Source: an uncultured Spirochaetota bacterium
GTDB lineage: Bacteria > Spirochaetota > Spirochaetia > SZUA-6 > CAVTHK01
DNA: 64,000 nucleotides
Assembly (NCBI GenBank): GCA_963734495.1
Contig: CAVTHK010000011.1
Span: 736,001-800,000, forward strand
Direction of reading: 5' to 3'
This document shows, piece after piece, positions 1-64,000 of this stretch (position 1 is its first letter; the number at the start of each line of letters is the position of its first letter). A program made the translations under genes and the position numbers. Under the pieces are notes generated by a model, which worked only from the letters and a program-made list of their open reading frames with translations, searched no databases and was not told where the DNA came from.

Positions 1-483
1 CTTGGAGTCGAAGGCGAGCCGCGCCTGGACCATCGGCTGCGAGCTCATCTTGCACCAGAACGGCACCTTCTCGAGGATCAGCTCGTCGGTGTCGCGCACG
101 CCGCCGTTGCAGACGTACCCGACCCCGCCCTTCTTGATCCCCGCCAGCCCGCTGTTGGAGCCGATGAGGCCGACGTCCATGCCGCTCTGGTCGATCACGA
201 TGAAGTCGCCCTTCTCCAGGTCCATGATCCCCGTGATGGGGTTGACCTCCTTGTAGTACCAGGCCGACCACTGCGTGTACTCCTCCGAGCTCATCCGGGG
301 GATGCCGCCCTGGTACGGCAGGTACCTGAACGTCTTTGCGATGCCGATGGCCCGCGTGCGGTACAGCGGCCTGATGTCCGACGTCATGGTCCCGTAGAAG
401 TGCATCATGTTCCAGTCCAGCCCGTCGCGCACGTCGGCCACCCGCAGGTCCTTGTAGAGATCCAGTATCTCGTTCCTGTCCAT
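1..483 (-). CDS. RraA/HMG-CHA aldolase-like family protein (runs off window edge)
   Basis: Manual translation MDRNEILDLYKDLRVADVRDGLD...GDFIVID...GSNSG...GGVRDTDE; GGAGAG RBS upstream; paralogue of 4101..4841. Confidence 0.8.
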   Translation of the reverse strand, partial: MDRNEILDLYKDLRVADVRDGLDWNMMHFYGTMTSDIRPLYRTRAIGIAKTFRYLPYQGGIPRMSSEEYTQWSAWYYKEVNPITGIMDLEKGDFIVIDQSGMDVGLIGSNSGLAGIKKGGVGYVCNGGVRDTDELILEKVPFWCKMSSQPMVQARLAFDSK

Positions 484-570
484 GTGTCTCTCCTCTCCGC
501 GGTGGGATTCTCGCACGGGAATCCCGCGCGCGCAACCCAAAACCGCGCCGCAGGGGCCGGAAACCGGCGA

Positions 571-584
571 GGTAAACGTTTACC
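571..584. promoter_or_regulatory. Perfect palindrome GGTAAACGTTTACC, LacI-family operator-like
   Basis: 14-bp perfect inverted repeat with AAACGTTT core in the divergent intergenic region of a sugar-uptake locus. Confidence 0.6.
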
Positions 585-748
585 GTCAATCGGGAGCGCG
601 CGCACGATTGCGGCCTCCGCGAAACGCCTCCGGGGGGGGCCCGGACGCATCCCGCAAGGCGCTCGCCCGCCCTCGTCCTGCCCGCGACCGCGCTGTGGCA
701 GCGCGAAGCCACCTTTGCTTCCCGCGCGCGCCCCCGGTGCGAAAACTG

Positions 749-776
749 TTGACTTGGCGCAGGGATGGTTTACAAT
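749..776 (+). promoter_or_regulatory. sigma70-type promoter of ABC operon
   Basis: TTGACT-16 bp-TACAAT, followed by GAGGAGG RBS and ATG at 809. Confidence 0.6.
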
Positions 777-808
777 CCAGCAAGACGTACTTGAGGAGGT
801 GCGCAAAC

Positions 809-2164
809 ATGTCCAGGAGATTTGTGTTTTTCCTCGTTATCTGTGTCTGTCTCGCTCCACTCGCCTTTGCGGGCGGCACGGACGAGAAGGCGGCCACGGG
901 CCCGGTCAAGCTGAGCTGGTTCGCCCCGATGTCGGCGGGACCGGAGTTGGACCTCTGGAAGCTCACGCTGATCCCGGATTTCCAGAAAAAGAACCCCAAC
1001 ATCACGGTCGACCTCAGCGTGGAGGTGTGGGCCGACTACTGGCAGAAGATCGCGGTGATGTTCGCGGGCGGCCAGTTCCCCGACCTGGTGTGGATGCACT
1101 ACTCGCGCTTCAAGGACTACGCGGAGCAGGGGATGCTCCAGCCGCTCGATGACGTCATCGCCAAGGACAAGAGCTTTAACGTCAGTGACTACCCGGCCCA
1201 GCTGTTCGACATCTTCAAGCACAAGGGCAAGCAGTTCGTCATCCCCAAGGACCACGGCGGGACCGCGGTCTGGTACAACATCGACATGTTCGATGCTGCG
1301 GGCGTGAAGACGCCGTTCCCGGGCTGGAAGTGGAGCGACTTCCTCCAGATGGCGCAGAAGCTCACCAAGGACACCAACGGCGACGGGCAGATCGACCAGT
1401 GGGGAACCTCGGACATCATGCTCGGCGGCGACCCGGCGAGCTGGTGGCACCACGAGCAGGGCTGGGACATGATCAAGTCGAACGGGGGCGACACCTACAG
1501 CGAAGACTTCAAGCAGGCCTACATCGACAAGCCGGAGACGGTCGAAGCCATCCAGTTCATGGCCGACGTCATGAACAAGTACAAGGTCGCGCCCAAGAGC
1601 GAGCAGCTCGCCGGCCTGGGCGACCCGTTCCGCATCGGCAAGGTGGCCATGTGGGGCTTCGGGCACGCCGCGCAGGGCTTCAACATCCGCTACGAGAAGC
1701 GGCCGATCAAGCGCTACGGCGTCGAGTTCGTGCCCGCGGGCAAGGGCGGCACGTTCTACGGCCTCGGCGCCACGGGCTATGCAATCCCCACCAAGAGCAA
1801 ACACCCCAAGGAGGGGTGGGAGCTCACGAAGTTCGCCCTGAGCAAGGAGACCGGGGAAAAGGTCGCCAAGCAATCGCGGTGGGGCGCGGTCCGCAAGGAC
1901 CAGTGGGGGCTTCGTTTCGAGATGCAGCGCGACGCCGGCATCTACATCGAGGAGAACTGGCAGCGCGTCTGGGTCGACTCGGTGATCAAGGGCGTCCCGG
2001 GCGTCACGGTCGGCAACGCGTTGATCCCCGCCGGCCTGTGGGAGATCAACACGATCCTGAAGACGGAGTTCGACCCCGTCTACCTGGGCAAGCGCACGGC
2101 GCAGGACGCGGCGGCGGCCGCAAAGCCCAAGATCCAGGCAGTTCTCCAGAAAGCGTACAAGTAG
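809..2164 (+). CDS. Sugar ABC transporter substrate-binding protein
   Basis: Signal peptide MSRRFVFFLVICVCLAPLAFAGGTDE; CUT1 SBP motifs (PDLVW, VWYNIDMFDAAGV). Confidence 0.9.
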   Translation: MSRRFVFFLVICVCLAPLAFAGGTDEKAATGPVKLSWFAPMSAGPELDLWKLTLIPDFQKKNPNITVDLSVEVWADYWQKIAVMFAGGQFPDLVWMHYSRFKDYAEQGMLQPLDDVIAKDKSFNVSDYPAQLFDIFKHKGKQFVIPKDHGGTAVWYNIDMFDAAGVKTPFPGWKWSDFLQMAQKLTKDTNGDGQIDQWGTSDIMLGGDPASWWHHEQGWDMIKSNGGDTYSEDFKQAYIDKPETVEAIQFMADVMNKYKVAPKSEQLAGLGDPFRIGKVAMWGFGHAAQGFNIRYEKRPIKRYGVEFVPAGKGGTFYGLGATGYAIPTKSKHPKEGWELTKFALSKETGEKVAKQSRWGAVRKDQWGLRFEMQRDAGIYIEENWQRVWVDSVIKGVPGVTVGNALIPAGLWEINTILKTEFDPVYLGKRTAQDAAAAAKPKIQAVLQKAYK

Positions 2165-2178
2165 CAACGTAGAGCACG

Positions 2179-2206
2179 GGCAGCCGGGTCATCGGACCCG
2201 GCTGCC
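2179..2206 (+). terminator. Intercistronic stem-loop after SBP gene
   Basis: GGCAGCCGGGTC-ATCG-GACCCGGCTGCC perfect 12-bp stem. Confidence 0.6.
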
Positions 2207-2267
2207 GTCTTCGACGCGCGGTTTCGGGAAAGGCGTCGCGGCCGCAGGTTGGGGAGGCGAAAGGGAC

Positions 2268-3161
2268 ATGCTGTCTCGAAAGACGAGAGAAGCCATCAAC
2301 GCCTACCTTATGATCGGGCCCTGGCTGCTTGGCTTCGTCCTGTGGATCGCGGGCCCGATGGTCGCGTCGCTCGTCCTGAGCTTCATGGACTGGTCGCTGA
2401 TGTCGCCGCCGGCATGGAGCGGTCTCGGCAATTTCCAGGAGATGCTCAAGGACGACCTCTTCTGGATCTCACTAGTCAACACGGCCTATTACACGTTCAT
2501 CGGCGTTCCCGTGCGTGTGGTCGCGGCGCTCATCGTCGCGCTCGGCATGAACCTCAAGCTGCGCGGGATATCGATCTGGCGGACCATCTACTACATGCCG
2601 TCGATCACTCCCGCGGTGGCGAGCGCGATTATCTGGATGTGGATGTTCAACCCCGATTTCGGCATCCTCAACACGCTCCTCCGCTACGTGGGCATCATGA
2701 CGAAGGTCCAGTGGATCTACGATCCCATTCTCTCGAAGCCGTCGCTGATCCTGATGAGCGTCTGGGGCGTCGGCGGCCAGATGATCGTGCTCCTCGCGGG
2801 GCTTCAGGCGATCCCGGAGCACCTGTACGAGGCGGCGCGGATAGAAGGGACAAACGGGTGGAAGGAGTTCTGGCGGATCACCCTCCCGATGCTCACCCCC
2901 TCGATCTTCTTTGTCACGATCATCCAGATCATCAACTCGTTCCAGGTCTTCACCGCCGCTTACGTGATGACCAAGGGCGGCCCGGAAAACAGCACGTTGT
3001 TCCTCGTGCTCTACCTCTTCCGTCACGGCTTCGAGTTCTTCCACATGGGGTACGCGTCCGCCATGGCGTGGGTCCTGTTCTTGATCGTCCTCGTGTTCAC
3101 CCTCATCCAGTTCAAGCTGTCGAACCGGTGGGTCTTCTACGAGGCGGAGCTACGGAGGTAG
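2268..3161 (+). CDS. Carbohydrate ABC transporter permease
   Basis: Multiple TM segments; EAA motif LYEAARIEG. Confidence 0.9.
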   Translation: MLSRKTREAINAYLMIGPWLLGFVLWIAGPMVASLVLSFMDWSLMSPPAWSGLGNFQEMLKDDLFWISLVNTAYYTFIGVPVRVVAALIVALGMNLKLRGISIWRTIYYMPSITPAVASAIIWMWMFNPDFGILNTLLRYVGIMTKVQWIYDPILSKPSLILMSVWGVGGQMIVLLAGLQAIPEHLYEAARIEGTNGWKEFWRITLPMLTPSIFFVTIIQIINSFQVFTAAYVMTKGGPENSTLFLVLYLFRHGFEFFHMGYASAMAWVLFLIVLVFTLIQFKLSNRWVFYEAELRR

Positions 3162-3167
3162 CCGGCC

Positions 3168-4022
3168 GTGAAATACCGTCACCGCAGGACGCTGCGCCGC
3201 ATTTCCAGGGCTGTGGCCTGGAACCTGGTGCTCGCGATTTTCGGGATCTCGATGCTGGTCCCGTTCTTCTTCGCGCTGTCGACGTCGCTCAAAGAGACCG
3301 GCAAGGAGTTCACGTGGCCGCCCGAGTGGATTCCGCGCCCGTTCGTCTGGCACAACTACGTCCGCGCCATGACGGTGCTTCCCTTTCACCTTTTCGTGAA
3401 GAACACCCTGGTCATCACGCTGAGCGCGACGGCCGGCACGATCCTGACCGCCTCGCTCGCGGGGTTCGCGTTCGCGCGGCTTTCGTTCCCCGCGAGGAAC
3501 TTCCTCTTCGGGCTCTGCCTCTCGAGCCTGATGCTTCCGTACGCGGTGACGATGATCCCGCAGTTCATACTCTTCAAATCCGTGGGCTGGGTCGATACTC
3601 TGCTGCCGCTCATCGTGCCGTCCTGGTTCGGCGGGGGAGCCTTTTCCATCTTTCTTTGCCGGCAGTTCTTCATGACCATCCCCTACGAGTACGACGACGC
3701 GGCGCGGATCGACGGCGCGGGGGAGTGGCAGATCTGGGCGCGCGTGATGCTGCCGCTTTCGCGGCCGGTGCTGGCCACTATCGCCGTGTTCAGCTTCGTC
3801 AACCATTGGAACGATTTCATGGGGCCCCTGATCTACCTCCACACGATGGAGAAGCGCACGATCGCGGTGGGCCTGCGGACCTACGTCGGCATGGAAGGCA
3901 CCGACTGGAACTACCTGATGGCCGCGGCCGTCGCCTCCACGATCCCGATCCTCATCCTGTTCTTCAGCGCGCAGCGGTACTTCGTCAAAGGTGTCGTGAT
4001 GAGCGGCTTGTCGGGTCGGTAA
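3168..4022 (+). CDS. Carbohydrate ABC transporter permease
   Basis: DAARIDGAG motif; C-terminal QRYFVKG. Confidence 0.9.
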   Translation: MKYRHRRTLRRISRAVAWNLVLAIFGISMLVPFFFALSTSLKETGKEFTWPPEWIPRPFVWHNYVRAMTVLPFHLFVKNTLVITLSATAGTILTASLAGFAFARLSFPARNFLFGLCLSSLMLPYAVTMIPQFILFKSVGWVDTLLPLIVPSWFGGGAFSIFLCRQFFMTIPYEYDDAARIDGAGEWQIWARVMLPLSRPVLATIAVFSFVNHWNDFMGPLIYLHTMEKRTIAVGLRTYVGMEGTDWNYLMAAAVASTIPILILFFSAQRYFVKGVVMSGLSGR

Positions 4023-4100
4023 AGAGGGAAGGAACGGGCCGTCGGGCCCGAGAGTCCCGGCGAGTACGCCGGGCCAAAGTGCAACACAAGGAGAGACGAG

Positions 4101-4841
4101 ATGGCGAACAAGGATCCGTTCGAGCTGGCGAAGCGGTTCAGCCGCTTCGTCAGGGTCACCGACGTCACCGACGGCCTGGACGCCGTGGGGCGGCCCGACG
4201 TCACGCTGATGGACCCGAAGATCCGGCCGTTGTGGATGGGCATGCATTTCTGGGGCCCCGCGGTCACGATGCGCGTGCTTCCGACCAACCGTCCCATGCC
4301 CATCGTCGACAAGAAGGACGCGCTGCGCCAGCACGCGATCTGGCGCGATATGGGCGGTTGGAAAGGGGACCTCAAGCCGCACATCAAGCCCGGCTGCGTC
4401 ATCGTGACCTCGACCGGCGGCGCAAAAGAGTGCGGCTGGTGGGGCTCGAACAACAGCATGGGCATGCAGGCCGCAGGCGCCGTCGGCATCGTCACCGAGG
4501 GCCAGTGCCGCGACACCGACGAGGTCATCATGCAGAAGACCCCCGTCGCCTGCCGCGGGATCGGCCGGCCCATCATCCCGGGCCGCACGGTCCAGGAAGA
4601 GGTGCAGGTCGCGGTGAGCTGCGGCGGCGTCATGGTGCGGCCGGGCGACATCGTCGGCTGCGACTGGGACGGCGTGGTGGTCGTGCCGATCGAGGTGGCC
4701 GAGGACGTGCTGGTCTTTGCCGCCCGCATCGCGGTCGACGACAAGAAGGGCAGGCGCAAGCTCTACGACAAGCTCGGCAAGAAGCCCGACGAGACCGTCG
4801 ACTGGGAAGCCTGCGCGGAGTGGTTCAAGGACCTGCTGTAG
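4101..4841 (+). CDS. RraA/HMG-CHA aldolase-like family protein
   Basis: DVTDGLD, GPAVT, GQCRDTDE, VRPGDIVGCDWDGVVVVP motifs. Confidence 0.85.
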   Translation: MANKDPFELAKRFSRFVRVTDVTDGLDAVGRPDVTLMDPKIRPLWMGMHFWGPAVTMRVLPTNRPMPIVDKKDALRQHAIWRDMGGWKGDLKPHIKPGCVIVTSTGGAKECGWWGSNNSMGMQAAGAVGIVTEGQCRDTDEVIMQKTPVACRGIGRPIIPGRTVQEEVQVAVSCGGVMVRPGDIVGCDWDGVVVVPIEVAEDVLVFAARIAVDDKKGRRKLYDKLGKKPDETVDWEACAEWFKDLL

Positions 4842-4861
4842 ACCCGGCGCCTCTACACGCG

Positions 4862-4900
4862 AGCCCCGGGGCCCGTCGGGCCGCCGGGGCTTTCTTGTTT
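4862..4900 (+). terminator. Intrinsic terminator between convergent genes
   Basis: AGCCCCGG...CCGGGGCT stem followed by TTTCTTGTTT. Confidence 0.6.
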
Positions 4901-5707
4901 ACAGGACAGCCAGCCTCAGCCGGTAGCTCAGCACCATGGCGGGCCGCCGGCCCCCGAGCCTCTCGGCTGCGAGGTCCCGCAGCCCCGCGAGGCCCAGCTC
5001 GGCTTCGGTGTGCCTGTCCTTGAGCAGGTCCTGCAGCCACCCCTGACTGAGCGCGATCCCGACGAATCGACGGGCGCTGCACGGCTCGGCCGCGTGGAAG
5101 ACGACCTCCCGCACGTAGCGGAACAGACCCGAACCGCGGATGTCGTCGAGGTGCCGGCTCTTTTCCCGCTGCCGCGCATAGGGCTTGCCGCCGGCCCGCG
5201 CGATCTCGCCGCCGCGGCGGTACATCTCGTCGAATGCCTGCTCGAGCGCCCGGTCGACCACGGGCGGCCAGTCGCAGTCATAGGCCGCAAAGACGCCTCC
5301 CGGACGCAGAATCCGGGCGGCCTCCCGCAGCGTGCTCGCGGGCTCCATCCAGTGAAAGGACTGCGAGCAGGTCACGACATCCGCGCTCGCGGGATCGAGG
5401 CCCGTGCTTTCGGCAAACGCTTCGCGGAACGTCACAGACGCGCGGCCCGTGCCTGCTTCGGCGCGCAGCGCGCCACGGACAGCATGTCCGCGCTGGGATC
5501 CACGCCGATCACCCGATCAGCGATCCGGGCCCAGAGGAACGTGGACAGGCCCGTACCGCAGCCGAGATCGACGACGGTGCCCGGGCGCCTCGCCTGCAGG
5601 TAGATCGCCGCGATCCGCGGCACAACGGACGGCGCCCTCGGCCGATGCGTGTCGTACAGTCGCGAATAGCCCGTGAAGCGCCGGACCTTGAGCTCGCCGT
5701 CACCCAT
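4899..5707 (-). CDS. Class I SAM-dependent methyltransferase (frameshift near 5440-5480)
   Basis: N-part VDLGCGTGLST and C-part CSQSFHWM...ARILRPGG lie in different frames. Confidence 0.75.
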
Positions 5708-5786
5708 CGCAGCGCATCTTGCCGCGCCGCACGCCCTCGCGCAAGACGACTTGCCTCGGCTCGAGGCCGTCGCTAAGCTTTCGCCC

Positions 5787-7590
5787 ATGCCGGGACAACA
5801 GATCCCCGCGCGGTCCGAGCTGCCGCGGGACATGACCTGGGACCTGACCTCGCTCTACCGCGACGACGCGGCCTGGGAGGCCGACTTCCAGGGCTTCCGC
5901 GCGAAGCTCGAGCCGCTGCTCGCGCTCAAGGGGAGGCTCGCAAGCTCCGCGGCCGTCCTTCGCGCCGCGCTCGAGGCGCAGGACGAGATCGAGCGCATCC
6001 TCGAGAAGCTTCACACCTACGCGCACCTCAGGAACGACGAAGACCTCGGCAACCAGGGGTACCAGGCGATCTTTGACAGGGCCACGTCGCTGTACCACGA
6101 GACATCCGCCGAGCTCGCCTGGATCACTCCCGAGATCATGGCCATCCCGGACGATACGATCCAGGGGCTCCTCGCCTCGCCCGAGCTCGCCTTCTACCGC
6201 TTTGCCCTCGAGGTGTTGCTGCGCTTCAAGCCGCACACGCTGTCCGACTCCGAGGAGCGGCTGCTCGCCCTCGCCGGCGAGGCGCTGGGCAGCCCGTACA
6301 AGACGTTCTCCCGGTTCAGCAACGCGGACCTCCGGTTCCCCATGGTGCCGGACGGCAAGGGAGGCGAGACGGAGCTCAGCCAGGGGAACTTCGTCGTGTT
6401 CCTGGAGAACCATGACCGGACGGTGAGGCGCGCCGCCTTCGAGGCGCTCTACGACACGTACGGCCGGTTCAGGAACACGCTGGCCGCGACGCTCGACGGC
6501 GCGGTCAAGGCCGCCATCTTCGGCACCCGCGCGCGCAAGTACTCTTCGACGCTCGAGGCGAGCCTCTTTCCGGACAATGTTCCGCGTGCGGTTTACGACA
6601 GCCTGATCGACGCGATCCACGAGCGCCTCGACGTCTTCCACCGCTACGTGTCGCTGCGGCGCGGGGCCCTCGGCCTCGATCGCCTCGACATGTACGACAT
6701 GTATGTGCCGCTGGTGCCCGACTTCGAGCTCGAGGTGAGCTGGGAACAGGCGAAGGAGTGGGTCCTCGCGTCGATCGCCCCGCTGGGCGGCGAGTACCAG
6801 GCGATCGCGAGACAGGCCTTCGAGCAGCGCTGGTTCGACGTGCCGGAGTGCCGGGGCAAGCGTTCCGGCGCCTATTCCAGCGGGTGCTACGACTCGCCGC
6901 CCTACATCCTGCTGAACTACAAGGGCACCCTGGACAGCGTGTTCACGCTGGCCCACGAGCTGGGCCATTCGATGCACACGCTACCTCGCCAACCGCAGCC
7001 AGGGCTTCCGCTACGCCGACTACGCCATCCTGGTGGCGGAGGTGGCTTCGACCACCAACGAGATGCTGCTCACCGAGCACCTGCTCAGGGAGACCTCGGA
7101 CCGGCGGTTCCGCCGCTACCTGCTGAACCACCTGTGCGACGGGTTCAAAGGCACGGTCTACCGCCAGGTCCAGTTCGCCGAGTTCGAGCGGCTGCTCTTC
7201 GACATGGCGGAGAGGGGCGAGCCGCTGACGCACGAGACCGTGAGCGACCGTTACTACGAGATCAACGCGCGCTACTACGGGCCGGAGGTGGCGGCGGACC
7301 GCAGGATCGCCCTCGAGTGGATGAGGATCCCGCACTTCTACTACAACTTCTACGTCTACAAGTACGCGACCGGCTTTTCGGCCGCGGTGGCCCTCTCGCA
7401 GCGGATCCTCTCTGGCGACGCCCGCAAGGTGGAGGCATACCTCGGCTTTCTCAAGGCCGGGGCGAGCAAGGATCCCCTGGACGTGCTGCGGGACGCGGGG
7501 GTCGATCTCGCGGTCCCCGACCCGATCGTCGCCGGCCTGTCGAAGTTCGACCGCGTCATCGCGGATCTGCAGGCTGAGCTCGGCGCGTGA
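5787..7590 (+). CDS. pepF: Oligoendopeptidase F, M3B (frameshift near 6980)
   Basis: TWDL, KRSGAYS, HELGHSMH, then AEVASTTNE and RIPHFYYNFYVYKYATG in the next frame. Confidence 0.9.
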
Positions 7591-7597
7591 GCTCGAG

Positions 7598-7621
7598 GCC
7601 CCCCGGAGCACCGGGGGGCTT
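7598..7621 (+). terminator. Stem-loop after pepF
   Basis: GCCCCCCGG-AGCA-CCGGGGGGC followed by T residues. Confidence 0.45.
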
Positions 7622-7659
7622 GGGACCTGGCGCAGACGCCAGGTCGTAGGAGGCCTGGC

Positions 7660-7995
7660 ATGGCCGCAACCCCTTTCGTACAGGTGAGCACGACGCTCGC
7701 CGCCCGCGAGCAGGCTGAGACGCTCGCGCGCCGGCTGGTGGACGCCCGCCTCGCCGCCTGTGTTCAGATCGTCGGCCCGGTGACGAGCGTCTACCGCTGG
7801 AAGGGCGAGGTGTCGCGGGACGAGGAGACCCTGCTGCTGGCGAAGACGCGGCAGGACCTCGTGGACCGGATCGAGGCGCTCTTCCGGGAGGCGCACCCGT
7901 ACGAGGTGCCCGAGCTGATCGCGACTCCCGTCGTCGACGGCGGCGATGCCTACCTCGCCTGGCTGGGCGAGTCGCTCGAGCCCGCAGCCCGCTGA
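7660..7995 (+). CDS. cutA: Divalent-cation tolerance protein CutA
   Basis: RLAACVQ, SVYRWKG, HPYEVPE motifs. Confidence 0.9.
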   Translation: MAATPFVQVSTTLAAREQAETLARRLVDARLAACVQIVGPVTSVYRWKGEVSRDEETLLLAKTRQDLVDRIEALFREAHPYEVPELIATPVVDGGDAYLAWLGESLEPAAR

Positions 7996-8083
7996 GCGGG
8001 GCCGGCGTCCCCCGTCCGTCCGCGGCGGGGGGTCGACCGCCTTCCTTCACTTTGCTATATTCATAGGCTATGAGAGGCTGCCC

Positions 8084-9169
8084 ATGGACGCAGTATTTGC
8101 CCGACTCGCCCGTGAGGAGGTGCCTTTCCTCTTAGAGAGCTACTCGGCGCTGGACCGCTACTTTCGCGTCCGCGAGCCGGGCGACGTCTTCATCCGCACC
8201 GATGCGTCGCTCGTGACGCTGGCCAAGCTGTTCGAGAGCCTGAGCTTTCCGGGATACGCAAACGCCGACGCGCTGCTCGACGCCGAGGGGAAGCTGTACT
8301 TCTTCCGCTGCGTCGACGAGATGGACGTCTCGTCGGGCCTCGCCTTCACGGCCCTCGATCTGCTCTACAACATCGAGCGCGACACCTTCCAGGACCCTCA
8401 CGGAGTCTACCCCGATCTCAGGCAGGAAGAGCTCGTCCGCACCCCCGTCCCCTCGACCACGATGGGCGCGATCATGCAGGCCGCCCGCCTCGTCTCGCGC
8501 TACCACTACACGAGCGAGATCGAGCCGGGGGCATCGGTCGAGGGCCTGTCGGCGCCCCTGATCGAAGACCAGCGGGAGCTCCTGCGCGCCGTGCTCACGA
8601 GCCGCTACCCGGACAAGGGGCTCGACTTCCTGCGCAGCACCGGCTTTGTCGCAAGCTACTGGCCCGAGCTCGCCGCGATGGTGACGGTGGCGCAGAGCAA
8701 GGAGCACCACCCCGAAGGGGACGTCTGGACCCACACGCTCGCCGCGCTGCGCAGCCGCAAGCACTACGGCTTCTCTCTCGGGGCCGCGCTGCTGCTGCAC
8801 GACATCGGCAAGCCCGTCTCCAAGGGGAGCAAGGAGCGGCCGTTCGAGAACCACGCCGAGATCGGCGCGGGGCTCGCGACCAAGTTCCTCCGCCGCATGG
8901 GGTTCTCCGACAGCCTCGTCGAGCAGGTGAACTACCTCGTCCGCTTCCACATGATGCCGGCCGCGCTGCCCAAGCTCCCGCTCTACAGGACGGAGCGCCT
9001 CATGTCCTCGCCGCTCTTTCCCGAACTCCTCGAGCTCTACCGGGCCGACCTGGCGTCGACGTTCCGGCAGCCGGCCGGCTACTACGAGGCGTGCCGCATA
9101 TACCAGCGCTTCCTCAAGGGCCGCGCGAACCCCTTCTGGGTCCCGCAGCGGTCGAGGCCAATCTCCTAG
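8084..9169 (+). CDS. HD-domain protein with degenerate CCA/poly(A)-polymerase-like N-terminus
   Basis: HHPEGDVWTHT...LLHDIGK...HAEIG HD motifs. Confidence 0.7.
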   Translation: MDAVFARLAREEVPFLLESYSALDRYFRVREPGDVFIRTDASLVTLAKLFESLSFPGYANADALLDAEGKLYFFRCVDEMDVSSGLAFTALDLLYNIERDTFQDPHGVYPDLRQEELVRTPVPSTTMGAIMQAARLVSRYHYTSEIEPGASVEGLSAPLIEDQRELLRAVLTSRYPDKGLDFLRSTGFVASYWPELAAMVTVAQSKEHHPEGDVWTHTLAALRSRKHYGFSLGAALLLHDIGKPVSKGSKERPFENHAEIGAGLATKFLRRMGFSDSLVEQVNYLVRFHMMPAALPKLPLYRTERLMSSPLFPELLELYRADLASTFRQPAGYYEACRIYQRFLKGRANPFWVPQRSRPIS

Positions 9170-9187
9170 TCTGCGCGCGAGGTCCGT

Positions 9188-9970
9188 CTACAGCAGACCG
9201 CGGCGGGCGAGCAGCAGCGTCAGGCCCGCGACGCATGCCGTCTCCGTGCGAAGGACGCGCTCGCCGAGGCCCGCCAGCGCGATGCCCGCAGCCCGCATCA
9301 GAAGCCGCTCCCTCGCGGACCACCCGCGCTCCGGACCGACGAGCAGGACCGTGCGGCCGGCCGCCGGAGTCCAGTCGCGAAGGCGGATCCGCGCCTCGTA
9401 GTTGTCGAGGGCCAGCGCCTCGGCGTCGCCGGCCCGCAGCGCTTCCACGGCGAGCGCTTCCACGGCGGCGTCGAGGCTCTCGTAGATGCGCACGCGCGGG
9501 ATCCTCGTGGCGAACGCCTGGGTGGCGCCGGCGATCAGGTGCTCGCGGTAGCCGCCTGACCCGCCGCCCGGCAAGCCGCCTGACGCGCTGCCCGGCCCGC
9601 CGCCTGACGTCCAGAGGCCGGCCTTGAGGTAGGACGCTTCCGCCTTGTCCGTCCCGCAGGTCAGGATCTCCTCCGCTCCGAGGCTCGTCGCCTCGCGGAG
9701 GATGCGCTGCGCCGCCACCGGCCTGCACGCGCCGAACAGAAGCGCCACTGGGGCAAGCGGCGCCGCGGGCTCGGTAAGGCGGAGCTCGAAGCGGAGCCCC
9801 TCTTCGGTGAGCGCGACGATCGTGGCCTTGCCGCGGCGGCCGTCGATCACGCCGGCGTCGAAGCTGTCGCCCGGCTTCCTGCGGAGCACGCCGATGATGT
9901 GAGTCGCCCGCGGGTCATCGCGGGGCAGCGGCCTGTCCTGCTCGCCCTCCTCGAAGAGCACGAGGTTCAC
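9188..9970 (-). CDS. rsmE: 16S rRNA m3U1498 methyltransferase
   Basis: HIIGVLR, VGPERGWS, LGERVLRTETA SPOUT motifs. Confidence 0.85.
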   Translation of the reverse strand: MNLVLFEEGEQDRPLPRDDPRATHIIGVLRRKPGDSFDAGVIDGRRGKATIVALTEEGLRFELRLTEPAAPLAPVALLFGACRPVAAQRILREATSLGAEEILTCGTDKAEASYLKAGLWTSGGGPGSASGGLPGGGSGGYREHLIAGATQAFATRIPRVRIYESLDAAVEALAVEALRAGDAEALALDNYEARIRLRDWTPAAGRTVLLVGPERGWSARERLLMRAAGIALAGLGERVLRTETACVAGLTLLLARRGLL

Positions 9971-10143
9971 GGCGCGGAGTGTACGGCCGGCCGCGCGGCG
10001 GGGTCAAACGTCGAGCCCCGCGCCACCCCGCGCCCGGGGCGGCGCGGGCGAAGCGCGATCCCCCGCGCGACCTCGCGCTTGCGTTGCGCCTTTGCGTTGA
10101 CAGGCCGGTCGGCCCGGCTCTACCGTGACCTCGGGAGGCGGCG

Positions 10144-10980
10144 ATGAAACATGCCGAGGGAAGCTGCCCCGGCTACCGGGGAGTCGGTCTCTTCTGCCAG
10201 ACCTGGAGCCCCGAGGAGACGGAGAGGACCGGCGCGTCGGCTGTGTTCGTGCACGGCATCGGCGACCACGGCGGCCGCCACCTGCGCCTCTTCGAGGCGC
10301 TCGTCGCGGCGGGCCTTACGGTCGTGGCGCCGGACATGCGCGGGCACGGCCGCTCGCCCGGCCAGCGCGGGCACATCGACTCCTGGGACGACTTCCGCGA
10401 GGACCTCGACGCGGTCGTCGAGCAGGCCGCGTCGAGCCGGCGCGGGGCCGGCGTCTTCGTCATCGGCCACAGCCTCGGCGGCCTGATCGTCCTCGAGTAC
10501 GCGCTGAAGCGGCCCGAGCGGCTGCGCGGCGTCGTGGCGATGTCGCCCGCGCTCGCCCTCGACGGGATCCCCCGCTGGCAGATCGTGGCCAGCCGCGCGC
10601 TCAACCGCATCGTGCCGCGCTTCTCGATGAAAGTGGGTCTCGATTCGGGCGGCATCTCGCGAGATCCCTCGGTCAAGGAGGCGGACGACGTGGACCCGCT
10701 CGTGCACAGCCTGGGGAGCGTGCGGCTCGGCGTCGAGGTGCAGAAGGCGCTGGAGTGGACGCTCGCCCACGCCTCCGAGCTGAGGGTCCCGCTCCTGATC
10801 GTGCACGGAACCGCGGACACGGTCGTGCCTCCCGCCGCGAGCCTCGCCTTCTACGAGCGGACCACGCTCGCGGACAGGACCCGCATCGAGTACCCGGGCG
10901 GCTACCACGAGCTCGACAACGACTACACCCGCGACAAGGCGCTCCCGGACATCAGCGCCTGGATCGCCGCCCGCGTTTAG
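10144..10980 (+). CDS. Alpha/beta hydrolase (lysophospholipase/monoglyceride lipase type)
   Basis: HGIGDH, DMRGHGRS, GHSLGG nucleophile motif, HGTAD, YHEL. Confidence 0.85.
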   Translation: MKHAEGSCPGYRGVGLFCQTWSPEETERTGASAVFVHGIGDHGGRHLRLFEALVAAGLTVVAPDMRGHGRSPGQRGHIDSWDDFREDLDAVVEQAASSRRGAGVFVIGHSLGGLIVLEYALKRPERLRGVVAMSPALALDGIPRWQIVASRALNRIVPRFSMKVGLDSGGISRDPSVKEADDVDPLVHSLGSVRLGVEVQKALEWTLAHASELRVPLLIVHGTADTVVPPAASLAFYERTTLADRTRIEYPGGYHELDNDYTRDKALPDISAWIAARV

Positions 10981-11082
10981 GCTCCCGCTTGCGCGGTCCG
11001 CACCCTGCCGGACCCGCGGCCTCCGGCTTCCTCCCCGCCGGACTTCTCGCTCTCGACGGGCCGCAGATGCTATGCTTGCCGC

Positions 11083-12534
11083 ATGAAACCCGGAGCCCAC
11101 AGGGCCTTTGCGCGCGACGCAGCGATCGTGGCGCGCGCGCTCGCGGCCTACTACGCCGAGTCGGCCTCCGGCCGGATGCCGGTCATCCGGCAGGCGCCGA
11201 TGGAGGAGATCATCTCCGAGCTCGAGCTGCGGCGCCTGGTCGAGCGCGGCGGGCTCGGCGGACGTGAGCTGCGGCGGTTCGTGAGACGCTACCTCTCGCA
11301 CACCACGCGGCTGCATCACCCGGCCTACATGGCCCACCAGGTCGCGGTCCCGCACCTGTCCGGGGCGCTCGCCTCGATGATCGACGGCTTCACCAATAAC
11401 GCGATGGCGATCTACGAGATGGGGCCCGCGGCGGCGAGCATCGAAGCCTTCGTGCTGGACTGGCTGATCCGCAAGGTGGGGTGGGAGCCCGCGCCGCTGC
11501 AGCGGGCCGCGGGCGACGCGGGCCCGGGCGCCGCCGGCGTGCTGACCCACGGCGGCTCGCTCGCGAACCTCACCGCCCTGGTCGCGGCGCGGACGCGGCT
11601 TGCGCCCCGCGTCTGGGAAGAAGGCAGCCCCCACGACCTCGCGCTGCTCGCGCCCGAAGGCAGCCACTACTCGATCGCCCGCGCGGCGGGCATCCTCGGC
11701 CTCGGCTCGCGCGCCATCTACGCGCTGGAGACCGACGAGCGCGGGGTCATCCGCGTCGACCGCCTCCCCGCGGCCCACGCGAGGATGACGTCGGACGGCC
11801 GGCGGGCGATCGCCCTCGTCGCCAACGCCTGCAGCACCGCGGTCGGCCTCTACGACCCGCTGCTGGAGACCGGCGAGTTCTGCAGGTCCGCCGGCATCTG
11901 GATGCACGTCGACGGCGCCCACGGCGCAAGCGCGCTGCTCAGCCCGAAGCAGCGCCGCCGGCTCGAGGGCATCGGGCTCGCCGATTCGATCGTCTGGGAC
12001 GCCCACAAGCTCCTGCGCACGCCCACGCTCTGCGCCGCGGTCCTCGTCCACGACGGCCGCGCCCTGGATGCCGCCTTCCACCAGGAGGCGAGCTACCTCT
12101 TCCACGAGAAGGAGCAGCCGGGCTTCGACTTCATCCACAGGACCGTCGAATGCACCAAGGCCGGCCTGGGCCTCAAGCTGTTCTTCGTGCTCGCCGCCAT
12201 GGGAGAGAAGGGGGTGGCCGAGTACCTCGACGGCGTCGTGGACCTCACGCACGACGCGTGGCGCCTGATCTCGGCGCAGCCGGACTTCGAATGCCCCGTC
12301 GAGCCCGAGAGCAACATCCTGTGCTTCCGCTACACGGGGTCGGGCGACGACGACGCCCTCCCGATCGCCCTCAGGGACGCGCTGATCGCCTCGGGCGAGG
12401 ACTACCTCTCCACGACCGTCTTCCGCGGCCGCCGCTACCTGCGGATGGCGCTCATGAACCCTGCCACCGCGATCGCCGACATCGAGGCGCTGCTCGCGCG
12501 CATCCGCAGGGCCGCGGCCGCGAGCCGCTCATGA
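11083..12534 (+). CDS. Group II PLP-dependent decarboxylase (DAB/aromatic amino acid decarboxylase-like)
   Basis: HPAYMAHQ, GGSLANL, HVDGAHG, DAHK Schiff-base lysine. Confidence 0.85.
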   Translation: MKPGAHRAFARDAAIVARALAAYYAESASGRMPVIRQAPMEEIISELELRRLVERGGLGGRELRRFVRRYLSHTTRLHHPAYMAHQVAVPHLSGALASMIDGFTNNAMAIYEMGPAAASIEAFVLDWLIRKVGWEPAPLQRAAGDAGPGAAGVLTHGGSLANLTALVAARTRLAPRVWEEGSPHDLALLAPEGSHYSIARAAGILGLGSRAIYALETDERGVIRVDRLPAAHARMTSDGRRAIALVANACSTAVGLYDPLLETGEFCRSAGIWMHVDGAHGASALLSPKQRRRLEGIGLADSIVWDAHKLLRTPTLCAAVLVHDGRALDAAFHQEASYLFHEKEQPGFDFIHRTVECTKAGLGLKLFFVLAAMGEKGVAEYLDGVVDLTHDAWRLISAQPDFECPVEPESNILCFRYTGSGDDDALPIALRDALIASGEDYLSTTVFRGRRYLRMALMNPATAIADIEALLARIRRAAAASRS

Positions 12535-13361
12535 GCGGCGGCGAGACGGTCGAGAGCTTCGTGGCGAGGACGCTTTCGTCGCGGAAGTACCGGGGCATCG
12601 CGCCGGAGACCGTCCGCGACGTCGTCGCCCGCGAAGTCGGCCGCGGCGGCGCAGCGGCCGACGCAGCCGCGCGGGCAAAGCTGCGCCTGCACCGGCTGTG
12701 GGCCGGTTACCTCGGCGAGCCGGACCACGAGGAGGCGGCGCGCAGCCTCGTGGGCGCGTTCACGGCGGGGGCGGGGGGCGACGCCGCGGTTCGCGCGGCC
12801 TGCCTTGCCATCATGGCGAGGCACCAGTCCTCCCGCGAGCGGCTGGGCGAGCTGGAGGCCTTTTACCGTTCCGTGTTCGGCGTCACGGGCCGCCCGCGCG
12901 CGCTGCTCGATCTCGCGTGCGCGGTCAACCCTCTCGCGTGGCGCTGGATGGGGCTGGAGCGCGGCGCGAAGTACCTCGCCTACGACATCAACGGCCGCAC
13001 GGTCGATCTGGTGACGCGCTACTTCGCCTTCGAGGGAGTGGCCGGCCGCGCCGAGCATCGCGACGTGCTGGTGCGCCCGCCCGACGAGCCCGGCGACGTC
13101 GCCCTGCTGCTCAAGATGTACCACTGCCTCGAGCACCGCCGCCGCGGCGCCGGCTGGGAGGCGGTGGCGGCCGTGCCGGCGGCGTGGGTCGTGATCTCCT
13201 TTCCCACGCGGAACCTGGCCTCGCGGCGCGCCGACATCATCGGCAACTACGAGCCGGAGATCCGGGCCGCGGCGGCCGCGCGCGGCTGGCAGGTCGCGCA
13301 GGCGGGAGTCGCGAGCGAAACCGCCCTCATCGTGCGAAAGGAGCCGCCGTGCTCTACGTGA
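12531..13361 (+). CDS. Arm/Rmt (FmrO)-family 16S rRNA m7G1405 methyltransferase homologue 1
   Basis: SRKY, KLRLH, HQSSRER, LDLACAVNP, YDI, DVALLLK, VISFPTRNL; ATGA overlap with upstream gene. Confidence 0.8.
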   Translation: MSGGETVESFVARTLSSRKYRGIAPETVRDVVAREVGRGGAAADAAARAKLRLHRLWAGYLGEPDHEEAARSLVGAFTAGAGGDAAVRAACLAIMARHQSSRERLGELEAFYRSVFGVTGRPRALLDLACAVNPLAWRWMGLERGAKYLAYDINGRTVDLVTRYFAFEGVAGRAEHRDVLVRPPDEPGDVALLLKMYHCLEHRRRGAGWEAVAAVPAAWVVISFPTRNLASRRADIIGNYEPEIRAAAAARGWQVAQAGVASETALIVRKEPPCST

Positions 13362-14098
13362 TCGGCACGCCCATCGGCAACCTCGAGGACACGAGCTACC
13401 GCGCCGTGCGCGTGCTCGCCGAGTCGGACGCCCTCGCCTGCGAGGACACGCGACAGACGCGCAAGCTCCTGCAGCGATACGACGTGCCGGTGCCCCGCCT
13501 TCTCCTTTCGTACCACGAGCACAACGAGGCCGAAGCGGGCGAGCGGATCCTCGGGCTTCTCGCCGAGGGGCTCAAGGTCGCGCTCTGCTCGGACGCGGGC
13601 ATGCCGGGCATCAGCGACCCCGGCTACCGGCTGATCGCCGCCTGCCGTGAGCGGGGCCTCGAGGTCGAGGTGATCCCCGGGCCCGACGCCGTCTCGACCG
13701 CCCTCGTGAGCTCGGGGCTGCCGACGTCGAGCTTCACCTTCAAGGGCTTTCCTCCTCGCAAGAGCGGCCAGCGCCGCCGCTTCCTCGACGCGGAGCGGGA
13801 GTCGCCCCACACGCTCGTGCTCTTCGAGTCGCCGCACCGGCTGGGCGCGCTGCTCGACGACGCGCTCGCCGTGCTCGGCAACCGCCTGGCCGCGGTCTGC
13901 GTCGAGCTGACCAAGATGTTCGAGCAGGTCGACCGCGACCACCTCGCCGCGCTCGCGGACCGCTACCGCGACACTCGGGTCAAGGGCGAGATCACGGTCG
14001 TGATCGCGGGGAACAACCCCAAGTTCCTCGGAGTGGAAATTGAAGGCGACCAGGCGGCCGACGACCGCGACGACGCCGAAGACGACCAGCGCGCCTGA
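13349..14098 (+). CDS. rsmI: 16S rRNA C1402 2'-O-methyltransferase
   Basis: LYVIGTPIGNLED, ACEDTR, SDAGMPGISDPG, FESPHR, ELTKMFE. Confidence 0.92.
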   Translation: MLYVIGTPIGNLEDTSYRAVRVLAESDALACEDTRQTRKLLQRYDVPVPRLLLSYHEHNEAEAGERILGLLAEGLKVALCSDAGMPGISDPGYRLIAACRERGLEVEVIPGPDAVSTALVSSGLPTSSFTFKGFPPRKSGQRRRFLDAERESPHTLVLFESPHRLGALLDDALAVLGNRLAAVCVELTKMFEQVDRDHLAALADRYRDTRVKGEITVVIAGNNPKFLGVEIEGDQAADDRDDAEDDQRA

Positions 14099-14101
14099 GG
14101 C

Positions 14102-14926
14102 TCAGGACCTGCGGGGGATCGCAAGTCGCTCGCGCGCCTCGGCCGGGGAGGCGACGTCGAGCCCCATTTGCCGGACCAGCGACACCGCCCGCTCGACCAG
14201 CGCCGCGTTGCTCGCCGCGACGGCGCCGGGCGCGTGGAACCCGCTGTCCTCGTAGCCCACGCGGATCGCGTCGGCGCCCAGCGCCGCCGCCGCGGCGAGC
14301 AGGGTGAGGTCCTCCATGCCGTGATGGATGATGCCCCAGCGCGCCCCGGCGGGCAGGAGGCTCGCGAGGAAGAACAGGTGCGAGGCCGAGGCGCTCAGGG
14401 CGCCGCGGAACCCGAAGCACAGACCGAAGAACTGGGGAAGAGGCAGCAGCCCCTCGTCCCGGATGATTTTCACGTTGTCGATCATCCCCGCCTCGAAGAT
14501 CTCGAGCTCGGGCGCGACGGATCGCTCCTTCATGCGGCCCGCCCAGTAGCGGATCTCGGGGAGCGTGTTGATGTAGACGCCGTCGTCGAAGTTTGCGGAT
14601 CCCATGTTCAGCGATGCGCATTCGACCCGCGGCTCGGCGAGGCCCGCGCACCGCTCCTCGAGGCTGAGGGTCGTGACTCCGCCGGTCGAGACCTGCAGCA
14701 CGATGTCGCTGCCGGCGCGGATCAGGTCCAGCGTCCTCGCGAAAGGCGCGAGGTCCGCGGTCTGCCGGCCGCCGCCGTCTCGGACGTGCAGGTGCACGAG
14801 CGACGCTCCCGCGTTCGCGGCGTCGACCACGGCGCGGGCGACTTCCTCCGGGCTCACGGGATTGCGAGCGCCGGGCGGCAGATTCCCGCCCACAGGGGCG
14901 ACCGCCACGATCACCTTCTTCGGCAT
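14102..14926 (-). CDS. Beta-keto acid cleavage enzyme (BKACE/DUF849)
   Basis: PVSPEE, GASLVHLHVRD, STGG, SLNMGS, PELEIFE, RVGYED. Confidence 0.85.
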   Translation of the reverse strand: MPKKVIVAVAPVGGNLPPGARNPVSPEEVARAVVDAANAGASLVHLHVRDGGGRQTADLAPFARTLDLIRAGSDIVLQVSTGGVTTLSLEERCAGLAEPRVECASLNMGSANFDDGVYINTLPEIRYWAGRMKERSVAPELEIFEAGMIDNVKIIRDEGLLPLPQFFGLCFGFRGALSASASHLFFLASLLPAGARWGIIHHGMEDLTLLAAAAALGADAIRVGYEDSGFHAPGAVAASNAALVERAVSLVRQMGLDVASPAEARERLAIPRRS

Positions 14927-15175
14927 AGGGCCTCCGCGCCTGCGCGCAATGTAGGGAGATGCGGCCGAACCAGTCAACGACGACGTCCGCTCGGCGCGGG
15001 GGGGAGTGCCGCGCTATTCAAAAGAGCCGGAAATTCGAATTCACGCGGACGGAATTTCCCGTCTATCTGAATGGCAGGGCATTGTCTCATGGGCCCGAGC
15101 GGGGCGCGGGGGGCGCCAGGCGGCCGCGCGTGGCGCTTGACCAACGCGCCGATATCCCCCTCTCATCAACACTCG

Positions 15176-16249
15176 ATGGCTGCCTCGCTTCGCAGGCTCG
15201 AGACCCGCCACGGCGCGCTCGCGCTCCCGGCGTTCCTGCCGGACGCTACGCGCGCTGTGGTGCGCGCGCTGGATTCCGCCGACCTGGAAGCAGTGGGCGT
15301 CGAGGCCGTCATGGTGAACACTCTCCACGTGGCCTCGCATCCGGGCCTTTCCGTGATCAGGGCGGCGGGCGGGCTGCACGCGTTCATGGGGTGGAAGGGC
15401 CCGGTCGCCACCGATTCGGGCGGCTTCCAGGTCTTCTCTCTCCTGGCGGGCGGGCTGGCCGAGGTGTCCCCCCGTGGGTTCAGCTACCGGACCGCGCGGG
15501 GCGCCGAGAAGGAGAGGCTCTCCCCCGAGAGCTGCATCCGCATGCAGCTGCGCGCGCAGTCGGACCTGCTCTTCTGCCTCGACCACTGCACCGGGCCGGG
15601 CGCGTCCGCCGAGGAATTGCGGCAGTCGGTGGACAACACCGTGCGCTGGGCGCGCGCCTGCCGGGACGCGTTCGACGCCGCGACCGAGGCGTGGGAGCGC
15701 AAGCCGCTGCTGTTCGCCGTGATCCAGGGCGGGAGCGACGCGGCCCTGAGGCGGGAGTGCGCCGATCGCCTCATCGAGATCGGGTTCGACGGCTTCGGAT
15801 TCGGCGGGTGGCCGATCGAGGGGACGGGCCTGAGCGAGATGGTGGCCGCCACCGCGGAGATGGTGCCGCGTGGCGTCCCCTTGCACGGCCTCGGCATCGG
15901 GAAGCCCGAGAACCTCGTCCGCGCCCGCCGCGCGGGCTACTCCCTGTTCGACTGCGTCATCCCGACGCGGGACGCGCGGCACGGCCGGCTCTTCGCGTTC
16001 GCGGGCCCGCCGGCGCGGCTCGACCTCGACGCGGCGGACTTCTACAGGCCGCTCTCCCTGGAATCGCCGCGGCTTCGCAGGGACGGATCGCCCATCGAGG
16101 AGGGATGCGACTGCCCATGCTGCCGCAGGTACAGCCGCGCCTACCTTCATCATCTATACTCGATCCGCGACGCTTCGGCCGCTCGGCTGGCCACGCTGCA
16201 CAACCTGCGCTTCTACGCGAGGCTCATCGAGGCGCTGCGCCGTGAGTGA
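15176..16249 (+). CDS. tgt: tRNA-guanine transglycosylase family protein (divergent)
   Basis: TDSGGFQ, LDHC, IQGG, FDCVIPTRDARHG, CDCPCC zinc site, LHN. Confidence 0.8.
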   Translation: MAASLRRLETRHGALALPAFLPDATRAVVRALDSADLEAVGVEAVMVNTLHVASHPGLSVIRAAGGLHAFMGWKGPVATDSGGFQVFSLLAGGLAEVSPRGFSYRTARGAEKERLSPESCIRMQLRAQSDLLFCLDHCTGPGASAEELRQSVDNTVRWARACRDAFDAATEAWERKPLLFAVIQGGSDAALRRECADRLIEIGFDGFGFGGWPIEGTGLSEMVAATAEMVPRGVPLHGLGIGKPENLVRARRAGYSLFDCVIPTRDARHGRLFAFAGPPARLDLDAADFYRPLSLESPRLRRDGSPIEEGCDCPCCRRYSRAYLHHLYSIRDASAARLATLHNLRFYARLIEALRRE

Positions 16250-17051
16250 CGCGGCGCCAGGCGGGGAGGCGCGGCTCGTCGAGGATCTGCGCGGTTCGCG
16301 GAAGTACCGCTACGTCTGCGACGCGGCGCTCTCGCGCGTGGCGCGCTGGGCGCTCCGGCGGGCCGCGACGGCCGCGGCCGCATCACAGCTCGCGCGGCGC
16401 AAGCTGCACCAGGTGTACGGCGCCTATGTCCGGCCCGAGGAGCACAGGGCCGTCGAGAAGGAGCTCGCGACGCTGCCCGCCGTGCCGTCCGCGGACGAGG
16501 CGCGAGCCGTCTGCCGGCGCGTGCTCGGCCTGCACGCCTCCACGCGCGAGCGGCTGCCGATCCTGGACCGCTGCTTCGTCGACGTGTTCGCGGCGACGGG
16601 CCCGCCGCGGTCCGTGCTCGACGCCGCCTGCGGGCTCGGGGCGTTCGCGCTTCCCTGGATGGGGCTCGCGCGCGACGCCGCCTACATCCCGCTGGACATC
16701 GACACGCGGCTCGCGGACTTCGGCAACCGCCTGCTCCTCCTGCTCGGCAGGGAACCGGCCGCGCGCTGCCTCGACCTGCTCGGCGACGAGCCGCTTCCAG
16801 AGGCGGACGTGACGCTTCTGCTCAAGACGGTCCCCTGCCTCGATCGCCAGGATGGCGGAGCCGCCGCCGCGGTTCTCGGCCGCATCCGTTCGCGCGCCGT
16901 GGTGATCTCGTTCCCCCTCAAGTCGCTCGGGGGCCGCGAGCGCGGAATGCGGGCGCAGTACGACCGCCGCATCCGCGAGCTGCTGCGCGGCGGCGACCTG
17001 CAAGAGCTCGCGTACCCGGGCGAAGTCTTCTACGTGTGGAGCAGGGGTTGA
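16242..17051 (+). CDS. Arm/Rmt (FmrO)-family 16S rRNA m7G1405 methyltransferase homologue 2
   Basis: SRKY, RKLHQVYGAY, HASTRER, LDAACGL, LDID, DVTLLLKTVPCL, ISFPLKSLGGR; GTG overlaps the tgt stop. Confidence 0.85.
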   Translation: MSDAAPGGEARLVEDLRGSRKYRYVCDAALSRVARWALRRAATAAAASQLARRKLHQVYGAYVRPEEHRAVEKELATLPAVPSADEARAVCRRVLGLHASTRERLPILDRCFVDVFAATGPPRSVLDAACGLGAFALPWMGLARDAAYIPLDIDTRLADFGNRLLLLLGREPAARCLDLLGDEPLPEADVTLLLKTVPCLDRQDGGAAAAVLGRIRSRAVVISFPLKSLGGRERGMRAQYDRRIRELLRGGDLQELAYPGEVFYVWSRG

Positions 17052-17070
17052 CCGCGCCGGGGGATGTCGA

Positions 17071-17730
17071 CTATCGCCGGAAGACGCGGATCTCCCAGCC
17101 GCGGGCGCGCGCCTCTTTCCTGAGCCGGCCGTCGGGGTTGGTCGCGACCGGGTGGCCCACCGCCTCCAGCAGCGGGAGATCGTGGATGCTGTCGGAGTAG
17201 AACGAGCACTGCTGCGGCTTGAACCCCGCCCTGCGTATGTGCTCGAGGACTTTGATCCTCTTCTTGTCGCGGAAGACCGGCCCGTCCAGGAAACGCCCGG
17301 TGCTGAGGCCGTTCACGAACTCGAGCGAGCTCGCGATCAGCCCGGTCCCGAGCCATTCGGCCAGCGGCTGGACGATGATGTCGATCGACGAGGTGGCGAG
17401 GATGACGGAGCGGCCCGCGGCCTTGAGCCCCGAGATCAGCTCGCGTGCCTCCTGGTAGACGTCGTCGCGCAGCTTCTTCTCGAAGCAGATCCGCGCCACC
17501 TCCTCGAGGTAGCTGCGCTCGGTGCCGGCGAGACCGGGGAAGTCCTTCTGGAACGTCTTCTGCGAGCTCATCTCGGTAAAGCGGTAGCGCAGGTAGAACA
17601 CGGGGATCTTGAGCAGGTTCTTGCGGGGGAACAGCCCCAGCCGGACGCCGAGAACGATGTAATGACGCGGCGACGAGCCGCGCAGAAGGGTGTGGTCGAC
17701 GTCGAAGAAATCTATCCCCTGACGGAGCAT
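17071..17730 (-). CDS. HAD-IB family phosphatase
   Basis: FFDVDHTL, ATSS, K, YSDSIHDLPLL motifs. Confidence 0.85.
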   Translation of the reverse strand: MLRQGIDFFDVDHTLLRGSSPRHYIVLGVRLGLFPRKNLLKIPVFYLRYRFTEMSSQKTFQKDFPGLAGTERSYLEEVARICFEKKLRDDVYQEARELISGLKAAGRSVILATSSIDIIVQPLAEWLGTGLIASSLEFVNGLSTGRFLDGPVFRDKKRIKVLEHIRRAGFKPQQCSFYSDSIHDLPLLEAVGHPVATNPDGRLRKEARARGWEIRVFRR

Positions 17731-17815
17731 GTTTCTCCCCAACTTACCCGGCTTTCGCAGTCCGCGTCAAAGCAGCGACGCGCACCGGCACCCCGGTCCG
17801 CCGCCTGCGCCGGCC

Positions 17816-18004
17816 CTATAGGGGCGCCCTGCAGGGGAAGAAGCGGAGCTCGCCGTTGGGGTTCTTGTCCCCGCAGGGGTGAGACTCGTTGGCGTCGGCG
17901 TGGCACTCGTAACAGAACCCCCAATCCACGACCTGATCGCCGCGCAGCAGGAGCCCCGTGATCGCGGCCTGCGCCGCGGCCCGGACGGGCGCCGCCGTCT
18001 TCAC
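17816..18004 (-). CDS. Small ORF with CxxCH motif (possible cytochrome c fragment)
   Basis: GTGA overlap with cyclase stop; sequence WGFCYECHADANESHPC. Confidence 0.35.
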   Translation of the reverse strand: MKTAAPVRAAAQAAITGLLLRGDQVVDWGFCYECHADANESHPCGDKNPNGELRFFPCRAPL

Positions 18005-19428
18005 GCGCGCGTCCCTTCGCTGTCGAGGACGTAGACCCGCTGCGGGTCCTGTTTGCCTTTGACGCGGATGCTGTACGGGCCTCTCGCGCGGACCCTGCCG
18101 CCCGCGGCGCGCCGTGTCGCTTCGGACACGATCACCTGGCCCGCCTGGGCGGCGCCGCACAGCCGCGCGGCGAAATTGACGTGATCCCCGATGACGGTGA
18201 AGTCCGCGCGCTTCTCGCTCCCGATCGCGCCGAGAACCACCTCGCCGGTGTCGATGCCGACGCCCACGGCCAGCCCGCCGTAGGCGCTCCCCCCCTCCCT
18301 CCTCACCTCGCGCTGGATCTCAGTCGCCGCGTGGCACGCCTGAAACGCCTGCTCCGGCCCGGAGAACAGGGCGACCACCTCGTCGCCCACGTATTTGTCC
18401 ACGTCGCCGCCGCACTTGTGGATGATCTCCGTCTGGACGTTGAGGATCCGGTTCAGCGACTCGACGACCTCCTCGGGCGCTCGGCGCTCGCTGAAAGCGG
18501 TAAAGCCGCGCACGTCGCTGAACAGCATGGTCAGCTCGGCCATGGCCCCCTTTTCCCTGTTCTTGATCGACTGCAGGGTCGAGGAGGAGACGAACCTGGA
18601 GAGCTCGAAGCGCTCGTAGAGGCCCTGGATCATCTCGTTGATCGTGTCGCCCAGGACCCCGATCTCGTCTTTGCTGCGGATCGCGACGCGGACGTCGAAC
18701 TTGCCGCCCGTGACCAGGGAGCACACGTCGCCGATCTGCTTGACGGGGTTGATGATGGAGCCGTGCATGTATGCCGTGAGGATCGCGGCCAGCGCCACCA
18801 CCAGGCCCACGAACATGGCCGCGGAAACGAGGATCTTGTCGCGCTGCTCGACCAGCAGCGGGCTCAAGTCCGCGCGGATGCGGATGACCCCCCTCACCGT
18901 GTGGTCGCTGCCGTGGCATTCCGCGCACTCAGGCAGGTTCAGAAGCGGGTCGTAGATGGTGACGGTCCACCTTTCGGTCGTGATCGCCTCGGACGTGTTC
19001 CTGCGCGCCTCGGCGACGGACAGGCCGAACATGGCGTCGCCCGGCGGGATCCCGGCGGGGCTGGCGGGCAGGCTCGTCTTGTCCTTGAACGAGTCGCGTC
19101 CGAGATTCCGGTTGACCACCGCGATCGTCGTGTTGTCCGAGAACGCCTCCACGCCCGTCGCGCGGAAGAGCTGGATGTCGTAGGCCGGGTTCGCCGTGCT
19201 GATGTCCTTGAGCAGGGAGACCGCGATCGGCGCCTCTCCCGGCAGCATCGCGTTCTTGATCGCCTGATAGAGGAGCGCGGCCTGCTGTTCCAGGCCCTGC
19301 CGGGTCGACCGCGACAGGTCCCTGATGCCACGATCGGAGAGGAAGGTGATCACCGCTCCCACGCCGATCACGAGACTGAGAATGATGATAAGGTTCACCT
19401 TGCGAGTGATCGGAGTGACCCGGCGCAT
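18001..19428 (-). CDS. Membrane class III adenylate cyclase with periplasmic CxxCH sensor and HAMP domain
   Basis: TM-periplasm(CAECH)-TM-HAMP(DEIGVLGDTINEM)-FSDVRGFT, KYVGDE, GDHVNFAARL. Confidence 0.88.
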   Translation of the reverse strand: MRRVTPITRKVNLIIILSLVIGVGAVITFLSDRGIRDLSRSTRQGLEQQAALLYQAIKNAMLPGEAPIAVSLLKDISTANPAYDIQLFRATGVEAFSDNTTIAVVNRNLGRDSFKDKTSLPASPAGIPPGDAMFGLSVAEARRNTSEAITTERWTVTIYDPLLNLPECAECHGSDHTVRGVIRIRADLSPLLVEQRDKILVSAAMFVGLVVALAAILTAYMHGSIINPVKQIGDVCSLVTGGKFDVRVAIRSKDEIGVLGDTINEMIQGLYERFELSRFVSSSTLQSIKNREKGAMAELTMLFSDVRGFTAFSERRAPEEVVESLNRILNVQTEIIHKCGGDVDKYVGDEVVALFSGPEQAFQACHAATEIQREVRREGGSAYGGLAVGVGIDTGEVVLGAIGSEKRADFTVIGDHVNFAARLCGAAQAGQVIVSEATRRAAGGRVRARGPYSIRVKGKQDPQRVYVLDSEGTRA

Positions 19429-19662
19429 ACGGGACCGATTATAGGTTTGCTCGCGGCCGCGCGCAAACATGCGCCAACGGCGCTGCCTCTCCGGGCCGCC
19501 GGCGCCGCAGCGCCGCGCGCCGCCGCGGTGCGCGCGATCCGCCGCGGGCCCGGCAGGTTTCCCGCCGGCGCGGGCGCTGCCGGGACCCCGGCGCGCCGCG
19601 CCCCGGCGGCGCCGCCCCGCGAGCCGCGGCGGCTCGGTCGGGGCGGCGGGCGCCTTGCGCCT

Positions 19663-21950
<2,288 letters not shown>

Positions 21951-22088
21951 GAGGCAAGACCTCCATTTCAGACTGCTGATGAAAGACGAGACGTGAGAAG
22001 ATCTATCCCCCCGGCCGGTGGTGTGTCAACGGCCGGAGGGACAGGTTTGGTGAGTGTTTGTGCTTGAGGGCGGTGAAATGCGCGGCGC

Positions 22089-22853
22089 TTACTGCGAAGC
22101 CGAGCGCCACCACACGTAATGCTTAGTCTGCAGGTCAGCTTGCGGCGGCATCGGGTAGAAACGGACTCCGCCGTCGCCGCCGAGGTAGAACCCGGTGTCG
22201 ACCGTGCGGTAAGGGAATCCCACCGGCGCGATCCTGTCCACGGTCTTGCTCAGCTTTTCGGGAGCGCCCTTGAGCTCGGCGAGGCAGGAACGCAGGTGAT
22301 CGATGTTGGGGTACGGGAGATCGTCCGCCTTGCCCTTTTCGGGATCTTCGGCGAGCCGGTCCAGCTTGAGGTCCGCGAAGAAGATGCGCGGGACGTGGAT
22401 GCTCCTCCTGGGATCGGTCATGAACGCGGCGAACTTGGCGGGGTCGAGCGTGCTCACGACGCGCGGGTCGACCGGGCAGATCTCCTGGTAGAGCTTGTAG
22501 CGATGCGGCGCTTCGGCGATCGTCTTCGACGGCGCGATCTCCAGCACGCGCCCGTCGCGTGTCGCGAGGTAGAGGTTGCCGATGGCCGAGAGGGGAACGT
22601 GCTCCAGCGCGCGGTAGACCGAAAGATACACGGAATGCTTCGGCTCGCCGTTCGCGTGGGGCACGCAGCGGTCGTCGATCTCCGACATCGGAAAGTAGCT
22701 GCTGGAAAAATTGCGGTCGACCGCGAAGTACATCGCCTCTCCCCGCGCCTTCTTCTGGGTTCCGACCGCGAAGTACGTGCCGAACTCGTTCGGGGGAAGC
22801 ATCGACGCGATCAGGGCCTCGGGAATCATAGAGAGATACAGATGTACCGCCAT
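22089..22853 (-). CDS. Hypothetical protein
   Basis: Clean 254-aa ORF starting MAVHLYLSMIPEAL, GGAGG RBS, typical codon usage; no motif recognised. Confidence 0.7.
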   Translation of the reverse strand: MAVHLYLSMIPEALIASMLPPNEFGTYFAVGTQKKARGEAMYFAVDRNFSSSYFPMSEIDDRCVPHANGEPKHSVYLSVYRALEHVPLSAIGNLYLATRDGRVLEIAPSKTIAEAPHRYKLYQEICPVDPRVVSTLDPAKFAAFMTDPRRSIHVPRIFFADLKLDRLAEDPEKGKADDLPYPNIDHLRSCLAELKGAPEKLSKTVDRIAPVGFPYRTVDTGFYLGGDGGVRFYPMPPQADLQTKHYVWWRSASQ

Positions 22854-23046
22854 ATTTACCTCCACATCGTGTGTTCGGTGCGCCGTCAAGCGCTGCCGTC
22901 GCACTCTCATTGTAAGCAGGAAAGGGCGCGGCGGCAAAACGAATCGTGCAATGAAACGCGGAGAGAGCTGGAAAAAAGTTGAAGGCAGTCTTCGGCCGCG
23001 GAGGCCGACCACGCGGGAGAGCTGTCGCTGCGGAACAGTCCCGCCG

Positions 23047-24109
23047 CTACCTGATCGCGAGCATCCGCTCGACGGAGGCGAGCGCCCTGACTCTCACGTC
23101 CTCGTCGAGGTCGACGACGTAGCGGGTCTCGCGCAGCGAGGCGAGGGTGTCCTCGAGGGTGATCTCCTGCATGTGCGGGCAGCGGTGGCTGCAGAGGCGC
23201 AGCATCTCCTTGTGCGGGTTCTCCGCGGCGATGTTGTCGCCCATGCTGCACTCGGTGAGCAGGAGGTAGCGCGGCGCCTTGACCTCGCGCACGTAGCGGA
23301 TCATGGCCGCCGTGCTGCCCGTAAAGTCGGACGCCGCGCAGACCTCGGGGCTGCATTCGGGATGCGCGAGCACGACCACGTCGGGGAACTGGCGGCGCAC
23401 GACCGCTATGTCCTCGACGGTGAACAGCTCGTGCACCTCGCAGCGGCCCTTCCACCCGATCATCTGGTAGTCCAGCGCCTTGTCCCGGGCGGCCGCGGGC
23501 CGCGGCTTCTTCGCGGGGAAGATGATGCGCTTGCCGGTCTCCCTGGCGACGTTGCTCGCGAGGTACTCGTCGGGGAGAAAGATGACCGTCTGCGAGCCCA
23601 GCGACGCGACCACCCGGGCCGCGTTGCCGGACGTGCAGCAGATGTCGCTCTCCGCCTTGACGTCGGCGTACGTGTTGATGTAGGTCACCACCGGAACACC
23701 GGGAAAGCGCGCCTTGAGGTCGCGCACGTCCTGCGCCGTGATGCTCTCGGCGAGCGAGCAGCCGGCGCGCGGGGAGGGGATCAGCACCGTCTTCTCGGGG
23801 TTGAGGATCTTGGCGGTCTCCGCCATGAAGCGGACGCCGCAGAACACGATGATGTCCTTGTCGGTCTTCGCCGCGGCGCGGCACAGCTCGAGGGAGTCGC
23901 CGGTGAAGTCGGGGATCGAGTGGTAGAGGGCCGCCTCCATGTAGTTGTGGCCCAGGATGACCGCGTTGCGTTCCTCCTTGAGCCGATTGATCTCCGCGGC
24001 GAGCTCGGCCTTGACCCTGCAGCTCGACGTCCGGCACGACATCTATCAGTTTTGCGCGCAGGCTCTCGTAGATCTTCTGCGCGGATGAAAGCGTATTCAC
24101 GACTGGCAT
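23047..24109 (-). CDS. nadA: Quinolinate synthase (frameshift near 24020)
   Basis: LGHNY, GDSL, FCGVRFMAE, AGCSLA, YINT, CCTSGNA, AHPEC, CPHM. Confidence 0.92.
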
Positions 24110-24318
24110 CCAATCGCTCCTGGATTCACTATTGCCTCAATAAGCTACTCTGGAAGGTTTTCCACCGTCAACTCGGCCGAACGGCCGGGTAGGCCCGCGC
24201 GGCGCCCGCTGGAGCGGGTGCGCGGGCGGCGCCCGCGATGCGCGCCGGGCGTCCATTCCGTCCGCGGCCGCCGGGGTGGGCTTGCTACGGCCCGCTGCCG
24301 TCCCTATCATACCGCCCT

Positions 24319-25158
24319 ATGGATTGGGAGCGCGTCGATCCGCTCATCCGCATGGCCCTCGACGAGGACCTCGGCACCGACGGCGACGTCACTTCGCTGG
24401 CGATCTTCGCCGACGAACGCCGAGAGTGCAGGCTGGTAAGCAAGGACACGGGCGTGCTGGCGGGCGCCGCCGTGTTCGAGAGGGTGTTCCACCTGGTCGA
24501 CGACCGCTCGCGCGTTCGATTCCGCTTCGAGGATGGCGCCTCCCTCACGCCCGGCATGGAGGTGGCCGAGATCGGCGGGCTTGCGACGAGCGTGCTTGCG
24601 TCGGAGCGAGTGGCGCTCAACTTCGTCTCGTTCCTCTCGGGCATCGCCACCCAGGCGCGCGACTTCGTCGCCGCCGCCGCCGGCAGAGTGGAGATCCTGG
24701 ACACGCGCAAGACCCTGCCCGGGTTCCGCGCCCTGTCCAAGTATGCCGTACGGGCGGGCGGCGCGCGCAACCACCGGGATGGGCTGCACGACATGGTCCT
24801 GATCAAGGACAATCACATCGACATGGCCGGCTCGATCCCGGTCGCCGTGGAGCGCGTGCGGCGCAGGTGGGGCAGCCGCTTCCGCGTGGAGGTCGAGTGC
24901 CGGACCGAAGACGAGGTGCGCGAGGCGATCGACGCCGGCGCGGACATCGTGATGCTCGACAACATGAGCCGGGACCGGATGGCCGCCGCCCTGCGCCTGC
25001 GGCGCGGCGCGGTCAAGTTCGAGATCTCCGGAAACATGACCCTCGATAAGGTGCGCGACCTGGCGGGTCTGGGCGCGGATTACATCTCCGTGGGCAGCAT
25101 CACCCATTCGGTGCGCCGCTTCGACTTCTCGCTCGTCACACCGAGGGAGGCTGCATGA
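24319..25158 (+). CDS. nadC: Nicotinate-nucleotide diphosphorylase (carboxylating)
   Basis: DTRKTLPG, NHR, LIKDNH, EVE, MLDNM, ISVGSITHS. Confidence 0.93.
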   Translation: MDWERVDPLIRMALDEDLGTDGDVTSLAIFADERRECRLVSKDTGVLAGAAVFERVFHLVDDRSRVRFRFEDGASLTPGMEVAEIGGLATSVLASERVALNFVSFLSGIATQARDFVAAAAGRVEILDTRKTLPGFRALSKYAVRAGGARNHRDGLHDMVLIKDNHIDMAGSIPVAVERVRRRWGSRFRVEVECRTEDEVREAIDAGADIVMLDNMSRDRMAAALRLRRGAVKFEISGNMTLDKVRDLAGLGADYISVGSITHSVRRFDFSLVTPREAA

Positions 25159-26747
25159 GTGATGGGGCGCGGCAGAACGGGGGCGCCGCCGAGCGGCGGC
25201 AGTTCGACCTGCTGGTCATCGGCAGCGGCATCGCGGGGCTCACGGCGGCGATCAGCGCCGCCGAGCGCGGCCTGTCCGTCGCCGTGGTCTCCAAGGAAGA
25301 CGCGCTGCGGGACACCAACACCCGCTGGGCGCAGGGGGGGATCGTCGGAAGGGGAGAGCAGGACTCGCCGGAGCTCCTGGTGCAGGACATCATGGCGGCC
25401 GGCGACCAGGTCGGGTGCCTCGACGCGGTGCGCCTGCTCGCCGACGAGGCCCCCGCCATGGTCGACCGTTTCCTCGCCGAGAAGATTGGCGTGGCCTTTT
25501 CGCGCGAGCCCGGCGGGGCGATCGACCTCACGATGGAGGCGGCCCACTCCGTGCGCCGCATCTACCACGCCATGGACCACACGGGCGAGGCGATCGAGAC
25601 GGCTCTGCTGCGCTACCTGGCCGGCGTCCGCGGCGTGCAGACCCTTACCGGACACACCGCGATCGACCTCGTCACGAACACGCACAACTCGACCGATGCG
25701 CAGGAACGGTACAAGGGCACGCGCGTCATCGGCGCGTACGTGCTCGACAACTCCACGGCCGCGGTGCGCGTGTTCTTCGCCCCGACCGTAGTGCTCGCCA
25801 CCGGCGGGGTCGGGAACCTGTACCTGCACACCTCGAACCCCGTGGGCGCCACGGGCGACGGGGTGGCCATGGCGCACCGCATCGGCGCCGAGGTGCTCAA
25901 CGCCGAGTACATCCAGTTCCACCCGACGATCCTCTACCACAAGGACGTCAAGCGCTTCCTCATCTCGGAGTCGCTGCGCGGCGAAGGGGCGCGCCTCTCG
26001 AATCAGCGCGGCGAGTTCTTCATGGACCGTTACGCGCCCGAGGAGCGCGACCTCGCCAGCCGCGACAAGGTCGCCCGCGCGATCTACGCGGAGATGGAGA
26101 ACGAGAACTCGGAATACGTCAGGCTCGACGCGCGCACCATCAAGGGGATGTCGGTCGAAGAGCGCTTTCCGCTGATCTTCAGCACTTGCCTCGAGCTGGG
26201 GATCGACATGCGCAAGGAGCCGATTCCGGTCGTGCCCGCCGCGCACTACTTCTGCGGCGGCATCAAGGTCGATCTCGAAGGCCGCACCTCCATCCCGGGC
26301 CTGTACGCGGTCGGCGAGTGTTCCTGCACCGGGGTCCACGGCGCCAACCGCCTGGCCTCCGTCTCGCTGCTCGAGGGGCTGTACTGGGGCGCGCGCATCG
26401 GGCTTCACGCGGTCCGCGGCGAGGTCGATCCCCGTCTCCAGGCCGCGACGCCCGACTGGTTCTATCCGAAGGACGAAGAGGTGTTCGACCCGGTGCTCGT
26501 GAACCAGGATTTCCGCACGATCCAGTCCACGATGTGGAACTACGCGGGGATCATTCGCACCGCGAAGCGCCTTCAGAGGGCGCTCGCCGACCTGAACTAC
26601 CTCACGCACCGCATCGAGCAGTTCTACCGGGAGGCGAAGCTCACGCGCGGCATCATCGAGCTGCGCAACGGCGTCGTCGCCGCGGAGCTCATCGTGCAGG
26701 CGGCCCTGGCCAACCGGGTGTCGCGAGGCTGCCACTACATCGAGTAG
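25155..26747 (+). CDS. nadB: L-aspartate oxidase
   Basis: GSGIAG, WAQGG, EAAHS, QFHPT, ESLRGEG, HGANRLAS, SRGCHY; adjacent to nadC. Confidence 0.92.
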   Translation: MSDGARQNGGAAERRQFDLLVIGSGIAGLTAAISAAERGLSVAVVSKEDALRDTNTRWAQGGIVGRGEQDSPELLVQDIMAAGDQVGCLDAVRLLADEAPAMVDRFLAEKIGVAFSREPGGAIDLTMEAAHSVRRIYHAMDHTGEAIETALLRYLAGVRGVQTLTGHTAIDLVTNTHNSTDAQERYKGTRVIGAYVLDNSTAAVRVFFAPTVVLATGGVGNLYLHTSNPVGATGDGVAMAHRIGAEVLNAEYIQFHPTILYHKDVKRFLISESLRGEGARLSNQRGEFFMDRYAPEERDLASRDKVARAIYAEMENENSEYVRLDARTIKGMSVEERFPLIFSTCLELGIDMRKEPIPVVPAAHYFCGGIKVDLEGRTSIPGLYAVGECSCTGVHGANRLASVSLLEGLYWGARIGLHAVRGEVDPRLQAATPDWFYPKDEEVFDPVLVNQDFRTIQSTMWNYAGIIRTAKRLQRALADLNYLTHRIEQFYREAKLTRGIIELRNGVVAAELIVQAALANRVSRGCHYIE

Positions 26748-27849
26748 AGCGGCCCGTCAGCCGCCGGCGGCCTCCGGGAGCGGCGACGCGGCCCAGCACG
26801 AACATCGTCGGGTACACGCCGCTGGTCTCGACGACGCGCGCGTGCAGGATGCGGAAACCGCCGAACTGCCGCACCACGCGGTTGAACGCGGCCCGCTGCT
26901 TGCCGACGAGGATCACCATGCGCCCCTCGGAGACGAGCACCTTCCACGCCGCCTCGAGGAAGCGGATGTACAGCCCGTGAAAGTTCACGTTGCGGCCCAT
27001 GCGGATGCCGTAGGGCGGGTCGGTGACGACCGCGTCGAACCAGCCGGGCGGGTAGGCGTCCGCGAGGTCACGCGCGTCGAGGCACCGGACGGTCGCCCTC
27101 GCCTCCAGCCCCGCGGCGCGGAGGTTCTCGGCGGCGCCCGCCACCGCCTGCGGGTTGTAGTCGGAGCCGTGGATCTCGAAGCCCGGGAGGACGTGGCCGG
27201 CCTCGAGCAGGATGTTGCCTGAGCCGCAGAACGGGTCGAGCACGCGGCCGCGCCGGCCGTGCAGGCCGCAGAGGGCGAGCATGGCGAAGGCCACCGTCGG
27301 ACGCAGCGTGACGCGCGGCTGGTAGATCTTCTCGTACCGCTTGTCCATGCGCTCGTCGGTGAGCTGGATGCCCACCAGGCAGAGGCTCTCCACGACGTCG
27401 ACGCGCACGTTGACTTCGAAGTCCCGCAGGTCCACCGGGACGCCGTAGCGTTCGAGGAGCACCGCGCCCGCGGCCCTCTGCACGTCCACGCTGCCGAACT
27501 CCTGCTCGCCCACGCGCACGGTCGTCACGCGGAAGCTGCGGGCGCCTTGGAGCTCCGGGATATCGACGCCGCGCAGGCGGAGAGCCAGCGCCTCGAGCGG
27601 CGACTGCTCCGGCAGCGTGAACCAGGCGCGATGCTCGATGACGTGGCCCACCGAGCGCATCGCGCGCACGACGGCAAGGACGGGGTCGAGGGCGTGAGGC
27701 ATCTCGACGAGCACGTTTCCGGCGAGGCCGAACGGCTTGCGCTCGCTGGCGAGCAGCTCGAGACCGGCGTCGCGCAGCAGGCCGCGCAGCTCGGTCTCCA
27801 CGACGTCTTCGAGCCCGGGATTGGTGGTGAGTCGGAGGACGGTGCCCAC
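26689..27849 (-). CDS. THUMP-domain RNA methyltransferase
   Basis: N-terminal THUMP-like region (SFRVTTVRVG), LDPFCGSG, TDPPYG. Confidence 0.8.
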   Translation of the reverse strand: MGTVLRLTTNPGLEDVVETELRGLLRDAGLELLASERKPFGLAGNVLVEMPHALDPVLAVVRAMRSVGHVIEHRAWFTLPEQSPLEALALRLRGVDIPELQGARSFRVTTVRVGEQEFGSVDVQRAAGAVLLERYGVPVDLRDFEVNVRVDVVESLCLVGIQLTDERMDKRYEKIYQPRVTLRPTVAFAMLALCGLHGRRGRVLDPFCGSGNILLEAGHVLPGFEIHGSDYNPQAVAGAAENLRAAGLEARATVRCLDARDLADAYPPGWFDAVVTDPPYGIRMGRNVNFHGLYIRFLEAAWKVLVSEGRMVILVGKQRAAFNRVVRQFGGFRILHARVVETSGVYPTMFVLGRVAAPGGRRRLTGRSTRCSGSLATPGWPGPPAR

Positions 27850-27936
27850 TGCCCCCAGCCTAACCCATGTTGCGCGCGCTGAACATGGGCGGATCAGAGG
27901 TGAGGCCCAAGGGCCGCGCGCCGGAAAGGCGGCGCG

Positions 27937-28970
<1,034 letters not shown>

Positions 28971-28974
<4 letters not shown>

Positions 28975-29943
28975 GCGGCCCGCTCCGTGAGCCGGCTGAC
29001 CGCGTCGGCGAGGATCGTGCGCTCGCGGACGTCCGGCAGCCGCTCGACGAGGCGCAGCGCGCGCTCGCTGTAGCGGCGGGCGACCTGCCTGGCGCGCTCG
29101 ACCGCCCGGCTCTCGCGCAGGATCTGCAGGATGCGGCCGATCGAGCCGCCGTCGTCTTCCTGCTCGTCGAGCAGGCGCTCGAGCTCGGAGCGGGCGGGCG
29201 ACGCGAGGGCGTAGACGACGGGCAGCGTGTACACTCCGTTGCGCAGGTCCTGGCCCACGGGCTTGCCGATGCGCTCCGCGTCGCCGTCGACGTCGAGGAT
29301 GTCGTCCACGATCTGGAACGACATGCCGAGGTAGCGCCCGACCCGCGCGAGCTGCTCGCAGAGCTCGGCGGAGCACCCGCTCTCCGTCGCCCCCAGCCGG
29401 AAGCAGGCGGAGAACAGGGCCGCGGTCTTGCCGTCTATCCTGCGGAAGTAGTCGCCCGGCTCCAGCGAGATTCCGTGCTCCGAGGCCACCTCGCGCACCT
29501 CGCCGGCGCAGATGCGCGACGCGGTGCGCGCGAACGTCTGCGCCGTCGGCAGGCTGGCGTGGGCGGCCATGGTGAAGAAGCTGCGCGCGAGCAGCCAGTC
29601 GCCCGCGAGCACCGCGTCCCGCGTGCCGAGGCGGCTGGCCACCGAGGGCTTCCCGCGCCGCAGCTCCGCGCCGTCGACGATGTCATCGTGCACCAGCGTG
29701 GCGATGTGGAAGAGCTCGACGCCCGCGGCGAGCTGGCAGAGGCGCTCCTCGTCGCAACGGCCGAAACGGCCGCCGAGGATGACGAAGCCGGGGCGCAGGA
29801 GCTTGCCTCCGTCGTTGAGGAGCTCCTCGATCGCCGGCCCCCAGCGGGGCCGGCACGCCGCCCCCGCTTTCGCGCAGGATGGCCCGCGTTCGCGTGATCG
29901 CCGAGGAGAGGGGAGAATAGCCGTCCCAGAAGCTGCCGTTCAT
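28971..29943 (-). CDS. Polyprenyl diphosphate synthase (frameshift near 29840)
   Basis: GGKLLRP, HDDIVD..RRG, KTA, FQIVDDILD, GKP motifs. Confidence 0.85.
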
Positions 29944-29968
29944 CCCGCGGGCCGGGCGTCCGACGGCG

Positions 29969-31984
29969 TCAGTCGACGTACAGGTGCGTGCGACGGGCAA
30001 TCTTCGTGTGGCTCCACCAGTGCTTGAGCCACGGCATCACCCAGTAGTCGAGGCTCAGGGTCCGTCCGGCTCCGCCCATAATGGCGATTGCCGCGAAAAA
30101 GTACCAGAGGATCTCCCAGCCCGCCATGGACGAGACCGTGAACATCACGCAGAGCACCAGCGACACGGCGGCGGCCGGAAACGTGAGCAGGCCGCCGATG
30201 AGCGCCAGCCCGATCGCCGTCTCCGCGAGCACGACCCCCGCCTGGAAGAGGTATGGGAAGAGGGTGATGATGTGGTCGGCGAACCAGGTGTAGATCCCGA
30301 GCGGCTTCGCCAGGATCGGAATGATCTGCGCCGCCGCCCCGGCGGCCGTCGCCGCTGCGGCGCCTGTAGCCGCGGTGACCGCGTCCGCGGCCGGCGCCGC
30401 GGCCTGGGCCGCGGCCCCCGTCGCCGCGCTGGTCGCCTCGGCGCCGCCGGCAGCGGCCGCGCCCGTGGCGGCCGACACCGCCGACGCCGCGATGATCTTG
30501 ATGTTGGCGGGATCGAGCCACCCGCCGAGGATCTTGGTGACGCCTTCGATGAGCCACTTGGCGCCCACGAAGATGCGCAGGGGGAAGAGCCAGAAGGCCC
30601 CCGCCTTGGCCGCCGCCAGCCCCCCGATCAGGGAGCGGCGGTCCGGGATCTCGAAGAACTGGTCGCGCACGTAGCTCCACACCGTGTTCAGGCCGCCCAT
30701 GCCCCACAGGTAGTGGACGTTCACGAGGTGCTTCATGGCCATGGCGGGGAAGCCCCACAGCGGGACGCCCGCCAGGTGCGCCACGGCGTACCGGCTGCCG
30801 ATCGAGACCATGTGGCCGTGGTAGTTGCTTCGGAACTGCTTCTTCTCCTCGCCCGTCGTGTCCGCGATGATGTTGTGGACGGCGATCTCGGCAGACTGGA
30901 TGGCGGTCTCGACGATCTGCGGGACCGGCTTGGTGTTCTTGAACTCCGTGTGGTTTTCCACGTAGTACATGTTGTCGCCGATGAGGTAGACGTTGTCGTA
31001 GTCCACGGACTGCATGAAGTCGTTGGCCAGCAGCCGTCCCCTCTTGCCGTTGACGTGCCGCGTCTCTATGGCGTAGCGGCTCACGTACTGGCACTCGCGC
31101 AGCCCGCAGCTCCCTTTGGCCTTCGCGATCTCGCAGTGGGGGTTGGTGCACCGGCCCTTGGTCAGGTCCAGGTTGGCCGCGAACTCGCTTCCCATCACTC
31201 CGCAGGTCCAGACCACGGTCTCGCTCTTGAGGACCTCGCCGTCGGCAAAGGCGACCTCGCCGGCCTTGCACTCGACGATGGCCTTGCGCAGCATGATCTC
31301 CGTGCCGTGGCGCTGCAGGTAGCGGGTGGCGCGGGCCTGCAGCTTCGGCGGCAGGATCGGCAGCACGCTCGGCAGCGCCTCGACGAGCAGGATGCGGACC
31401 TCCTGGCGCGGGATGCCGTACAGGCGGCACAGCTTGGCGCGCCACTCGATCAGCTCCCCGATCATCTCGACGCCCGTAAAGCCCGCCCCGGCCACGACGA
31501 ACGTGAGCAGCGCGCGGCGCTTGTTCGGGTCGGTCTCCTTGGAGGCCCGGTGATAGACCTCGCGGATGTGATCGCGGAGCCGGACCGCGTCCTCCATCGA
31601 CCAGAGGGCGAAGGAGTGCTCGGCCACGCCCGGCAGGTTGAAGGTCTCGGGCTCGCCGCCCGAAGCGAGAACGAGGTAGTCGTAGGCGTACTCGTGCTCG
31701 GGAGAGCGCGCGATCCGCGACTCGAAATCGATCTTGTCGATGCGGTCGAGGACGACCCGGACCTTTCCGTTCGGGAAGAGGCTCTCGAAGGGCACGCGGA
31801 CGGCGAAGGATTCGACCCGGCCCCCCGCCACTTCGTGCAGCTCCGTCATGAGCGTGTGGTACGGCTTCTTGTCGACCAGTGTGATCTCGAGCTCACCCTT
31901 CCTGCTGCGCTTCTCCAGCCTGTGCGCCGCTTCGACGCCCGCGTAACCACCGCCGATGATCAAAACCCGTTTCGCGCAATCCAT
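29969..31984 (-). CDS. ndh: Type II NADH dehydrogenase fused to C-terminal DoxX-like membrane domain
   Basis: GGGYAG and GAGFTG Rossmann motifs; C-terminal LRIFVG..W..EG..K and E..IGL.LIGGL TM domain. Confidence 0.85.
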   Translation of the reverse strand: MDCAKRVLIIGGGYAGVEAAHRLEKRSRKGELEITLVDKKPYHTLMTELHEVAGGRVESFAVRVPFESLFPNGKVRVVLDRIDKIDFESRIARSPEHEYAYDYLVLASGGEPETFNLPGVAEHSFALWSMEDAVRLRDHIREVYHRASKETDPNKRRALLTFVVAGAGFTGVEMIGELIEWRAKLCRLYGIPRQEVRILLVEALPSVLPILPPKLQARATRYLQRHGTEIMLRKAIVECKAGEVAFADGEVLKSETVVWTCGVMGSEFAANLDLTKGRCTNPHCEIAKAKGSCGLRECQYVSRYAIETRHVNGKRGRLLANDFMQSVDYDNVYLIGDNMYYVENHTEFKNTKPVPQIVETAIQSAEIAVHNIIADTTGEEKKQFRSNYHGHMVSIGSRYAVAHLAGVPLWGFPAMAMKHLVNVHYLWGMGGLNTVWSYVRDQFFEIPDRRSLIGGLAAAKAGAFWLFPLRIFVGAKWLIEGVTKILGGWLDPANIKIIAASAVSAATGAAAAGGAEATSAATGAAAQAAAPAADAVTAATGAAAATAAGAAAQIIPILAKPLGIYTWFADHIITLFPYLFQAGVVLAETAIGLALIGGLLTFPAAAVSLVLCVMFTVSSMAGWEILWYFFAAIAIMGGAGRTLSLDYWVMPWLKHWWSHTKIARRTHLYVD

Positions 31985-32285
31985 GTGTGTGCTCCCAAGG
32001 CGATCAGCCCGGCCCGCTCCGAATTTCATACGCCGTCGATCACCAAGAATTTCCGTTTGTCAATTCGATCTTCTTTGTCTTAGTGCCCGGAGGGCGAAGG
32101 AAGTCGGGCCCACTCTACGGGGGAGGGCCTTTGACTGTCAAGTAACTCGTGAATGCAGGAACGGTTTGGTCCGAAATCGACCTCGCGGCGGAGGCGATTG
32201 TCTGGTTTTCATGGATCACGGGGCGTCGGCAGCCCTTGCGCGGAGGTTCCGAGGTGCTTTGATCGACCCATTGAGAAGTATCATA

Positions 32286-32314
32286 TTGACGACTCGTTCA
32301 CGATATCTTAGGCT
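32286..32314 (+). promoter_or_regulatory. sigma70-type promoter of rex with possible Rex half-site
   Basis: TTGACG-17 bp-TAGGCT; TTCACGA in the spacer resembles the Rex half-site TTCACAA. Confidence 0.5.
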
Positions 32315-32466
32315 AGTGCAGCGTGCCGCCGGGCGGCCGCCTGCCGGGGACCTCGGCGCCTCGGGGGGCCCGGACGGGCCGATGCGGGCTGGTCGCCGCA
32401 GAAAGCGAGGCACGCGCTCCCCCGGCTGCGGGACGCGAGGCTCAGGCGCGCCCGAAGGCAGGTGCC

Positions 32467-33117
32467 GTGAGACCCAAGGAAAGCATTCCGGAACAGACGC
32501 TGCGGCGGATCCCTCACTACCACCAGATCCTCTCGGACCTCGAGGCGCAGGGGCGGCAATTGATCTCCTCCAGTTATCTCTCGCGGTTCTTCCGCGTGCA
32601 CGACACCCAGGTCCGCAAGGACGTATCCGTGATCGGCTATCGCGGAAGGCCCAAGGCGGGGTACTCGGTCTCCGGCCTCAGGCAGGCCATCGGCGATTTT
32701 CTGGGCATCAACCTGCAGAACACCGCGATCCTCATCGGAGCCGGCAAGCTCGGCAGCGCCCTCTGCGGCTATCCGGGGCTCGCCGAGTACGGCCTTCACA
32801 TTGTCGGGGTCTTCGACAACGACCCGGCCAAGACGGGTCAGCGGGTGGCCGCCTTCGCCATCCAGGCCCTGGACGCGCTTCCCCAGTTTCTCTCCGGGCG
32901 AGGGGTGGGGATCGCGATCCTGACCGTGCCCAAGGAGGCGGCCCAGGGCGTCGCGGACCTGACGATCAGCCTGGGGATCCGCGCCATCTGGAATTTCGCC
33001 CCTACGCAGCTCTCCGTGCCGCCGGAGGTGTCCGTCAGGCACGAAAACCTGGCCGTAGGGCTCGCCCTCCTCTCGCACGACCTCAAAAAGAGCCAGCAGC
33101 CCCCCCGCGAGGAGTGA
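32467..33117 (+). CDS. rex: Redox-sensing transcriptional repressor Rex
   Basis: IPEQTLRR, QVRKD, GY.V, GAGKLG, IWNFAP. Confidence 0.92.
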   Translation: MRPKESIPEQTLRRIPHYHQILSDLEAQGRQLISSSYLSRFFRVHDTQVRKDVSVIGYRGRPKAGYSVSGLRQAIGDFLGINLQNTAILIGAGKLGSALCGYPGLAEYGLHIVGVFDNDPAKTGQRVAAFAIQALDALPQFLSGRGVGIAILTVPKEAAQGVADLTISLGIRAIWNFAPTQLSVPPEVSVRHENLAVGLALLSHDLKKSQQPPREE

Positions 33118-33224
33118 CTGGGGGCGTCCCGGGTCTCCGTTCGTGGTCCGGCCGGGCCCTGGGGGCGTTCCCGGGCAGCCGTCGCAGTTTTTCGACTTTT
33201 TTGGCGGACGGCGGCCAAAATCTC

Positions 33225-33252
33225 TTGCGTTTCTTGTGGCCCACGGTATAAT
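33225..33252 (+). promoter_or_regulatory. sigma70 promoter of nrdR-nrdDG operon
   Basis: TTGCGT-16 bp-TATAAT. Confidence 0.65.
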
Positions 33253-33256
33253 CTCC

Positions 33257-33272
33257 CTACAAGATATAGTAG
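33257..33272. promoter_or_regulatory. NrdR box
   Basis: CTACAAGATATAGTAG matches the acaCwAtATaTwGtg consensus, just downstream of the -10 element. Confidence 0.75.
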
Positions 33273-33364
33273 GTGCGGGGTTTGAGCAGGGAGTTGCGCC
33301 ATGGGTGCCCCGGTAAGTCCGCGCCGCAAGTATGAGCAGCCTGCGAGGCCCGGTCCGCTGATCG

Positions 33365-33838
33365 ATGAGATGCCCGTACTGCCTTTTCGAGGAAACGAAG
33401 GTCATCGACTCGCGCGAAAGCTCTGACGCGATCCGCCGGCGGCGCGAATGCCTGCGCTGCGGAAGGCGGTTCACGACGTACGAGCGGGTCGAGCTTACGG
33501 GCATCTCGGTGATCAAGAAGGACGGCCGCCGGGAATCCTTCGACCGGGACAAGATCCTGGCGGGACTGCTCAAGGCGTGCGAGAAGCGGCCCATCGCGCG
33601 GGAGACGATCGAGAGGGTCGCCGACGAGATCAGCCTGGCTCTCATGCATACGGAGAGCAAGGAGGTGCCGAGCTCCGAGATCGGAAGACTGGTCATGGAG
33701 CGGCTCAAGGGCCTGGACAACGTGGCGTACATCCGGTTCGCCAGCGTCTACCGGGCCTTCGAGGACATTGCGTCGTTCGAGGCGGAGCTCGCCGAGCTCA
33801 AGCAGCGGCAGGCACTGGAAGGGGAGGGGAAACAGTGA
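33365..33838 (+). CDS. nrdR: Transcriptional repressor NrdR
   Basis: MRCPYC, RRRREC..C..RFTTYE, ATP-cone, AYIRFASVY. Confidence 0.95.
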   Translation: MRCPYCLFEETKVIDSRESSDAIRRRRECLRCGRRFTTYERVELTGISVIKKDGRRESFDRDKILAGLLKACEKRPIARETIERVADEISLALMHTESKEVPSSEIGRLVMERLKGLDNVAYIRFASVYRAFEDIASFEAELAELKQRQALEGEGKQ

Positions 33839-36036
33839 AGCCGACGTTCGAAAGCATCCGAAAACGCGACGGGCGGGTCGTGCCGTTCGACACCGGGAAG
33901 ATCACCCAGGCGATCTGGGAGGCGGCTCAAGCCGTCGGCGGCAAGGACCGCCGGCGGGCCGAGGCTCTCGCCGGCGAAGTGGTGAGGGCGCTCGGCCGCA
34001 GCTATGAGCCGGGCGGGGTGCCTGGTGTCGAGCACGTCCAGGACGTCGTGGAGAAGGTTCTCATCGAGGGCGGTCACGCGCAGACCGCCAAGGCGTACAT
34101 CCTCTACAGGGAGCAGCACAAGAACCTCCGGGAGGTCAGCCGGCTCCTCCGCGACATCACGATCGTGGACGACTACCTGGACGAGGCCGACTGGAGGGTG
34201 CGCGAGAACTCCAACATGACCTACTCGCTGCAGGGGCTGAACGTCCATATCACGCAGAAGGTGATCGCCAACTACTGGCTCGCCTCCATCTATTCGAAGG
34301 AGGTGCGAGAGGCGCACGAGTCGGGCGCCTTCCACATCCACGACCTGGGCACCCTCGGGCCGTACTGCGTCGGGTGGGACCTGCAGGACCTCCTGCGCGA
34401 GGGCTTCCGCGGGGTCAAGGGCAAGGTGGAGAGCCGCCCGGCCCGCCACTTCGACGTCGCCCTGATGCAGGTGGTCAACTTCCTCTACACGCTCCAGGGC
34501 GAAGCGGCGGGCGCGCAGGCGTTCTCCAGCTTCGACACTCTGCTCGCGCCGTTCGTCGCCAACGACGGCCTCTCCTACGAGGAGGTGCGGCACCTCGTCC
34601 AGAAGTTCCTCTACAACATGAACGTGCCGACCCGGGTCGGCTTCCAGACGCCGTTCACCAACATCACCATGGACCTCGTGCCGCCCGCCAACCTGGCCGG
34701 CGAGGCCGCGATCGTCGGCGGCGAGCTGCGGGACCGCACCTACGGCGAGTTCCAGCGCGAGATGGACATGATCAACCGCGCCTTTGCCGAGACCATGTGC
34801 GCGGGGGACGCGAGCGGCCGGCCGTTCACCTTCCCCATTCCCACCTACAACATCACGCGCGAGTTCCAGTGGGACAACCCGAACCTCGAGCCGTTGTGGG
34901 AGATGACGGCGAAGTACGGGATCCCGTACTTCTCGAACTTCATCAACTCCGATCTCAAGCCGTGCGACGTGCGCAGCATGTGCTGCCGGCTGCGCCTGGA
35001 CAACCGCACCCTCACCAGGAGGGGCGGCGGTCTGTTCGGCGCCAACCCGCTGACCGGCTCCATCGGGGTCGTGACCCTCAACCTTCCGCGCTACGCCTTT
35101 ATGGCGTCCGGGAGCGTCGACGAGTTCCTGCAGATCGTCGGCGCGCACATGGACATCGCGCGCGACAGCCTCAAGGTCAAGAGGAAGGTCCTGGAGAAGT
35201 TCACCGACCGCGGCCTCTACCCCTACAGCATGTTCTACCTGCGCGGGGTCAAGGAGGGGACGGGGGAGTACTGGCGCAACCACTTCTCCACGATCGGGAT
35301 CATCGGGATGAACGACGCGCTGCTGAACCTGATCGGCAAGGACATCGCGACGGACGAGGGCGTCGCTCTCGCCGTGCGCGCGCTCGACTTTATGCGCGAG
35401 CGCCTCGTCGCTTACCAGGAGGAGAGCGGCGAGATCTACAACCTCGAGGCCACGCCCGCCGAGGGCACCAGCTACCGGCTCGCGCGCATCGACGCGGCCC
35501 GCAACCCCGGGATGCTCATCTTCAACAAGACGCTCAACGGTCGCACGCGCGAGACGCCCTACTACACCAACAGCACGCAGCTCCCCGTCGGGCACACGGA
35601 CGACATCTTCGAGGCCCTCAGGCTGCAGGACCCGCTGCAGACGCGATATACCGGCGGGACGGTGCTGCACGGCTTTCTCGGCGAGCGGATGCCCAGTGTC
35701 GCGTCGACCAGGCAGCTCGTGCGCACCATCGCCGAGAACTTCCACCTGCCGTACTACACGCTGACCCCCACCTTCAGCATCTGCCCGAACCACGGTTATG
35801 TAGCCGGGGAGAACCGCGAGTGCCCGACCTGCGGGGAGACCTGCGAGGTCTGGTCGCGCTCGGTCGGGTACCTCCGGCCGGTCGACCAGTGGAACGAGGG
35901 CAAGCAGGAAGAGTTCCGGGACAGGAGGACGTTCGACCGCCAGGTCCGCGAGGCGCGGGCGGCCGAGGAGGCGCAGGCCGGCGCGGCCGCCGGGACCCGG
36001 CGCGACGAGGCCCTTGCCGCGGGCACGCGCGGATAA
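33835..36036 (+). CDS. nrdD: Class III (anaerobic) ribonucleoside-triphosphate reductase with ATP-cone
   Basis: KRDG ATP-cone, SMCCRL, EATPAE, C..H..C..C zinc site, RSVGYL glycyl-radical loop. Confidence 0.93.
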   Translation: MKPTFESIRKRDGRVVPFDTGKITQAIWEAAQAVGGKDRRRAEALAGEVVRALGRSYEPGGVPGVEHVQDVVEKVLIEGGHAQTAKAYILYREQHKNLREVSRLLRDITIVDDYLDEADWRVRENSNMTYSLQGLNVHITQKVIANYWLASIYSKEVREAHESGAFHIHDLGTLGPYCVGWDLQDLLREGFRGVKGKVESRPARHFDVALMQVVNFLYTLQGEAAGAQAFSSFDTLLAPFVANDGLSYEEVRHLVQKFLYNMNVPTRVGFQTPFTNITMDLVPPANLAGEAAIVGGELRDRTYGEFQREMDMINRAFAETMCAGDASGRPFTFPIPTYNITREFQWDNPNLEPLWEMTAKYGIPYFSNFINSDLKPCDVRSMCCRLRLDNRTLTRRGGGLFGANPLTGSIGVVTLNLPRYAFMASGSVDEFLQIVGAHMDIARDSLKVKRKVLEKFTDRGLYPYSMFYLRGVKEGTGEYWRNHFSTIGIIGMNDALLNLIGKDIATDEGVALAVRALDFMRERLVAYQEESGEIYNLEATPAEGTSYRLARIDAARNPGMLIFNKTLNGRTRETPYYTNSTQLPVGHTDDIFEALRLQDPLQTRYTGGTVLHGFLGERMPSVASTRQLVRTIAENFHLPYYTLTPTFSICPNHGYVAGENRECPTCGETCEVWSRSVGYLRPVDQWNEGKQEEFRDRRTFDRQVREARAAEEAQAGAAAGTRRDEALAAGTRG

Positions 36037-36051
36037 GGAGCGCGGCCGGAG

Positions 36052-36795
36052 GTGGTCTTTCGAGGCTGGCAGAAGACGTCGCTGATCGAGTATCCAGGCC
36101 GGGTGGCGACGGTTCTTTTCACGGGCGGCTGCACCCTGCGCTGCCCCTGGTGCTACAACCCGGAGCTGGCTCTCGGGCGGGCCGGCGAAGGGGAGATCGA
36201 GGAGGAGGAAGTACTCGCCCGTCTTTCCGGCAGCCGGAAGCTGTACCAGGCCGTGGTCGTCACGGGAGGGGAGCCCTGCTTGAGCCCCGGCCTCGAAGAC
36301 TTCCTGCGCAGGACCAGGGATCTCGGCCTGCTCGCCGGGCTCGAGACCAACGGCACGCGATCCGGCGTGCTGGCCCGCCTCTTGGAGCAGGGTCTGCTCG
36401 ACTACGTCGCGCTCGACATCAAGGCGCCCCCCGACGCGGCTTCCTACGCCCGCGCCACGGGAGCAGCTTCCGACGGCGTGGTCGAGCAGGTCTCCGCCTC
36501 GTTATCGTTGCTCATCGCCGCCGCCGTCGAGGCCGAGCTGCGCACGACCGTCGTGCCCGGGTTGCACGGACGGGAGGAGCTGCTCGCGATCGCGGCGTGG
36601 CTCTCGGCAGCCGGCTGGCCCGTCGGGGGCGCGGCACGCGCCGCCGGCGCGCCGCGCCGCCGCTGGGTGCTGCAGCCGTTCGTGCCGGGACGGACGCTCG
36701 ACCCGAAGCTCGCCGCCGCGGCCCCCTGTCCGCGGGAGCTGCTGGAGGAGGTGGCGGCCGAGGTCGGGCCCGGCGTTGAGCTGCGGGGGGTCTGA
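36052..36795 (+). CDS. nrdG: Anaerobic RNR activating radical-SAM enzyme
   Basis: CTLRCPWCYN, TGGEP, ETNG. Confidence 0.88.
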   Translation: MVFRGWQKTSLIEYPGRVATVLFTGGCTLRCPWCYNPELALGRAGEGEIEEEEVLARLSGSRKLYQAVVVTGGEPCLSPGLEDFLRRTRDLGLLAGLETNGTRSGVLARLLEQGLLDYVALDIKAPPDAASYARATGAASDGVVEQVSASLSLLIAAAVEAELRTTVVPGLHGREELLAIAAWLSAAGWPVGGAARAAGAPRRRWVLQPFVPGRTLDPKLAAAAPCPRELLEEVAAEVGPGVELRGV

Positions 36796-37382
36796 TGGCT
36801 GTTCGCAAGGAGCGCGTCCGCTGTGCCTGGGTCGGCAGCGACCCGCTCATGATCGCCTACCACGACAACGAATGGGGCCTGCCCCTGCACGACGACCGCC
36901 TTCTTTTCGAGTTCCTGATCCTCGACGGCGCGCAGGCCGGCCTCTCCTGGAGCACCATCCTGCGCAAGCGCGAGGCGTACCGCCGCGCGTTCGACGGCTT
37001 CGACCCCGAGCGCGTGGCCCGCTACCGCGAGGCGCGGGTCGCGCGCCTGCTCGCGGACGCCGGGATCGTGCGCAACCGCCTCAAGATCGAATCGGCGATC
37101 AGGAACGCGCGCGCCTTTCTCGCCGTGCGCGAGGAGCTCGGGAGCTTCGACCGCTACCTGTGGGGCTTCGTCGGCGGCAAGCCGGTGCAGAACCGCTTCG
37201 GGAAGATCGGGCAGATCCCCGCAACGAGCCCGCTCTCGGACCTCGTCTCGAAGGACCTCAAGAAGCGCGGGTTCACCTTCGTGGGCAGCACCATCGTCTA
37301 TGCGTTCATGCAGGCCGCCGGCCTCGTCAACGACCACCTGGTCGGCTGCTTCCGTCACGCCCAGGTCGCGAAGATGCGCTGA
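36795..37382 (+). CDS. tag: DNA-3-methyladenine glycosylase I
   Basis: RCAW, YHDNEWG, QAGLSW, IVRNRLKI, NDHLVGC. Confidence 0.93.
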   Translation: MAVRKERVRCAWVGSDPLMIAYHDNEWGLPLHDDRLLFEFLILDGAQAGLSWSTILRKREAYRRAFDGFDPERVARYREARVARLLADAGIVRNRLKIESAIRNARAFLAVREELGSFDRYLWGFVGGKPVQNRFGKIGQIPATSPLSDLVSKDLKKRGFTFVGSTIVYAFMQAAGLVNDHLVGCFRHAQVAKMR

Positions 37383-37403
37383 CAGGAGGCGGCACCCGGG
37401 AGG

Positions 37404-39072
37404 CTACACGACCCGGCGCGCCTTGAGCGTCGCGAGCAGTTTTTCGAAGCTGATGCCGTGGCGGTCCGCGATGTCCTTGGCGAAGCTGCGCCCGGCCGGG
37501 GGCCCGGGCTCGATGTGGTAGGTGCGCCGCGCCTCGCCGTTCGTGGATCCGGGCGGGGTGGACTCGGCCCCTGCGACGACGCTCACGATCGCGCACGCGC
37601 CGCCGCTCTCGCGGTTGATCTCGTCCGCCTTGGCCGCGAGCTCGTGCAGGTGCGTGGCAAAGACGGCCCGGCACCCGACCAGCCTGAAGGCGCGCAGGAT
37701 GTCCTCCGCCAGGTACAGGCTCTCGCCGGGGCTCGTGCTCGAGAGCGACTCGTTGAGCAGCACCAGGCTGTGCCGCGTGACCGTCGAGAAGATGGCGGCG
37801 ATGCGCGCCGCTTCTTCGCCGAGGCGGCCGGTCTCGAGGTCGCCGTGCTCCTCGCGCGGGAAATGCGTGACGATCTGGTCGACCGGGCTGATGACCGCGG
37901 CCTCCGCGGGCACGGGGAGGCCCGCCTGCGCGAGCGCCTGCGTGATCCCGATGCCCTGCGTGTACGTCGTCTTGCCGCCGCGGTTCGGCCCCGTCAGTAC
38001 GAAGATGCCGGCGTCCTCATCCAGCTTCACGTCGTTGAGCACGACGCGCGACGAGAGGTCCTGGCCCGGGCTCGCCGCGCGGAAGCGGAGGGCCATGGCG
38101 AGATTGTAGTAGCCCTTGGCCCGCAACACCCGCTCCGCGGTCGGGCGCAGCTCGGGCCGCGTCAGAGGCAGCCCCGCGCCGCGGACCAGCACCCCGAGCC
38201 TGTGGCCGCCGAGGTAGAAGCCCACTTCGGGGGCCACGGCCGCGAGAAAGCCCGTGTTGAGGCGGACGTACTTCTCGACGGCGCGCACGATCGGCCGCGA
38301 GACCGACTGCAGCAGGCCGTCGAGGTCCTGGAAGAGGGGAGCCAGGGGAAGGGCGACCTGCGGCAGGGCGGCCGGTCCGCGCGGTCCGGCGTTGGCGTGC
38401 ATGGGGCCGATGCCCTTGAGGCTCTCCTCGCCGCCGCGGCGCATGAGGCGCGCGAGCAGCGAGCGCTCGCCGATGCGCCGCTCGTTGATCGACAGCAGCG
38501 CCGCTTCCACCGGCCTGAGGCGCTCGTCGAGGTTGATGCCGATCGTCACGCTCGAGCGCCGCTTGATGGCGGCGCTGAGGCGGGGAAGCTCCTGCCGCAG
38601 GTTCTCGAACAGCGGGTCCTCGCGCCGCTCCTCGACGAGCCGCGACAGGGCGCGCAGGCCGGCCGATCGCACCCGGCCCGAGAGCAGCCCGGGACAGGGA
38701 GGCGATGCACTCGACGTACAGCTCCAGCTCGCCCAGCCGCCAGAGCATCTGGCGCAGCGCCGAGGTCTCGCTCCTCCTCGTCTCGGCGTAGAAGACCAGC
38801 TCCGCGATGCGCGGGACGAAGGCGGTGAGCTCCGCGGCCAGGTCGGGGGACTCGTCGAAATCGGCGAGGATGTCCTGGCGGTAGGCGATGGCCGCGGGGT
38901 CATGGCACGGCCGCTGGATCATCCCGAGGATCTGCCCGCGCGACACGTCGCTGCCCGCCATCGCGTCCGCGATCCTGTCGAGGAGCAGGTCCTCCGCGAT
39001 CTGGCTGCTCATCGCGCCGGAGGCGGCTTCGGGGTCGAGGCCGGCCGGCCACAGCAGGCTGAAAGATTCCAT
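37404..39072 (-). CDS. MutS domain V (ATPase)-containing MutS-related protein (frameshift near 38690)
   Basis: TGPNRGGKT, LLNES..ST, FATHLHEL, GRSFA; no mismatch-binding domain seen. Confidence 0.8.
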
Positions 39073-39385
39073 CGCCAGGAGCGAGTATACGAACCGCCTT
39101 CGCCGCGTGTCAAAACGCCCGGATATGGCGGCTGTCGCGGGCCCGGCGAGCCGCCGCCGGCCCCCCGAGCCCGGGCCGCCCGCCATCCCGGGACGTCGAG
39201 AAACCGCGCAAGTGCGTTGACGGGCTCCGGGGTGCGTGTTACTTTGCAGGGAAACGTGCGGGAACCGTGCGCGCAGGAACAGGGACAACAGCCGACGCGC
39301 TTCGGGCACGGCTTGCGCATGTGGTGAGAGCCGTGTGCGGCCGCCGGAGCGCGGCCCGGCCGCGACTCGCGCCCAGGAGGGACCA

Positions 39386-40094
39386 GTGGTAAGAATCGTG
39401 ACCGGAGTGACGGCCGTGCTCCTCGCGCTCGCGCTCGCCGCGTGCGCGTCGAAGCCCGCACCCGTCGAACAGCCGGCGCCCGCGCCCCAGCCGGCCCCCG
39501 CGGTGCAGCCCGCTCCGCAGCCGGCCCCCGCGCCCGCGGCCGCACCGGCCGTGGCGGCCCCCGACAAGGAGCTGGCGGGAGCGAGGATCCTTCGGGACCG
39601 GGTCGTCCGCTTCAAGCTCGACCAGCAGTATCCGCAGGATTTTGCGGCCGCCGACGCCAAGCTCATAGAGGGCCAGGCGCAGATGAACAAGGACAACGCG
39701 GCGGCCAAGGCGTCGATCGACGCCGCTTCGGCCGGCTACGGCAAGATCCTGCAAGGACGGCCTCACTCCGATCGCCCGCAAGAACCGCCAGGACGTCGAG
39801 ACGGTCCGGGCGAACGCCACGGGGATCAAGGCGCAGGTGGCCGTGGCCGACGACTACGCGGCGGCCGAAGCGGTCTACCAGAAGGCGCTGGCCAGCGACA
39901 ACACGGGCGACCTGGAGGCGGCCATCGACGGGTACTCGCAGGCGCGCGATCAGTTCGTCAAGGTCTACGACTCCGCCAAGGCCAAGAAGGACCGGGCGGA
40001 GCGCTCGCTACAGGAAGCGCGCAAGGACCTCTCGGACGCCGAGGCGCAAGCCAAGGCGGCGGAGGACGCTGCGAAGGCGGAGGGCATACGATGA
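39386..40094 (+). CDS. Helical lipoprotein, TmpA-like (frameshift near 39760)
   Basis: AGGAGG RBS, lipobox LAAC, Pro/Ala linker, coiled-coil; ATGA-coupled to tmpB-like gene. Confidence 0.65.
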
Positions 40095-40525
40095 AGGCAA
40101 CTGCGATCCTTTCGCTCCTCCTGCTCGCCGTCGTGACCGCGGGCGCCCAGGACCTGCTGCGGTCGAACCCCAACTACGTCAAGGCGCGGGAGATGCAGCT
40201 GCAGGCCGACCAGGCCTACAACCGCGGCGACTACGACAAAGCCGCGCAGCTTGCCGACGACTCGCGCAAGCTGCTCGCACAGGCGGAGAACGAGACCACG
40301 GCGCGCATCCAGCAGCTTCGCGCCAACGGGTGGAAGAACCGCGCCGCGGACCGCATCGCCTACGCCAAGGGCATCAAGGCCGACGTCTCCTACCCGGAGC
40401 AGTGGGCCAAGGCGAACGCGCTCTACGACACCGCGCAGAAGGCGTACGACGCCAAGGACTACGACGCGAGCATAGCCGCCTCGCAGGCGTCGTACTCCGC
40501 GCTCGACGGGATAAGGCCGAAGTAG
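40091..40525 (+). CDS. Secreted protein resembling the N-terminal domain of treponemal TmpB
   Basis: Signal peptide; Y..GDYD.A, A..R.AYAK....D..YP..W, AYD.KDYD patterns recalled from TmpB. Confidence 0.6.
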   Translation: MKATAILSLLLLAVVTAGAQDLLRSNPNYVKAREMQLQADQAYNRGDYDKAAQLADDSRKLLAQAENETTARIQQLRANGWKNRAADRIAYAKGIKADVSYPEQWAKANALYDTAQKAYDAKDYDASIAASQASYSALDGIRPK

Positions 40526-40552
40526 GGTCCGCTTGGAGTTGAGAACCGGCTC

Positions 40553-40650
40553 GCCCAGCTAACGCTGGGCGCCGGCTAGCGCTGGGCGAGCCCGGCTAGC
40601 GCTGGGCAAGCCCGGCTAGCGCTGGGCAAGCCCAGCTATCGCTGGGCAAG
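40553..40650. repeat. Tandem array of five ~20-bp palindromic units
   Basis: GCCCRGC-TAnC-GCTGGGC-AA units repeated. Confidence 0.9.
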
Positions 40651-42177
40651 CGCCAGCATCGTTTCCCCCACCCAGCGCACGAGCTGCTCCATCCTGCGGT
40701 AGGCGAGCTTGCCGGCTTCGTCCGTAACCTCGTGGTAGTCCTCGTGCTCGCCCGTGAAGAACGAAAGGAACGGGACGCCCGCTTCCGTGAACGGGCCGTA
40801 GTCGCTGTTGGCCGGGCTCGGCCCCGCGCCCGACCAGGTCCACTTGAGGTCGAGCGCCTCGGCCGTCGTCTCGAGCCCGGTCCGCACACGCTCGTCCACG
40901 CCCTTGCCGAACACGCGGACCGGCTGATCGGGATTGCGGCCGATCATGTCGAGGTTGATCATGAAGCGCAGGCGGTCGCGGGGGACGAGCCCGCGGGCGA
41001 AGAGCGCTTCGGAGCCGAACAGCCCTTCCTCCTCCCCCGTGAACGTCATGAAGACCATGCTGCGGGCGGGCCGGGGATGAACGGCGGCGAAGTACTGCGC
41101 CAGCTCGAGCACCCCCGAGGTGCCGGAGGCATTGTCGTCCGCCCCGTTGTAGATCCCGTCGCCCGGGGCGTTCGGGATCGCGCCGAGGTGATCGTGATGA
41201 GCGCCGACCACGATCCACTCGTCGGCGAGCTTCGGGTCGCTGCCGCGCAGGTACCCCGCGACGTCGCGCGCGGGCACCTCCTGCGCGGCCGCCGCCGCGG
41301 CGCCGACTCCCAGCGACGCGCTGAGGCCGCGCAGATCGACGTCGCGCGGCTTCGCGCCTCCGTCGACCGCGGCCTGCACCGACTCCGGCGTGTAGCCCGA
41401 GGGCTGCAGCAGCTTCGCCGCGAGCTCCCGCGAGATCTGCGCGGACAGCAGCGCGACGGTCTCGGCGCCTCCCGAAGGCTTCCAGGCCGGGTCCAGGCTC
41501 AGCGCGCCGTCGACGCGCAGGTCGTCGCTGCCTGACGGGTGAAAGGCGGGATCGGTGAACAACACCATCCCCGCGGCCCCGTGCGCCAGCGCGTTGCGCG
41601 CCTTGGTCACGAAGAACGCGTGCCTGGTGAAGTCCTTGTCAGCCCACCGGCTCGCCCCGCCGTCGGTGACGGGCTCGTGGCGGAGGACGAGGACGATCTT
41701 TCCCGACACGTCGAGACCGGCGTAATCGTCCCACCCGTGCTCCGGTGCGGTGATGCCGTAGCCTGCGAACACGACCGGCGCCCGTACGCTTCCCATCCTC
41801 GAGAACCAGAACGGGCGGAAGCTCGCGCCGAGAACCGCGGGGATCTCATCGCCGCCGCGGGAAAAGGCGAGCCTGGTCTCGGCAGGGTCGTAGGTGTGCC
41901 TGTACAGGGTGAAGTCCAGAAAGAAGTCTTTCCGCCCGGGCAGCGGCTGGAGCCGGTCGCGGGCGAACTGCGAGGCGATAAAGCGCTCCGCCTGCGCCTC
42001 CCCGGGCTGACCCGTCTCGCGGCCGGCGAGCGCGTCCGAGGCGAGGTACGTCACGTCGGCGCGCAAGTCGGCCGCGGTGATCGCGGCCCCCCGATCGCAG
42101 GCGCCGAGCAGCGCCACAAGCGGGATCGCCGCGAGCGACGCGAGCCCGAGGCGCGGCGTGACCCGTCTTTCCCTCAC
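40636..42177 (-). CDS. M28 family aminopeptidase with PA domain (lipoprotein)
   Basis: LGAC lipobox, LASD...GR, VFAGYG, GAHHDH, NGADDNASG, GEEEGL, SDY, DYH. Confidence 0.88.
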   Translation of the reverse strand: MRERRVTPRLGLASLAAIPLVALLGACDRGAAITAADLRADVTYLASDALAGRETGQPGEAQAERFIASQFARDRLQPLPGRKDFFLDFTLYRHTYDPAETRLAFSRGGDEIPAVLGASFRPFWFSRMGSVRAPVVFAGYGITAPEHGWDDYAGLDVSGKIVLVLRHEPVTDGGASRWADKDFTRHAFFVTKARNALAHGAAGMVLFTDPAFHPSGSDDLRVDGALSLDPAWKPSGGAETVALLSAQISRELAAKLLQPSGYTPESVQAAVDGGAKPRDVDLRGLSASLGVGAAAAAAQEVPARDVAGYLRGSDPKLADEWIVVGAHHDHLGAIPNAPGDGIYNGADDNASGTSGVLELAQYFAAVHPRPARSMVFMTFTGEEEGLFGSEALFARGLVPRDRLRFMINLDMIGRNPDQPVRVFGKGVDERVRTGLETTAEALDLKWTWSGAGPSPANSDYGPFTEAGVPFLSFFTGEHEDYHEVTDEAGKLAYRRMEQLVRWVGETMLALAQR

Positions 42178-42218
42178 GGCGCAAAGATACCCCGCGCGGC
42201 CCGGGACTGCACAGTCAT

Positions 42219-42279
42219 GCCCGGCTAAAGTCGGGCAAGCCCGGCTAACGTCGGGCAGGCCCACCTAACGGTGGGCAAG
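42219..42279. repeat. Tandem array of three 20-bp palindromic units (same family as 40553..40650)
   Basis: GCCCGGC-TAAM-GTCGGGC twice, then GCCCACC-TAAC-GGTGGGC. Confidence 0.85.
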
Positions 42280-43176
42280 TACGTCGAGCTGGTGCACGAT
42301 GAGCCCGAGCCGCGCGGCCCGGAGGTCGGCGAGGCGTGACTGCAGCCACGCGTCGAGCGAAGCGCCCGCCAGCCCCTGCCGGCCGCCCTCCGCGTGCACG
42401 GTCTCGAGGATCGCCTGCAGGAAGACCGCTTCAGAGCCGCGGTAGCGGCCGCCGAACGGGTAGAGGCTCCAGTCGGAGGCGCCGCACCCGGCGACTTCGA
42501 AGCCGCACGTCGGAAGCGCGGCGAGCAGGCGGGTCCCGGCGCGGCTTCCCCCCGTCGCGGCGCCTCCCACGCGCCGCTCGTCCATCGAGCGGTCGTAGGC
42601 CGCCAGCAGCCCTTCCTCGAACCCGCCTTCGGCCTGCGGGGGAAGGAGCGTCGTCCTGCCGTCGTAAGTGATGGTCGCGTAGAGCAGCCCCGCGGGCGCG
42701 AGGAGCCCGCGTAACCGATCGAGCGTCTCCCGCAGCGGCACGATGTCGAGAAAGGCGTGAGCCATGACCGCGTCGAAAGGCTCGGTGCCGAAACGCCTGG
42801 AATCGAAAGGATCCTGCAGGATGTCGCCCGCCGCGAACCGCACGAGCATCGAGTGCCCGAGGCCGCTCACCACCGCTCCGTCCCGACTCCTTTCGAACGC
42901 GAGCCCTCGGGCCCGCGCCTCCTGCTCGAGCAGCTCCCCGGCGACGCTCAGGCTCACGGGATCGCGGTCGAAGGCGGTGAGGTCGACGTCGCGGGGCAGC
43001 TCCTCGTTCGCCAGCTTCCGGACCATGGCGCCCGTGCCGCTTCCCACATCGAGGATGCGCAGGGGCGAGGAGGCTCGCGCGCGCAGGGCCCCGAGGAAGG
43101 CGTCGTAGACTTCGCGGTTGCGGCTGCGCGCGTCGAGCGCGATCTTCGCCTCGAGATAGACCTGAAACCCGATCAT
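42265..43176 (-). CDS. Class I SAM-dependent methyltransferase
   Basis: YLEAK..LD.RS, LDVGSGTG, AHAFLD, ITYDG.T, HQLD. Confidence 0.8.
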   Translation of the reverse strand: MIGFQVYLEAKIALDARSRNREVYDAFLGALRARASSPLRILDVGSGTGAMVRKLANEELPRDVDLTAFDRDPVSLSVAGELLEQEARARGLAFERSRDGAVVSGLGHSMLVRFAAGDILQDPFDSRRFGTEPFDAVMAHAFLDIVPLRETLDRLRGLLAPAGLLYATITYDGRTTLLPPQAEGGFEEGLLAAYDRSMDERRVGGAATGGSRAGTRLLAALPTCGFEVAGCGASDWSLYPFGGRYRGSEAVFLQAILETVHAEGGRQGLAGASLDAWLQSRLADLRAARLGLIVHQLDVLAHR

Positions 43177-44254
43177 CCGGCTCCCTTTGCGGCCACGAGC
43201 TCGCGCAGCCGCAGCGCGAAGCACTCCCCGGTCTCGGCCCACGTGGGCAGCGCCGCCGCCCGCTCCCGCGAGCGGCGCGCGGCCGCCGCCCGCAGCTCGG
43301 GACTCGCCAGCATCGCCGCTATCCCCTCGCCGAGGCCGCGGACGTCGCCGGCGGGCACGAGGCCCTCGCCGCCGGCGGTCTCCGACACGCCGCCGACGTC
43401 GAAGGCGACGAACGGGAGGCCGAAGGAGAGAGCCTCGGCCAGGGCGATCCCGTACGCCTCGTAGCGCGACGAGAGGACGAAGAGGTCCGCATCGCGGTAC
43501 GCGGCGGCGAGGGCTTCGCCGTCGAGGGGACCGGTGAGGTCGACGCGGCCGCCGAGCCCGCGGCGGCGCACCAGCCGCAGCACCCGGCGCGCGAAAGCGC
43601 GGTCGACGGTCGCGTCCCCCACCAGGCGCAGCTTCCAGTCGAGATCCGCGTGCGCGGCGAGCGCGCGCACGAGCAGGTCCTGCCCCTTGACGCGAAAGAG
43701 GTTGCCGACCGCGAGGACGACAGGCGGGCCGGCCGCGCGGGCGCGGGCCGCCCGCGGGGGAGCGACGGCATCGCGGCCGGGCGGGCAGACCGCCACCGCG
43801 ACGCCGGCGTCCCGCGAGTCGAACGATCTCGCGGCGGGAGGCGCGGCTGTTGGTGACGACGAGGTCGGAGGCGCGGAGCAGCGCCCGCTCCAGGCGAGCG
43901 GCCAGCGGACGCAGCAGCGTTCGCGGCTCCTCCCGGCTCTTGAGCATGTGGACCACGGTGACGAGCACGGGCCGCGGGCGGCGCGTCCTTGGGCGCAGCG
44001 CGAACGCGGGCGCGGCCGACGCGTGCGCCAGGCCGTCGACGATGACGGCGTCCGGGCGCCTCCGGCCCTCGAGGGCGCGGCGCAGCCTCCCGTCGAGCGC
44101 CTGCAGCGGCGCGAACGCGTAGGGCAGCCGCGGCAGCGCGAGCGTCTCGGACCGCATCGCCCCGCGCGCGCAGCGCCTCGACGATCTTGAGGTTGTAGAG
44201 GGTGCCGCCGGTGATGCGCGCGCCCGTCCGGCACGTGATCAGGAGCACGTTCAT
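43173..44254 (-). CDS. Glycosyltransferase family 4 (frameshifts near 44150 and 43830)
   Basis: TGGTLYN, VDGL, KGQD, EAYGIALAEA. Confidence 0.82.
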
Positions 44255-44640
44255 CGGCCGCTCCACGGCTCTTCGTACGATGCCCATGCGTCGTCGCTCT
44301 CCCAGATCGTGACCTCGGAGCGGCCGATGCCGGACGCCGCGGCCCCGAGCAGCCGGCGCAGCTCGGACGTGACGAACACGGCCACGTTCTCGACGCTCGG
44401 AGCCCGCGAGGAGAAGAACGGCAGGGCGTTCAGGTCGGCCCCGTCCAGGGCGCGGCAGACTCCACCTAGACATCTCTTGAGCTCCGAGATGTCGACCGAG
44501 TAGCCTTTCTCGTCGAGCCCGCCTGTGGCGCAGGACCACTGGATCGCGTAGTCGTGGGCGTGCGGCGACGCCTCGCTCCCGCCCTCGGCAGGCAGCGCGT
44601 GGATCGCGCGCAGGCGGTTCTTGACGCCGGCTCGGAACAT
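44251..44640 (-). CDS. PTPS/QueD (COG0720) family protein lacking the catalytic Cys
   Basis: H..HAHDY, GY.VD, DLN.L..F, SVENVA, IWE. Confidence 0.8.
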   Translation of the reverse strand: MFRAGVKNRLRAIHALPAEGGSEASPHAHDYAIQWSCATGGLDEKGYSVDISELKRCLGGVCRALDGADLNALPFFSSRAPSVENVAVFVTSELRRLLGAAASGIGRSEVTIWESDDAWASYEEPWSGR

Positions 44641-44655
44641 CGGCCGCTCCTTTCC

Positions 44656-45643
44656 TCACGGCTCCAGCACGACCTGCAGGGTCTCCCCGGGGCGCTCGCA
44701 GATGAGGTTGAAGGCATCCTGCGCCTTCTCGAGAGCGAAGCGATGAGTGATGTACTTCGAAGGCCGGACGCGGCGCACCATCGCCAGCGCCAGGGCGAGC
44801 CGCCGCCGCTTGTCCCATCGCGCCGAAAGGGCGGGGCTGATCGTGGAGACCTGGCTCGCCCGGATGGCGAGCCGCTTGCGGTGGAAGGCCTCGCCCAGCG
44901 CGAGGCTCACGCTGCGGCTCCCGTAGTAGGAGGCCTCGATCACGGCGGCCTCGAACGCGAGCGCGTCGATCGCGGTCTGAAGGCCTGAGCCTTCGGCGCT
45001 CGCGTTGATCGCGACGTCGAAGCCGCGGCCCTCCGTCGCTTCGGCGAGCCTCGCGGCCGCGGACGGGTCGTTGGGGTCGAGCGCGAGGCAGCCGAGCGCC
45101 TCCGAGGCGCGCCGGCGGCGCGGCGTGCGGCTCGAGGGTCACGATCCTCGCGGGCGACGAGGCGGCCAGGATCTCGGCCACCAGCAGCCCGATGACGCCC
45201 TGGCCGACGACGAGGACCCGGTCGCCGAGGACCGGCGCCGCGTCGTGGCAGATCGCGACGGCGGTCTCCATGCTCGCGAGGAACACGGCATCTTCGAACG
45301 GGACCTCCGGACCGAGCGCGACGGTCTCGTCCTCCCGCACGCGGAAGCGGGTCTGATGGGGGTAGAAGGCGAACACGCGGCCGCCGCCCGGCGTCAGGCC
45401 GACGTTGGTGTAGCCATAACGAAGAGGATAGCGCATCGGGCAGACGAGGGCGCTCAGGCTCGCGTCCGCGGTTCCGTTGCCCTGGAACTCGCCCCTGAAG
45501 ATGAGCATCTCCGTGCCGTGGCTGATGCCGATCAGGGCGCTCGTCACCTCTATCTCGCCCGGCGCGGCGGGAGCGGGCACCTCCACGTCGCGGACCGAGA
45601 CGATGCGCGGGGCGTCAAAGAAGAGCGCCCTCGCCTTACCCAT
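44656..45643 (-). CDS. Zinc-binding (MDR) alcohol dehydrogenase-like protein (frameshift near 45120)
   Basis: ISHGTE, P..YGY, FYPHQ, GQGVIG, SYYG, FHRKRL.I..SQVS. Confidence 0.82.
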
Positions 45644-46310
45644 TCGCGACGGGCTCCAGGTCCCACACGACGTCCTCGCCGCGCTGCTCCAGGCGCACCG
45701 GGCGGAACCGCAGCGCTCTCGCGAGATCGTCGATGCCGAGATCCGCGACCGCGGGCACGCCGGCGCCGATCACGAGAGGCGCCGTGACGATCAGCAGCCG
45801 GTCCACGAGCCCGGACCTCAGGAAGGCCGTGATCACGGAGCTGCCCCCCTCGACAAAGAGAGTCCCGATCCCGCGGGCGGACAGCGCCTCGAGCGCGGGC
45901 CCCAGGGCGACGCCGCCGCCCCCGCCCGGCCCCGCGGCCCGCTCGGCAGCGATCACCTCGACCCCGAGACGCCGCAGCCGCTCGACCTTCGCGGCATCGG
46001 GGGCGAGCGAAAACACGACCGTCGCGTACCGGTCCGCGCTCCGCGCGATCCGACCGTCCTCAGGCAGCCGCAGGCGCGAATCGAGGACGACGCGCACCGG
46101 CGAAGAGCAGCCGGGGAGGCGGCAGGTGAGGAGGGGGTCGTCGCGGAGGACCGTGCCGATGCCCACGAGGATCGCATCGTTGTCCCGCCGCAATTCCTGG
46201 GCGAGCTCGAGCGTCCCGGGGCCGGAGATCCACTGCGACTGGCCGGTCCGCGTGGCAATCCGCCCGTCGAGACTCTGCGCATAACTTACCGTGACGCGCG
46301 GCCGGCCCAT
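45636..46310 (-). CDS. RibD C-terminal (reductase) domain protein
   Basis: YAQSLDGRIA, WISG, AILVGIGTVLRDDP.LT.R, VEGG. Confidence 0.87.
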   Translation of the reverse strand: MGRPRVTVSYAQSLDGRIATRTGQSQWISGPGTLELAQELRRDNDAILVGIGTVLRDDPLLTCRLPGCSSPVRVVLDSRLRLPEDGRIARSADRYATVVFSLAPDAAKVERLRRLGVEVIAAERAAGPGGGGGVALGPALEALSARGIGTLFVEGGSSVITAFLRSGLVDRLLIVTAPLVIGAGVPAVADLGIDDLARALRFRPVRLEQRGEDVVWDLEPVANG

Positions 46311-46368
46311 CTTACCACTATACGTACGCGGTTTGCCGGCGGGCAAGCTCGCAGGCTATCCTTGCCTG

Positions 46369-47451
46369 ATGGGGTCGATCGCCCTGCCGAAACCGCTGCT
46401 CAAGCGCTGGCACCTCGCGCTGGCCGTCTCCATTGCGGCCTGCGCGGCTGTCGCGGCGGCCGTGAGCCCGGCACTCGGCGGCGAGGCGGTGATGCTGCGG
46501 GCGGGGCTGGTGTTCGCCGGGGCGGCCTGGCTGCTCGCGAGCTGTCGGCTGCACCTGAGGGACAACCGGGGCCCGGGAGGGGCGCTCTACGAGAGCCTCG
46601 GGCCTGCGAACCGGCTGACCCTGGCGCGCGGCCTGGCTGTGGCGGCGCTCGCGGCGTTCTATTTGACGCCGGGCCGCGGCGGTTTCGTGGACTGGCTCCC
46701 GGCCCTGCTGTACGCGGCGGTCGTCGCCGGCGACTACCTCGACGGCCTGATCGCGCGCCGTTCCGCGCGACTCACGCGGCTGGGCGAGCGCCTCGACACC
46801 GAGGTCGATGCCCTCGGCGTGCTCTTCGCTTCGGCGCTCGCGGTCTCGCGGCAGGCCCTGCCGCCGTGGTTCCTGCTGGTCGGCTTTGCCCGCTACCTGT
46901 GGGTGCTCACGCTGGCGCTGCGGCGCCGCCTGGGCGGCAGAGTCGTCTCCATATCCGGCACGGCAAGCGGCCGCTTTCTCGCGGGCGCGATGATGGGCCT
47001 CCTCACGGCCGCGCTCGCGCCCGCGGTCTCGCGGCAGCGGCTCGCGATCGCGGCCGTCGTGTTCGCCGTCCCGTTCCTGGCCGGCTTCGCGCGCGACTGG
47101 CTGCGGGCAGCGGACATCGTCCCGGAGAGCTCGTCGCTGTACCGCGGCGCGGCGCGCATCGGGCGGCTCGTCCTGGACTGGCTGCCGCTGCCCCTGCGCG
47201 CCGCGTCAGCCGCGGCGCTGGCGGCGCTCGCGTGGGCCTCGGCCCCGCTGATGGCCGCGCCGGCGCTCGCGCTGCTGCTCGGCGCCGCGGGGCGGGCGGC
47301 CGCGCTGGCCCTGGTCCTTCTCTCCGCCCTGCGACTCATACCGCTCGACGGGGCGGCGCTGGCGGGAGTGCTGTCTCTGCTGATCCTCGGAACAGGCAGG
47401 TGGTCCGTTTGGTCGCCGGAGCGCAGGCTGTTCGCAAGAAACGCTGGCTGA
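46369..47451 (+). CDS. CDP-alcohol phosphatidyltransferase family protein
   Basis: ANRLTLAR, DYLDGLIARR...T.LGERLDTEVD motif. Confidence 0.85.
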   Translation: MGSIALPKPLLKRWHLALAVSIAACAAVAAAVSPALGGEAVMLRAGLVFAGAAWLLASCRLHLRDNRGPGGALYESLGPANRLTLARGLAVAALAAFYLTPGRGGFVDWLPALLYAAVVAGDYLDGLIARRSARLTRLGERLDTEVDALGVLFASALAVSRQALPPWFLLVGFARYLWVLTLALRRRLGGRVVSISGTASGRFLAGAMMGLLTAALAPAVSRQRLAIAAVVFAVPFLAGFARDWLRAADIVPESSSLYRGAARIGRLVLDWLPLPLRAASAAALAALAWASAPLMAAPALALLLGAAGRAAALALVLLSALRLIPLDGAALAGVLSLLILGTGRWSVWSPERRLFARNAG

Positions 47452-48390
47452 GCCGCCTGTTCTGGACGGCCGTGCTCGCCCTCGCCGTGCGCGTGCTCGC
47501 GAGTGTGCCCCTGCCTGCCCTGGCGGCCGTGCTGCGGGGCCTCGACCCGGCGCGTCTGGCGGCGATCCTCGCGGTTGACCTCCTTCTCGTGGCCGCCGCG
47601 CCGGTGCGCCTGTGGCTTCTCTCGCGCGGGGGCGGGACAAAGCTGCCCGTACGTTCCGCTGATCCTCTACCGCCTGGCGTCCTCGGCGGTCAATTACCTC
47701 ACCCCCGGCGCGCAGGTAGGCGGCGAGCCCCTGCAGGCGATGCTGCTTTCGGCGCGCCACGGCATGGCCGCCGCCGAGGCCGCCGGCCTTACCGTGCTCG
47801 CCCGCCTGGTGGATTCCGCGAGCGCCGCGGCGTTCTTCGGCCTCGGCGTCGCGCTTATGGCGGCAGGCCGCGGACCTTCGGCCCTGTTGCCGCTCGCGGC
47901 TGCGCTGGCCCTGCTCGCGGCACCGTTCGCCTACGGGATCGCGCTGCGATCGGGTCGCCGGCCCGCCACCGCGGTTGCCGCGCGGCTGGCCGCCGGGCTC
48001 GCGCGCTTCGCCGCGGGCGTGCGCGATACCGAGGAGGCGCTTGCGGTCCTCTGCGCTCGGAAGCCCGCAGCCATCGCGCGGGCGCTCGCAGCCTCCGCCC
48101 TCCTGTGGGTGCCGGTCGTGCTCGAGTACAGGCTGCTGCTGGCCGCGCTCGGCCTTCACCTCGATCTGCGCGCGTCGATCGAGGCGCTCACGCTCGCGCG
48201 CGCGGCTCTGCTCGCCCCTATCCCCGGAGCGGTCGCCGTTCTGGAGGCTGCACAGGTCGTCGGGCTGCGGCGGCTGGGCGAGTCCGCGGCGAGCGGCCTG
48301 GCCCTGGGGCTCCTGATCCGCGCGCGCGACCTGTTTTTCGTGCTGCCCGGCCTCGCGGCCGCGCGGCTGCTGCGCCCGAGGCGCCCATAG
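47430..48390 (+). CDS. Lysylphosphatidylglycerol-synthase TM / flippase-like membrane protein (start uncertain; frameshift near 47650)
   Basis: NYLTPGAQVGGE, P.PG...LE motifs; hydrophobic. Confidence 0.7.
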
Positions 48391-48451
48391 GCGCCTGGAG
48401 CCGTGTGCGCGCGGGCTTGCCCGCGATCCGCGCCCGGCTTAATCTACATCC

Positions 48452-49566
48452 ATGGTCACCCGCGAGATGATCCGCCAGCTGCCGAAGGTGGAGCTCCACG
48501 ACCACCTCGACGGCAGCGTGAGGGCTTCCACGATCGTCGAGCTCGCGCGCGAGCAGGGCGTCGAGCTGCCCGCGCGGGACCCCGCCGCTCTCGCCGAGTG
48601 GTTCCACCGGGGCGCGGATCGCAAGAGCCTCAAGCTGTACCTCGAGGGGTTCGGCGTGACCGTCTCCGTGATGCAGACCGAGGAGGCGTTGGAGCGCGTC
48701 GCGCGCGAGGCGATCGAGGACCTGGCGGCGGACCACGTGATGTACGCGGAGGTCCGCTTCGCCCCGATGCTGCACCTCGGCGCGCGGGCTGAACCTGGAG
48801 CGCGTCGTGCTCGCCGTGCTGCGGGGCCTCGAGGCGGGGCGCGCCGCGACCGGGCACCGACTTCGGTCTGATCCTGTCCTCGCTGCGCGACCAGCAGGTC
48901 TCGCTGGAGACCGCCGAGCTGGCCGTCGCCTTCCGCGACAAGGGGGTGGTGGCGTTCGACCTCGCCGGCGACGAGTACGGGCACCCGCCCAAGCGCCACC
49001 TCGACGCCTTCGAGTACATCCGCAGCAAGAACTTCAACATCACGATCCACGCCGGCGAGGCGTTCGGCATGGAGAGCATCTGGCAGGCGCTGCAGATCTG
49101 CGGCGCGCACCGCATCGGGCACGCGACGCGGCTGCGCGAGGACATGGTGGTGAGCGGCACGCGGATCGTGCAGATGGGGACGCTCGCCCAGTTCATCCTG
49201 GACAAGCGGGTGCCCATGGAGATGTGCCTGTCCTCGAACGTGCAGACCGGCGCCGCCGAGTCGCTCGACGCCCACCCGTTCCCGCTGTACTACCGGAACA
49301 ACTTCCGCGTGTTCCTCTGCACGGACAACCGGCTGATGAGCGACACCACGCTGAGCCGCGAGATGGAGCTCGCGGTCAAGCACTACAACCTGACGCTCGA
49401 GGATCTCGAGAAGATCACGATCAACGCCATGAAGAGCGCGTTTGCGCACCACGACGAGCGCATCCGGATCATCTACGACGTGCTCAAGCCCCGCTTCGCG
49501 CGCATGAGGCAGGAGATCACATCGCTTGCCGTGACCGCAAGGCCAGGCTTGCTGACCGAAGATTAG
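48452..49566 (+). CDS. add: Adenosine deaminase (frameshifts near 48785 and 48860)
   Basis: LPKVELHDHLDG, YAEVRFAP, FDLAGDE, HAGE, RIGH, SSNVQT, TDN. Confidence 0.9.
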
Positions 49567-49837
49567 GCTCGCCTGACCGGGGAAGCCGCCGGGGGCGCCA
49601 TCTCCGGCCTCCGCAACCTCCGCGCTGAGATCGTGGTCATTGGGGTCGATTTGCGGTTGCCCCGGCCGGGGCGGAGCGGGCGGGGTCGGACAGCGGGCCG
49701 CTTCTGTCTCGACAGAGTCGGCCGGCCAGTGCTATATTGGCCCGGCTTTGACTGGCACGCCCCTCACCGTGAATTCTCAGCGGAGCCGCCGTTGCGGCCT
49801 CGAAGCATAGCCTGATCACCAACTTCCGGAGGTAACC

Positions 49838-52800
49838 ATGCCTGAGGTCGCCCAGAAAAGGACTCAGGTAGCCACCTTCCTCGACCTTTACCGATCCATG
49901 AGGACGACGCGCGCGGTGGAGGCGCTGGAGCAGGACTTTACCCGCAGGGGCGAAGCCTTCTTCTACGTCTCGTGCGCCGGCCACGAAGCGGCCGCGACGC
50001 TCGCGCCTCATCTCATCGAAGAGGACTGGCTCCAGGCCCACTACCGCGACAAGGCGCTGCTTCTGGCGCGCGGCATGAGCGTCGAGACGCTCTTTCTCGC
50101 CCTGTTCGCCAAGGACGCCTCCGAGTCCCGCGGCCGCGCCATGAACGCGATCATGAGCGACGCGGACCACCGCGTCATGGGCATGCCCGGGCGCGGTGGG
50201 CAGCGGCGGGCTGCACGCGTGCGGCGTCGCCGAGACGATCAAGGCCGACCCGGCGCGGCCGATCGTCTACTGCTCCGTCGGCGACGGCACGAGCCAGCAG
50301 GGCGAGATGCTCGAGGCGATCCTCACGTCGGCTGCGCGCGAGCTGCCGGTGCTCTGGGTCGTGCAGGACAACGGGCTCGCGATCTCCACGCGCACCAGCG
50401 GGCCGCACCTTCTTCTCGCTGCCGAGCGGGCGACCAGGACGTCTTCTGCGGCATCCCGATCCGCCGCATCGACGGCCACGACATCATCGGCGCCTACCGC
50501 GCCTACGGCGAGATCGTCGACGAGATGCGCGAGACGCGCAAGCCCGCCATCGTGATCCTGCGCGTGGAGCGGCTGGACAGCCACAGCAACGCCGACGATC
50601 AGACCCTCTACCGCACCGCCGAGGAGATCGATGAGGTGCGCCAGACCGCCGACCCCCTCGCGCTCTTCGAGGAGAGCCTCGAGGGGCTGGGCGTCAAGCG
50701 GCAGGAGCTCGAGCGGATCAAGGCCGAGATCGCCGAGCAGGTCAAGAGCGACGCGCTGCGCGCCCAGCGCAGCGGCGGACCCCTTCGCGACGTTCCACGC
50801 CAAGAAGGAGCTGCCCCGCGATCTCGAGGACCCGCCGCCGCGAGTACCGCGGCGACGCGAGCGAGCCGAGGTTCACGATGCTCGAGGCGGTGCGCGAGCT
50901 CTTCCGCAAGCGCATGCAGCGCGACAAGCGCATCGTCATGTTCGGCGAGGACCTCGAGGACCCCAAGGGCGACGTCTTCGGCCTCACCCGCGGGCTGACC
51001 GAGGCCTATCCCGGCCGCGTGCGCAACTCGCCGCTCTCCGAGTCGACGATCATCGGCTTCTCGGTCGGCGAGGCGCTGGCCGGCCGCAGGCCGATCGCCT
51101 TCCTTCAATTCGCCGACTTCCTCCCGCTCGCCTTCAACCAGATCACCACCGAGCTCGCCACCATGTACTGGCGCACCGACGGCCGCTACCAGGCGCCGGT
51201 CATCGTGATGGCGACCACCGGCGGCTACAAGCCCGGCCTCGGGCCGTTCCACGCGAGCAGCATGGAGTCGTACGCCGTCCACACTCCCGGGCGTCGACGT
51301 GTTCGAGCCGAGCACCGCGGCCGACGCGGTCGGGCCTGCTCAACGCGGCGATGCAGTCGGGGCGGCCGACGATCTTCTTCTACCCCAAGAACCTCGCTCA
51401 ACGACCGCGAGAACACGACGAGCGCCGACGTCGAGCGCCAGCTCGTTCCGATCGGCAAGGCGCGCATCGTGGAGAAGGGCGACGACATCACGCTCGTCGG
51501 CTGGGGCAACGCCGATGCCCATGTGCCGCAAGGCCGCGGCGGCCCTGCGCGGCGTCGGCTACGGCGCGGAAGTGATCGACCTGCGCAGTCTCTCGCCCTG
51601 GGACGAGCAGGCGGTGCTCGCCAGCGCCGAGCGCACCGGGCGACTCATGATCGTGCACGAGGAGAACCTCACCTGCGGCTTCGGCGCGGAGATCGCGGCC
51701 ACGGTGGCCGAAAAGGCCCGCGTCGCGGTGCTGGTCAGGCGCGTGACGCGCCCCGACACGTTCGTCCCTTCAACTTCGCCAACCAGCTCGAGGTGCTGCC
51801 GGGCTTCAAGCGCACGCTCGAAGAAGCCGCGGCCATGCTGGGCGCGGAGGTGAGCTGGCAGGCCCCGCCCAAGGCGGAGAGCCGGCGTCTTCCTCATCGA
51901 GGCGATCGGCTCGAGCCCTTCCGACGAGTCGGTCACGGTGCTCGACTGGCAGGTCAAGGCCGGCGACAAGATCGAGGCCGGAGCGATCGTCGCCAATCTC
52001 GAGGCGGACAAGGCGGTGCAGGAGCTCTCTTCGCCCGTGCAGGGCGTGGTGGCTCGAGCTGCTCGTGCCCGCGGGCGAGATGGTCAAGGTGGGCACGCCG
52101 CTCGCGAAGATCAAGACCGCCGAAGGCGGCGATGCCGCGCTCAAGCCCGTCTCGCGCGAGGAGCCGGGCACTCCCATCATCACCAAGGGGAAGGCGCCCG
52201 CCGCCGCCCGCGGCGCGTGCCTCGGCCGTCGCCGCGGTTCCTGCCGCGGGCGAAGCGCCGGCCGCCGAATCCAGGCGGGAGACGGCGGTCGAGATCGGGC
52301 TCGCCGGCGTCGAGGTGGCGACCGGGTCGCGCAAGGTGTCCAACGACGAGATCGCGGCCAAGTGCCCCGACTGGACGGCGGGCGAGATCCTCAAGCGCGT
52401 CGGCATCGAGAGCCGCTACTGGGTGGGCGAGGGCGAGACGGTCGTGACCCTCGGCGCGAAGGCCGCGCGCAAGCTGCTCGCGGCGCAGGGGCTCACGATC
52501 CGCGACATCGACCTGCTGATCGCGACCACGGGGACGCCGCCGACCACGACGCCGTCGACCGCGGCGCTCATCCTGCACGACCTGTCCGAGGGAGCCTCCG
52601 ACATCTACGTGCAGGCGCACGACATCAACGCCGCCTGCTCGGGCTACCTCTACGGGCTGCAGGCCGCCTACGACTACCTGTACACGCGGCCCGACAGGCG
52701 CGTCGCTGCTCGTGACGACGGAGACGCTCTCGCTGCGCACCGACCCGGCCGACCCGTCGACGGCGCCGATCTTCGGCGACGCCGCGACCGCGACGCTGCG

Positions 52801-53252
52801 TCGTGACCGCCGGCGGCAAGCAGAAGCTCCGCGCGCGCCTCTGGCCCCCGGCGCTCTCGGCCAAGGGCGAGGACGGGACGATCCTGCGCGTGCCCAACCA
52901 GGACGGGAGCTTCATCTACATGGACGGGCCCAAGGTGTTCCTCGAGGCGATCAAGGGCATGATCATGATGCTCGAGCAGGCCTGCGCCATCGCGGGCAAG
53001 ACGCTCGCCGACCTGGCGCTCGTGGTCCCGCACCAGGCCAACCAGCGCATCATCAACGCCGTGGCCATGAAGCTCAAGGCGCCGAAGGGGCTGCTCTACA
53101 GCAACATCCGGGAGTACGGCAACACCTCTTCGAGCACGATCCCGATCTGCCTGGCGAAGCTGCTCGGCGAGCGCAAGAGCGGCGAGCTGCTCGGGCTCAC
53201 CGCCTTCGGCGGCGGGTTCACGTTCGGCGGGGCGGTCATCCAGATCGTGTAG
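49838..53252 (+). CDS. Fused 2-oxoacid dehydrogenase E1alpha-E1beta, lipoyl domain and beta-ketoacyl-ACP synthase III (many frameshifts)
   Basis: GHE/HYRD, GDG...DN TPP motif, HSNADD, GED..GDVF, NSPLSE, QFADF, GPFH, EADKA lipoyl site, NAACSG, HQAN, GNT, AFGGG; single RBS/ATG at 49838. Confidence 0.8.
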
Positions 53253-53308
53253 TCGCGCAGACCGGGGCGGCGCCGGCTCCGCGGGCGGCGCCGCCTTCGC
53301 ACTCCAGG

Positions 53309-53755
53309 TCAGTTGCCCGGCGAGTATCGCACGTTGCCGGTGTAGCTCACCATCCACCCGATCCCGAATTTGTCGACGCACATGCCGTACTTTTCGGCCC
53401 ACTGCGTCTTCTGCAGCGGCATCTCGGGCTTCCCGCCCGCCGAGAGGCCTTTGAACACCCTTTCCGCTTCGGTCTCGTTGTCAGCCTCGAGGGCGATATA
53501 GAAGTTGTTCCCGGCCTTGACGGGGCGCTTCTGGGACTCGAGGATATCCGATCCCATGAGGATGTTGCCGTTGCCGATGGGCAGGGCGACGTGCATGATC
53601 TTGTCCAGCTCTTTGGCCGGGACCTTCATCGCCTCGCCGCCGGAGTCCTTGAATGTGATCAGGGCGTTGAACTCCCCGCCGAACACGGACTTATAGAACG
53701 TGAAGGCCTCCCGGGTGTTCCCGTGGAAATTGAGGTACGGGTTCGCTACCTTCAT
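53309..53755 (-). CDS. VOC/PhnB-family protein
   Basis: PYLNF.G...EA..FY, IMH, MGSD, DKFGIGWM. Confidence 0.88.
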   Translation of the reverse strand: MKVANPYLNFHGNTREAFTFYKSVFGGEFNALITFKDSGGEAMKVPAKELDKIMHVALPIGNGNILMGSDILESQKRPVKAGNNFYIALEADNETEAERVFKGLSAGGKPEMPLQKTQWAEKYGMCVDKFGIGWMVSYTGNVRYSPGN

Positions 53756-53903
53756 GGCTGCTCTCCTCGTGCGGATGTCTGCGGCGCCCCTGGGCCGCCC
53801 GAGGCGGCGCGCCACCGTCGTCCGGCTCCGCGGGCGCCAGCCAAAAAGATAACTCCGGCGGTCAGGTTAGGCTACAAGAAGTCGTAAGGGCGCACGGGGG
53901 CGA

Positions 53904-54434
53904 CTACCCGCGCGGCGACACTTCCCACGCCCTGAGGTTCTCGCTGCTCCACTTGAGCGACAGCGGGGGAAGCTCCACGGCGTGGAACTCCGGGCCGATG
54001 GCCCTCCGGACCGGGTCGGTGACCTTGATGCCCGGCAGACGGTTGAGCACGGCCGCGTGCGCCACGGTCTCGCCCATCACGTCGTCGACCCTGAGAGACT
54101 TGTGGCCGAAGATGCCGCGAGTGACCTCGCCGCTGCTGACAGCGGCGCCCAACTCGGCCACCTGCACGATCTCGTAGCTCTCGACAAGCGCCGCGAAGTC
54201 CTTGCGCATCCGCACGGCGCATCGGACGGCTTCGTTTTCCCTGCCGCGCGGAAACACGCAGAGCATCGCGTCGCCGATGTACTTCAGGATCGAGCCGCCG
54301 TTGTCCACGACGGCGGTGCCGGCCTTCTCGTAGAACTTCTGGACAAAGGCGGGCATCCGCTTCCCCAGCGCGACGCTCAGGCGCATGAAGCCCCTGATGT
54401 CGCAGAAGAGAACGACGAGGGACACTTTCTTCAT
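53904..54434 (-). CDS. Stand-alone class III nucleotide cyclase domain
   Basis: FCDIRGF, KYIGDA, DVMGETV. Confidence 0.75.
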   Translation of the reverse strand: MKKVSLVVLFCDIRGFMRLSVALGKRMPAFVQKFYEKAGTAVVDNGGSILKYIGDAMLCVFPRGRENEAVRCAVRMRKDFAALVESYEIVQVAELGAAVSSGEVTRGIFGHKSLRVDDVMGETVAHAAVLNRLPGIKVTDPVRRAIGPEFHAVELPPLSLKWSSENLRAWEVSPRG

Positions 54435-54599
54435 GGCGGCGACTCCTTCGCCCCAGCGTAGCCCCGCCTCTCGCCCGCCGTCAACGCGCAGCGCTGACGG
54501 CGGAGCCTCGTACCGCGCCCGGCGCCTGCACGTCCCCCGCGAGTGCGGGTCGAGTACCCGGCAGGCAGCGGAGCCATCGTGCCTGTACCTTGACCCTCG

Positions 54600-54616
54600 G
54601 TATTACCGAGTCATAT
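54600..54616. promoter_or_regulatory. Candidate operator GTATTAC-CGA-GTCATAT within promoter
   Basis: Imperfect inverted repeat between TTGACC (54590) and TATCCT (54614). Confidence 0.45.
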
Positions 54617-54681
54617 CCTTGGGGACGAGGCTCGGGTACGCGGCCGCCCGCTGCGCCGAGCCGGGCCCGCAGGGAGGCGCG

Positions 54682-54984
54682 ATGGCTCGCAAGCCGAGGC
54701 TCGAAGTCGTCACGTTCAAGGCGGATCCCGCGCTCATGGCGGCGCTCAGGAGCATCCCCAACCGCAGCGCGTTCATCCGCGACTCGATCCTCGCCGCGCT
54801 CGAAAACATCTGCCCGCTCTGCAGCGGAGCAGGCTTCCTCAGCCCCGATCAGAAGCAGCACTGGGAGAGCTTTGCGCACGACCACAGCGTGGAGGAGTGC
54901 GACGACTGCCACGCGCTGCACCTCGTCTGCGGCGCGGGCGGCCTGGCCGGTCCGCAGGGCCGCGCGAGCGGAGCCCGCCACTGA
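54682..54984 (+). CDS. Ribbon-helix-helix (CopG-like) regulator with Cys/His-rich C-terminus
   Basis: VVTFKAD beta-strand, NRSAFIR helix, CPLC, HDH..EC..CH..H..C. Confidence 0.7.
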   Translation: MARKPRLEVVTFKADPALMAALRSIPNRSAFIRDSILAALENICPLCSGAGFLSPDQKQHWESFAHDHSVEECDDCHALHLVCGAGGLAGPQGRASGARH

Positions 54985-55736
54985 TGGCCGGCGACCCGCC
55001 CGTCCTGCTTTCGAGCGTCTCGTTCGCGTACGAGGGCACGAACGCCCTGAGCGACGTGAGCCTCGCCATCGAAGCCGGCGACACGGTGAGCGTCGTCGGC
55101 CCGAACGGCGGCGGCAAGACGACCCTGCTCAAGCTCATCCTCGGGCTGCTGCGCCCTACGCGCGGCACGGTCCGGCTCTTCGGCCGGCCGGCCGAGGAAT
55201 CGCGCAGGCGCGTCGGCTACGTTCCCCAGCAGGTGCTCTACGACCCGCAGTTTCCCATGCAGGTCGAGGACGTCGCCCTCATGGGGCGTCTCGGGAGCCG
55301 GCTGGTGGGGCCCTGGTCGCGCCGGGACCGCGGGGCTGCGTCGGCCGCGCTCGATGCCGTCGGGCTCTCGGGCCTCGAGCATCGCGCGTTCGCCGAGCTG
55401 TCCGGCGGCCAGCGCCAGCGCGTGCTGATCGCCCGCGCGCTCGCCTCCGAAGCGGAGCTCCTCCTGCTCGACGAGCCGACCTCGCACGTCGACCGGGTCG
55501 CGGAAGAGGGGCTGTACGCGCTGCTCGGCGAGCTCTCGAAGAAGCTCACCCTCGTGATCGCTTCGCACGACCTCGGGGTCGTGTGGTCTCTCACCAGCAA
55601 GGTGATATGCGTCAATGTGACAGCGAAGATACATCCCACCGCGACGCTCACCGGCGAGATGATCCAGACCCTCTACGGCCACGACGTGAGCGTGGTGCGC
55701 CATGCCGAGGAGGTCGCACGCCATGGACGGCGGTAG
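54984..55736 (+). CDS. znuC: Metal (Zn/Mn) ABC transporter ATP-binding protein
   Basis: GPNGGGKT, GYVPQ, LSGGQRQR, LLLDEP, SHD. Confidence 0.85.
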   Translation: MAGDPPVLLSSVSFAYEGTNALSDVSLAIEAGDTVSVVGPNGGGKTTLLKLILGLLRPTRGTVRLFGRPAEESRRRVGYVPQQVLYDPQFPMQVEDVALMGRLGSRLVGPWSRRDRGAASAALDAVGLSGLEHRAFAELSGGQRQRVLIARALASEAELLLLDEPTSHVDRVAEEGLYALLGELSKKLTLVIASHDLGVVWSLTSKVICVNVTAKIHPTATLTGEMIQTLYGHDVSVVRHAEEVARHGRR

Positions 55737-56587
55737 CTTCTTTTCCGACCTGCTCGCGTTCCCGTTCCTCCGCTACGCGGCGGCGGCCGGCGTGCTGTCC
55801 TCGGTCGCCTGCGGCGTGGTCGGCAGCTACGTCACGGTCAAGCGCATCGGCTACATCGCCGGCGCGATCGCCCACAGCGTGCTCGCGGGCATGGGCGCCG
55901 CGCGCTACCTGCGGGTCGTCGCGGGCTGGACCTTCCTCACGCCGGTGCACGGGGCGACCGCCGCGGCGGTGGTCGCGGCCCTCATCATCGGCGTCGTGTC
56001 GCTTCGCGGGCGCGAGCGCGTGGACACGGTCCTCGGCGCGATCTGGGCGATCGGGATGGCGGTCGGGATCCTCTTTATCCAGGCGACTCCCGGCTACAGC
56101 CAGGAGCTGATGAGCTACCTCTTCGGCAACATCCTGCTCGTCTCGCCGCAGGACCTCGCGGCCATCGCGGTGCTCGACCTCGTGGTGGTCGCGGTGGCGC
56201 TGCTCTTCTACAACAACCTGCTCGCGATCGCCTTTGACGAGGAGTTCGCCCGCCTCCGCGGCATCAGGACCGAGCGCACCTACCTTCTCCTGCTGGTGCT
56301 GACCGCCCTCACCATCGTCACCCTCGCCCAGGTCGTGGGCATCCTCATGGTGATCGCGCTGCTCACCCTGCCCGGCCGCGACGGCCTCAGGCCTGACCCG
56401 CCGGCTCTGGCAGATGGTGGCGCTCTCGATCGGCTTGAGCATCCTCTACACGACGGGCGGGCTGGCGCTGAGCTACGGCCCGAACCTTCCGGCCGGCGCC
56501 ACGATCATCCTGTTCGCCGGCGGGATCTACCTGCTGGTGATCGGAGCGCAGGCCCTCCTGCGCAGGGTCCGCCGCGCGAGTGCCTGA
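55723..56587 (+). CDS. znuB: Metal (Zn/Mn) ABC transporter permease (frameshift near 56375)
   Basis: AIAH, YLFGNIL, FDEEFA, VG..MV.ALL..P. Confidence 0.83.
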
Positions 56588-56639
56588 CGACGCGCGCCGC
56601 CTCCCCGGCCTCCGGCCCGATCCTCGGCCGCGCAGGTCC

Positions 56640-57510
56640 TGCCGGGCATCGGCTGCACGTTCACCAGGAACGGACTGGCAGGTTGAAGGCATCGACCCCC
56701 GCTGGACCGCCCGCCTGCTCCGGGGCTTCCGCGTCATCGGTGAGAGCCGCTGGCCGCCCGCGCTCTGGTTCTGCGCGGCCGCCGCGTCGTTCAATCTCGT
56801 CAGCCTCGGCTCGACGGCGATCGCGTTGCGCGTGGCCTTGCAGGCGGGCGGACGGCTTCCCGCCGTGTTCCTCGCGGGCGCCTTCACCATGATCGTCGTA
56901 CGTGCGGGCGACGCTCTACTCAGCGCCGCGCTCGCGCGGGACGCCCCCGCCGCCGCCGACGCAACGAAAAGGGGCCTGTCTCCCGGCCCCTCGCGTGGCG
57001 TGTCCGCTTCCCGCGCTCCGACAGGTGCCGCGCGACGCTGATGCCTCCCGCCTCGCAGCCGATGCGCATGATCCCCGAGGTGTAGATCGCGATCGTCGTG
57101 CGCGCCTGAGTGAACTCGGGTTCCGGCACTGTCAGCGTCTTCCAGGTCCCGGTGGTTCTCTCCGCGTACTCCGGAGAGGCAAAGGAGGCGTCATAGCAGG
57201 AGATGTGGGGCTTCCCGTTCGCGTCGAGGGCCAGGGCGCGATACAAGCCGGTGATCCCTGGCACGTCCACGCCCCCGCGCGTCAAGGTGACGACGGGCCG
57301 AGCGCCGTCGCGTAGTCCTGGTCGCCGTTGTTCCCGCCGCAGCAGGCGATCAGGACGCGGTCGTCCCGTCGTTGTAGACCGTCATCGACAGGTGCCCGCA
57401 GGTTCCCGTTCCGGTGAGGTTGGCCTTGGTGGCAAGACTGACGCCGCCGTCGGTGGGCAGCCGGTCGCGGTCGAATTTGCCCACCCGTTGTGCTATCGGG
57501 CATAATCACG
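56640..57510. pseudogene. Degraded coding remnants
   Basis: Short broken ORFs; minus-strand fragment LALDANGKPHISCYD resembles a beta-propeller repeat. Confidence 0.35.
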
Positions 57511-57578
57511 GCCTCGGCGTCGCGGCGACCGGCGGGACCGCCGCGCGCCCGCGCAAACTGACCCGGATCGGAGGCTCC

Positions 57579-59030
57579 ATGCGCACAAAGGAAGACGTCA
57601 TACGCTGGCTCAACGCCAACCAGTCACGCTTCACCGCCATGTCCGACGCGATCTGGGAGCACCCTGAGGTCGCGTGGCAGGAGTTCAGATCCAGCCGGCT
57701 GCAGGCCGACTCGCTCGCGGCCGAGGGCTTCCGCATCACCTGGGACCTCGGCGGCATCAACACCGCCTTCGTCGCCGAGTGGGGGAGCGGCCGGCCGATC
57801 CTCGGCTTCCTCGGCGAATACGACGCGCTCGCCGGGCTCTCGCAGAAGAGCCAGCCGACCGAAGAGCCGGCCGTACCCGGCGGACCCGGCCACGGCTGCG
57901 GGCACAACCTGCTCGGCACCGGCTGCCTCGCCTCCGCCGTCGCGCTCAAGGAGTGGCTCGCCGCCACCGGCTCAAAGGGCACCGTGCGCTACTACGGCTG
58001 CCCCGCGGAGGAGCAGATCAGCGGCAAGACCTTCATGGCCCGCGCGGGCGCTTTCGACGACCTGGACGCGGCGCTCAACTACCACCCCGACCGCGTCAAC
58101 ATGCCTGGCAAAGGCAGCCAGGTCGGCGTCTACGACCTCGTCTTCCGCTTCCACGGCCGCACCGCTCACGCGGGCGGCGCGCCCCACCAGGGCCGCTCCG
58201 CCCTCGACGCGGTCGAGCTCATGAACGTCGGCGTCAACTACCTCCGCGAGCACATCACCGAGAAGACGCGCATCCACTACGTGATCACCAACGGCGGGCG
58301 GCTCCCCAACGTCGTGCCCGACGAGGCCGAGGTCTGGTACTTCGTGCGCGCGCACAAGCGCCGCGAGCTCGACGACGTCGCCGGCCGCGTGCGCAGGATC
58401 GCGCACGGTGCCGCGATGATGACCGAGACCACGGTGGAGGAGCGGTTCCGCGGCGCCTGCTCCAACGTGCTGAACAACCACGCGCTCGCCGACCTCCACT
58501 ACGAGGCGATGAAGCTCGTGGGCCCGATCGCGTTCACCGCGGAGGAGAAGGCCTACGCGCAGAAGATCAACGACGCCTTTCCGCCCGAGAACGCGCGCAG
58601 CGTCTTCGAAAAGATGCAGGTCCCCCCTGAGTCAAAAATGAAGGTCGCCGCCCTGGTGGGCGAGCCCCTGCTCGGCGAGAACTTCCCGCCGTGGGACGAG
58701 CACCACATCGGCACCGGCAGCACCGACGTCGGCGACGTGAGCTGGATCACGCCGCTTTCGATGCTGCGCACCGCGTGCGCGGCCACGGGCGCCCCCGGCC
58801 ACAGCTGGGCGGTCGCGGCGACGGGAGCCACCTCCATCGGACACAAGGGGATGATGCACGCGGCCAAGGTGATGGCGCTCGCGGCGATCGACCTGGTCCA
58901 GCGGCCGGAGACGCTCGCGGCAGCCCGCCGCGAGCACGAGGAGCGCACGCGGGAGGAGCCGTACAGCTCGCCCATCCCCGCGAACGTCGAGCCGCCGCAT
59001 TTCCCGGACCCCGAGCGCGGAGGCCACTAG
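57579..59030 (+). CDS. M20 amidohydrolase, AbgB-like
   Basis: HPE, EYDAL, GHGCGHNLLG, PAEE, HP, GRSALDA, GSTDVGDVSW. Confidence 0.88.
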   Translation: MRTKEDVIRWLNANQSRFTAMSDAIWEHPEVAWQEFRSSRLQADSLAAEGFRITWDLGGINTAFVAEWGSGRPILGFLGEYDALAGLSQKSQPTEEPAVPGGPGHGCGHNLLGTGCLASAVALKEWLAATGSKGTVRYYGCPAEEQISGKTFMARAGAFDDLDAALNYHPDRVNMPGKGSQVGVYDLVFRFHGRTAHAGGAPHQGRSALDAVELMNVGVNYLREHITEKTRIHYVITNGGRLPNVVPDEAEVWYFVRAHKRRELDDVAGRVRRIAHGAAMMTETTVEERFRGACSNVLNNHALADLHYEAMKLVGPIAFTAEEKAYAQKINDAFPPENARSVFEKMQVPPESKMKVAALVGEPLLGENFPPWDEHHIGTGSTDVGDVSWITPLSMLRTACAATGAPGHSWAVAATGATSIGHKGMMHAAKVMALAAIDLVQRPETLAAARREHEERTREEPYSSPIPANVEPPHFPDPERGGH

Positions 59031-59031
59031 G

Positions 59032-59881
59032 ATGAGCAAGCAGGGAACGAAGGACGCGCCCCCCGAGGTGAGGTACTGGATGTGCCGGCCGGACCAGATC
59101 GTGGCCCGCAGGCAGGCGTGCCCCGTCGCCTACATCCCCATCGGCACCCTCGAGTGGCACGGACCGCACAACCCGGTGGGGGCCGATACGCTTCAAGCGG
59201 AGGCGCTCGCGCTCCTCTGCGCCCGCAGCGGCGGAGGCCTCGTCTTCCCGCCGCTGTACTACGGCGAAAGCCGCAGCGAGGCGCTGATGGAGGCCAACGC
59301 GGCCGATCGCGAGAAGATCGCGGCGGCCATGGCCCTGCCGCCCGACAACTTCCTGCCGGAGCGGCAGCCCTTCTCGCCTACCGAGCAGGCGCTCAACTAC
59401 CAGCGGCTGCTGCTGCACATACTGGTGGAGGCCGAGAGCCTGGGCTTCCAGCTCGGCGTGCTCGTGGCGGGCCACTACCCGCTGATCGACCACGCGCGCG
59501 CCGCGGCGCTGCTCCACAACAAGCGCGAGCACAGCCGGCGCTTCGGCCTGCTCGCGTGGGCGTGCGTCGATTACCTGTTCCTCGCCGACCGCTACGAGTT
59601 TGCCGGCGACCACGCCGCGGGCTGGGAGACCTCGCACTGCCTCGCGATCTGCCCCGAAGCCGTGGACCTGAGCCGGCTGCCTCCCGAGGGCGAGCCGCTG
59701 GTCGGCATCGGCGGCAAGCTGCCCCCGCAGCGCGCGACGGCCGAGCTCGGGCCGCAAGACGCTGGAGGAGGCGGCTGAATGCGTGGTGCGCGAGGTCGCG
59801 CACAGGCTCGCGCATCCCGACGCCTACAAGCGGCACGGGGCGAGCCTGCTCGAAGGATTGTGGAAGACGGACAAAAGCTGA
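59032..59881 (+). CDS. Creatininase-family protein (frameshift near 59752)
   Basis: PIGTLEWHGPH.P.G.D, GH, DHAAGWETS. Confidence 0.82.
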
Positions 59882-59910
59882 AGGTCAGCCGGCGGCGGCC
59901 TTCTTCAATT

Positions 59911-61173
59911 TCACGTCCCTTCCTTCCAGCTCGACATGTAGGCGACCTGCTCTTCGGTCATCCTGTCGATCCCGATGCCCATCACCTTGAGCTGGAGCGC
60001 CGCGATCGCGTCATCGACGTCCTCGGGGAGCTGGATCACCTGCACGGGCATCTTGCCGCGGTTCTTGACCCCGTACTCGCACGAGAGCGCCTGGCCGCAG
60101 AACGAGGTGGACATGACTTCGCTCGGGTGGCCCTCGGCGGCGGCGAGGTTCACGAGGCGGCCTTCGCCGAGGATAAAGAGCTTCCTGCCGCCTAACACGT
60201 ATTCGTCGAGGAAGGGCCGGACGCGGCGCGTCGAGCTCGCGGCCTTGCCCAGGGCGGCGATGTCGACCTCGACGTCGAAGTGGCCGGCGTTGGCCATGAG
60301 GGCGCCCTGCTTCATGCGCTTCATGTGCTCAAGGCGTATGACGTGCTTGTTGCCGCTCACGGTGCAGAAGATGTCGCCGATCGCGGCGGCCTCGGCCATC
60401 GGCATCACGCGGAAGCCGTCGTAGGCGGCCTGCAGCGCGCGGAACGGGTCGACCTCGCAGACGATGACGTTGGCGCCGAGGCCGCGGGCGCGCATCGAGA
60501 CGCCCTTGCCGCAGCTCCCGTAGCCCACGACGACGAAGTTCTTGCCCGCCACGAGGACGTTGGTGGCGCGGAGGATCCCGTCGAGCGTGGACTGGCCGGT
60601 GCCGTAGTAGTTGTCGACGAGGTGCTTGGTCTTGTTGTCGTTGACCGCGATCATGGGGTACTTGAGCGAGCGGTCCTTCTCCATGGCCTTGAGGCGGATG
60701 ACGCCGGTGGTCGTCTCTTCGCACCCGCAGATGATGTCGCGGATGAGCTCGGGATGGTGGGTGTGGATCTCGCTCACGAGATCGCAGCCGTCGTCGATGG
60801 TGATGTTCGGCTTCTGCGCGATGACGGAACCGAGGTAGCGGTAGTAGTCCTCACGGGTCTCGCCCTTGTAGGCCCAGACCTTGACGCCCTCCTCCGCGAG
60901 GGCGGCTGCCACGTCGTCCTGCGTGGAGAGGGGGTTGCAGCCGGTGATCGCGACGTCGGCGCCGCCGGCACGGAGCGTGCGCACGAGGATGCCGGTCTCC
61001 TTGGTCACGTGCAGCGCGAGGCCGATGCGCACCCCGGCGAGGGGCCGCTCCTTCTCGAAGCGCGCGCGCACCTGCATGAGCGCGCCCATGGCGAGCTCCG
61101 CCAGCTCCATGTTGCGCCTGCCCTGCTCGGCCAGCGCCGGGTCGCGGACCTCGAAATGCTCGCCCTTCTTCAT
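59911..61173 (-). CDS. ahcY: Adenosylhomocysteinase
   Basis: CNPLSTQD, DDGCD, EETTTG, DNYYGTG, GYGSCG, GHFD, GRLVNL..AEGHP. Confidence 0.95.
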   Translation of the reverse strand: MKKGEHFEVRDPALAEQGRRNMELAELAMGALMQVRARFEKERPLAGVRIGLALHVTKETGILVRTLRAGGADVAITGCNPLSTQDDVAAALAEEGVKVWAYKGETREDYYRYLGSVIAQKPNITIDDGCDLVSEIHTHHPELIRDIICGCEETTTGVIRLKAMEKDRSLKYPMIAVNDNKTKHLVDNYYGTGQSTLDGILRATNVLVAGKNFVVVGYGSCGKGVSMRARGLGANVIVCEVDPFRALQAAYDGFRVMPMAEAAAIGDIFCTVSGNKHVIRLEHMKRMKQGALMANAGHFDVEVDIAALGKAASSTRRVRPFLDEYVLGGRKLFILGEGRLVNLAAAEGHPSEVMSTSFCGQALSCEYGVKNRGKMPVQVIQLPEDVDDAIAALQLKVMGIGIDRMTEEQVAYMSSWKEGT

Positions 61174-61313
61174 CGCGTGCTCCTCTCTGTCGTGTGTGTC
61201 TGCGTGATGGCGAGCTTGCACCGCGCTTCGCGGCGTGGTCAAGACCGCTCGCGGCGGCTGCTTGTGGCGGCACGGGCTGCCGCGGCCGGGCGCAGCGTCA
61301 GCCAGGCGCAGCC

Positions 61314-62207
61314 TCAGCCCTTGATGGCGCCGATCATGACGCCCTTGACGAAGTATCGCTGGATGAAAGGGTAGACGGCGAGGATCGGCACCGTGGCCAC
61401 GACGATAGCCGCGTAGCGCAGCACCTCTCCGATGAGCATGCGCGAGGCGTCCTCGCCGGCGGCCTTTCCGGCCATCGCCTCGATGCTGTTCGTGATGAGG
61501 ATCTCGCGCAGGACGAGCTGCAGCGGATAGAGGTCCCGCTTGCGCAGGTACATCAGGGCGCGGAAGAACGCGTTCCAGTGATCGACGCTGTAGAACAGGA
61601 TCATGACCGCCACGACCGGCATGGCCAGCGGGAGGATGATCTGGAACAGGATCCGGGGGTCCGCGGCCCCGTCGATTTTGGCCGACTCCTCGAGGCTGTC
61701 GGGCATAGCCTCGAGGTAGGTCTTCATGACCAGCAGGTTGTAGGCCCGCACGAGGGCGGTGAGGATCAGCGCCCACAGCGAGTTCAGCAGCCCCAGGCCG
61801 CGGACGACCAGGTAGGTCGGGATGATCCCGCCGGAGAAGAACATCGTGACGCTGATGTAGAACAGGATCGCCACACGCGGCTTGAAGTACTTGCGCGAGA
61901 GGACGTAGGCGCCCATGGACGTGATCAGCACGTTGGCCGTGGTGCCGACCGTCACCAGGAACAGGGTGTTGAGGAACCCGGTGCGGATCATCGGGTTCTC
62001 CAGGGTGAGCTTGTAGCCCTCGAGCGTGAAGCCGAGGGGGTGCAGCATGATCCCACGGTAGCGGAACAGCTGCTCCGGCTCGCTCACCGACGCGTTGACC
62101 ACGTGCAGCAGCGGGTAGATCGTGACGACGCACAGCGCCAGCAGGATGAGCGTGTTGACCCAGTTGAAGGCGGCATCGGCGACGCCGGCGCGGATCCTGT
62201 TCTTCAT
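61314..62207 (-). CDS. Carbohydrate ABC transporter permease
   Basis: FSGGIIP, EESAKIDGA, YPFIQRYFVKG. Confidence 0.9.
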   Translation of the reverse strand: MKNRIRAGVADAAFNWVNTLILLALCVVTIYPLLHVVNASVSEPEQLFRYRGIMLHPLGFTLEGYKLTLENPMIRTGFLNTLFLVTVGTTANVLITSMGAYVLSRKYFKPRVAILFYISVTMFFSGGIIPTYLVVRGLGLLNSLWALILTALVRAYNLLVMKTYLEAMPDSLEESAKIDGAADPRILFQIILPLAMPVVAVMILFYSVDHWNAFFRALMYLRKRDLYPLQLVLREILITNSIEAMAGKAAGEDASRMLIGEVLRYAAIVVATVPILAVYPFIQRYFVKGVMIGAIKG

Positions 62208-62220
62208 CGCCTGCCCCCGC

Positions 62221-63159
62221 CTACCAGAGGCTCGTCTGCGTGAGCTGCCGGCTCAGCCTGTTGGCCACGAGCAGCAGCGAAAAGTTGACCACGGAGTTGA
62301 ACAGCCCCACCGCGGTGCCGTAGCTGAAGTTCATTTCCAGGAGCCCCGTGCGGTAGACAAAGGTCTGGATCACATCCGCGGTCTCGTAGTTCATCGGGTT
62401 GTACATCAGCAGGACCTTGTCGATCCCGACGTCCATCATATGGCCGACCTGAAGGAGGAACAGGATCACGATCGTCGGAAAGATGCTCGGCAGCGTGATG
62501 GAGGCGATCTTGCGGAAGCGTCCAGCCCCGTCGATCTCCGCAGCTTCATAGAGGCTGGGGTCGATGCCCGTGATGGCGGCCAGGTAGATGATAGAGTTCC
62601 ACCCGATCGTCTGCCAGATGCCCGACCCGATGTACAGAGGTCGGAACCACCGCGGGTCCGACACAAAGGCCAGGGGTTCGCGCCCGAGGGCCTTGAGGCC
62701 CTGGTTGACGAGCCCGTCGCGCGCAAAGAAGTCGATCAGCATCCCGACCACGACCACGAGCGAGATGAAGTAAGGCACATAGGTGATCGTCTGGACGGTG
62801 CGCTTGAGCCAGGGGACCTGGACCTCGTTGAGCAGGATCGCGAGGAGGATCGGCGCGGGAAAGCCGAACAAGAGCCCGAGGCCGTTGAGCATGAGCGTGT
62901 TGCGCATGATGCGCCACACGTACATGCTGTTCATGACGAAGAACTCGCGGTAGTGCGCGAGGCCGACCCACGGGCTGCGCGCGAACCCGCGCGCCGGCGC
63001 GTAGTCCTTGAATGCGATGATCAGGCCGTAGATCGGTCCGTAGTGGAAGATGGTGAAGTAGACCACCACCGGCGCGACCATGAGGTACAGATACCGGTAC
63101 TTGACCACGTGGGCCCAGGCCCTGGCCGGGCCGGAGCCCGCTGCCGCAGCCCCGCTCAT
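62221..63159 (-). CDS. Carbohydrate ABC transporter permease (LplB-like)
   Basis: IAFKDY, P.FIS, LYEAAEIDGA, TFVYR.G. Confidence 0.9.
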   Translation of the reverse strand: MSGAAAAGSGPARAWAHVVKYRYLYLMVAPVVVYFTIFHYGPIYGLIIAFKDYAPARGFARSPWVGLAHYREFFVMNSMYVWRIMRNTLMLNGLGLLFGFPAPILLAILLNEVQVPWLKRTVQTITYVPYFISLVVVVGMLIDFFARDGLVNQGLKALGREPLAFVSDPRWFRPLYIGSGIWQTIGWNSIIYLAAITGIDPSLYEAAEIDGAGRFRKIASITLPSIFPTIVILFLLQVGHMMDVGIDKVLLMYNPMNYETADVIQTFVYRTGLLEMNFSYGTAVGLFNSVVNFSLLLVANRLSRQLTQTSLW

Positions 63160-63197
63160 GCTTCCGCTCCCGCGAGCTCAGAGTACCGCATGACAAA

Positions 63198-63220
63198 GGG
63201 GGGGCGCCAGGCGCCCCCCC
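63198..63220 (-). terminator. Intercistronic stem-loop after SBP gene
   Basis: GGGGGGGCGCC-A-GGCGCCCCCCC inverted repeat. Confidence 0.5.
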
Positions 63221-63244
63221 CCTCGGCCGGAAGTCGGATTTCTC

Positions 63245-64000
63245 TTACCTCTTGGCCCACCGGTCGATGGCCGCCTGCTGGACGGCCAGCGCGTCGTCGA
63301 TCCCGAGCTTCTTGAGGTTCTCGACAAAGGCGGAGTAATTGGCGATCGGCTCCGCGCCGGTGACGAACTTTACGAACATCTCGTCCATGTAGGTGTTGAC
63401 GCGGCCCATGATCGTCGCGAGCTTCTTGCTCTCCTCCGAGGTCGGCGAAAGCCCTTCGGGAAGCGCCTTGTTGACCGCAGACTTCATCCAGATGTTGAGA
63501 GCGTCGAGCAGGACCGGATCGTCGGCCTTCTGGTACGACCATTCCCTCGACTTCACGAAGGGCCCGGAGGCCGACATCATGCCGTAGCGCGCGATGGCCT
63601 GAGCGAGGCCGAGGCCGTTCGGGTTCTTCTTGATGAGGTCGGTGAACATAGGCCGGCCGTTGACCATCGTGTAGGACTCGCCTTCCTTGCCGAAGTTGAT
63701 GAGAAGGTGTCCCTCCGGGCTGTAGAGGTAGTCGGACACCTTGATGGCCGCGTCCACCTTTTTGCTCGTGGTAGTGATGGCCGCACCGGAGGAGCTCACG
63801 ACGGCCTCGAACCACGCCGTGGGCATCGGGCCGTCCTTGCGCGCCTTGGGGAACGGAACCGCGATCATGCTGTAGCCGGGGTCGGTCTTCCTGACGAGCT
63901 GGTTGTACATGCCGAGCTGCGTCGACTGCTGGCCCGTCAGCGCGCCCACCTTGCCCTGTGTAGCCTTGACGTCGACGGCCTTGCGGTCGTTGGCCATGAA
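63245..64000 (-). CDS. Extracellular solute-binding protein (5' end beyond window)
   Basis: LplA-like C-terminus: FGKEGESY, KFVTG, FVE.LKK.G. Confidence 0.85.
   Translation of the reverse strand, partial: FMANDRKAVDVKATQGKVGALTGQQSTQLGMYNQLVRKTDPGYSMIAVPFPKARKDGPMPTAWFEAVVSSSGAAITTTSKKVDAAIKVSDYLYSPEGHLLINFGKEGESYTMVNGRPMFTDLIKKNPNGLGLAQAIARYGMMSASGPFVKSREWSYQKADDPVLLDALNIWMKSAVNKALPEGLSPTSEESKKLATIMGRVNTYMDEMFVKFVTGAEPIANYSAFVENLKKLGIDDALAVQQAAIDRWAKR

Follow-up and report, generated by a model that had tools for sequence, protein, structure and literature searches.

The gene and its reading frame

The window, that is, the whole stretch of 64,000 nucleotides analysed here from the genome of an uncultured Spirochaetota bacterium, carries on its forward strand a long gene in which the alpha and beta parts of a 2-oxoacid dehydrogenase E1 component, a lipoyl domain and a FabH-type KAS III domain follow one another. 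The features of the locus are given below; the module coordinates were obtained by tblastn on L001 (window coordinate = L001 + 48337).

49709..49738, + strand: promoter-like site TCGACA-18-TATATT with TG before the second hexamer (consensus match only)
49828..49833, + strand: Shine-Dalgarno sequence GGAGGT, with AACC between it and the ATG at 49838 (sequence inspection)
49838..53252, + strand: whole gene, E1alpha-E1beta-lipoyl-linker-KAS III, about 1,130 codons with the assembly indels discounted; stop codon at 53250-53252
49838..50785, + strand: E1alpha module (E1_dh; Pfam and tblastn), the TPP motif GDG starting at 50280
50857..51834, + strand: E1beta module (Transket_pyr and Transketolase_C; Pfam and tblastn)
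51887..52124, + strand: lipoyl domain, the lipoyl-lysine codon of EADKA at 52010-52012 (P0001 K724)
52140..52181, + strand: conserved linker motif LKP[IV][TS]RE[ED]PGxP[VI]I, directly 3' of the lipoyl domain (translation and family alignment)
52182..52278, + strand: variable Ala/Gly/Ser-rich linker, holding an in-frame 21-nt indel at 52234-52254
52279..53249, + strand: KAS III (FabH-type) domain, with the codons of Cys at 52636, His at 53031 and Asn at 53121
near 50189, 50395, 50425, 50774, 50834, 51293, 51331, 51395, 51512, 51882, 52051, 52204, 52704 and 52798, + strand: single-base insertions (DNA alignment)
near 51766, + strand: single-base deletion (DNA alignment to the intact orthologue)

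Every module is recognized by Pfam in pieces of the window itself: E1_dh on three uninterrupted pieces (E-values 4.2e-10, 1.4e-09 and 1.2e-17), Transket_pyr (7.1e-15), Transketolase_C (3.8e-21), Biotin_lipoyl (3.4e-11) and, for the KAS III part, ACP_syn_III (6.8e-04) and ACP_syn_III_C (1.3e-23). A promoter-like site precedes the start codon by about 100 nt; one such site was found, against 0.1 expected from shuffled sequences. A preliminary description of this DNA had traced a single path of about 1130 amino acids from E1alpha through E1beta and the lipoyl domain to KAS III, and this path is confirmed by translation, by Pfam and by an intact orthologue from the same genus; the positions assigned there to GDG (50280), the lipoyl lysine (52010) and the Cys, His and Asn of the triad (52636, 53031 and 53121) are all correct in a three-frame translation. 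The description had also bridged about a dozen indels, which are indeed present but are more numerous: alignment to the same-genus orthologue gives 15 frameshifting single-base indels, namely 14 extra bases and 1 missing base, in addition to the in-frame 21-nt indel in the linker. The frameshifts were placed by DNA alignment; tblastn without composition correction gave long cross-frame alignments, which are typical of DNA with 70% G+C.

Fifteen frameshifts within 3.4 kb could be taken as the mark of a pseudogene in decay, but no in-frame stop remains when the single bases are discounted. The same locus of the same-genus genome G001 holds an uninterrupted ORF of 1128 codons, to which the window gene is 84% identical in DNA across all 3,415 nt, and the gene is flanked by the same genes there; read in the frame of this orthologue, the window copy has 0 internal stops, so that stops separating the domains, the finding which the preliminary description had named as fatal to its proposal, are absent, and its amino-acid identity is 84.5%. 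In addition, the differences between the two copies fall mostly on third codon positions (127/79/332 by codon position), and at 9 of the 14 insertion sites, exactly or no more than 3 nt away, the extra base is absent from short-read contigs, which come from three DNA runs and one RNA library. Moreover, adjoining genes are hit to an equal degree, the adenosine deaminase gene in the flank showing gap openings of the same type, 5 over 1,127 nt. The window genome (G000) has many frameshifts and is 83% complete by marker genes. Because the orthologue is intact, internal stops are lacking, third positions dominate and the short-read contigs do without the extra bases, the frameshifts are attributed to an indel-rich assembly, and the region is, judged by these sequence comparisons, one real, intact gene; a decaying pseudogene is extremely improbable. 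The window should consequently be used with the warning that genuine genes appear broken in it, single-base indels occurring about once per 230 nt. As to the sequencing runs themselves, the fraction of the sampled words present in any one run was at most 0.19, and pieces of the gene occur in the RNA library X10, which is no proof of transcription.

The modules and their catalytic residues

On the intact orthologue the E1 domains score above all Pfam cut-offs (E1_dh 146.9, Transket_pyr 91.2 and Transketolase_C 111.6 bits), and in this family alpha and beta form one chain and are not separate polypeptides docking on an E2 core. The TPP-binding motif GDG...N (P0001 G150/G152/N180) is invariant in the family, and so are P0001 E402 (E59beta), H472 (H128beta) and H250 (H271alpha of Geobacillus E1p), which were mapped onto 1W85. 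According to an excerpt of PMC2663715, H128beta and H271alpha serve the reductive acetylation of lipoate. The retention throughout the family of residues for both half-reactions supports an E1 module predicted to be competent. Among solved structures, the Thermus 2-oxo acid dehydrogenase E1 (1UM9), which we take to be specific for branched-chain substrates, is the best E1 relative, with PDH E1 close behind; the alpha module gives 114 bits to the Thermus enzyme, 77 to the Geobacillus PDH and 71 to the human BCKDH. Assignment of the substrate from the scores against solved E1s and NCBIfam models was also tried, and the scores do not settle the class, the curated cut-offs of the models that name a substrate being missed (PDH_E1_alph_x, 170.6 vs 411.35; PRK11892, 218.5 vs 454). 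From these sequences, the 2-oxoacid probably exceeds pyruvate in size, the leading guess being a branched-chain one.

The lipoyl lysine K724 of EADKA is invariant and the orthologue gives 57.7 bits to Biotin_lipoyl, so that lipoylation is predicted. Neither an E3-binding domain (PF02817) nor a 2-oxoacid_dh core (PF00198) is among the Pfam hits of the orthologue at E <= 0.001. Behind the lipoyl domain, part of the conserved LKP motif forms a beta-strand (P0001 777-782) in an AlphaFold2 model, and the variable linker that follows measures 20-74 residues in the family (median 31). Every module is confidently modelled (mean pLDDT 91.1) and disorder is limited to the N-terminus and the linker at P0001 790-806, where pLDDT is below 50. 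A complex prediction of the lipoyl domain with the KAS III dimer, run without controls, scored 0.00 and bears on neither side.

The KAS III part of the orthologue is matched by ACP_syn_III (67.8 bits) and ACP_syn_III_C (79 bits), and its E-values to solved FabHs range from 5.8e-44 to about 1e-28. It stays below the curated FabH cut-offs (TIGR00747, 203.7 vs 292.1; NF006829, 241.2 vs 249), which the canonical FabH of the same genus passes with 348.8 and 386.3, respectively. The Cys/His/Asn triad is present in 117 of 117 distinct sequences, the active-site Cys being P0001 Cys925; the motifs HQAN and GNTSS flanking the triad are invariant and FGGG is also kept. These residues bear on the possibility that the domain merely stands in for E2, loading holo-ACP (or CoA) with the acyl group of the lipoyl arm without any condensation. 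KAS III-like acyltransferases such as DpsC and CerJ do exist, but such relatives usually have altered triads and carry out no decarboxylative condensation, whereas the triad, HQAN and GNTSS are complete here, and malonyl decarboxylation is the task of the His and Asn in KAS III enzymes that condense. A further point in favour of an E2 surrogate is the QncN/QncL/QncM system, in which, as an excerpt of PMC6335953 describes, a ThDP-derived unit is moved via a lipoyl domain to ACP; with the triad intact in every sequence, a role confined to transfer is considered improbable.

The positions around the CoA site are of a different kind. In E. coli FabH the CoA adenine is sandwiched between Trp32 and Arg151, and Arg36 touches the phosphopantetheine part of CoA (PMC4606726, in part). 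In the family, Trp is found at the Trp32 position in 0 of 117 sequences (Asp in 97 and Glu in 9) and Arg at the Arg151 position likewise in none (Pro in 73/117); the canonical FabHs of the carrier genomes, however, have both Trp32 and Arg151 in 5/5. Arg36 is kept in 101/117, Arg249 in 117/117, and position 257 is Arg or Lys in 116/117. A literature passage speaks in general terms of basic residues at the funnel. At the Phe87 position, 115 of the 117 sequences have Thr; Phe87 limits E. coli FabH to acetyl, and Thr there opens the pocket of M. tuberculosis FabH, according to parts of PMC3734052 and PMC12625853. The window copy is itself acidic at the Trp32 position, with Pro at Arg151, Thr at Phe87 and Arg at Arg249, and the roles of Trp32, Arg151 and Phe87 are carried over from other FabHs. 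Arg249 was reportedly identified as the ACP-docking residue of FabH by Zhang et al. in 2001. The alignment supports a KAS III domain that would specifically be without the CoA-adenine site while Arg249 is retained, and the loss of Trp32 and Arg151 with Arg249 kept is as expected if the lipoyl arm hands over the acyl group directly. A few residues upstream of the Trp32 position there is a near-invariant Trp (P0001 W837), which might fill the role of Trp32.

Distribution and genomic setting

The combination of E1_dh, Transket_pyr, Biotin_lipoyl and ACP_syn_III, for which the preliminary description had proposed a domain-architecture search, is common: all six Pfam domains are present in 119 of 120 homologues among the matches listed. 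Eighty metagenome loci were retrieved, and 57 of the 58 complete ones have the gene in one stop-free frame. A phylum sample of 300 genomes gave 5 further carriers, and the distribution across the phylum is patchy (5/126 genera). Among the cultivable carriers are strains of Alkalispirochaeta, Spirochaeta and Verrucomicrobia.

In the window the gene is preceded by the adenosine deaminase gene and followed by a glyoxalase-fold gene and a cyclase-domain gene; the only recurring neighbours in 7 genome loci are seryl-tRNA synthetase, NeuB and aconitase, confined to three related spirochaetes, and those in the 80 metagenome loci (RND efflux, HlyD, a peroxiredoxin-domain protein and a BMC-domain protein) are clade-specific. 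In the 7 genome and 80 metagenome loci no conserved operon partner was found, and linkage to ACP, E2, E3, lipoate ligase or fab genes is absent; a promoter-like site and a ribosome-binding site of its own precede the gene. The earlier observation that no E2 core or true E3 gene is nearby holds for the window, in which the sole Lpd match is a 34-residue FAD-motif match at 25200-25301; the E2 matches of this genome are on contigs C13, C16 and C7 and its Lpd matches above cut-off on C16 and C13.

Conventional enzymes are encoded elsewhere in the carrier genomes. All five that were examined encode a canonical FabH that passes the TIGR00747 cut-off, 3-4 E2 cores, at least one conventional PDH operon, a true Lpd and genes of the lipoate/biotin-ligase family. 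A search for LipA found none in G000 or G032, which for G000 is taken as genome incompleteness and not as absence. Two notions of the fusion as a machine standing by itself have thus to be given up: it is not self-sufficient, since its dihydrolipoyl arm has still to be reoxidised and the true Lpd genes of the genome lie elsewhere, and it is not the only initiator, since a canonical FabH accompanies it in all 5 carrier genomes. With canonical FabH, E2 cores and Lpd encoded elsewhere in the carriers, the fusion would be an extra route. The acyl-CoA route is present in the carriers and in principle open to the fusion.

This equipment could also mean that the modules are only co-localised, the E1-lipoyl part working with a separate E2 and CoA and the KAS III part taking the acyl-CoA released. 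Besides the E2 cores and Lpd of all 5 carrier genomes, the retention of Arg36, a contact of the CoA phosphopantetheine, would agree with such an arrangement. However, both adenine-stacking residues are gone from every member of the family while the canonical FabHs of the same genomes retain them, the lipoyl domain has E1 and in no case an E2 core as its fusion partner, so that it would have to visit a foreign E2, and an E2 gene is not a conserved neighbour in the 7 genome and 80 metagenome loci; mere co-localisation is accordingly held to be unlikely. The setting also bears on whether the fusion could act as the starter module of some specialised lipid or polyketide outside bulk fatty-acid synthesis, drawing on a dedicated carrier or on malonyl-CoA for the extender. 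The additional canonical FabH, the scores below the TIGR00747 and NF006829 cut-offs and the patchy occurrence in the phylum are in keeping with such a role, but polyketide, carrier-protein and tailoring genes are never conserved neighbours (7 genome and 80 metagenome loci) and the best solved relatives are housekeeping FabHs; a specialised starter is held to be unlikely.

Proposed mechanism and comparison with known systems

The reading we prefer, to which a probability of roughly 0.6 is given, is that the region is one functional gene whose lipoyl-loaded KAS III would start fatty-acid chains from a 2-oxoacid without CoA. The fused E1alpha-E1beta would bind thiamine diphosphate and decarboxylate the 2-oxoacid, and the E1 module would then reductively acylate the lipoyl-lysine of the next domain in the same chain. 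The S-acyl-dihydrolipoyl arm would swing on the flexible linker and deliver the acyl group to the KAS III Cys in place of acyl-CoA, and KAS III would condense it with malonyl-ACP to a 3-ketoacyl-ACP, which would enter type II fatty-acid synthesis. Reoxidation of the reduced arm would fall, in trans, to a dihydrolipoyl dehydrogenase whose gene lies elsewhere in the genome. We infer the lipoyl-to-cysteine transfer, the malonyl-ACP partner, the substrate class and the reoxidation by Lpd; direct acyl transfer from lipoyl to KAS III is the best reading of the domain order and residues.

The nearest conventional counterpart is the branched-chain 2-oxoacid dehydrogenase complex, which feeds acyl-CoA primers to FabH in Bacillus, Staphylococcus and Listeria. 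As in that pair of systems, a TPP-dependent E1 of the heterodimer type would acylate a lipoyl-lysine and a Cys-His-Asn KAS III would start the chain; unlike it, the fusion has everything on one chain and is without E2 core, E3-binding domain and CoA-adenine pair, and for lack of this core and this pair the acyl-CoA intermediate is probably skipped. With FabH (E. coli 1HN9/1HND, Aquifex 2EBD and M. tuberculosis 1HZP) the fusion shares Cys112, His244, Asn274, Arg249, GNTSS and FGGG, but its KAS III stands behind a lipoyl domain, with Asp/Glu for Trp32 and Pro or others for Arg151; the Thr for Phe87 is unlike E. coli FabH and as in the long-chain enzyme of M. tuberculosis. In QncN/QncL/QncM (and SclQ1-4), as far as the excerpt of PMC6335953 goes, a ThDP-derived acyl group on a lipoyl arm likewise enters a carrier-protein pathway and CoA is bypassed; there, however, an E2-type acyltransferase passes it to ACP and the donor is a ketose, whereas the fusion has a condensing enzyme instead.

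The abstract of PMC10869286 names three known starts of fatty-acid synthesis, which rely on FabH and acyl-CoA, on malonyl-ACP decarboxylase and, in Pseudomonas putida, on FabB. If the proposal is true, a lipoyl-loaded KAS III would add an initiation route which bypasses the CoA pool, would tie the catabolism of amino-acid-derived 2-oxoacids directly to the type of acyl chain in the membrane, and would be a case of natural substrate channelling in which a 2-oxoacid dehydrogenase is joined to a fatty-acid synthase. To our knowledge, condensing enzymes are not a class served by the lipoyl arm, so that the arm would serve a new enzyme class, a claim testable with one recombinant protein. The preliminary description knew of no characterisation of this architecture, and targeted literature searches, which covered neither supplements nor subscription journals, found no description of an E1-lipoyl-KAS III protein either. 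We put it at slightly better than even odds that this is an undescribed form of fatty-acid initiation, with a 2-oxoacid priming the 3-ketoacyl-ACP without acyl-CoA or E2, and the first lipoyl-loaded condensing enzyme. As a compact engineering part it could serve the production of branched or odd-chain fatty acids.

Fusions of related design are known or were met in the searches. The actinobacterial OdhA/Kgd E1o-E2o fusion, as described in an excerpt of PMC10415282, is alike in that E1 is joined to the enzyme which takes the acyl group from a lipoyl arm, but OdhA, which makes succinyl-CoA, contains an E2 succinyltransferase core and lacks its own lipoyl domain, whereas the present fusion has KAS III as the partner and the lipoyl domain in cis. 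E1alpha-beta fusions without KAS III, some with and some without a lipoyl domain, occur in Armatimonadota, Planctomycetes, Nocardia and others, and no FabH-like gene was found in their flanks. Furthermore, short lipoyl-KAS III or KAS III-only proteins, which may be natural split forms, were seen, some of them on long contigs.

Reading frame of the fusion gene

The G + C content of the window is about 70%. Three-frame translation of window 49700-53400 gave a single reading path on the + strand, which jumps between frames and carries the modules E1α, E1β, lipoyl domain, linker and KAS III. All the landmark positions named in the preliminary description were found to be correct, and the features of the gene are as follows.

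Features of the fusion gene (window positions)
49709-49738, upstream of the fusion: promoter-like site (sequence match)
49828-49833, +: GGAGGT ahead of the ATG (sequence)
49838, +: start codon ATG (sequence)
50280, +: GDG of the thiamine-diphosphate (TPP) motif (three-frame translation)
52010, +: Lys of EADKA (three-frame translation)
52636, 53031 and 53121, +: Cys, His and Asn of KAS III (three-frame translation)
53250-53252, +: stop codon (sequence)

The unbroken pieces of the gene matched the Pfam families E1_dh (three pieces), Transket_pyr, Transketolase_C, Biotin_lipoyl and ACP_syn_III_C, and the ACP_syn_III match on a short piece was under the cut-off. Of 30 relatives searched at the DNA level, only one, the congeneric genome G001, matched over the full length (84% identity), and in it the counterpart is one ORF of 1128 codons; its product, P0001, supplies the residue numbers used below. 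The two loci have an adenosine deaminase gene upstream and a cyclase-domain gene downstream in common. In a global alignment with the G001 gene, the window copy has a surplus base at 14 sites, lacks a base at one site and carries an in-frame indel of 21 nt. Read in the frame of the orthologue it has no internal stops and is 84.5% identical to P0001 in amino acids, so that the proposed single gene is borne out and no stops divide the domains. The differences by codon position (127/79/332 at positions 1/2/3) are a signature of purifying selection; set against this pattern and the intact frame, the suggestion from the many frameshifts that the window copy is a pseudogene is very improbable.

Single-base indels of the same kind also break the window's adenosine deaminase gene, which reads as one ORF at 48452-48871 and another at 48946-49566 and, aligned with G001, opens 5 gaps in 1,127 nt; the completeness of the window's genome by marker genes is only 83%. 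Moreover, the insertion sites were compared with short-read contigs drawn from three DNA metagenomes and one RNA library; at or within 3 nt of at least 9 of the 14 sites these contigs lack exactly one base (50192, 50397, 50427, 51286/51293, 51331, 51515, 52051/52054, 52705 and 52798); among the rows listed, five other insertion sites and the one deletion have no such confirmation. The similarity of the contigs to the window is 88-100% and they may stem from related strains, so they are strong but not final proof of assembly error; no sequencing run contained more than 0.19 of the sampled words. On these sequence comparisons the frameshifts are assembly errors. The window assembly appears to have about 1 indel per 230 nt, and many of this genome's genes will consequently seem broken.

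Around the gene, window 46291-48390 holds a CDP-alcohol phosphatidyltransferase gene (PF01066) followed by an LPG_synthase_TM-domain gene (PF03706). These approximately 2 kb are absent from the syntenic place in G001, where positions 8641/8663 of locus L011 correspond to window 46324/48399. Downstream, on the other strand, lie genes for a glyoxalase-fold/VOC protein (53309-53815, -) and a small adenylate/guanylate-cyclase-domain protein (53904-54434, -), the latter syntenic in G001.

Architecture and distribution of the family

P0001 has six Pfam domains, all above cut-offs, and the Pfam search found in it neither an E2 core (2-oxoacid_dh), as the preliminary description had maintained, nor an E3-binding domain. 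No NCBIfam model covers or names the whole protein, and the FabH models of NCBIfam stay below their cut-offs on it (241.2 vs 249 and 203.7 vs 292.1). The combination from E1_dh to ACP_syn_III_C recurs: 119 of the 120 homologues listed from a large protein collection have all six domains (52-100% identity, about 1,060-1,230 residues). Spirochaetes MAGs and candidate division KSB3 supply most of them, under source names such as “2-oxoisovalerate dehydrogenase E1 component”, “beta-ketoacyl-ACP synthase 3”, “transketolase” and “thiamine pyrophosphate-dependent enzyme”. Species-representative genomes hold the complete fusion at seven loci and a KAS III fragment at an eighth, six of the eight being assigned to Spirochaetales, Spirochaetaceae or Spirochaetota and two to Verrucomicrobiota. 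Of 301 genomes sampled from the phylum of the window, 6 have the fusion, the window's own counted; they fall in 5 of 126 genera, and the distribution of the fusion in the phylum is thus patchy. In addition, 80 metagenome loci were fetched with the short lipoyl-KAS III forms; 58 reach the E1α N-terminus and 57 of these keep one stop-free frame, the exception (L152) being interrupted by one in-frame stop that separates the lipoyl domain from KAS III.

The short fusion-type proteins are either lipoyl plus KAS III (P0166, P0184, P0167, P0208 and P0214, 416-491 aa) or KAS III only (P0162 and P0170, 315-321 aa). Their contigs are 40 kb to 1 Mb long, they have an acidic residue at the position of E. 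coli FabH Trp32, and they may be products of a naturally split gene. A fused E1α-E1β gene, in some cases with a lipoyl-like stretch behind it, also occurs in many genomes of Armatimonadota, Planctomycetes, Verrucomicrobia, Nocardia and alphaproteobacteria (loci L017-L056 except L046 and L052), with no FabH-like gene within the fetched flanks.

Catalytic modules of the fusion

Conservation was computed over 117-118 full-length members, and the alignment of the tool (A1) agrees with it. Identity is at least 99% at 221 positions, among them G150/G152...N180 of the TPP motif, H250 (E1α), E402 and H472 (E1β), E721 and K724/A725 of the lipoyl motif (at least 90% for A722 and D723), and A924/C925/G927, H1056/Q1057/N1059 and G1085/N1086 of KAS III. 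On alignment with Geobacillus PDH E1 (1W85), H250 corresponds to H271α, E402 to E59β and H472 to H128β. According to excerpts of PMC2663715, E59β has a cofactor-activating role, and H128β and H271α take part in reductively acetylating lipoate. Because these residues are conserved, the E1 module looks competent for both half-reactions, beyond decarboxylation alone. Among solved E1s, both halves score best against the Thermus 2-oxo acid dehydrogenase E1, a branched-chain-specific enzyme (114 bits for α and 215 for β, against 77 and 186 for Geobacillus PDH and 71 and 177 for human BCKDH).

Just past the lipoyl domain lies a conserved motif, LKP[IV][TS]RE[ED]PGxP[VI]I (window 52140-52181, P0001 767-780), which matched no Pfam family and might serve in docking; the A/G/S-rich linker behind it measures 20-74 residues across the family. 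The AlphaFold2 model (mean pLDDT 91.1, pTM 0.72) has every module folded, disorder only at 1-9 and 790-806, and a strand at 777-782 inside the motif.

The KAS III domains (117 distinct sequences) were aligned with E. coli FabH (NC_000913) and with canonical FabHs from five of the carrier genomes.

Residues of E. coli FabH and their state in the 117 fusion sequences
Cys112, His244, Asn247, Asn274: kept in 117/117
Arg249: kept in 117/117
Lys257: Arg or Lys in 116/117
Trp32: Asp in 97, Glu in 9, Lys in 6, Gly in 4, Arg in 1; Trp in none
Arg151: Pro in 73, Tyr in 14, Phe in 10, others in 20; Arg in none
Asn210: Pro in 102/117
Phe87: Thr in 115/117

The complete Cys/His/Asn triad first seen in the window is therefore present throughout. 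Arg249 is presumably the ACP-docking residue. The canonical FabHs of the carrier genomes have Trp32 and Arg151 in 5/5 and Phe or Leu at position 87. As stated in excerpts of PMC4606726, the adenine ring in E. coli FabH-CoA structures is stacked between Trp32 and Arg151; according to parts of PMC3734052 and PMC12625853, Phe87 is what limits E. coli FabH to acetyl-CoA, and Thr there opens the M. tuberculosis pocket. With Trp32 and Arg151 lost, and Arg249, the triad and Thr87 in place, the CoA nucleotide handle is, judged from these residues, discarded, while the catalytic residues and the basic tunnel-mouth residue are kept. The predicted primer pocket is of the open type, which argues against acetyl as the primer, and the domain seems adapted to something different from acyl-CoA. 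A few residues before the Trp32 position stands a nearly invariant Trp, W837, which could have a related function.

Proposed reaction and the rest of the carrier genomes

In the mechanism favoured here (probability roughly 0.6), E1 would decarboxylate a 2-oxoacid and acylate the fusion's own lipoyl arm, the arm would hand the acyl group to Cys925 of KAS III, KAS III would condense it with malonyl-ACP, and dihydrolipoyl dehydrogenase (Lpd) would reoxidise the arm. That KAS III is a plain acyltransferase is quite improbable beside the retained triad.

Five genomes, namely the window's, its congener and three other carriers, were examined for partners. All five have E2 cores (3-4 matches each), a true Lpd gene adjoining E2 genes, a canonical FabH above the TIGR00747 cut-off and a lipoate/biotin-ligase-family gene; LipA is present in three and was found neither in the incomplete genome of the window nor in carrier G032. 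G001 has a standard PDH operon (E1α, E1β, E2 and Lpd) and two more E2 genes, one adjoining an E1α-like gene. E2 is thus at hand for a fusion that serves proximity only and still uses E2 and CoA, a reading quite unlikely for a KAS III domain with the CoA-stacking residues replaced. Since separate FabH, E2 and Lpd exist in the carriers, the fusion is an additional route, not the only initiator of the cell, and Lpd is available in trans to the proposed self-acylating enzyme. Such an additional route might supply a starter for a specialised lipid, which is unlikely; the genome and metagenome loci show no functionally telling conserved neighbour.

The closest known systems are the classical BCKDH-plus-FabH route, FabH itself, the QncN/L/M-type ThDP-lipoyl-acyltransferase-ACP cassette (PMC6335953) and the actinobacterial OdhA E1-E2 fusion (PMC10415282); in none of the four does a condensing enzyme stand where E2 would. 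Full-text searches of the open literature, directed at this architecture and its nearest precedent, found no paper on the architecture. The parts of the fusion are all known, and only their coupling is new.

The window's genome gave no BMC match. Of the 80 metagenome loci, 14 have, directly behind the fusion and in its orientation, a gene for a tandem BMC-domain protein of the microcompartment shell type (L101:4239-4946, L120:7271-8005, and L116, L119, L122, L124, L126, L127, L129, L131, L133, L136, L140 and L143). These proteins have about 210-245 residues and are 65-100% identical to one another.
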